In this document: positions 1 to 30,032 of the stretch, one piece after another | Layout of the letters: each line of letters begins with the position of its first letter | Position numbering within the stretch: the stretch's first letter is position 1 | Source of the DNA: an uncultured bacterium | GTDB lineage: Bacteria; Hydrogenedentota; Hydrogenedentia; Hydrogenedentales; JAEUWI01 | Length of the DNA: 30,032 bases | Reading direction: 5' to 3' | Assembly: GCA_963977445.1 (NCBI GenBank) | Contig: CAXBPH010000061.1 | Location: forward strand, 1 to 30,032 | Translations under genes and position numbers: made by a program | Notes under the pieces: generated by a model | The model's input: only the letters and a program-made list of their open reading frames with translations | Database searches by the model: none | Told to the model about the DNA's origin: nothing

Positions 1-54
1 TTCACCTTCACCTTCACCTTCACCTTCACCTTCACCTTCACCTTCACCTTCACC
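1..54 (-). repeat. Perfect hexamer tandem repeat (TTCACC)x9, encoding a (Gly-Glu)n linker on the minus strand; truncated by the window edge
   Basis: Positions 1-54 are nine exact TTCACC copies, in frame with the minus-strand CDS starting at 1125 (...LLTPLAGEGEGEGE). Confidence 0.97.
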
Positions 55-1125
55 GGCAAGGGGCGTCAAAAGAGCTTCACCGAAATTTGCAGACACGGGG
101 ACGCACCAGATACTGAGATAGGTGATCGTGGAGAGGTCAACACCACTGGGCACAGGAAACTGTAACGTCTCATTCACATAGGGCTCAGCACGTCGGAGAT
201 CGTCGGAGAGATTGACGCCCTCGGTGAGAGTCTCGTCGGCAAATCCGTAGAGGTGAACGTCGATCCCTGTTCCGTCAAAATTAAAGTTCTCGATTTCAAT
301 GGTGCAATTGTCGACGATGCGGGCCGTACCCGTGACTTCATGGAATCGGGTTGTAAATTCTCCCGATGCGCCCACATAGGCGTTGTCCGTTCCGCAATCC
401 TTCGTCGGTATTTCAAGGGCAATCTGGATGCGCGCCGCGTTGTTCGTTTCGTCTGACTCAAGAATATGATTGGCCGGGTCTACCTGAATTTCGAGCCAGT
501 AGGTGCCGGATTCGAGGTCAGTCACGTCGATCCACTGAAATTCCAGATTCTGAGAATAGATATCGGTCCAGCCGACGGAGATGCCGTGATTCCCACCATT
601 GGCCTGGAATCCGGACGCCGGACGACCGGGAAGGGAACTGTCATAGATGGCGGAGCTGGTTATGCGGACCGCAGGCTTTGCGCCAGTAGCGAGCACCTCA
701 CCGACGCCCTCATTCGGTAGAATTTCGCGGATGTTGTAGGCAACCCATCCCTCGGCTTCCATCATGAAAATAGACGGGTTGTAGAGGAAGTCACCGGCAT
801 CCCGGGTTCTTGGGTCGCCGACTTCCTGCTCGATTACCTGATTTACGGTTTGTCGCCCATTACCGCCATCTTCCCCGGTAGATGCGAGGAGAAAGGGGCC
901 TGCACCAATATTGGGCAGGGAAGAATTGAAGCGCAGCAGGGCTTTTCCCGGAATATGCTCTGTATCAAGTCGATTGGTATTCAGGGCCGTCGGGTCCACG
1001 ATCAGGTCGGGAAGGAGATCCTGTCCAAAGGCGCTTGTGCTGAGGCAGAGCAACACGAGGGCAGTAAGGGCTCGTCGGAGGGTTGTAGCGGGGATTAATG
1101 TGGTGAAGACGGAAGTGGTACTCAT
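1..1125 (-). CDS. Secreted multidomain protein, 3'-truncated: signal peptide + lysyl oxidase-like domain (no Cu-His motif) + DM13 domain + (EG)n linker
   Basis: Hand translation from ATG 1125-1123 (RBS GAGGT just upstream) is stop-free to position 1 (375 codons). Signal peptide: MSTTSVFTTLIPATTLRRALTALVLLCLSTSAFG. LOX motifs: LLPDL, LLRFNSSLPNIGAGP, GISVGWTDIY, QWIDVTDLESGTYWL, VDPANHILESDETNN. DM13 motifs: GEFTTRFHEVTGTARIVD, IENFNFDGTGIDVHLY, LSIWCVPVSANFGEALL. Confidence 0.9.
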   Translation of the reverse strand, partial: MSTTSVFTTLIPATTLRRALTALVLLCLSTSAFGQDLLPDLIVDPTALNTNRLDTEHIPGKALLRFNSSLPNIGAGPFLLASTGEDGGNGRQTVNQVIEQEVGDPRTRDAGDFLYNPSIFMMEAEGWVAYNIREILPNEGVGEVLATGAKPAVRITSSAIYDSSLPGRPASGFQANGGNHGISVGWTDIYSQNLEFQWIDVTDLESGTYWLEIQVDPANHILESDETNNAARIQIALEIPTKDCGTDNAYVGASGEFTTRFHEVTGTARIVDNCTIEIENFNFDGTGIDVHLYGFADETLTEGVNLSDDLRRAEPYVNETLQFPVPSGVDLSTITYLSIWCVPVSANFGEALLTPLAGEGEGEGEGEGEGEGEGE

Positions 1126-1159
1126 AGCTTTACCTCGATGGTGCCCGTTGAATTCTACT

Positions 1160-1179
1160 GCAGTCACTATAGCAAGTGC
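1160..1179 (-). promoter_or_regulatory. Putative extended -10 (TGnTAnnnT) promoter element of the LOX-DM13 gene
   Basis: Minus strand reads GCACTTGCTATAGTGACTGC (TG-C-TATAGT), with the hexamer about 40 nt upstream of the ATG. It is 17/20 identical to 14377-14396. Confidence 0.55.
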
Positions 1180-1256
1180 CGTTGTTTGTGGCAACCGGTA
1201 ATGGGTCACTGCAAACCAGCGGCCATTACTTTTGCGGCCTCTACGGAAGCGTTAGA

Positions 1257-2165
1257 CTACTTGATTTCATGGAGCCCTTCGGTCATCACGTAGTGGTGCT
1301 CAATGGGCAGCTTTTCCATCCATTCCCGTACGGCGAGGGTCTTCCATGGACCGGAACCCTTCCCGCCGCCATTGTCGTTGTCCCAGAGCCACAGCGGGGT
1401 GGGCCAGAGGCAATAGCGGGCCCCAACGTGTTCGTAGAAGGCCTCGCTTACGCCGGCCTGACCGTGGTGGGCCATTTGGATGTAGTCCGCGTGAATTCGG
1501 TCGGAAAAGGGGCCTTTTAAGGCCTTATCGCCCCCTTCAACACCGAGATCGCCCGTGAAGAGGACGGATTTTTCGCTGTCAGAAATTCGAACGATAATAC
1601 TGGAGTTATTGACGCCGTTGGGGAGGATTTCGGGGTTCTTTGCGCCCAATACTTCGATTTGGACGCCGTCGATCTCCATTTCCTGACCGGGTGTGAGTTC
1701 CTCTACCATGCGATCGGCCGTTTTAAGGGTGTCGACGAACCAATGGTAGACTTTCTGCTCGCCCTCCGAGCCGTGTTGGTCTATCCATTCGCCACCGAGG
1801 AAGGAGCCAAAGATAGGCCCGATTTTCAATGCGCCAGGGGCTTTGACGAGCTCGCACAGGGCACTGAGGTGGTCGGAGTGGGGGTGGCTGATAAACCACG
1901 CGGCGACGTCGTTGCCCTGGGCTTCAAGAAACTTGGCGAGGTAGGGCGCGTCACCCACGTTGCCCCCGTCGACGACGATGAGTTTACCGTTGGGGGTCTT
2001 TATGACATACGACATCATCTGTGTTGGCGTTTGATTCGGAAGTTGCCACAAGGTGAATTTGGTCGGTCCCGTTGGCGAACTCGGTGTTGGGTTTTCGGCG
2101 GGGGATAGGGCGCAGAGGGCGATCGCCAGGGTCAACAAAAGCCCACGAAAAGACGAAATTATCAT
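1257..2165 (-). CDS. Secreted MBL-fold metallo-hydrolase (ComEC/Rec2-like C-terminal domain)
   Basis: Motifs SHPHSDH (HxHxDH), VVDGG, NNSSII, LFTGD and AHHG. A hydrophobic signal peptide follows Met at 2165; the ORF track starts at 2225. Confidence 0.85.
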   Translation of the reverse strand: MIISSFRGLLLTLAIALCALSPAENPTPSSPTGPTKFTLWQLPNQTPTQMMSYVIKTPNGKLIVVDGGNVGDAPYLAKFLEAQGNDVAAWFISHPHSDHLSALCELVKAPGALKIGPIFGSFLGGEWIDQHGSEGEQKVYHWFVDTLKTADRMVEELTPGQEMEIDGVQIEVLGAKNPEILPNGVNNSSIIVRISDSEKSVLFTGDLGVEGGDKALKGPFSDRIHADYIQMAHHGQAGVSEAFYEHVGARYCLWPTPLWLWDNDNGGGKGSGPWKTLAVREWMEKLPIEHHYVMTEGLHEIK

Positions 2166-2271
2166 GGTGTTGCACAATCCATACGTGTTGGGGGGAGTTC
2201 TCCCCAGGATTAAATATCGGACCAACCACCCATTGGGCGGCGGGTCCGATGGGGGTGATAGGGAAAAACTC

Positions 2272-3045
2272 TTACGCTATCGTGTGTGCACCATTCACGT
2301 GGATATTCTGTCCGGCCACATAGGAGGCTTCGTCACTGGCGAGGAATACCGCTGTGTCGGCCACTTCCTTGGGGACGCCCCAACGTCCGGCGGGGACGCC
2401 AGCGAGGTACTCATCTTTCATGTCCTGGGGGTCTTTTTCGTGGCGTTCCACAGGGATCCATCCGGGGGAGATCATATTGACCGTAATGCCGAAGGAGGCC
2501 ACTTCACCGGCCAGGCTGCGGTTGAATCCGTTTTGCCCACCCTTGGCAGCACAATAGGCTGTAAAGTTTGGTACGCCCCGCGTGAACACTTCGGAGCCGA
2601 TATTGATGATTCGGCCCCACTTCTGGGCCTTCATGTGGGGGAGCACGGCGCGACACAAGAGAAAGGGACTCTTGATAAAAAAGTCGAGCATGGACTGATA
2701 AAATTCCCACGTGTACTCTTCGATAGGTAATTGGGGCTGGTCGGGCGTGGCATTGATGACGAGGATATCTACCGGACCCAGCGTGTCTGTGATTTCCTGA
2801 TTCATCCGGGTGACGTCGCCTTCGTCAATGGCGCTACCGCGGAGGAGGATGCCTTCATGACCGGCATCCTGAAACTCTTTGAAGGTGGTATTGGCGCGGG
2901 CTTCGTTGTTGTTGTAGTTCAAGGCAACTTTGGCCCCGGCCGCACCCATCTGCATGGCCATTACTTTGCCCAGACCCGTGCTGCTGCCGGTGATCCAGGC
3001 TACTTTACCCTTAAGCGAAAAGGACGGTTGTCCATTGGTCGTCAT
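2272..3045 (-). CDS. SDR family NAD(P)-dependent oxidoreductase (FabG-like)
   Basis: TGSSTGLG glycine motif, YCAAK catalytic motif, GRIINIGS, VNMISPGWI; 257 aa. Confidence 0.92.
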   Translation of the reverse strand: MTTNGQPSFSLKGKVAWITGSSTGLGKVMAMQMGAAGAKVALNYNNNEARANTTFKEFQDAGHEGILLRGSAIDEGDVTRMNQEITDTLGPVDILVINATPDQPQLPIEEYTWEFYQSMLDFFIKSPFLLCRAVLPHMKAQKWGRIINIGSEVFTRGVPNFTAYCAAKGGQNGFNRSLAGEVASFGITVNMISPGWIPVERHEKDPQDMKDEYLAGVPAGRWGVPKEVADTAVFLASDEASYVAGQNIHVNGAHTIA

Positions 3046-3117
3046 TCATTCTCTCCGGTTTGTTTTTTCGTTACGAATAGATGATCCCCGAAGGGACCGA
3101 TGCTTGAATTAATGCCG

Positions 3118-4569
3118 TCAGGCGAGCAAGTCGTGTATTACGTTGCCATGCACGTCGGTGAGACGCATGTCCCGGCCACTGTAGCGATAGGTCAACTTGG
3201 TGTGGTCAAAACCGAGGAGATGAAGCATGGTCGCGTGGAGATCATGTATTTCCACGCGATTCTCCACGGCCTTGTATCCAAATTCATCGGTAGCGCCATA
3301 GACGATGCCCGGTTTGGTGCCCCCACCGGCCATCCAGATGGTAAAGCCGAAGGGGTTGTGATCCCGGCCGACGGTACCCTGGGCGAAGGGGGTGCGGCCG
3401 AATTCACCGGCCCATATCACCAGCGTCTCTTCCAGCAGTCCCCGGGACTTGAGATCTTTCAAGAGTCCGGCGATAGGCTGATCGACGGCCTTGGCGTTCA
3501 ACTCGTGATTGCTTACCAAATCACCGTGGGCATCCCAGCGGTCCTGGCCTTCGATGGGGGGGCAGGTCAGCTCGACAAATCGAACACCCCGCTCCACGAG
3601 CCGTCGGGCCAGCAGACACTGCATGCCATAGGAACGGGTATGTTCATACTCGGCTTCCATACCATAGAGTTTCTTGGTGGCATCGCTTTCGCCGGTGATG
3701 TCGACGAGCTCCGGCACCGCGACTTGCATGTGGTAAGCGAGCTCGTAATTGGAGATGGCTGCCTCCAGAGCGTCGTGGTGGCCCCGATACTTCATGGCGT
3801 TGGCGTCCAACTGCCCCACGAGATCCAGGAGGGGCTGTTGGGTCCCGGGAACCGATTCGGCAGGGGCGATGTTGGCCAGGGGATGTTCCTGCGCTTTCAG
3901 CAGGGAGGCCTGGTAGGCGGCGGGCAGGAAACCGTTGCCAAAGTTTTCTACGCCACCCGATGGGATGAGCCCGCCGTTGAGTACCACGAAGCCGGGCAGG
4001 TTCTGGCTTTCGCTGCCAAGTCCATACATGGACCAGGCACCCATGGAGGGACGTCCGACTTGACTGTGGCCCGTATGCAGAAAATAATTGGCCTGATTGT
4101 GTTCAGAAAAATTGGAAACCATGGACCGAATGATGGTCAGGTCATCGACGCAGCCACCGACATGGGGGAAAAGGTCGGATACGGGCGTGCCACTCTGGCC
4201 ATAATTCTTGAAGGCCCAGGGGCTTCCCAGGGTGGAGCCGTTGTTGTCAAACTGGGTGGGCTCCATCGTCATGGAAAAGGGCTTGCCGTTGTCCTGCGTA
4301 AGGCGTGGCTTCGGGTCAAAGCTATCCACCTGGGAAACGCCGCCATCCATATAGAGGAAAATAACGTTCTTGGCTTTCGCGGGGAAATGGGGCATGCCCG
4401 ACGACGTGGTAAGCGAGTCCACCGCGCCAAAAGCCTTATCGCCGAGAAGGGCACTGAGGGCTACTGCGCCAAATCCATTGGCACAGCGTTGCAGCATGGC
4501 CCGACGACTCAGGGGGGCGGGGGAGACGTGTTGGCTACATCCACAACCGGGCTGTTGTTGCTTACTCAT
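3118..4569 (-). CDS. DUF1501 domain protein (Tat-exported, sulfatase-like fold)
   Basis: SRRAML twin-arginine leader; AKNVIFLYMDGGVSQVDSFDPKP, CLLARRLVERGVRFVEL, WDAH, GEFGRTP, GRDHNP, DLHATMLHLLG. Confidence 0.93.
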   Translation of the reverse strand: MSKQQQPGCGCSQHVSPAPLSRRAMLQRCANGFGAVALSALLGDKAFGAVDSLTTSSGMPHFPAKAKNVIFLYMDGGVSQVDSFDPKPRLTQDNGKPFSMTMEPTQFDNNGSTLGSPWAFKNYGQSGTPVSDLFPHVGGCVDDLTIIRSMVSNFSEHNQANYFLHTGHSQVGRPSMGAWSMYGLGSESQNLPGFVVLNGGLIPSGGVENFGNGFLPAAYQASLLKAQEHPLANIAPAESVPGTQQPLLDLVGQLDANAMKYRGHHDALEAAISNYELAYHMQVAVPELVDITGESDATKKLYGMEAEYEHTRSYGMQCLLARRLVERGVRFVELTCPPIEGQDRWDAHGDLVSNHELNAKAVDQPIAGLLKDLKSRGLLEETLVIWAGEFGRTPFAQGTVGRDHNPFGFTIWMAGGGTKPGIVYGATDEFGYKAVENRVEIHDLHATMLHLLGFDHTKLTYRYSGRDMRLTDVHGNVIHDLLA

Positions 4570-4641
4570 GGCAAACTCTCCATATACTTCGAGTGACAGA
4601 CTGTCGTCAGCGGCATTCCGCGACGGGCAAAATCGTCACAC

Positions 4642-7600
4642 TTATCCAATGTAGATAAATTCTTTCAACATGAAAACGGTGTGGCAGAGGTCGGCCAAAA
4701 TCCGACTGTCCTGCCATGCATCGGCCTCGGGAACGTCATAAAGATGGGCCTGAGCCGCTACAAACTGGGACAGGGTATTGCGCTCTTCGTCCCGGGGGAA
4801 GCGCGCCAATGCAATTTCGAAAAGCCTGTCGATGACGGCGTCAAAGTTCTCTGGTGCGTTACCCAGCAGTCGTTCGCTGAGGACGCGTGCCTGTTCCACC
4901 ACAAAGGCATCATTCATCATGATGAGGGCCTGGGCTGGCAGATTCGAAACGGTACGGTTGCCAATGGTTGTGTCGGGCACGGGCATATCGAAGGCCATGG
5001 CGATGGGCAGGAGGTGATTGCGCCTTACTTCGAGATAGACCGTGCGACGCCGGTCACCATCCATAGGGCCGGAGACCGAAGGACTGCGGCGATTACGCCC
5101 AAAGGGTGGGATGTACGCGGGCACGGACGGCCCATACATGGTTGTGTTCAGATTGCCCCCCAATGCCAGCAGACTATCCCGGATGGCCTCACCCTCAAGA
5201 CGCAGCACCGGCATGCGGTGAAGGAGTACATTGGCGGGATCCTGGGTCTCGGATTCCGGGGAAACGGGCACGCTGCTCATGCGATAGGTCTCCGTCAGCA
5301 TGAGCACCTTGATAAGGTCTTTGGTGGACCAGCCGTTTTCCATAAAACGGGTGGCCAGGTAATCCAGGAGTTCGGGGTGGGAGGGTCGTTGACCCAAGGC
5401 ACCAAAGTTGTCCGTCGATGGTACAAGTCCCGTGCCAAACAAATGATGCCAGACGCGATTGACGTAGACCCGCGACGTGAGGGGGTTGGCTGGGTTTACC
5501 ATTTTGTCGGCGAGGGCCAGCCGGTCGTTTGCCTCATTCAAGCCTTCGGGCGCGAGGGCTGTCAGGAAGGCACGCTCCACGGTGCCATCTGTATTTCGGT
5601 GATCACCACGGATGAAATAAAGAGCGTCTTCCGGGGTGCCCGCCGTAGCCACGAGGGCCTTCACGGGCCCGACGATTTCCTCGTCAGAGCTGTTCAAGGC
5701 GACCCGCATCTCTTCCCGTCGCGCTACCGTATCGGCAGGCCACCAGAGTCCGCGCCGGAGCAGCAGTGCGGTCCAGGGATTTTCCGCGCGCAACGGTGCC
5801 GTCTCATTCTGTTTCCAGGCTGCTCGGAATACGCCTTCCAGACGAAGGGCGAGGTCATCCATTAGCAGACTCTTGATGGTGATGCTTTCCCCAATCAGAT
5901 CGGCCTGTTGGAGGCCGTGGGCTGGTGGTGGGGTGGGGCTGTCGCTGAGGATGATTTCGTCCACCGCGATATAGCCATCGGACTCGTCGATCAATTCAAT
6001 GTAGGCTTCCCTGCCCCGATACTTGCCGACCTGCTTGCCCATGGTGATCCAGATAAAGGACCCATGGGTGTCGCCGGTGTCCCGCAGGGTGTCGCCAAAA
6101 AGCAGGCCATTGTCCGGGGTGAGTTGGTAACCGTCGATCACCAGACGCATCCGTGCGTTTCGCCCGGCCACCCGGAAGTGTATGTAGTCGCAATCGATGG
6201 TGAAGTTGGGCGAGCGAAGTATGCCCTGAAGGTGCTCGGAATCCAGCCCACTGTGTACCACACCAGCCTGGACGGGATAGAGTTCTCCCTGAATGGGCGT
6301 CCACGCCACGTCGTGTGTGGGCTCTTTGCCAAAGGCATCGCCCGAGGGAAACCAGCCCTCGAAGGTGCCATCATCAAAGGTGGCAAAGGTACGATTAGAT
6401 GGGTCGGGCACGACTTCCGGTGGACTGGTCGTTTCTACACCGAGTGCCCGCGCTCGTTCGAGGAATTGACGTGTGTTTACGGAGCGGGCGGACTGGGCAA
6501 GCTGATTCCAGACGAAGAGGGGGTGGCTGGGCAGATTTACTTCCGGTTCGACGAGCGCTGCACGCCACCGGCCGAGCAGATTGGCATCCAGGCCCAGTTC
6601 CTCGGCTACTTTTTCGATGGGACGGCCCACTGGCTTCGCCGCCTTCGGCTCCCCGTCCGCCTTGGCTTCCGGCATGGGTACGCCATCGCTCGGTTTTGGG
6701 GTGTCATAGATGGATTTGGCCGCGCCCATGAGATAGGGCGCGATGGGCTGGTCGTCGATCGCGGGGACACCGTCGATAGTGGCACGGATGGCGCGACGTT
6801 GTTCACGAAGGAGTGCCCGCCGGGTGAGGGTGCCGGAATGGATTTTCTGTCCGGGATCAAGAAAGGCAATGGACTGGCGCGCGCTATAGAGGTGGCCCGC
6901 CATCGCGTAGTAGTCCCGCGCGGAAATGGCGTCGAATTTATGATCGTGGCACCGTGCGCAGGATACGGTCATGCCGAGGAACGCTTTGGACATGACATCC
7001 AACTGGTTATCGACACGGTCGGCCTGGTCCTGTTGCACGTCCACGGGCGCGTGGGTTGCCTGGTGCATAAACCAGAAGCCCGTTGCGAGTATGGATTCGT
7101 TGTAGCCGTCTTCCGGATGGTGACGGGGGGATTCGAGCAAGTCACCGGCAATATGCTCCCGAACAAACTGGTCGTAGGGCACATCTTCGTTGATGGCGCG
7201 AATTACATAGTCACGATAGGTCCATGCGTGGCGAATGGGATAGTCGCCTTCATGACCATGGGTGTCAGAATAGCGGACCAGGTCAAACCAATGGCGACCC
7301 CAGCGCTCGCCATAGGCGTTGTCTGCCAGCAATTCATCCAATACCCGTTCATAGGCGTCGGGACGGGTGTCATTGACAAAGTCTTCCACCGCCTGCGGCG
7401 TGGGGGGCAGTCCCGTAATGGTGAAATAGGCGCGTCGAATTAAGGTGCGTCGATCCGTTTCGGGTGCGGTGGCCAGCCCTTGGGCCTCCCGAGGGGCTTG
7501 CAGAAACTGGTCGACGGGATTGCCCTGAAAACGAGCGTCTTCCACGGTGGGGGGCGTCGGGTCGGTGATCGGCTGCCAGGCCCAATGCTCATCACGTCGC

Positions 7601-8034
7601 TTCTCGAGGTCAAAATCCTCGACAGCACTTTTGTTTTCAGGAAGTGCTTCATCGGGCCAGGGCGCGCCACGGGTAATCCACTCCAGCAGCAGGGTCGCTG
7701 CCGCGTCGGGCATCTTGCCCTTGGGAGGCATCTGGAGGTCTACGTTGCCATAGCCGATGGCGATACCAATGCGGCTACCGGCCGGGTCGCCTGCAATCAG
7801 CGCAGGGCCCGAGTCACCGCCCGAAAGAATGGTCTGGATGTGGTCGAGGCGAAGGCCACCTTTCTGCTTTTCTGCGCCGTGGCAGTCGAAGCAATATTGG
7901 CTCAAAACAGGGCGAATCTTAGATTCGAAGAAAGCCAGGTCTTCAGGGGATGCCTTGGAGACCATTGATTCTGCGCTGCTCGTGGTGGCTATCAGACCCA
8001 GCGCGACGCTGCCGAGGAAATGGAAATACCGCAT
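4642..8034 (-). CDS. Planctomycete-type cytochrome c / DUF1549 / DUF1553 (PSD1) protein
   Basis: Signal peptide; FFESKIRPVLSQYCFDCH heme motif; HWAWQP, YGERWGRHWFDLVRY, CARCHDHKFD; NPLTSRVYVNRVWHHLFG, PSHPELLDYLA, RLEGEAIRD, PAQAL. It sits directly upstream of the DUF1501 gene, the usual pairing. Confidence 0.93.
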   Translation of the reverse strand: MRYFHFLGSVALGLIATTSSAESMVSKASPEDLAFFESKIRPVLSQYCFDCHGAEKQKGGLRLDHIQTILSGGDSGPALIAGDPAGSRIGIAIGYGNVDLQMPPKGKMPDAAATLLLEWITRGAPWPDEALPENKSAVEDFDLEKRRDEHWAWQPITDPTPPTVEDARFQGNPVDQFLQAPREAQGLATAPETDRRTLIRRAYFTITGLPPTPQAVEDFVNDTRPDAYERVLDELLADNAYGERWGRHWFDLVRYSDTHGHEGDYPIRHAWTYRDYVIRAINEDVPYDQFVREHIAGDLLESPRHHPEDGYNESILATGFWFMHQATHAPVDVQQDQADRVDNQLDVMSKAFLGMTVSCARCHDHKFDAISARDYYAMAGHLYSARQSIAFLDPGQKIHSGTLTRRALLREQRRAIRATIDGVPAIDDQPIAPYLMGAAKSIYDTPKPSDGVPMPEAKADGEPKAAKPVGRPIEKVAEELGLDANLLGRWRAALVEPEVNLPSHPLFVWNQLAQSARSVNTRQFLERARALGVETTSPPEVVPDPSNRTFATFDDGTFEGWFPSGDAFGKEPTHDVAWTPIQGELYPVQAGVVHSGLDSEHLQGILRSPNFTIDCDYIHFRVAGRNARMRLVIDGYQLTPDNGLLFGDTLRDTGDTHGSFIWITMGKQVGKYRGREAYIELIDESDGYIAVDEIILSDSPTPPPAHGLQQADLIGESITIKSLLMDDLALRLEGVFRAAWKQNETAPLRAENPWTALLLRRGLWWPADTVARREEMRVALNSSDEEIVGPVKALVATAGTPEDALYFIRGDHRNTDGTVERAFLTALAPEGLNEANDRLALADKMVNPANPLTSRVYVNRVWHHLFGTGLVPSTDNFGALGQRPSHPELLDYLATRFMENGWSTKDLIKVLMLTETYRMSSVPVSPESETQDPANVLLHRMPVLRLEGEAIRDSLLALGGNLNTTMYGPSVPAYIPPFGRNRRSPSVSGPMDGDRRRTVYLEVRRNHLLPIAMAFDMPVPDTTIGNRTVSNLPAQALIMMNDAFVVEQARVLSERLLGNAPENFDAVIDRLFEIALARFPRDEERNTLSQFVAAQAHLYDVPEADAWQDSRILADLCHTVFMLKEFIYIG

Positions 8035-8242
8035 TGTCTACTCTCACGTTTTCAATTAAGACACGAACGAATGAAGGTCACGCCAATTGCTACACGGACA
8101 CTACCCACCGATGGGGCGAAGTCCCCCAGGATGGACTTCAATTCGTTAACACAGGTCTCTATACTACACACGATCCCACCCGAATAAAGCAAACCCATGT
8201 ATCAGAGAAAATGGGCATGAATCACGGGCTGACAGGGGGTTG

Positions 8243-9148
8243 CTACAACCCTTGGGCGGTCAACTTGTCGTCAATGAACTTTTTGGCCCGGGGAACGTCC
8301 GATTCGTCGAGGTGTTCAATGATGATGGGAATATTGGGGTGATCGTGGGCGAGGCGTCGTAAATAGACGTCGTAGTTGAGACTGCCCAATCCCGGCGGCG
8401 GCAGCTCGATCATGCCCACACCTTGCAGCGCATGCCCTTCACCCGCGTCGATCTTGGATAAGACGACGCCCTGGTCCTGGGTCGCCAGCTTCACATCTTT
8501 GGCGTGTGCAATTTTGATGCGGTGGGAAAGGGCATCAAAGATAGCATGGAGTTGGCGGTCCATGTTTCCAATATTGTGTTCTTCAAAGTAATTTGTGGGA
8601 TCCATGAGCAAGCCCAGGCAGGGGTCATCAATATCGGCGAAAAGGCGCAGGGTTTCTTCGATGGAGCCGATGACATTGTTGACATAGGTCTCCACAAGAA
8701 ACGTAGCACCATATTCCCGGGCGCATTGAACCAAATCGGCAATGACATCGCGACAGATCTCGTAGCCCTCTTCGGTCTTGTTTCTGGGGTGGTGGACCCA
8801 GTCGCTGTCGGGGTCGAAGGTGCCTGTCTCACTGATAACGTAGGGTGAGCCGAGTTCTCGCGCGTGGCGGATGATGGTTTTCAGCATCGCCAGATTGGCC
8901 TTGCGGCGCTCTGGATCGGGGTGGACCAGGTTGGTGTACCCCGAAATGCAGCAAATGGGGAGGTCGTATTGCCGGAAGGTATCCCGGATAGTCTTGCACT
9001 TGGCCGAATTGATGTCCTCGACGCCGAGTTCCATGTCTTTGAACACCAAATCGAGCTGGACCGTGTTAAAGCCATGGGCACGAATGCGGCGCGCACTCTC
9101 GTGAAGGGTGTAGGGAAAATAGGCGTTCAATATTCCAACTTGAATCAT
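8243..9148 (-). CDS. Sugar phosphate isomerase/epimerase family TIM barrel (xylose isomerase-like / AP endonuclease 2)
   Basis: Metal-ligand pattern LVET, LMDPTN, AHAKD and IIEH; GYTNLVHPD. Confidence 0.88.
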   Translation of the reverse strand: MIQVGILNAYFPYTLHESARRIRAHGFNTVQLDLVFKDMELGVEDINSAKCKTIRDTFRQYDLPICCISGYTNLVHPDPERRKANLAMLKTIIRHARELGSPYVISETGTFDPDSDWVHHPRNKTEEGYEICRDVIADLVQCAREYGATFLVETYVNNVIGSIEETLRLFADIDDPCLGLLMDPTNYFEEHNIGNMDRQLHAIFDALSHRIKIAHAKDVKLATQDQGVVLSKIDAGEGHALQGVGMIELPPPGLGSLNYDVYLRRLAHDHPNIPIIIEHLDESDVPRAKKFIDDKLTAQGL

Positions 9149-9174
9149 TGTGTGCTCCCGCAGGTTGAGTGTTT

Positions 9175-10278
9175 TCAGGGCATTCGGCGTATGTTGCCTG
9201 GTATCTGAGGGCTATGGGTTTCCGCGCTCTTGATGGCCGCGAAACACAAGGCGAGGCTCTTCAGATTATTGGTGGCACTATGGCTGGGTTCTCGATCGGA
9301 TTCAATGGCACACAGCAACGCGGCCATGGTCCCTTCGAAGCCATTCTTAAACCATTCGCCCGAGAGTTTTGGGCTGGCGACGCCCGATTCCGTAAAGAGG
9401 GTAACTTCCTGGTGACTGAGATCGGGCCCCTGACTCGTGATGGTTCCCCGGCTGCCGACAACGCGACTTACGTCTGCCGCGCCATGGGCGGTGGCCGCAT
9501 CAAAAACTAGGGTCGCCTGGGCGTGCTCATATTCCACGAGGACCTGTCCCAGCATAGGGGGCAGGTTTGTCTGGGTCGTGGTGCGGCTTTCGGAGGCATA
9601 AACCCGCAATGGTGTGGCGTCGCCCATGAAGCAGGTCAACATGTCGAACCAATGGATGGCAAAGTCATAGAGTATAAGGTGGGGAATCTCGTTGAATACC
9701 GTATCTTTGGTCCACGTGTGATCCCAGTGTACCCCAAGGTGAACCGCTTCCACATCGCCAATTAAGCCGGTGGAAATGGCCTGACCCATGTAGCTGAAAT
9801 GGGGGGCCCATCGCCCATTCTGATTGACGGCCAATTTCAGGTTCCGGGCGGTGGCCAATGCGGCCAGCCGTGCCCCTTCATCCAGATCGAGGGTGTAGGG
9901 CTTCTGACTCAGTACATGTTTGCCCGCCATCAGGGCCGCTTCAATCATGGCACCCCGTATTTCAACGTGGGTTGCGATATCCACCACGGTGATGTCGGGT
10001 CGGGCGAGCAACGCATGAAAATCGGTATAGACGGCTCCGTCCGGGGTATAGATGTCGCGCCGTGCACGGGCGGCATCTTCGTTGGTATCGCAGAAAGCGA
10101 CCACCGGAAAACCGGCAGTGCGATAGGCGTCGAGATGATAGGTTGTAATACCCCCACACCCGATAAGGCCCAGTACATGTTGGGACGATTCAGGCCGGGG
10201 CGGTTGATAGGGGAGTGCGGGTGCGTCAATGGCCGTCATACACTGCCCGGAAGACACTTTCAGATCCGATTCACCCAA
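9175..10278 (-). CDS. Gfo/Idh/MocA family oxidoreductase
   Basis: LIGCGGI Rossmann motif, GKHVLSQKP, LAVNQNGRW, DFAIHWFD. The start is TTG 10278 or alternatively ATG 10239. Confidence 0.92.
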   Translation of the reverse strand: MGESDLKVSSGQCMTAIDAPALPYQPPRPESSQHVLGLIGCGGITTYHLDAYRTAGFPVVAFCDTNEDAARARRDIYTPDGAVYTDFHALLARPDITVVDIATHVEIRGAMIEAALMAGKHVLSQKPYTLDLDEGARLAALATARNLKLAVNQNGRWAPHFSYMGQAISTGLIGDVEAVHLGVHWDHTWTKDTVFNEIPHLILYDFAIHWFDMLTCFMGDATPLRVYASESRTTTQTNLPPMLGQVLVEYEHAQATLVFDAATAHGAADVSRVVGSRGTITSQGPDLSHQEVTLFTESGVASPKLSGEWFKNGFEGTMAALLCAIESDREPSHSATNNLKSLALCFAAIKSAETHSPQIPGNIRRMP

Positions 10279-10380
10279 ATTCCCGACCCTTTCGCTGTTT
10301 TAACGTCAATCAACGTTGATTCGGGGTCAGTGTACACGATAAACACGGCAATCGTTCAAGGCCCGTCTACTCGGTTAGAA

Positions 10381-10420
10381 ACAGGGCCGCCCCGACACTT
10401 CCCACCGGAGTGTCGGGGCG
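10381..10420 (-). terminator. Probable intrinsic terminator downstream of the pilin gene
   Basis: Perfect 12-bp inverted repeat CGCCCCGACACT (10388-10399) / AGTGTCGGGGCG (10409-10420). On the minus strand it is followed by GCCCTGTTTCT, a weak U-tract, and lies about 40 nt after the pilin stop. Confidence 0.65.
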
Positions 10421-10460
10421 TAGATGGGTCCCACGTACCCAAAATCTGATAGGGGTTATG

Positions 10461-10886
10461 CTAACCCAATGGAACGGCGGTGGCGTCGGCATCGGCCATT
10501 TCCGCATAGCGAATAACGCCGCTCGTGTCGGTGAAGTAGCCATGATTACCGGTAACACCATAGGATTTAGCGTTGGCATTCACGGAAAAACTATCGCCAT
10601 CACCTACCAATACAAACAGATAGCCGCCACTGGCCGGGTCCCACTCACCATCAAGAAATGACGGTGTCGCCGACGTGAGTTCATCGAATTGGGTGGCAAA
10701 AACGTAGTGGGTGGCCTGATAGGACACTTGTGCGCTGATTACGGTACGTAGATTTCCAATGGCGGCGGATTCGTTGGATTGAACCCGCGAACGCAGAAGG
10801 TTGGGAATCGCGATAGACATGATGATAGCGATAATGGCGACGACTATCATGAGTTCGATTAGGGTAAAGCCGTTGTTTCGTTTCAT
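10461..10886 (-). CDS. Type IV pilin-like protein (prepilin N-terminal cleavage/methylation domain)
   Basis: MKRNNG|FTLIELMIVVAIIAIIMSIAIPNLL class III signal with Glu5 and Pro22; 141 aa; GGAG RBS upstream. Confidence 0.93.
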   Translation of the reverse strand: MKRNNGFTLIELMIVVAIIAIIMSIAIPNLLRSRVQSNESAAIGNLRTVISAQVSYQATHYVFATQFDELTSATPSFLDGEWDPASGGYLFVLVGDGDSFSVNANAKSYGVTGNHGYFTDTSGVIRYAEMADADATAVPLG

Positions 10887-10961
10887 AAGCCAATCTCCAA
10901 GGTTATCAAGAATGTTGGTGTGTAGATTTTTATGATGACTGGTGTCATGCTGAGATCATAG

Positions 10962-10977
10962 AGCAATGGACGTGCCA
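10962..10977 (-). promoter_or_regulatory. Sigma-54 (RpoN) -24/-12 promoter of the pilin gene
   Basis: Minus strand TGGCACGTCCATTGCT matches TGGCAC-N5-TTGCW exactly, with GG-N10-GC spacing, about 75 nt upstream of the pilin ATG. Confidence 0.85.
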
Positions 10978-11062
10978 CAAAGACTAACGTGTTTGATGTC
11001 ATGCGTTTATGAAAATAGTGGCCTAAATAGCGGGTGTTGGGAAGGGAGTAAAGAGCAACCTT

Positions 11063-11091
11063 TGTCGGCCGCGCGTGACATTTTTTGTCAC
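11063..11091. promoter_or_regulatory. Candidate enhancer-binding-protein upstream activating sequence
   Basis: Perfect palindrome GTGACA-TTTTT-TGTCAC (11075-11091) overlapping TGTC-N10-GACA (11063-11080), about 100 bp upstream of the sigma-54 site. Confidence 0.55.
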
Positions 11092-11249
11092 TTGGGTCAA
11101 TTGGTTGGCAAGTATCGCGAGTTGAGTAGACGTCCCGGCAATATGATACTGTAGTCGCCTCCGACACCTGCTGTATGCATAATTCAGTGTGCGTGGTGGA
11201 ATCCTGAATTGTTGTATTGCTGTGCAGTTTGTCGATTGGTAACTCCCTG

Positions 11250-12728
11250 ATGCCCCGAAACTTTATTACGCACCCCTCCTGTGCCCCCGAAGACCTTGGT
11301 ACGCCGCTACCCGACTCGCCCCATGCGACTTCCGTGGCCCTGCCGCTGTGGGATCATGTAGTGGGCTACGAGGAAGGGCGCCCAGAGATTCTCCAGGCCA
11401 TGGCCGTGGGCTACCCCCGTTTTGTGATACACCCCATCGTAGCCCGCCTTTTTGTTGACCTGGAGACACGCTTCGGCCAGCCGGGAGAGCGGTGTCTGGC
11501 TTTTCCATCCCGTGATGCGTCGGATCGTTGCGCCGACTTCCTGGAAAATCGTGGGTGGGCCGTGCGCCAGCACCACGCCGAGGATGGGCCCGGCATCAAC
11601 GTCGTTTTCTTTTCGGAAGAAGCGGCCCTCGATGGTAAGTCCTTCTGGCAGCACTTTGGCAAGATAGTCAGTTCCCGGCGGGCGGAGGCCCTGCTCGAAT
11701 CCGCAGCCACCCCGGAAGGGGGACAGGCCGCGCGGCGTATCCTACGGGAGCGAATCGCAAAATTGACGGGTGAATCGCCTGATAATGTCTGGCTATCTCC
11801 GTCGGGCATGGCCTCTGTCAGCCGTGCCCTGCGGCTCGTCCAGGAGCGCACGCCGGCGGCCAAAAGCATTCAACTCGGTTTTCCCTATGTAGACGTGCTG
11901 AAGATACAAACCGTCAGCGGACCGGGCTCGCATTTCGTGCCCGATTACGATCTTGAAAAAGTTGAGGTACTCCTCAAGGCGGAGCCCATTTGCGCGATCA
12001 TTTGCGAGTTTCCGGGCAACCCCTTACTCCGGGGTTGTAGTCTGTCGGCCCTGAGTAAACTTGCCCGTGCCTATGCCGTGCCCCTTATCGTCGACGATAC
12101 GCCCGCGACCTATTTCAACGTTCAATTGTTTCCCTATGCCGATCTGGTCGCGACCAGCCTCACGAAAGCCTTTTCCGGGGAAGGGGATGTCATGGCGGGG
12201 GCCTTGGTGCTCAATCAATCCAGTCCGTTTTGCGAAGCCCTCACAGACGGGATGAAAGGTGCCCGGGAAGACCTCCTTTGGGATGGTGACGCCCTGGTCC
12301 TCGAAGTCAACTCCCGAGACTTTGAAGCGCGCGTGGCCCAGACAAATCGCACCGCAGAAACATTGTGCGATTGGCTTCGGGAACATCCTGCCGTTGCGGA
12401 AATCTATTATCCCAAATACACGATGAAAGCGGCCTACGATGAAGTGAAGCGCGAAACGGGTGGCTACGGTAGCCTTTTTTCCATCGTGCTACACAACGCA
12501 GCGCAGCATGCTCCCCGATTCTACGACGCGCTCCGCGTCTCAAAAGGACCGAGTCTGGGCAATAACTTTACCCTGGCCTGTCCCTACACCTTACTTGCCC
12601 ATTTCACCGAACTGGATTGGGCGGAGTCCCATGGGGTCTCCCCGAATCTTGTTCGTGTCTCGGTGGGATTAGAATCTATTGAGGACCTCAAGGTACGATT
12701 TGCTGAGGCACTGGACGCCATCGGGTAG
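11250..12728 (+). CDS. PLP-dependent transsulfuration enzyme, long cystathionine gamma-synthase-like type
   Basis: PSGMAS, CEFPGNPLL, IVDDT, SLTK (PLP lysine), KGPSLG, LVRVSVGLE. N-terminal extension LGTPLPDSPHATSVALPLWDHVVGYEEG...GYPRF. Start taken at ATG 11250; the ORF track gives 11217. Confidence 0.85.
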   Translation: MPRNFITHPSCAPEDLGTPLPDSPHATSVALPLWDHVVGYEEGRPEILQAMAVGYPRFVIHPIVARLFVDLETRFGQPGERCLAFPSRDASDRCADFLENRGWAVRQHHAEDGPGINVVFFSEEAALDGKSFWQHFGKIVSSRRAEALLESAATPEGGQAARRILRERIAKLTGESPDNVWLSPSGMASVSRALRLVQERTPAAKSIQLGFPYVDVLKIQTVSGPGSHFVPDYDLEKVEVLLKAEPICAIICEFPGNPLLRGCSLSALSKLARAYAVPLIVDDTPATYFNVQLFPYADLVATSLTKAFSGEGDVMAGALVLNQSSPFCEALTDGMKGAREDLLWDGDALVLEVNSRDFEARVAQTNRTAETLCDWLREHPAVAEIYYPKYTMKAAYDEVKRETGGYGSLFSIVLHNAAQHAPRFYDALRVSKGPSLGNNFTLACPYTLLAHFTELDWAESHGVSPNLVRVSVGLESIEDLKVRFAEALDAIG

Positions 12729-12950
12729 GGGTTTCGTGGGATTGTGGTGCGGCACAGCCCATCACAAAATCGGAATTTCGGACTCATCGACTTCGATTTG
12801 GTGTCTGGGCCCCTCCTCGGGTACCATAGCGCTCTTGATGATTCGCTAAGGCGCATCAACGCGTGACGGATTGGGACGCATCCGCCATATATTTTTTGCG
12901 TGTCGTCGGGGACTTACGCCGAACCGGAAGCCTTGAGTGTCAATGACCGT

Positions 12951-12970
12951 GTTAGCATGTAGTTAGCATG
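12951..12970 (+). promoter_or_regulatory. Tandem direct repeat GTTAGCATG x2 with 11-bp period; candidate winged-helix regulator site
   Basis: GTTAGCATG at 12951-12959 and 12962-12970, 30-50 nt upstream of the MFS start. Confidence 0.45.
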
Positions 12971-12999
12971 CAAGTGGCATTCCCCCTAAGGAGCAGCCT

Positions 13000-14337
13000 G
13001 TGTCTACAGCGATGAAACCCTTGAGCCCCGAGCAAAACGTCTGGCGCTACAAGATCCTGTTTTCTACCTATTTGGCCTACGCTGGTTTTTACCTTGTCCG
13101 GAAAGTCTTCGGCTCGGCAAAGCCCCTGTTGCTTGATCCCGAGGGCGACTACGCCTTTGACGTGCACGGCGTCGCCTATATCTGGACAGCCTATCTCATT
13201 GCCTATATGATCGGTCAGTTCATAAACAGTTTTATTGGCCGAAAGTATGGTCCCCGCACCTTGTTGCTAGGGGGGCTCGGCGTATCCATTGCCATCAATG
13301 TGGTATTTGGTTTTACCAATTCTCTCCCCACATTTATAGCCTTCATGTTTTTCAACGGCCTTGTTCAGGCGGCGGGTTGGCCAGGCGTTGTGGGTGGTAT
13401 TGCCGAGTGGTTGCGCAAGCCCGAACGGGGCAGTATCATGGGGATCTGGTCTACCAACTATCTGCTGGGTAGCGTGATGGTGAAGTCGTTGGCCGGCTTT
13501 ATGCTCTTTCACTACGGCGTGCCCTACGCCTTTTGGGCGTGTACGGTCGCTGCCTTTGTGATTTGGTGGGTAATTTATTTCTGGCAACGGGACAAGCCGG
13601 AAGATGTGGGCCTGACTCCGATTGTGGACCATGATCAAGATACGGACGATAATGCGGTACAAGCCTCCACCGATGAGACGGTAACCTTTCGCGACTATCT
13701 GCGTATCGTGATGAATCCCATTGTGCCGCTCATGGGACTCGCGTATTTTTGTATCAAGTTCCTTCGCTATGCCCTTGATTCCTGGTTGCCTACCTTTCTT
13801 TCCATTCAGGGTATGGAGGTGGACCAGGCGTCCTATTACTCCACTATTTTCGATTATGCCGGACTTGGTGGTGCCATACTTGCAGGTTTCGTGTTGGACC
13901 GGGTATTCAAAGGTCGCTGGGAACGACTTATTCTCTTGATGGGCTTTGGATTGGTCGCGGGCTATCTCACGGTGCTTCAGTATGGCTCCAATCCGGTCAT
14001 GCTGGCCGTGTGTTTTGGCCTCGTGGGATTTATGCTGTACGGACCGGATACCCTGATTTGCGGTGTCGCTGCGGTCATCGTGGCCGGTGAGCGCAATGCT
14101 GTAGCCGTTGCTGGCCTTGTAAATGGTATCGGCAGTATCGGGCCGATTGTACAGGAACTCGTCATTCCCTATCTCATGGAAGGTCGGGAGCCCGCTGAGC
14201 AAATTCGCAATGTGAATATACTCGGCCTGAGTGTTGCGGTGCTCTTCGTGTTTATCATGATATTCCTCTGCTGGCAAGTACAGCGGATCCACGACCGGAA
14301 CGCCGATCGAAAACGTGAAGCGTTGCCCGCGAGCTGA
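13000..14337 (+). CDS. MFS transporter, organophosphate:Pi antiporter (GlpT/UhpC-like) family
   Basis: About 12 hydrophobic segments; YAGFYLVRK, NGLVQAAGWPG, ERGSIMGIWS, KFLRYALDSWLP, FMLYGPD, GLVNGIGSIG. AAGGAG RBS before a GTG start. Confidence 0.88.
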   Translation: MSTAMKPLSPEQNVWRYKILFSTYLAYAGFYLVRKVFGSAKPLLLDPEGDYAFDVHGVAYIWTAYLIAYMIGQFINSFIGRKYGPRTLLLGGLGVSIAINVVFGFTNSLPTFIAFMFFNGLVQAAGWPGVVGGIAEWLRKPERGSIMGIWSTNYLLGSVMVKSLAGFMLFHYGVPYAFWACTVAAFVIWWVIYFWQRDKPEDVGLTPIVDHDQDTDDNAVQASTDETVTFRDYLRIVMNPIVPLMGLAYFCIKFLRYALDSWLPTFLSIQGMEVDQASYYSTIFDYAGLGGAILAGFVLDRVFKGRWERLILLMGFGLVAGYLTVLQYGSNPVMLAVCFGLVGFMLYGPDTLICGVAAVIVAGERNAVAVAGLVNGIGSIGPIVQELVIPYLMEGREPAEQIRNVNILGLSVAVLFVFIMIFLCWQVQRIHDRNADRKREALPAS

Positions 14338-14376
14338 TAAGCTTCAGGTCGGTACCTGTAGAGATTATCGTGTGTC

Positions 14377-14396
14377 GCACTTGCTACAATGACTCC
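14377..14396 (+). promoter_or_regulatory. Putative extended -10 promoter element of the RmlD-like gene
   Basis: GCACTTGCTACAATGACTCC (TG-C-TACAAT), about 50 nt upstream of ATG 14440. Confidence 0.6.
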
Positions 14397-14439
14397 GTCG
14401 CCACGCGGATTGGCCGCCGTGCAAACCCATGGATATAAC

Positions 14440-15324
14440 ATGAGCAAACGTATACTTGTTACCGGTGCCAGCGGTTTTGTGGGTGGCAGTGTCTTGAACT
14501 TCGCCCCCGAAGACTGGGAAATCCATGCGTGCAGCCGGGGCCCACTGCCCAAAGCATCGGCCCGGATTGCCCACCACCAATTTGACCTTGCGGACAAAGA
14601 GAAGACCAGTGAGGTGGTTGCCACGGTCAATCCCGATGCAATTATTCACATTGCGGCCATCGCCAATATCGATTACTCGGAACAGCACTCCGACGAGGCG
14701 ATGGCGATGAACACCGAAGTGACGGGCTGTCTCGCGGGCCTCGCGCAGGAACATGGTGTGCGCTTTGTTTTTTGCTCTACCGACAATGTTTTCGACGGAG
14801 AAATGGGAAACTACGAAGAGACCTACCCCGTTTCTCCCGTCAACTTTTACGGACGCACCAAGGTGGCCGCCGAGGTCCTGGTCCATGAGCGGGTGAAGGA
14901 TGCGGTGATTGCACGGGTTGCTCTGGTGATTGGAATGCCCATTATGGGGTCAGGTAACTCCTTCCTGGTGAAAATGGAAGAGAGTCTCCGGGCGGGGCAG
15001 TGCATCCAGATACCTGAAAACGAAGTGCGGTCGCCCGTAGACGTTATCACCCTTGGAAAAAGCCTGCTGGAACTCGCCGGGAATAACTACCAGGGGGTCA
15101 TCAATATATCGGGTACCACCGCGCTGAACCGGTACGAAATGGCGAAGAAGATAGCGGCAAAGCTGGGGTACGCTACCGAATTGGTAAAGGCTATCAATTC
15201 CAATGCCATGGAAGGCCGGGCACGACGTCCCGATGATGTGTCCCTCGACAATGCGCTGGCCCGTGAGGTGCTGAATACGCCCATGCGCACGTTAGACGAG
15301 GCATTGGACCTTATCTTTCCCTGA
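14440..15324 (+). CDS. Extended SDR, dTDP-4-dehydrorhamnose reductase (RmlD)-like
   Basis: ILVTGASGFVG, IIHIAA, STDNVFDG, YGRTK, RSPV, RPDDVSLD. ATG 14440 is preferred over 14389. Confidence 0.88.
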   Translation: MSKRILVTGASGFVGGSVLNFAPEDWEIHACSRGPLPKASARIAHHQFDLADKEKTSEVVATVNPDAIIHIAAIANIDYSEQHSDEAMAMNTEVTGCLAGLAQEHGVRFVFCSTDNVFDGEMGNYEETYPVSPVNFYGRTKVAAEVLVHERVKDAVIARVALVIGMPIMGSGNSFLVKMEESLRAGQCIQIPENEVRSPVDVITLGKSLLELAGNNYQGVINISGTTALNRYEMAKKIAAKLGYATELVKAINSNAMEGRARRPDDVSLDNALAREVLNTPMRTLDEALDLIFP

Positions 15325-15346
15325 ACACCTGTGGGCATGCCAGAAA

Positions 15347-16630
15347 CTACGAGGCGTCCTTGATGCGTCGCAGTGCTTTCCAATAGGCCGCCTGCAGATA
15401 AAATATCCCGCAGCTTGAAACGTGCTCGGGGTCGAGGCGTGCTATCGCCTGGTTCAGCAAGTCCGCTTGTTCTGCGGGAAAGGGCCGATCTTCCTGCATG
15501 AGTTGGGTTAAGGCCGCCTCACCACTTTCCCGGATGCAATACCAGACTTTACGGTAGCGGCCTTCGGAAGAGAGCCCCTCGTCGTTTCTCCAGTCCGTAC
15601 ACCGCATCGTCAAGTCCAGATTGCCGGCACGAGCTCCTGCCGACGCTGCCCGGTCTTCGCACTGTTCGGAAACCCGAGTCATGAGCGTATTCATCTTTTC
15701 CTTCAGGCCCGGGTCCTGCTCCAGGGTGGACAGTAGCTCCAGCGAAGCCTGCATTTGCTGCAGGGCATAGGTGGGCTGTCCGTTGGTCACCGTGAAGGAC
15801 TGTTCAATCGCAGGTTCCAGATAGTGGCGATAGAGGTTATAATATTCCTGCTTTCCAGTCACGTCCCAGGTAGCCCCGTATATCATCGGCAGGCGGGCGG
15901 CTTCGTGCCCCTGGACGTTCCACATGCGGCTGATGCCTCGGGTGTCCCGTGAACCATCGGCCCGCAGGGAGTCAAAATCGTTTTCCGCGATCACATTTCG
16001 GGTCATCCGGTCTGCTATGCCCGAAAGCAGGGTGCCAATGCGTTCCCGGGTTGTTTCGCTGCACAGGGGACTGCGGGCATAGAGCCATAGTCCATGGACG
16101 GCGTGGGTGTATTGATCCCGTGAGCTGTTTGGATACACGCTCTGCAAGTCTTCCGCGCAGACGGCCCGAGCCAGAAAACCCGGTACGCCGTGGGCTGTGG
16201 CACACCGTTCGATGCCCTTGAAGACCTGGAACGCACCTTTCCGCAGCGTTTCCTCCCGGGTCACGGCGTATTTGTCCACAATGAGCGAAAGCATAACACC
16301 CGCCGATATCATCCCATCTTCCATACCCGTGTCATAACCACACTCGTTGGGATATTGCCGTTGGACTTCGGCGGCGGTTGGGAGGTGCGCCAATTCTTTA
16401 CCGGGCTCATAACTCGAAAGGTAGTCGTAAAACAGGTTGGTTTTCGGCAGGTAGAATCGACTCCAGGTCACGTCCCAGAGGCCGTCGACCCGTTGGGCCA
16501 CTTCGGCCGCCGAAGGCCCGTTTTTCGCAATGCCATCTTGGGATGCAGGGGGAGTGTCTTGAGCTTCCGTGGCCATCGATGCAAGGGGATGAAGAAGGAG
16601 GAGTAGTGCCAGAAGTATAGGGCGTGTCAT
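15347..16630 (-). CDS. Secreted hypothetical protein, possibly an (alpha/alpha)-barrel enzyme
   Basis: Clear signal peptide (MTRPILLALLLLLHPLASMA); helix-rich pattern; motifs GMEDG, GVPGFLAR and SSRDQYTH. I recognise no family with certainty. Confidence 0.75.
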   Translation of the reverse strand: MTRPILLALLLLLHPLASMATEAQDTPPASQDGIAKNGPSAAEVAQRVDGLWDVTWSRFYLPKTNLFYDYLSSYEPGKELAHLPTAAEVQRQYPNECGYDTGMEDGMISAGVMLSLIVDKYAVTREETLRKGAFQVFKGIERCATAHGVPGFLARAVCAEDLQSVYPNSSRDQYTHAVHGLWLYARSPLCSETTRERIGTLLSGIADRMTRNVIAENDFDSLRADGSRDTRGISRMWNVQGHEAARLPMIYGATWDVTGKQEYYNLYRHYLEPAIEQSFTVTNGQPTYALQQMQASLELLSTLEQDPGLKEKMNTLMTRVSEQCEDRAASAGARAGNLDLTMRCTDWRNDEGLSSEGRYRKVWYCIRESGEAALTQLMQEDRPFPAEQADLLNQAIARLDPEHVSSCGIFYLQAAYWKALRRIKDAS

Positions 16631-16785
16631 GCTGAGAATATTCCGTCTTTGTGGCTTGTGTCGCCAGATGGGTAGATAATTTTCAACGATGGCATGTCAG
16701 GCTTGTGGAGATCAACCAATTGGTCTTGGTGATTCAGAAACAGCCATGGATTTATCGAGCAACTATGGCGATGAGCCCCACCGCT

Positions 16786-16794
16786 TGCTATACT
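16786..16794 (+). promoter_or_regulatory. Putative extended -10 of the DegT-family gene, flanked by a 9-bp inverted repeat
   Basis: TGCTATACT lies between CCCCACCGC (16776-16784) and GCGGTGGGG (16807-16815). Confidence 0.45.
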
Positions 16795-16910
16795 GCTCTT
16801 GGAATGGCGGTGGGGGATAGACTGCCTGAATATACAAACCTTTTAATGTGCGCCCTGTGTTTTTTTTGATCAATGTCCATGCCGGGACTGTTTTTTCAAA
16901 GGATTATCGA

Positions 16911-18098
16911 ATGAACGACGAACTTACCATAAAATTTGGTAGCCAATACGGTCAGGAAGAAGAAGCCGCGGTGCTACGTGTGTTGCGAGAGAATGCTCCG
17001 ACCAGTGGCAATGCCTGCGTGGCCTTTGAGGAAGAGTTCGCGGCTTATTGTGGTACCCGATATGCGCGTGCCGTCAGCAATGGTACGGCCGCATTGTTTC
17101 TATCTATGATTGGTCTCGGTATTAAACCCGGTGACCGCGTTATCACTACCCCAATGACCTGGATTGCCACCGCTGCCGCGCCGGTGACGCTCGGTGCCGA
17201 AATTGATTTCGTCGACGTGGACCCGGTGACCTATAACCTCGACCCTGCACAGCTGGAAGCCGCCATTACGCCAGAAACGAAGGCTATTATTCCCGTGCAC
17301 CTCTATGGGCAATGCGCCAATATGGATGCTATCCTGGCCATTGCGCAGAAGCATGGCATTCCGGTCGTAGAAGACGGTTGTCACGCCATCGGCGGTTCCT
17401 ACAAGGGTCGTATGGCCGGTTCCATGGGGGCCACCGGCTGTTTCAGTTTTCACGAGCAAAAGAATATCTCCACCCTGGGAGAAGGCGGCATGGTCGTGAC
17501 GAATGACCCGGAGATCTTCGAGCGGGTATCGCTGTACCGTTCTCATTGCACACGGGTTCACGGGGGCAATACCAAATACTGCGCATTGGATCCGGAAAAG
17601 TTTCCCATGGACAAGAAGTTCTGGTGGCAGGACTTTGACGACACGGGCTACAACTACCGCATGATGGATATTCAGGCGGCGGTTGGCTCGGAGCAACTGA
17701 AAAAAGTGGACGTGCTCAATCAACGACGTATTGACAATGCCGCCTATATGACGGAAGGATTGAAGGAGGTCGTTGGTTTGTCTTTGCCGACCGTCATGCC
17801 AGAACACAAGCATGTATTCCATCTATACCCTGTGCGCATCGACCCCGCCGTATTCGGCATGTCGAAAGAAGACTTCATTTACACCATGCGCCATGACAAA
17901 GGTATTCAGATCGGATTTCACTATATTCCTCTGCACTGGTCCACCGCGTTTCAGAACCGAGGTTTCAAACGGGGCCAGTTTCCCGAGGCCGAATCCATGG
18001 CCGAAACGGTCGTCACCTTCCCCATAAACCCACGGCAATCCAAAGAGTCTCTCGACTACTTGATTGATGCAGTACGGGGCGTTGCAGGGAATGCGTAG
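16911..18098 (+). CDS. DegT/DnrJ/EryC1/StrS family PLP-dependent sugar aminotransferase
   Basis: AVSNGTAAL, IIPVHLYG, VEDGCHA, SFHEQKNISTLGEGG (PLP lysine), GYNYRM, HVFHLY, HYIPLH. ATG 16911 is preferred. Confidence 0.93.
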   Translation: MNDELTIKFGSQYGQEEEAAVLRVLRENAPTSGNACVAFEEEFAAYCGTRYARAVSNGTAALFLSMIGLGIKPGDRVITTPMTWIATAAAPVTLGAEIDFVDVDPVTYNLDPAQLEAAITPETKAIIPVHLYGQCANMDAILAIAQKHGIPVVEDGCHAIGGSYKGRMAGSMGATGCFSFHEQKNISTLGEGGMVVTNDPEIFERVSLYRSHCTRVHGGNTKYCALDPEKFPMDKKFWWQDFDDTGYNYRMMDIQAAVGSEQLKKVDVLNQRRIDNAAYMTEGLKEVVGLSLPTVMPEHKHVFHLYPVRIDPAVFGMSKEDFIYTMRHDKGIQIGFHYIPLHWSTAFQNRGFKRGQFPEAESMAETVVTFPINPRQSKESLDYLIDAVRGVAGNA

Positions 18099-18244
18099 AC
18101 CCTTTGAATGATCAATGGCCCGCCCGTTTGGTCGGTGCAGTCCCCAATAGGTGCTGCGATGTTTATTGGTCTTCGCGCGAAAGGTATACTCAGTCGCAAT
18201 ACGTAATGTGGGCACGCCCGTGAGCCGAATAAAGGTTTGTAAAC

Positions 18245-19000
18245 ATGAATATTGATATTCTCTATACCGAAGACTGCCCCAACTACCCATTCGCGGTGGC
18301 CCTGGTAAACGACGTGGTCAAAGATCTAAATCTCGATGCGGAGATTCAGGAGGTCCTCGTGCGCGGTCCGGAAGAGGCGCGTACGATGCACTTTCTCGGT
18401 TCGCCGAGCATCCAGGTCAACTGGGTCGATATTGAGCCCGGCGCGAGTGATCGCACGGATTTTTGCTATGCCTGTCGCACCTATGGCGGTGAAGGGATTC
18501 CGTCGCGATCCATGCTCCTTGCCGCATTGACGGGCGAGACGCCTTCCGAGGTTACGGATGACGATGTCGCCGTTGCCGAAGATGTTTCACCCGTCCGCGC
18601 TTCCAGCGCACAAGAACCGAAGATGATTTCCACACCCATATGTCCGGGATGTTTGTCATCCCTCGTTCGCTTGGGCATGCACAAGACCACGTCGGTGGCC
18701 CACAATTATGCTGGTCGCGAATATTATTTTTGTTCTCGGGGTTGTGTGGATGTATTCGAGCGGGATGCGGAGCGCTATCTGCTGGAGCTCAGGGGGCTTA
18801 TCGTTTGCCCCGTTTGTCTCGGGGAGCGTTACGAACGCTCCGCCACTTACGTTGCCGTGGAGGGAAGCGTATACTTTACCTGCCGCGCCCCCCGCTGTGG
18901 TGAACTGCTCCGGGAAGACCCTGATTTCTATTTCAAACGTCTGGCGGGGACCGTTTCGAGCTCGGGGGTGAAGGATCACGACGGCTGCTCACTCGGCTGA
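18245..19000 (+). CDS. Thioredoxin-like (DCPN...GSPS...ACR-Y) domain fused to two Cys-rich YHS/TRASH-like domains
   Basis: N-terminus: ILYTEDCPN, FLGSPSIQVN, ACRTY. After an acidic linker come CPGC...YAGREYYFCSRGCVDVF...YL and CPVC...YFTCRAPRC...PDFY. Confidence 0.75.
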   Translation: MNIDILYTEDCPNYPFAVALVNDVVKDLNLDAEIQEVLVRGPEEARTMHFLGSPSIQVNWVDIEPGASDRTDFCYACRTYGGEGIPSRSMLLAALTGETPSEVTDDDVAVAEDVSPVRASSAQEPKMISTPICPGCLSSLVRLGMHKTTSVAHNYAGREYYFCSRGCVDVFERDAERYLLELRGLIVCPVCLGERYERSATYVAVEGSVYFTCRAPRCGELLREDPDFYFKRLAGTVSSSGVKDHDGCSLG

Positions 19001-19192
19001 GCGCGATCCCTTCCACAATCACTGAAATGCCAAAAAGCCAGCGGTCCACGATGAAATAACATAGTTTTCTATTGTGTGGACATGTCTGGCCCATATTCTC
19101 TATGCTATTTTCTTTCGACTCTTTGGCGATCATGACGAACTGGCGACATTGTGTTTCATCAATGTTCCGTATCGCAGTTAGGTAGTATTTTC

Positions 19193-22114
19193 ATGCAAAA
19201 AATTACACTGATTACCCTGATTTCCTTCGCGCTGTGCGTACTCCAGCCTCTGTCGGCGGAACAGCCCGATCCCATTGCGCCCGATAAGGCACTTTCGACC
19301 TTTCACTTGCCGGATGACGTCGAAATTCAGCTGGTGGCTTCGGAGCCCATCGTAGAAGACCCGGTCGCGCTGGCCTTTGATACCAATGGGCTACTTTACG
19401 TTGTGGAAAATCGCGGGTACCCCAGTGATGATGCCAACAAGGGGCGGGTCAGCATTCTGAAGGATTTGGATGGGGACGGGTACTACGAGTCCCGAACGAT
19501 TTTTGCCGAAGGCTTTACCTTTCCCAATGGCGTGATGCCCTGGAAGGGCGGCGTGTTGGTAACAAGCGCGCCTACCGTTTATTTTCTTCAGGACACCGAC
19601 GGGGACGATGTGGCCGATGTGCGGGAAGATTTTCTCACGGGCTTTAAGCTGGGCGGTTCCACCCAGCTCTATGTGAGTCACCCGACTCTTGGTCTGGACA
19701 ACTGGCTTTATTTCACCAATGGACTCAGCGGGGGAGAGGTCAGCGACCCGCAGCACCCCGAACTGCCTCCTGTCGTAATGGGCACCAGTGATCTTCGATT
19801 TAATCCACTCACACGGGCCTTGGAAGCGACTGCCGGTCGCGCGCAGTTTGGTCAGACCTTCGACAATTACGGCCACCGCTTCGTATGCAGCAACCGGAAA
19901 CACATTTCACAGGTGCTCCTTGAGCAGAGCGACCTCGCCCGTAATCCCTATGCCGGCCTTCATGAAGTGGAAGACGAAATCGCCGGGCCTGGCAGTGAAA
20001 CGAGAATTTATGCCCTTTCCGAAGCAACTACCACGGCGTATTCCCATGCCGGCACGTTTACGGCTGCCTGTGGCGTGGTGATCTATCGCGGCACCGCGTT
20101 GCCCGAGGCCTACCAGCAAAATGGATTTACCTGTGACCCCACGGGTAACTTGGTCCATCGTACCGTTCTTACAGAAAACGGCCCGGCCTACAAAGGTACC
20201 CGTGGACGGGAAGGCGTCGAGTTCCTGGCGAGCACCGACAATTGGAGCCGCCCCGTCTTCCTGGCCAATGCCCCCGATGGTGCCCTCTATATGTGCGATA
20301 TGTATCGAAAATCTATCGAGCATCCCCAGTACCTTCCCAAAGACGTTATTGCGGTAACCGATTTCAGCCAGGGGAAGGGCATGGGACGTATCTATCGTAT
20401 TGTGAAGAAGGGCGCGGCGGCCGGACCGACCACCTTCACCACGGACACGACCAAAGCCGAATCGCTGGTTGCCCAATTGAGTGCAACCGACAGCTGGCAG
20501 CGAGAGACCGCCCATCGTCTGCTGCTTACGGAGCAGGAAGGTACCCCGGCCCTCATTGAGTCATTGCGGAATACCCTGTTGAGCGCACCTGCACCGTTGG
20601 CCCGTTTACACAGTCTTTACTTGTTAAATGGCCACGGTGCGCTGACCGAGGCAGACTTGCTTCACGCCATGAAAGATGAATCCCCCGCGCTTCGCGAACA
20701 TGGAATACGCCTGGCACGTCCTGGTTTAGCCGGGTCTGACGCGTTAAAGGCGGCGACGGTGGCTTGTGCAAGCGACGACGATGGCCGTGTGCGCTACTAC
20801 GCTGCGCTGTCACTGGGCGACCTGGGAACGCCAGATGTCGTTGCACCCTTGCTCGAAGTGGCCCACCGAGGCTTAGATAACTCCTGGATTCGCGCGGCAG
20901 TGTTTTCAGGCATCAACAATCAGGTTGCTGATTTTTCCACCCAGTTTCTGACGAGTACGCCCGTGAACAACGATTCTCTGGGCGAGTGGGTCGAGACGCT
21001 GACCCGTATGGTGGCCCAGAGTCAGTCCGCAGAGGTTGCGGGTTCCGTGTTGACGACGGTGTTGACCGGCCCCATTGCGGGGGACTCGGACGCGTTCCTG
21101 GTGGCCTTGGAAGGTATGGCCGAAGGGGTTCGCCGAAATCGAGCCTATGACGGTGCCCAACCAGCGCTTAAGCACCTGCTTGCCCTGGCGGCCACGTCGC
21201 CCGAAGCAACGAAGGTTTTGACCGAGGCTATCGCCGAGGGGAAATCCTGGGCCACAGACAGTAGCGTGGCCCAACCACTTCGACTGCGCGCTATTCGCCT
21301 TCTCGGCTACGGCACCTTCGAAGACGGTGGAGCGATCCTGGGTGGGCTCTTGCAGCCTCGTGAAACCCAGGAGATTCGACACGCCGCCGTGCAGGCGCTG
21401 GGTATGATGTCCGATCCTGGTGTGGCGGACATTCTCGCGGCAGAAGAGGCGTGGGGACTCTACAATACACCCATTCGGAAGGCGGCGCTTTCTACCCTCA
21501 TGTCCCGCCCGGAGCGAATTGCGGTCTTGCTCGATGGCATGGATGCAGGATACATCCCGGCGTGGTCCATTGATCCCGTCACTCGACGTCAGCTCACGAA
21601 CCACAAAGATGAAACCCTGAAGGCCCGTGCTATCGCCTTGTTCAGCAACGTGGAGACGTCTGACCGGAATGCGGTTTATGAAGACTATAAGACCATATTT
21701 GCCCTGGACGGTGATTCTGTTGCCGGTCGGGAAGTGTTTAAGAACAATTGCGCCCGTTGCCACAAGTTCGCCGAAGATGGCTATGAAGTGGGTCCCGATC
21801 TGACGGGGATTCGCAGTCAGCCCCAGGAATCCATCTTGTTGCATATCATTAAACCCAACAGCGAAGTGCTGGCGGGCTTTGAAAATTTTGTCGTGGAAAC
21901 GAGAGACCTCGAAACCTTTTCGGGAATCGTGGTCGCCGAAAATGAAAGCACGGTAACCATTCGCGGTGCCCTCGGTGTGGAAAATACCATCAACCGCGAA
22001 GACATCGACACCATGTCGTCAGCCAGCCTTTCCCTTATGCCCGAAGAGTTGGAGAAGGTCATGTCCAAACAGGAAATGCGTAATCTCATCGGATTTCTTA
22101 AGGGACAGAAATAA
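19193..22114 (+). CDS. PVC-type membrane-bound dehydrogenase-like protein (beta-propeller + HEAT repeats + CxxCH cytochrome c)
   Basis: Signal peptide; LVASEP, DLDGDG, GLDNWLY, FTAACG, RPVFLANAPDGALYMCDMYR, GRIYRI; HEAT-like middle region; NCARCH...VGPDLT...SLMPE. ATG 19193 is preferred. Confidence 0.9.
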   Translation: MQKITLITLISFALCVLQPLSAEQPDPIAPDKALSTFHLPDDVEIQLVASEPIVEDPVALAFDTNGLLYVVENRGYPSDDANKGRVSILKDLDGDGYYESRTIFAEGFTFPNGVMPWKGGVLVTSAPTVYFLQDTDGDDVADVREDFLTGFKLGGSTQLYVSHPTLGLDNWLYFTNGLSGGEVSDPQHPELPPVVMGTSDLRFNPLTRALEATAGRAQFGQTFDNYGHRFVCSNRKHISQVLLEQSDLARNPYAGLHEVEDEIAGPGSETRIYALSEATTTAYSHAGTFTAACGVVIYRGTALPEAYQQNGFTCDPTGNLVHRTVLTENGPAYKGTRGREGVEFLASTDNWSRPVFLANAPDGALYMCDMYRKSIEHPQYLPKDVIAVTDFSQGKGMGRIYRIVKKGAAAGPTTFTTDTTKAESLVAQLSATDSWQRETAHRLLLTEQEGTPALIESLRNTLLSAPAPLARLHSLYLLNGHGALTEADLLHAMKDESPALREHGIRLARPGLAGSDALKAATVACASDDDGRVRYYAALSLGDLGTPDVVAPLLEVAHRGLDNSWIRAAVFSGINNQVADFSTQFLTSTPVNNDSLGEWVETLTRMVAQSQSAEVAGSVLTTVLTGPIAGDSDAFLVALEGMAEGVRRNRAYDGAQPALKHLLALAATSPEATKVLTEAIAEGKSWATDSSVAQPLRLRAIRLLGYGTFEDGGAILGGLLQPRETQEIRHAAVQALGMMSDPGVADILAAEEAWGLYNTPIRKAALSTLMSRPERIAVLLDGMDAGYIPAWSIDPVTRRQLTNHKDETLKARAIALFSNVETSDRNAVYEDYKTIFALDGDSVAGREVFKNNCARCHKFAEDGYEVGPDLTGIRSQPQESILLHIIKPNSEVLAGFENFVVETRDLETFSGIVVAENESTVTIRGALGVENTINREDIDTMSSASLSLMPEELEKVMSKQEMRNLIGFLKGQK

Positions 22115-22127
22115 CGTCTGTTTTCGC

Positions 22128-23471
22128 CTACAGCGTCATAGCTGTTTCGACATCACAATCGGGGTTTTGTCGTTTGAATTTTCGTGCCCCGTCGAGAGAG
22201 ATTTGCTTACAACCGCGAATGCCGACTTTCTTCAGGGTGCGAATGCCGCTGAGTTCCATGAGGCCGTCGGTGGTTACTTCGGTGTAGGCGATGCCAACCT
22301 CAGCGATATTGGGCATGGTGCGAAAGCCTGCCATGCCAGCGTCGGTAACCTTCGTGCCCTCTATCCAGAATCGGTTGAGGTGTTTCAAGGTTTGGAGGCT
22401 TTTCAGCCCAACGTCGGTCAAGTTGGTGTAGCTTAGAAATAGCTTCTGCAGGTTGGGGTGTTTCGAGATATGTTGGATGCCGTCGTCGGTAATGTTCTCG
22501 ATTTCATCAAGACTCAGGAAAATCAGATTCTCCATGGCAGGCAGGTTGGTGAGCCAGTCGTTCCCGAGATCAGCCCGGTCTGCATCGATTGAAGCAAGAT
22601 AGGTCTGGTTCCCGATAAAGGCGCGGCCCGGTTCGCCCAGGGTGGTCCCGATGATGGATACCTCCCGGAGTGAGGTGAGCCGGTAGAGCTTTTCAAAGCC
22701 CTGTGGGCCAACCTGTGTGTTGTCCAGACTGAGCAGGAAGAGACCGGTCATATGGCTGATATTACTCAGGTCGTTATCGCCGATAGCGCAGTCATTCATC
22801 ACCAGGGACTGAAGGGCGTTGGAACCAAGCCGACGCAGGGCGGATACGTTGCTAATCTGAGAGGGGGAAAAGGTCAGCTGGGCTTCTTTGCCCGCGGGAA
22901 TTTCCACTTTTCCTTTGGCCTCGCCTACCTTGTTCCAACTGCCGCTGTGCTCGCCCTGGGTGTTCGCGGTATAACCCCAATCGCGAACGAATACGGTCCC
23001 CAGGGAAACATCGGAGGGAAAGGAAAGGGTCCGGCCTGCCGGGGCGGGGGCTGTTGCAATCGTGGGCGGAATCGGCGCTTTATAGTTACTGAAGAAAACC
23101 CAGCCGGTCGATCCCAGCACCAGGACGGACACCACCACGATGGCTTTTTTAACAAACTCCGGGCTCAGAAAAGCCTTGCGTTTTTTTTCGTCTTTCGGGG
23201 CCAGTTTGCCATCTCGTCGGGATTGAGGGATTTGAGCTTTGAGCTGGGCCGCCCGGGCATCTTTGTGGACGACGGTGAGGTGATCACATAAGAGTTCGGC
23301 TTCCTCTTCTTTGCCTATTCGCGCCAGGCACATGGCCCGGTTCAACATGATTTCATTATCGGACTTATAGGAGAGGGAGAGATCGTCTAATACAACGAGT
23401 GCCTCCGCCCAACGCTCCTGTTGATACAAATATTGTGCTTCATCGTACTTCTTCTTTATTTTTGGATCCAT
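22128..23471 (-). CDS. Single-pass membrane protein: N-terminal TPR-like helices, TM segment, C-terminal leucine-rich repeats
   Basis: YDEAQYLYQQERWAEAL...MLNRAMCLARIGKEEEA (TPR-like). A Lys/Arg-rich stretch precedes the TM segment AIVVVSVLVLGSTGWVFF. About eight ~24-aa repeats of type LxxLxLxxTxV(T/G)DxGL follow. Start is ATG 23471 or 23501. Confidence 0.85.
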   Translation of the reverse strand: MDPKIKKKYDEAQYLYQQERWAEALVVLDDLSLSYKSDNEIMLNRAMCLARIGKEEEAELLCDHLTVVHKDARAAQLKAQIPQSRRDGKLAPKDEKKRKAFLSPEFVKKAIVVVSVLVLGSTGWVFFSNYKAPIPPTIATAPAPAGRTLSFPSDVSLGTVFVRDWGYTANTQGEHSGSWNKVGEAKGKVEIPAGKEAQLTFSPSQISNVSALRRLGSNALQSLVMNDCAIGDNDLSNISHMTGLFLLSLDNTQVGPQGFEKLYRLTSLREVSIIGTTLGEPGRAFIGNQTYLASIDADRADLGNDWLTNLPAMENLIFLSLDEIENITDDGIQHISKHPNLQKLFLSYTNLTDVGLKSLQTLKHLNRFWIEGTKVTDAGMAGFRTMPNIAEVGIAYTEVTTDGLMELSGIRTLKKVGIRGCKQISLDGARKFKRQNPDCDVETAMTL

Positions 23472-23862
23472 CACACTACCCGTATTATGACTGCTCCACA
23501 TCAGGTGTCAGAAATCGTGCGACAGCCTTTGCACGCGTACACCCTTTTCTCCCACGAAGGTCTCACATTAGGAGACGGATAGTAGTATGTTCGAATTGTG
23601 TGGGAATTGCCAGAAAAAATCGGTCCAGTTTGCGACACCCTGTAAACGCCAGATTTCTGGTCGGTGCGCAGGGGTTCCCGAGGCTTGAATGGATATGGAT
23701 GCCGTACATATGCCAATATCGGACTTAGTGATTCAAGGCGTCCGCCATGTTTTTCGCGCAACGGTCCAATGTGTTCCTGAATTGGATGTCGCGAAGGCTC
23801 AACGATGGGTGAAAGGTGACCTGCTGTGATTGGCACGGGATGTAGCGGAGGGAACTATTAGG

Positions 23863-24579
23863 ATGAGTTGGTTTCAACTCGGTCCAGAGCAGGTTCTTCG
23901 TCGTATTGAAGCAGATGGATCTGCACCCGTGGTGCCCACCCTGATGTCATCGGTGCTTCGGGGCGTTCTGGGGTTTACCGCAGTAAGCCTACTCGGTTTT
24001 GCTCCGTGGGTAATTTTTGGATCCTATATCCACCAACACCTTGGCGAAGCCGGACTCTACGCGGTTTGCGCCCTCGTTTTTATTGCGTCGGCGGGGCCCT
24101 TGTTGCACCGCCTTATCATCGGGCCAGGTACGCTCCTTCGATTTGCGAAGCTCTTCGCCTTATCCTTCGCTGCCTATTCGGTGGCGTGGACCGTGGGCTG
24201 GATGCTTTGGAAGGGCCATCCGGGGAGCGTGGCGGGTCTTCTCGTCGGCACCGCCGTCATGGGGTGGATGATGGTTTGCGCTTTTGATGCCCGCAGTAAG
24301 ACGATATCCGTGATACTTGCACTTTTTCTCCTGAATGCAGCGGGCTATTTCGCTGGCGGTATGGTGGATGCTTGGGGTGCCGATTTGGAAGGTATCCCCA
24401 TTTCGGGGTCGACCCAACGCGCTGTCGCCCGATTCGGTTGGGCCCTGTCCTATGGGATTGGATTCGGCGCAGGCTTGGGCGTGGCCTTTTATCAGTGTCA
24501 GGCGGGGATACGGGAAGCTCTCGCGCGAGGTAATTGGGATGATGTGTCGAACGCAGGATTGAGTCCGTCGAATGATTGA
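23863..24579 (+). CDS. Hypothetical integral membrane protein (about 6 TM)
   Basis: Multiple Gly/Ala-rich hydrophobic helices; C-terminal YGIGFGAGLG. ATG 23863 follows a GGAGGG RBS-like sequence. Confidence 0.8.
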   Translation: MSWFQLGPEQVLRRIEADGSAPVVPTLMSSVLRGVLGFTAVSLLGFAPWVIFGSYIHQHLGEAGLYAVCALVFIASAGPLLHRLIIGPGTLLRFAKLFALSFAAYSVAWTVGWMLWKGHPGSVAGLLVGTAVMGWMMVCAFDARSKTISVILALFLLNAAGYFAGGMVDAWGADLEGIPISGSTQRAVARFGWALSYGIGFGAGLGVAFYQCQAGIREALARGNWDDVSNAGLSPSND

Positions 24580-24620
24580 AACATTTTATCGATGGGAATT
24601 GAGCAGAAGAATTTGTGTCT

Positions 24621-26159
24621 ATGAATGACCTCAATAACGAGTCCGATGGGGATGGTCGCTGGCGCTTTCAGGGGCTGGCCGTGTTCCTGCTTATTGGGTT
24701 TGGGCTGCTGCCCCGCTTGGCCTATTACCTGACCGGCCGTGCCCTCTGGTTTGACGAGGCCGCCCTCTGCATCAATATTTTGGAACGGACCTTCGGCGGT
24801 CTCCTCGAGCCCCTCGCTTTCAAGCAAGTCGCACCGCCCCTGTATTTGTGGTCGATGAAATGCTGCACCTTGGTCTTTGGTGCCAACGTCTATGCCGTCC
24901 GATTGCCGTCGCTTGTTGGCGGTTGCATGGCGCTCATCTTATTCTGGTGGGTTGCCCGTCGTGTTCTCTCGGGTCGCGGTGCATTGGTTGCCCTCTATTT
25001 CGTTGCCCTGTCGCAACATCTCATCAACTACGCCGGGGAAGCGAAACCCTATGCTACCGATGTGGCCCTCGCCCTCGCCGTGCTCTGGATGGCGCTCCGT
25101 TGGGAAGAGAAGGCACCCGCCTGGCAACGGGCCCTGCGCTATGGGGGTGCCCTTGGCCTCTTTGTGTGGTATTCCTTTCCCGTGGTCTTTGTCATCGCAG
25201 GAGTCGGGTTGGCCCGAATCTTCCTGGCCCTTTGGCAACGGGACAAGCGGGCTATTTTGTGCCTCGGGCTGCTCTATGGCCTGGCTGCGGGCTCTTTCCT
25301 CATTGAATACTTCGTCGCGATTGCACCCAGCCGTGGGGATGAAGCAACCATGGCCTACATGCAGTTTTACTGGCGCCACGGCTTCATGCCTTTTCCACCC
25401 ACGTCCCACTGGGACATTCGCTGGTACCGCGATCGGGTCTTCATGTTTTTTGATATGCCTGGCGGTTTTACCCTTACGGGTTTTGCGCTATTCGTCTGGG
25501 GTGCCGGATTAATTGGCCTGATGGCGCGACGCTTTCGTTTCGCCGCCATGATTCTGCTGCCAATGGTGCTGTGCCTTGCGGCGTCCTCCCTGAAGCTCTA
25601 TCCCTTTCATGGTCGTATGACCCTCTTTCTCGCCCCGGTTATCTTTCTGCTGGTCGGCGAAGGCGTCGCGCGCCTGTGTTCCATCAAACCCCATCGTGTG
25701 GGGCAGGCCATTGCTCTCCTGGCCCTCGTGCTCCTGTCCACCCAACCGCTGGTCCGTGCCCTGCGTATGACCGTCGCCCCGACACGTCACCATGAATTGG
25801 AGCGGGTGCTGGAATATGCCAGCGAACATTGGGAAGAAGGAGACCGGCTATACCTCCGTCAGGGGGACTACATCTCCTATCGCTTTCTCGAAGGCCGCTA
25901 TGATTTTCCCGAGGACGCCGTGCTGGTGGAGCAGCGAAAAGCCGGGCTGGAGACCGACGAAGCCGATTTTCGCGACGAGATAACGCCCCAGTTTGCGGCG
26001 TGGGGTCGGGTGTGGTTTCCCATGTCCTATGACAACGAGGGGGCTGTCTCCGAGTATGTCGGGTTTCTGGGAGAACACGGTACCACCGTTGAGCGTTTTG
26101 TTGCCCGCGGGGCCACTGTATATGGCGTGGAATTCGGTCACGAGAACGGGGCGGAATAG
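24621..26159 (+). CDS. GT-C superfamily glycosyltransferase (GT39/PMT_2, ArnT-like)
   Basis: ALWFDEA motif after the first TM, PPLY, VRLPSL, EAKPYA, YPF-GR; about 11-13 TM helices and a soluble C-terminal domain. Confidence 0.85.
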   Translation: MNDLNNESDGDGRWRFQGLAVFLLIGFGLLPRLAYYLTGRALWFDEAALCINILERTFGGLLEPLAFKQVAPPLYLWSMKCCTLVFGANVYAVRLPSLVGGCMALILFWWVARRVLSGRGALVALYFVALSQHLINYAGEAKPYATDVALALAVLWMALRWEEKAPAWQRALRYGGALGLFVWYSFPVVFVIAGVGLARIFLALWQRDKRAILCLGLLYGLAAGSFLIEYFVAIAPSRGDEATMAYMQFYWRHGFMPFPPTSHWDIRWYRDRVFMFFDMPGGFTLTGFALFVWGAGLIGLMARRFRFAAMILLPMVLCLAASSLKLYPFHGRMTLFLAPVIFLLVGEGVARLCSIKPHRVGQAIALLALVLLSTQPLVRALRMTVAPTRHHELERVLEYASEHWEEGDRLYLRQGDYISYRFLEGRYDFPEDAVLVEQRKAGLETDEADFRDEITPQFAAWGRVWFPMSYDNEGAVSEYVGFLGEHGTTVERFVARGATVYGVEFGHENGAE

Positions 26160-26195
26160 TCTCAGCGGGCACTTTCGGGATGGCCCGGTCCCATG

Positions 26196-26204
26196 TGATA
26201 AACT
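26196..26204 (+). promoter_or_regulatory. Possible extended -10 for the receiver/kinase operon
   Basis: TGATAAACT (TG-A-TAAACT), about 75 nt upstream of ATG 26281. Confidence 0.3.
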
Positions 26205-26280
26205 GGCCGAGTCGCCATTCAGTGTGATTCGGAGCGACGGCGGGGCGGATAGAGCATGTTGAATACGCAGGGAAAGATCT

Positions 26281-26676
26281 ATGGCCAAGGTAAAAAAAGT
26301 ACTGATTGTCGATGATGATGAAAGTATCCGTATGTTCGTCGCCGCCATTATGGAGGCGGAGGGCTGGGAGGTCATAGAAGCGCTGAACGGACAACAGGGA
26401 TTGGACGCCGCCGAACTGGAGACACCCGACCTGATAATCCTCGACGTAGACATGCCCGTTATGGATGGATTTGAAGCCTTCAAACGTTTTCGGGATTCTC
26501 CCTTTCTAGGCACCGTGCCCATCATCATGTTGACGGGTATCAATGAAGAACGGGGCGAAAGCTATGACCGGGACCGCATGGAGGCCGAGTTTGGCGTGGA
26601 AGGTCCGGAAGACTTCGTCGACAAGCCCGTAGATCCCGTGTTTCTGTTGCAAAGTGTCATGGGAGTCGTGGGGTAA
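26281..26676 (+). CDS. Single-domain response regulator (CheY-like receiver)
   Basis: VLIVDDD, ILDVDMPVMDG (phospho-Asp), IMLT, FVDKP. The stop overlaps the next ATG (TAATG). Confidence 0.93.
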   Translation: MAKVKKVLIVDDDESIRMFVAAIMEAEGWEVIEALNGQQGLDAAELETPDLIILDVDMPVMDGFEAFKRFRDSPFLGTVPIIMLTGINEERGESYDRDRMEAEFGVEGPEDFVDKPVDPVFLLQSVMGVVG

Positions 26677-28283
26677 TGATTCGGTATGCCCTTGTGGTGT
26701 TGAAGACGGGTGACGTGGTAGAGCGCTATCCCATCACCACCAACGGCCTTTACCTGGGACGCGGTGACGAAAACCATATTGCCCTCCACTCAAAACAGGT
26801 CTCCCGACAACACGCCCGATTCTGGATGGAAGGAGACACCATCTGGGCGGAAGATCTGGGCTCCCGGAATGGTATCGAAATTAACGACCAGCGGGTCGAC
26901 AAGGCACAGCTGGCCCAGGGGGACCGGATCGTTATCGGGGGGCACCAGATACATGTTGAGCCCCTGTCCAGCTCGCAAATCAGCCGTTCCGTCATCAGTA
27001 GTGACCAGGCCGCCGCATTGGAAGATTCCATTGTCGGTAATCCCAGCGACAGCCGCTTGTTGGTGCTCTATAAGGCGGCCCAGCTCCTCGGTGAGCTCTT
27101 CGATCTGGATGAGCTCCTTGAAAAGATACTGAAACTTATTTTTGATGCCCTTCCCGTGGAGCGGGGCTTTGTTCTTACCGTGTCCGACGAAGATAGCCGC
27201 CCCGAAATACGTGCGGCCCGGTCCCGAAACGATTCCGATCAGGGGCCACCCCTCAGTCAGACCCTGATTCGACATGTATTTGATCATGGGGAAGCTATTC
27301 TCACCATTGACGCCCAGGCCGACAGCCGTTTTGGTCAGACCGAGAGCATCATGAACCACGACATACGGGCGGCCATGTGTGCGCCTCTCAACGGACGCAC
27401 CAGTGTGGTGGGGGTGCTCTATGTGGATGTGGGCGACAGTTCCCTGCCCCTGGCCGATGCCGATCTCGAGCTCCTGACCGCCATCGCCCGCGTCGTCGGT
27501 GTTGCGGTGGAGAATGCACGGCTCTACCGCGAAAATATGGAGAAGGAACGTCTCGCCGCGATTGGCATGGCCACGGCCGGGCTGGGACACTGCGTGAAGA
27601 ATATCCTCACGGGCATTCGGGGTGGGGCCCACTTCGTGAACCAGGCCATCGAAAAGGAAGATGTAAAATTCCTCAATCGGGGTTGGCCCATCCTGAGTCG
27701 CGCTATTGAGCGCATCGACATGCTCGTGCTCAACATGCTCGAGTTCTCCACCAGTCGCGCGCCCCAACGGACCGATACCGACATCAACGCCATTCTCCGC
27801 GATGTTCTAGCCCTCTTTGAAGAGCGGGCGAAGAAGTGGAAGGTAACCGTCCATCTCGAGCCCGACCCCGTCGGAATGGCCCATGTCGACAGTCAGGCTA
27901 TCTATCGGGTGATCATGAACCTGGTCGTAAATGCTGTGGAGGCCTGCGAGCAAAACAGCGGATCTATTGTTGTGTCCTCCATCTGTGATGACGAGGGATG
28001 TACCATTCGTATTCGAGACACGGGCATTGGCATTCCCGAGGAAATTTTGCCCAAGCTATCTCAGGTTTTCGTCAGCAGCAAGGGGAGTTCAGGCACGGGA
28101 CTGGGCATGGCCTGTAGTTACAAGATAGTTCGCGAGCACGGGGGGGATATCCTCGTGAAGAGTCAGGTGGGCGTGGGCACGACCGTCACCGTCTACATCC
28201 CGAAATCGGCCGAGGTCGGTGCGCGGGTGAGCCAGACCCTGTTGCAGCGTAAGAGCGCGGCAGATTTAGAAGGAAATCGGTAG
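26676..28283 (+). CDS. Cytoplasmic sensor histidine kinase, FHA-GAF-HisKA-HATPase_c
   Basis: FHA: LGRG, VSRQHA, DLGSRNG. GAF: MCAPL, VGVLYVD, DLELL, AVENARLY. H-box: AGLGHCVKNIL. ATPase: NLVVNA, DTGIGI, GTGLG, GVGTT. No TM segment. Confidence 0.92.
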   Translation: MIRYALVVLKTGDVVERYPITTNGLYLGRGDENHIALHSKQVSRQHARFWMEGDTIWAEDLGSRNGIEINDQRVDKAQLAQGDRIVIGGHQIHVEPLSSSQISRSVISSDQAAALEDSIVGNPSDSRLLVLYKAAQLLGELFDLDELLEKILKLIFDALPVERGFVLTVSDEDSRPEIRAARSRNDSDQGPPLSQTLIRHVFDHGEAILTIDAQADSRFGQTESIMNHDIRAAMCAPLNGRTSVVGVLYVDVGDSSLPLADADLELLTAIARVVGVAVENARLYRENMEKERLAAIGMATAGLGHCVKNILTGIRGGAHFVNQAIEKEDVKFLNRGWPILSRAIERIDMLVLNMLEFSTSRAPQRTDTDINAILRDVLALFEERAKKWKVTVHLEPDPVGMAHVDSQAIYRVIMNLVVNAVEACEQNSGSIVVSSICDDEGCTIRIRDTGIGIPEEILPKLSQVFVSSKGSSGTGLGMACSYKIVREHGGDILVKSQVGVGTTVTVYIPKSAEVGARVSQTLLQRKSAADLEGNR

Positions 28284-28287
28284 TTTT

Positions 28288-29325
28288 ATGCAGCGTACAC
28301 GTCGTTTCAACCTGATGTTTATGTGCCTTTTTGTGCTCGCCTTTTTGGTGAGCGATAGCGGTCCCAGTTGGGCCCAAAACGGGAAAGATACCCCCATCGT
28401 GCCGACGCCAGATTCTCATACCGCGACCCTCTCCGAACCTATGGCCGTTCGCGACCGTCCTCTCGAATTGTCGGGCTGTGCGGTGGTAGATGGTGGCCTG
28501 CTCATGGTGGAAGATGAACTGGTCGGCAGCGTGCTGCTCGTCGAGGATAGCACCGCCACACCCCTCGTGGTCTCAACGGTTAAGCTCGAGAGGAAAAAGA
28601 AGGACCGCAAGCCCTTCGCGGCAGCCGACAAACTCTTTCCCTTGCAAGACTTTGAAGATATCGCGTCGGACCGGGACGAATTGGTCTTTCTCGTGGGCTC
28701 CCACCAAGGCAAAAATGGAGAGCGACGCCCCGATCGGGAATTCCTCCTGCAGGCGACTTGGGACAAAAAAGGAAAAGAGCTCAAAGTCCGTGGGGAGAAT
28801 TACCACGTCCTGGACCAGATTGCCCAAAGCCTGGACACCCTCAAGGCACCTGTTGGTCTGTCAAAAGAATCGGTAGTCGACACCCTGAACATCGAGGGCC
28901 TGGCCTACCACGACTCGCAACTCTATATCGGCCTCCGGGGCCCCAAAACACCCGAAGGCCACGCCATACTCTTCACCGTAGACCCATCGGAAGCCTTCGG
29001 GGGGAGCGGCAAGCCCAACTGGACGCCCCAGCGCCTCGACCTCCAGGGTGCGGGTATCCGGGGCATGGATTGGGACCCCAAACGCAACGTGCTGCTCATA
29101 CTTTCCGGTCCGGGACACGACAGCCATGGGGTGCCCTTCACCCTGTGGCAATGCAATCCCGACGGTACGGGCCTGACGCCCATAGTGGAGTTTCCACCCG
29201 CTATTGCGAAAAAGCTACCCGAGGGCATTTGCCGGCTGCCCGAAGACGGGGGCGGCGACCTCCTCGTCGTGTTGGATGGCGAAGGCGGCGGCCATGGTGC
29301 GGAAGTGGTGCATATTGATTGGTAG
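28288..29325 (+). CDS. Secreted DUF3616-like / beta-propeller protein
   Basis: Signal peptide; ELSG, DFEDIA, VGSH, LNIEGLA...LYIGLRGP, GIRGM, LILSGP, PEGI. Confidence 0.7.
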   Translation: MQRTRRFNLMFMCLFVLAFLVSDSGPSWAQNGKDTPIVPTPDSHTATLSEPMAVRDRPLELSGCAVVDGGLLMVEDELVGSVLLVEDSTATPLVVSTVKLERKKKDRKPFAAADKLFPLQDFEDIASDRDELVFLVGSHQGKNGERRPDREFLLQATWDKKGKELKVRGENYHVLDQIAQSLDTLKAPVGLSKESVVDTLNIEGLAYHDSQLYIGLRGPKTPEGHAILFTVDPSEAFGGSGKPNWTPQRLDLQGAGIRGMDWDPKRNVLLILSGPGHDSHGVPFTLWQCNPDGTGLTPIVEFPPAIAKKLPEGICRLPEDGGGDLLVVLDGEGGGHGAEVVHIDW

Positions 29326-29420
29326 GGCAATGGGAAGACCGTAGATAAGCGAAGGTAGACCTCGTGAATTCATCAGGAAGGAAAGCGGCGTTACTACGGT
29401 CCACCAAAAAAGCTTCCAAC

Positions 29421-29455
29421 GGGTGCCACGGACAAGCGCTCAAGCTTGCCCGTGC
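29421..29455. repeat. REP-like intergenic hairpin
   Basis: GGGTGC-CACGGACAAGC-gctcaa-GCTTGCCCGTG-C: an 11-bp stem with one mismatch. Only one copy occurs in this window. Confidence 0.4.
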
Positions 29456-29646
29456 GAGCCAAAGCCGTTGACCCACAATTTCCCCCGGTCGCCCACCTCG
29501 TACTGTCATAAAATTTCTGCCCGCCTTCGCGCGGATGACGGCCTACGTATTTTTTGGCGTCTCGTGTTACCCTTGAAGTAATCCAACAATCCCGAACTCG
29601 GGGAGTTCAAAAACGGCAGACAATAATATTGAGGGAGAAGAGTTTC

Positions 29647-30032
29647 ATGAGTGAAGAAATAGAAGCGGAGACCCCAGCGATTCGGGTGAATCGTTCCAAA
29701 TGGCTGGTTGCATTCGGCGTGCTTCAATTGTGCATGGGCGGGTTGGCGGGGCTGGTATTTGTCTTCCTACTGTATATGGTTACGGCTAGTAGCCCCCTGG
29801 GCGGGCAATCGGGTATGGACGCGAAGTCATTGTATCCAGCCCTGGTTATGTATAGCCTGGGTACCCTATGGTTTATAACCATGGGAATAGGTTCCATACA
29901 AGCACGTCGTTGGGCGCGGGTCTTAATTTTGATTACTTCCTGGTTTTGGCTCGTTGGTGGAATCATGGGGGTGGCCAATATGGCGTTGATGATGGGGAGC
30001 ATAGGAAGCATGGTCGGTCAGCAGGAAGATAT
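29647..30032 (+). CDS. Hypothetical integral membrane protein, 3'-truncated by the window edge (absent from the ORF track)
   Basis: ATG 29647 after GAGGGAG, stop-free to the end: MSEEIEAETPAIRVNRSKWLVAFGVLQLCMGGLAGLVFVFLLYMV...LWFITMGIGSIQARRWARVLILITSWFWLVGGIMG...; three TM helices. Confidence 0.85.
   Translation, partial: MSEEIEAETPAIRVNRSKWLVAFGVLQLCMGGLAGLVFVFLLYMVTASSPLGGQSGMDAKSLYPALVMYSLGTLWFITMGIGSIQARRWARVLILITSWFWLVGGIMGVANMALMMGSIGSMVGQQED

Follow-up and report, generated by a model that had tools for sequence, protein, structure and literature searches.

Lysyl oxidases (LOX) pass electrons to O2, and no relay is required. Their activity requires three histidines together with the lysine and the tyrosine of the LTQ cofactor (PMC4448552, PMC5899467), and copper-site mutants of LOXL2 show neither quinone stain nor activity (PMC5899467). 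In LOXL2 the cofactor tyrosine, Y689, is surface-exposed and the lysine, K653, is mobile (PMC5899467, PMC9659206). The histidine-intact archaeal HTU-LOX is active and copper-dependent (PMC6452851), and the available text of the survey PMC4448552 predicts active prokaryotic LOX homologues and names one histidine-less exception, from a red alga. A LOX-like protein of the red algae Cyanidium caldarium and C. merolae lacks the histidine core and keeps the lysine and the tyrosine (PMC6508830, PMC4448552). The protein described here, P0001, shares with lysyl oxidase (PF01186; LOXL2, 5ZE3; HTU-LOX, PMC6452851) the fold, the calcium ligands, the LTQ lysine and tyrosine and secretion, but differs from it in that the copper histidines are lost and the equivalents of F656 and of the C657-C673 pair of LOXL2 are replaced, and in the addition of a DM13 domain, an (EG)n linker and, in orthologues, a membrane tail. 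Judged by its sequence, P0001 is a LOX-fold protein that falls outside the Cu/LTQ oxidases on its histidines. Like the Cyanidium/C. merolae protein, it has a secreted LOX-like domain with K and Y and without the histidine core, but the former is red-algal, single-domain and retains six cysteines. A histidine-less, K/Y-keeping LOX is already reported from red algae (PMC6508830).

DM13 (PF10517) is found in insect Knickkopf/Skeletor and in S. aureus SaeP, with which the present family shares the Pfam match, a predicted extracellular location and tandem copies beside a membrane anchor, whereas here the domain is without a DOMON partner, is joined to a LOX fold and has a Trp-Cys (W-C) cysteine that is dispensable in four of eight orthologues. 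A redox role for this conserved cysteine was reportedly proposed by Iyer in 2007. Electron transfer by DM13 is a prediction and not a demonstration (PMC4140639, PMC7189620).

The window, the whole 30,032-nt stretch of DNA analysed here, is the entire contig C61 of genome G000, and the contig end falls inside a Glu-Gly repeat. The gene is therefore open at its 3' end, which is probably why its frame was missed by the ORF track. The following features were placed at the locus:

1166..1194, minus strand: sigma-70-type promoter with extended -10 (TTGCCA, 17 nt, TG-n-TATAGT), predicted from 10/12 consensus matches
1132..1136, minus strand: Shine-Dalgarno-like GAGGT, 6 nt before ATG 1125, read from the sequence
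1..1125, minus strand: 5' part of the CDS, protein P0001 (375 aa), cut by the contig end
1024..1125, minus strand: probable Sec signal peptide, aa 1-34 (basic residues, hydrophobic core at aa 18-33, small-residue end)
409..1023, minus strand: lysyl-oxidase-fold domain, aa 35-239, of the histidine-less clade (Pfam PF01186, model, 5ZE3 match, tree)
736..789, minus strand: former copper hairpin, N116, I119, M121 and E123 where homologues have H..HxHxH (homologue alignment)
676..678, minus strand: K150, the equivalent of LTQ lysine K653 of LOXL2 (38/38 in the clade, 239/239 histidine-intact rows)
556..558, minus strand: Y190, the equivalent of LTQ tyrosine Y689 of LOXL2 (aligned directly to 5ZE3; 38/38 in the clade)
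439..459, minus strand: calcium-site loop E223, D225, N228, N229, with D40-L41 at 1003-1008 (aligned to LOXL2)
58..396, minus strand: DM13 domain, aa 244-356, with a probable C244-C274 disulfide and W340-C341 (Pfam PF10517; SOD-like barrel in the predicted model)
1..51, minus strand: (Glu-Gly)n acidic linker at the assembly break, (GAAGGT)x8 at 4-51

The hidden 375-codon frame reported in the initial annotation (window 1-1125, minus strand) is free of stops and is a real coding gene under strong purifying selection. Orthologues are present in all eight same-genus genomes, the LOX domain shows pN of 0.14-0.26 against pS of 0.65-0.83 in eight pairs with the window gene, and its dN/dS is ~0.02-0.1 where dS is measurable. 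Named relatives (L021-L023) are from Ca. Hydrogenedentota, at 57-75% identity, and an NCBIfam search with P0001 returned no match. Among sequencing runs, two DNA runs had small shares (0.11 and 0.07) and no RNA run was listed. In the scanned region, 0.6 promoters with 10/12 matches would be expected by chance. In 9/9 genus copies a TATAGT -10 box is found a short distance 5' of the likely start, with TG just upstream (TG-n, or G-n in G004). The Shine-Dalgarno-like GAGGT 3' of the promoter favours ATG 1125 over GTG 1209, which was rejected as a start since it lies upstream of the conserved promoter. As for the signal peptide of the initial annotation, the hydrophobic stretch at aa 18-33 is there, and its assignment to a Sec signal (aa 1-34) is probable.

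The LOX-like domain that had been proposed is borne out by several comparisons. Pfam places Lysyl_oxidase (PF01186) at aa 175-237 (E 4.7e-16, 59.5 bits versus a cut-off of 20.4) and CARDB at aa 194-230 (E 3.1e-5), and human LOXL2 (5ZE3) is the only strong PDB sequence match (E 1e-8). An AlphaFold model of the LOX part (pLDDT 97.6, pTM 0.91) superimposes on 5ZE3 with Z 16.0 and rmsd 2.6 over 168 residues (VIA; next match Z 8.0), and Foldseek supports the LOX fold as well (E 1.1e-8). After LOXL2, the folds ranked next are CARDB and glycosidase Ig domains, and in the ESM Atlas the LOX part retrieved lysyl-oxidase clusters only. The calcium site corresponds to that of LOXL2 (ligands from PMC5899467), with D40, L41, E223, D225, N228 and N229 at D549/L550/E722/D724/N727/N728.

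The earlier reading of an active Cu/LTQ matrix-modifying enzyme overlooked the loss of three copper histidines: H626/H628/H630 of LOXL2 are replaced by I119, M121 and E123, in a register set via 239 histidine-intact bacterial homologues and not by direct residue alignment to 5ZE3. We pooled 413 LOX-like matches, of which 376 were at least 150 aa long; 295 remained after a 90% redundancy filter and 294 could be aligned at five key positions. Three histidines were found in 239 of these, two in 3, one in 25 and none in 27, shares that come from searches seeded with P0001 and are not a census. Members with at most one histidine plus S157 were defined as the His-less clade, which makes the invariance of S157 circular; it comprises 38 non-redundant members with 35-89% pairwise identity and a tree length of 20.4 changes/site. 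On a quick maximum-likelihood tree (98/161 rows, every second histidine-intact row omitted; midpoint-rooted, no bootstrap), 27 His-less rows fall on one branch (SH-aLRT 96) among histidine-intact rows. Other histidine-poor rows fall elsewhere, which suggests that histidine loss occurred more than once, and these rows outside the clade also keep K (17/17) and Y (16/17). LOX-like proteins outside the Hydrogenedentota clade with partial or full histidine loss and retained K and Y include P0087, P0163, P0227, P0229, P0232, L055, L058, P0099, P0015 and L089, among them a single-histidine Planctomycetota group. In P0028 and P0099 the histidine-poor domain is fused to a glucose/sorbosone-dehydrogenase-type propeller (PF07995). 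Separately, about two dozen proteins (P0235-P0262), two of them named as Anaerolineales, are fusions of LOX with a metallo-beta-lactamase domain (PF13483), and in L130 (G109:C32) one TGA stop interrupts the LOX match, as a broken gene or a sequencing error.

Within the His-less clade K150, D188, Y190, E223 and N229 are kept in 38/38 members (D188 belonged to one search pattern used in gathering them), and K150 is the 8th slowest of 207 sites. Conversely, F153, C154, D157 and C175, each at least 90% conserved in histidine-intact rows, are replaced in the clade. Of the former ligand positions, 119 and 121 change at an average rate, ranking 145 and 132 among the 207 sites, and 123, at rank 64, is under moderate constraint; a fixed substitute ligand set is therefore lacking. 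Position 121 is H in 15 members, M in 10, R in 7, K in 3 and L in 2, i.e. H/M in 25/38; position 119 is variable, and position 123 is E/D/Q in 36/38. Newly conserved residues include M122 (35/38), T156 (32/38), S/T158 (38/38), N/D116 (36/38) and H180 (24/38), some of them among the slowest sites. The possibility that K150, N116 and E123 form an autocatalytic Lys-Asn isopeptide bond was set aside; N116 and E123 are not invariant.

We favour, with modest confidence, a binding head without catalytic activity, carried by an anchored, modular stalk. The inactivity of LOXL2 copper-site mutants, the replaced histidine triad, the disappearance of F153 and C154/C175 and the lack of a conserved copper or redox partner gene beside it were counted for it, as was the histidine-less, K/Y-keeping precedent in Cyanidium and C. 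merolae. What counts against it is that K150 and Y190 never change along a tree length of 20.4, and that K/Y retention, seen also in the histidine-poor rows outside the clade, is surprising for residues with no known role other than giving rise to the cofactor. Because the LOXL2 equivalents of K150 and Y190 lie exposed or are mobile, which leaves no obvious reason for their invariance, the main rival is a surface amine-modifying enzyme with a rewired active site, in which a Lys-Tyr cross-link or quinone would arise via another metal site (E123, M/H121, H180, D188) or through a trans-acting modifying enzyme. The 38/38 retention of K150, D188 and Y190, the new conserved residues around the site and the low dN/dS of the LOX domain are what such an enzyme would lead one to expect; E/D/Q at 123 and H/M at 121 could still allow metal binding, and this too was counted against a binding head. 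A constant metal triad is lacking, however, with H, M, R, K or L at position 121 and a variable position 119, a conserved neighbouring modifying enzyme was not seen, and LOXL2 needs its copper site for cofactor formation (PMC5899467). We regard a rewired site as possible, though on balance doubtful.

The distribution of the genes bears on both of these explanations. PF01186 is matched in 40/135 genomes of the phylum, of which 17 are His-less, 21 histidine-intact and 2 unclassified (a second G046 copy was left out). LOX genes of either type are almost confined to genomes with a heme-copper-oxidase-superfamily gene (39/40 versus 74/135 overall, kin not being independent), which was counted for the rewired site. 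Heme-copper oxidases are encoded in 17/17 His-less genomes, so that the histidine loss cannot be put down to missing oxygen or to an absence of copper use; an adaptation to anoxia was rejected on the same count, and the loss being left without an oxygen or copper explanation weighs against the binding head. In favour of the binding head we counted that the same His-less LOX head is carried on interchangeable anchors: EG linker plus Cys tail, dockerin-like modules, TSP3-type repeats or Ig repeats. A duplicated dockerin-like, Cys-containing module, N- or C-terminal, occurs as an alternative anchor in L012, L015, L017, L018, L119, P0021, P0023 and P0033; in L012 and L119 it had no Pfam match.

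Alternatively, K150 and Y190 might be structural and the LOX domain a calcium-stabilised Ig/CARDB-type surface-layer spacer without a specific ligand, i.e. a pure scaffold. This would accord with the CARDB and glycosidase Ig domains that come next after LOXL2 in fold comparisons, with the survival of K and Y through several apparently separate histidine losses and with the invariant calcium loop, but a spacer would hardly be expected to occur as a usually single domain at or near the N-terminal tip, or to be more conserved than the DM13 stalk (65-80% versus 40-68% identity within the genus). Moreover, in LOXL2, Y689 is surface-exposed and K653 mobile, and these are therefore not core residues. 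We consider a pure scaffold quite unlikely, and retain the binding head.

The DM13 domain named in the initial annotation is equally clear in Pfam (PF10517 at aa 256-352, E 1.6e-16, 61.2 bits versus a cut-off of 25). The extra Cys pair noted there is present (C244, C274) and probably forms a disulfide, but it is not special to this protein: P0056 has it too, as do most repeats of P0027 and P0164. The rarity of LOX+DM13 was upheld: the fusion is in 9/9 genus genomes and was found only in this genus. Among 263 LOX-bearing ORFs/proteins, 14 have both domains, all of genus type (genus-built profile; duplicates included), and PF10517 is absent from 120 listed (of 123) near-length and from 19 longer LOX matches. 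DM13 itself is present in 12/61 related genomes and outside the genus sits on non-LOX surface proteins; it occurs, too, on a propeller-type protein in G000, a LamG/beta-helix protein and two others, which was counted for the binding head. The DM13 of the propeller-type protein, the third copy in G000 (L108, G000:C340), is 84.5% identical to that of P0001, closer than any orthologous DM13 (at most 68%), and is its sister in the tree (99/96), which suggests recent copying, or gene conversion, from one surface protein to another. As separate observations, P0056 joins two DM13 copies to cytochrome c (DOMON apart, no other redox-domain partner was seen), and L116 (G011:C38) has DM13 followed by a short domain, unmatched in Pfam, with a Tyr-Gln-Cys-x2-His-x2-Met motif reminiscent of a cupredoxin-type copper site.

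The initial annotation had raised the possibility of a redox module in which DM13 would be the dedicated electron relay of an active Cu/LTQ oxidase. That all nine genus genomes keep the fusion, two of them and probably also G000 having DM13 twice, that the LTQ residues are present, that DM13 is predicted for electron transfer (PMC4140639, PMC7189620) and that a DM13 relative in P0056 is fused to cytochrome c would all be in keeping with it. The copper histidines are absent, however, with I/M/E in place of the triad, and the W-C cysteine, C341 in P0001, is present in four of eight orthologues and is D in the other four, L005-L008. DM13 was found neither in the His-less LOX proteins examined outside the genus nor in the histidine-intact ones examined; and LOX, handing its electrons to O2, has no need of a relay. 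The presence of DM13 on unrelated surface proteins, together with the cysteine missing in 4/8 orthologues, argues against an electron relay, and we hold the redox module to be very improbable. The other option of the initial annotation, a scaffold of two repurposed redox folds, is the one that fits best.

A structural lead came from the two-domain LOX-DM13 model (pLDDT 84.3, pTM 0.68). For model residues 212-323 the top VIA matches are all Cu/Zn-SOD or CCS chains (Z 5.9-8.5), with other folds at 5.5 or below; against SOD1/CCS/SOD5 the Z of 7.9-8.5 over ~100 residues stands at the tool's caution line, for a domain folded only within the two-domain model. With the Cu/Zn-SOD barrel and CCS domain II (3ecv, 6fp6, 4n3t, 1ej8) the DM13 model shares a superposition of Z up to 8.5 and rmsd ~3 over ~100 residues, but differs in its 5-15% identity, in the lack of profile similarity to SodC (profile-profile comparison from 5 loci, probability 0.3%) and in having one conserved histidine: of the two in the domain (262, 291), only 262 is invariant in the nine genus copies, and the Cu/Zn-SOD histidine set for Cu and Zn is not found. 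With PF10517 skipped, the ESM Atlas returned nothing above 0.76 for the DM13 part. Because the Z-scores sit at the caution line, come from a two-domain model and have no counterpart at the sequence level, a Cu/Zn-SOD-like barrel for DM13 is only a lead. DM13 as a CCS-like helper of SodC was rejected, SodC being in only 2/9 genus genomes and DM13 in all 9, and a LOX-DM13 complex prediction, which scored 0.00 both times and had no folded controls to compare with, was not counted as evidence.

The further domains suspected beyond the contig edge can be assigned provisionally by synteny. Eight complete orthologues have the order signal, LOX, DM13, (EG)n, optional second DM13 (2/8), EF-hand-like pair (7/8) and tail, the last consisting of Gly-Cys, a spacer, a usually Asp-led hydrophobic helix and often basic residues. 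Contig C244 of G000 opens within an EG repeat, after which come DM13, EF-hands and a Cys-bearing membrane tail. For the C-terminal half of the two closest named orthologues the best match (62-65%) lies on this contig, as do the best matches of the genes downstream of L021, L022, L023, L024, L004 and L009, with gene order preserved in the case of L021. From this synteny, and not from a bridged assembly, we infer that G000:C244 2-721 (plus strand) is the missing 3' part of the gene and that the full protein would have ~600 aa. The break itself lies in the (GAAGGT)x8 array at window 4-51, which encodes the (EG)n linker noted earlier; of 58 (GAAGGT)-type DNA repeats in G000, 32 are at contig ends.

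The tail is shared by other proteins of this genome. When 56,338 closed ORF ends were searched with a profile of 25 EG-linked tails, 26 matched at E<=0.01, four of which were not seeds, so that ~29 G000 proteins (e.g. on C9, C10, C122, C144, C169, C244, C340, C39 and C231) share the tail, which usually follows (EG)n and has a Cys-helix spacer of 10-18 aa. The Cys motif and hydrophobic helix are found in the eight full-length genus orthologues and on C244, and the basic end in most. Like the Cys-containing CTERM signals of myxosortase substrates (bioRxiv 10.1101/2023.06.07.544157), the orthologue tails combine a Cys with a hydrophobic helix and, in many cases, basic residues, but they match no NCBIfam model and have the 10-18-residue spacer; the NCBIfam sorting-signal models (MYXO-, JDVT-, Synerg- and CGP-CTERM) can miss short lineage-specific signals. 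The available text of that preprint does not mention Hydrogenedent-. The Gly-Cys/spacer/Asp-led helix/basic tail is a candidate for an undescribed Cys-CTERM sorting signal of Hydrogenedentota. PF02517 proteases are encoded by five genes in G000, and the family was also matched in 11/14 control genomes.

A survey of homologue neighbourhoods found conserved neighbours within the genus only. Upstream SDR, DUF1501 and PSD1/PSCyt genes are common to the genus loci, and in the window DUF1501, a PSCyt1/PSCyt2/PSD1 gene pair and SDR (3118-8034, minus strand) keep their synteny with the LOX gene in most of the genus. A secreted MBL-fold gene lies directly upstream in the window (1257-2162, minus strand) and in three orthologous loci; a functional link with this metallo-beta-lactamase-fold gene was rejected, as it adjoins in L002-L004 and is absent beside L005-L008. 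No neighbours were shared across genera (most flanks covering only 1.5 kb) and no conserved copper/redox partner or modifying enzyme was seen beside the LOX gene, whose neighbourhood looks like ordinary vertical synteny.

We propose that the gene, driven as a single unit from a putative sigma-70 promoter, encodes a Sec-exported cell-surface protein whose head would be a catalytically retired lysyl-oxidase fold used for binding. Without copper no LTQ would be expected to form, and the head would carry out no amine oxidation and release no H2O2, as LOX chemistry implies. The tail would anchor the protein, probably via Cys lipidation and cleavage as proposed for MYXO-/JDVT-CTERM, and DM13, (EG)n and the EF-hands could serve as a calcium-stiffened acidic spacer that holds the head away from the cell. 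The calcium-locked LOX fold would then present a remodelled, conserved and exposed patch (K150, Y190, D188, M122, T156, S157, W127) to a putative ligand, most plausibly a glycan, a matrix polymer or a partner protein. A bolder combination is that the His-less clade makes a Lys-Tyr cross-link or quinone without the copper-histidine site and, in this genus, displays it on a DM13 that is a metal-stripped Cu/Zn-SOD barrel. We think this unlikely; if true, it would be a surface protein built from two copper-enzyme folds, both without their copper ligands, and would offer a new route to LTQ-type chemistry along with a structural identity for DM13.

Titles and abstracts of mostly open-access literature gave no LOX+DM13 fusion, bacterial His-less clade or DM13-SOD link; the S7/S8 alignments of PMC4448552 and the supplements of bioRxiv 10.1101/2023.06.07.544157 may contain His-less bacterial rows and Hydrogenedentota tails, respectively. 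The LOX+DM13 fusion is a case of domain shuffling at genus level, of less consequence than the earlier reading held. A SOD-like fold is a separate lead for DM13, a domain of insect cuticle proteins and of S. aureus SaeP. Compact, cysteine-free and modelled at high confidence, the LOX domain is an attractive crystallisation target in a fold with one solved structure among the matches. For the family, the finding is that a bacterial clade with 38 or more non-redundant members, placed within histidine-intact relatives, has lost the copper site but never the cofactor lysine and tyrosine; the His-less clade is a natural experiment on the role of the LTQ lysine and tyrosine without copper.

Follow-up and report, generated by a model that had tools for sequence, protein, structure and literature searches.

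Human LOXL2 binds its metal through H626, H628, H630 and Y689 and its calcium through D549, L550, E722, D724, N727 and N728, and mutants of the copper site showed neither activity nor quinone stain (PMC5899467). Bacterial and archaeal lysyl oxidases (LOX) are already known (PMC4448552), and the archaeal HTU-LOX of Haloterrigena turkmenica is an active amine oxidase when refolded with copper (PMC6452851). His-less LOX sequences that keep the Lys and Tyr have been published from the red algae Cyanidioschyzon merolae and Cyanidium caldarium (PMC4448552, PMC6508830), and no activity assay for these red-algal proteins was found in the literature consulted, comprising the available parts of the same two papers. 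No publication on the bacterial clade described below, nor one that joins 'Hydrogenedent' with 'lysyl oxidase', was found in the non-subscription literature; the supplements of PMC4448552 could hold other His-less sequences.

In this study, a LOX-family gene was analysed in a window of 30,032 nucleotides (the whole stretch of DNA analysed, contig CAXBPH010000061.1) from an uncultured bacterium of the Hydrogenedentota. The protein is a member of the LOX family by descent and fold, and it lacks the HxHxH motif that defines copper- and LTQ-dependent lysyl oxidase (EC 1.4.3.13). Its fold, its calcium-site residues and its LTQ-position Lys and Tyr are in register with human LOXL2 (5ZE3), whereas the equivalents of H626, H628 and H630 are Ile, Met and Glu and the equivalent of the C657–C673 disulfide is lost; a bacterial signal, a DM13 domain and a Gly-Glu (GE) linker are found here, and SRCR in LOXL2. 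The protein shares secretion, single-copy occurrence and the same K, Y, D and Q with canonical bacterial and archaeal LOX, but those proteins keep HxHxH and KxSFC and the clade has neither motif; identity to canonical Hydrogenedentota LOX is about 35–45% over the domain. Red-algal LOXL is likewise secreted and has lost the His core while keeping K and Y, but it is eukaryotic and keeps six Cys (PMC4448552, PMC6508830), whereas the Cys pair of the clade is lost. We infer that the histidines were lost independently of the red algae solely from the closest relatives being canonical bacterial LOX, the tree having been built without the algal sequences.

Gene architecture and fold of the LOX domain

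The LOX-DM13 gene occupies positions 1..1125 of the minus strand, as delimited by Pfam matches and orthologue sequences; 375 amino acids were read from the ATG at 1125, and the contig ends inside the GE repeat. A GAGGT ribosome-binding-like site was read at 1132..1136 (−), 6 nt ahead of the ATG. Residues 1–34 (1024..1125, −), which end in SAFG, form a likely Sec signal peptide judged by eye, and the domain starts at the same place in homologues. They are followed by the LOX catalytic-fold domain (residues 35–240; 406..1023, −), a DM13 domain (PF10517; residues 256–352; 70..360, −; E 1.6e-16) that is a genus-level accessory module, and a Gly-Glu repeat linker (1..54, −) at the contig break, where the assembly stops. 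Same-genus orthologues run on through the GE linker to a hydrophobic C-terminal tail, with an EF-hand-like unit between them in most, which makes extracellular display of the LOX-DM13 protein probable. The closest named records are from Candidatus Hydrogenedentota (74% and 67%), and the ORFs of both are as long as those of two genomes from the genus and match them wherever segments were compared.

Two further DM13 copies were noted in the source genome. One, on contig C340, is 84.5% identical and fused to a large non-LOX domain; the other stands at the start of contig C244 directly after a GE repeat, with a tail as in the orthologues of the gene, and this contig may hold the 3′ part that the LOX-DM13 gene lacks. 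Gly-Glu codon repeats occur at 30 contig ends of the source assembly, the linker thereby breaking many surface-protein genes.

The LOX domain matched PF01186 with an E value of 4.7e-16 and 59.5 bits against a curated cut-off of 20.4. An AlphaFold model of the domain was built on a 103-row alignment (pLDDT 98.1), and a Foldseek search with this model gave LOXL2 (5ZE3) as the first match (E 2.7e-8). The same structure was the top match by VIA (Z 16.2, rmsd 2.6, 168 aligned; next match Z 8.2), and a search of the ESM Atlas returned LOX clusters only. A single-sequence fold of the whole protein had a pLDDT of 38 and was set aside.

The former copper-site stretch, F113-YNPSIFMMEAEGWVAYN-I132, was translated from 789–730 (−). 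In the profile of alignment A3, hxhxh falls on HRHYH of LOXL2, and the K and Y fall on the LOXL2 K and Y. Columns 119, 121 and 123 are His in 196/196 homologues that were chosen for having HxHxH, and because of this register and these columns the three ligands are read as replaced by I119, M121 and E123. All four His positions are replaced in the former copper loop N116-P-S-I119-F-M121-M122-E123 (757..780, −): the fourth, position 116, is His in 160/162 close canonical homologues and Asn here. The first His (human H289 equivalent) was present in 160/162 close canonical homologues; PMC4448552, as far as its text was available, gives it as absent from its sampled bacterial sequences. M122 occupies a spacer position and not a ligand position; being adjacent in a single beta-strand of the model, M122 and E123 probably face opposite sides of it.

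K150, the LTQ-position Lys (AAG; 676..678, −), is invariant in the clade (42/42; alignment and site rates), as is Y190, the LTQ-position Tyr (TAT, 558–556), within D188-I-Y190 (556..564, −; 42/42). In the AlphaFold model the strand ahead of K150 reaches residue 149 and K150 opens a loop. The segment after the Lys reads PAVRITSS (652..675, −) in place of xSFCLxDx, with the Cys lost and with V153 (40/42), T156 (40/42) and S157 (42/42) conserved in the clade. H180 (586..588, −) aligns with Gln in canonical relatives. The other His remaining in the domain are H57 (9/42 of the clade) and H220 (21/42), the latter in the segment ahead of the calcium-binding loop, and judged by sequence position H57, H180 and H220 offer no substitute triad. 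The motif P39-D40-L41 is present in the translation; its D40-L41 (1003..1008, −) corresponds to the LOXL2 calcium ligands D549 and L550, with Asp in 39/42 of the clade, and the ESDETNN calcium-binding loop (E223–N229; 439..459, −) keeps E223 and N229 in 42/42 and N228 in 41/42 (ligands after PMC5899467). The sequence-only reading had described the change of HxHxH to Ile, Met and Glu with the LTQ-position Lys (678–676) and Tyr (558–556) and the calcium-site motifs PDL and ESDETNN retained; all of this was borne out by the register against LOXL2, the translation and the clade alignment, and every coordinate and residue it gave proved correct on translation. It had also read PAVR in place of SFCL after the Lys: the replacement is real, and the exact equivalent of SFCL is A152-V-R-I155.

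The His-less clade and its distribution

Homologous domains were pooled, and 271 raw sequences were reduced to 255 without duplicates and to 249 after six shorter than 150 aa were dropped. These comprised 42 derived domains (non-identical, some being near-duplicates), 196 with HxHxH and 11 other non-HxHxH domains. In a tree of all columns with 165 rows, a single branch separated the 30 derived rows from all others (SH-aLRT 98), and after removal of the motif columns in a 97-row subset the 42 derived domains still formed one side of a branch (82, or 96 with P0045); both trees were quick ones made without bootstrap or outgroup. HxHxH occurs in 0/42 clade members, and His is absent from the whole of residues 112–128 in 23/42. 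The change in the copper site is a conserved feature of the clade.

Three early-branching members look intermediate. P0045 keeps the post-Lys Cys and Asp, and its loop retains one His; in P0016 and P0033 the post-Lys Cys is kept and S157 is already present. A second LOX group (P0019, P0020, P0090, P0108, P0149, P0155 and P0171) forms one side of a branch (98) and departs from HxHxH otherwise (for example RHLW, GHLY, GHLH), with Leu at 180, K and Y kept and the Cys after the Lys mostly absent; in this group the copper site appears to have eroded independently.

Among the matches listed, a LOX domain was found in 40/133 genomes of the class, the derived form in 17/133 (including 9/9 of the genus) and the HxHxH form in 23/133 (one interrupted by an internal stop and another partial), and no class genome had both forms; 504 weaker matches lay beyond these, and those shown hit a C-terminal repeat. 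Each of five genomes tested, one of them a one-contig genome, had a single PF01186 match; the derived form thus replaces the canonical gene and does not accompany it, and an inactive paralogue beside an active copy is thereby ruled out in these five genomes. COX1 was present in 17/17 derived genomes and in 22/23 canonical ones, the exception being a genome 83% complete. This heme-copper oxidase in all 17 derived genomes means that the hosts have given up neither copper nor oxygen, and an anaerobic or copper-avoiding host is thereby ruled out as the explanation. In one canonical HxHxH gene (G104:C32, L111) an internal TGA splits the domain. Two records titled Nitrospirales (L004 and L007) match the LOX of same-order genomes (L080 and L096) in every compared segment, and these titles, or the genome bins, may be mislabelled.

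Conservation and selection around the former copper site

The codon model gave an omega of 0.062 for nine genus sequences, and omega = 1 was rejected (lnL −3566.1 vs −3998.0). Pairwise values were 0.017–0.071 for six genus pairs with pS < 0.5, 0.040 for a seventh close pair (pS 0.56), 0.15–0.21 for ten more distant pairs (dS > 1.1, near saturation) and 0.040–0.086 for four canonical pairs. The wider-set values (derived 0.067; canonical 0.014–0.040) are dS-saturated, and no relaxed selection is claimed from them. Simple decay of a dispensable gene would fit the patchy presence of LOX (40/133 genomes with any match, among the matches listed), the free variation of positions 119–121 across the clade and the internal TGA of one canonical relative, but the low omega, the presence in 9/9 genus genomes and the newly invariant residues make it scarcely credible. 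The sequence-only reading had argued from the clean frame against simple decay and had proposed a dN/dS test and a homologue alignment for M-x-E, K and Y. The first argument is upheld by the omega of 0.062 and by the invariant K and Y, whereas the alignment supported K and Y (42/42) and not M-x-E as a clade character, position 121 being variable and E123 present in 34/42. Loss of catalytic residues under purifying selection is one mark of a pseudo-enzyme, and the lost His triad with an omega of 0.062 shows this pattern.

Invariance in the clade (n = 42) extends to 19/202 columns, including K150, Y190, D188, Q197, S157, W127, E223 and N229. Lys or Arg is the most frequent residue in 15 columns, and of these K150 alone is invariant; K150 and Y190 changed 0 times over a total tree length of 18.3 substitutions per site, and the Lys was never replaced by Arg. 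Both are kept in 249/249 domains, including the 11 non-HxHxH domains outside the clade. Newly fixed residues against the canonical forms are S157 (42/42; Asp in 181/196 canonical), M122 (40/42), V153 (40/42; Phe in canonical), T156 (40/42) and E123 (34/42). H116 and H119 are gone from the clade, as are both Cys (positions 154 and 175), and most members also lack H121; 33/42 domains have no Cys at all. Fourteen of 19 clade-versus-canonical shifts lie in segments 116–123, 152–157, 175/180 and 187, around the old site, these segments having been named after the data were seen.

Retention of K150 and Y190 whatever the His state, in 249/249 domains, would be expected if the two residues only hold the fold together, through a salt bridge or a hydrogen bond; the domain would then be an inert calcium-stabilised beta-sandwich that serves as spacer or adhesin with its working surface elsewhere. 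The domain core also resembles CARDB and Ig-like surface domains (Pfam and fold search), and the calcium loop is intact. Against this, S157 and T156 are newly fixed, most of the shifts cluster at the old site, the LOXL2 site is described as surface-exposed (PMC9659206, in its available part), and omega does not clearly exceed the values for close canonical pairs; we consider a purely structural role unlikely. On sequence grounds, the retention of K and Y in all 249 domains and in red-algal LOXL would fit a structural role common to all of them, or a cross-link that has been retained, just as well as it fits a binding pocket.

The positions expected to carry metal ligands are more variable. Position 121 is His in 14, Met in 13, Arg in 8, Lys in 5 and Leu in 2 of the 42 domains. 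Positions 119 and 121 evolve at the pace of ordinary columns, with 15 and 13 changes on the tree where the median column has 10; by rate they rank 122 and 114 among 202 columns. E123 is replaced by Q, Y, D or A in 8/42, position 180 is His in 29/42 and Gln in 12/42 (His in 5/196 canonical), and no His is found at 119, 121, 123 or 180 in 8/42. Arg or Lys occupies position 121 in 13/42, and 121 or 154 in 36/42. Covariation of H180 with R154, H121 or E123 came down to one independent pair on starred branches. In the genus, M121, M122, E123 and H180 are fixed in 9/9 with synonymous change, a pattern that a metal site would also be expected to give, and H121, E123 and H180 together with R154 in 9/42 form a plausible 2-His-1-carboxylate set by sequence. 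No ligand set for an alternative mononuclear metal site, of the 2-His-1-carboxylate or Met/His type, was conserved across the clade, and the Met/Met/Glu(+His) set is, at the sequence level, a feature of the genus (9/9). The sequence-only reading had offered a pseudo-enzyme or a new Met/Met/Glu(+His180) metal site: the former fits the data best, and the latter holds within the genus but loses its residues over the clade (M121 13/42, E123 34/42, H180 29/42), leaving it weakly supported. If the clade has one function, that function cannot depend on a fixed set of metal ligands at the copper position.

An intramolecular isopeptide bond (Lys-Asn/Asp-Glu) was also considered and dropped, N154 being present in only 11/42.

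Candidate functions of the domain and their significance

A Lys-Tyr quinone or cross-link might still be made in this Hydrogenedentota lineage without the His triad, either at a reconstructed metal site of Glu, His and Met (E123, H180 and Y190, joined by M122 or by a His or Met at 121) or with the help of an oxidant acting in trans, giving an amine oxidase or dehydrogenase of new chemistry. The unchanging K150 and Y190, with Lys never becoming Arg, would suit it, as would the frequencies of E123, H180 and M122, all fixed in the genus, and the nine domains that combine H121, E123 and H180 with R154. The strand-then-loop arrangement at K150 in the model resembles the productive arrangement described in the available part of PMC9659206, and the domain is fused to DM13 in the genus and to GSDH in P0029, the latter being the one high-scoring hit in a search for longer fused forms. 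The absence of a clade-wide ligand set, with 8/42 domains lacking His at all four positions and 8/42 replacing E123, speaks against it, and so does the genomic context. DM13 was absent from the 8 non-genus derived loci examined, and the 84.5% identical copy on an unrelated non-LOX protein of the same genome makes a dedicated electron-partner role for the module a weak proposal. No ORF of at least 120 aa with the Fe-S motif CxxCxxCxxxCP or CxxxCPxG was found in 19 neighbourhoods of 3–16 kb, and in the neighbourhoods examined no neighbour was common beyond the genus except one pilin-like pair and one ABC-ATPase-like match. On this evidence we regard a quinone made without the triad as rather doubtful.

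A conserved partner gene was sought and rejected, since the SDR, DUF1501, PSD/cytochrome, sulfatase and MBL-fold neighbours are common only within the genus. The upstream MBL-fold gene (PF00753; window 1257–2225, −) is a stand-alone ORF here, and its counterpart in a relative (L001:1875–4820) is the C-terminal part of a 982-aa protein. A DUF1501 and PSD1/PSCyt2/PSCyt1 gene pair (window 3118–8034, −) is syntenic within the genus; such a pair is ordinary for planctomycete-like genomes.

Metal-free, non-redox catalysis may be proposed by analogy, as Lys/Tyr dyads do Schiff-base chemistry in class I aldolases. K150 would then act as the Schiff-base nucleophile and Y190, E123 and S157 in acid-base roles, in a lyase-, aldolase- or ligase-like reaction on an extracellular substrate, and an invariant Lys, an invariant Tyr and a newly invariant Ser in the old active-site segments would be in keeping with this. 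The fold search found no such enzyme and there is no operon context, so that this alternative appears quite improbable.

Our leading, though tentative, reading is that the protein is a copper-free, LTQ-less pseudo-LOX whose old active site has been rebuilt as a polar binding pocket on the cell surface. A secreted LOX-fold domain in a lineage without the copper histidines would likely bind no copper and make no LTQ. LTQ should not form, because its biogenesis is held to need His-bound copper; without the triad, Tyr190 would not be oxidised by bound copper and oxygen, and no Lys-Tyr quinone would result. The pocket would instead be lined by a free Lys amine, a Tyr hydroxyl, the new S157 and T156, E123 and usually an Arg or Lys at 121 or 154, and might accommodate a glycan, a peptide or some other polar and probably anionic ligand. 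The signal peptide, the GE linker and the hydrophobic tail would display the domain outside the cell. This binding-pocket reading is favoured because the Lys never becomes Arg and new polar residues are fixed beside K150. Against it, the neighbourhoods examined held no conserved neighbour or partner that hints at the ligand.

Matched natural pairs of canonical and His-less LOX exist within one order (23 and 17 genomes, respectively, among the matches listed), together with an apparent series that retains some His or Cys (P0045, P0016 and P0033). The lineage thereby allows a test of whether the Lys-Tyr cross-link forms without the triad, or of the role a LOX fold takes once oxidation is lost. 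If a quinone is made without the triad, LTQ would be reached by a new route, and the canonical sister enzymes of the same order would serve as controls. If the protein is inactive, it would be a well-documented bacterial pseudo-LOX; if active, it would represent new cofactor chemistry.
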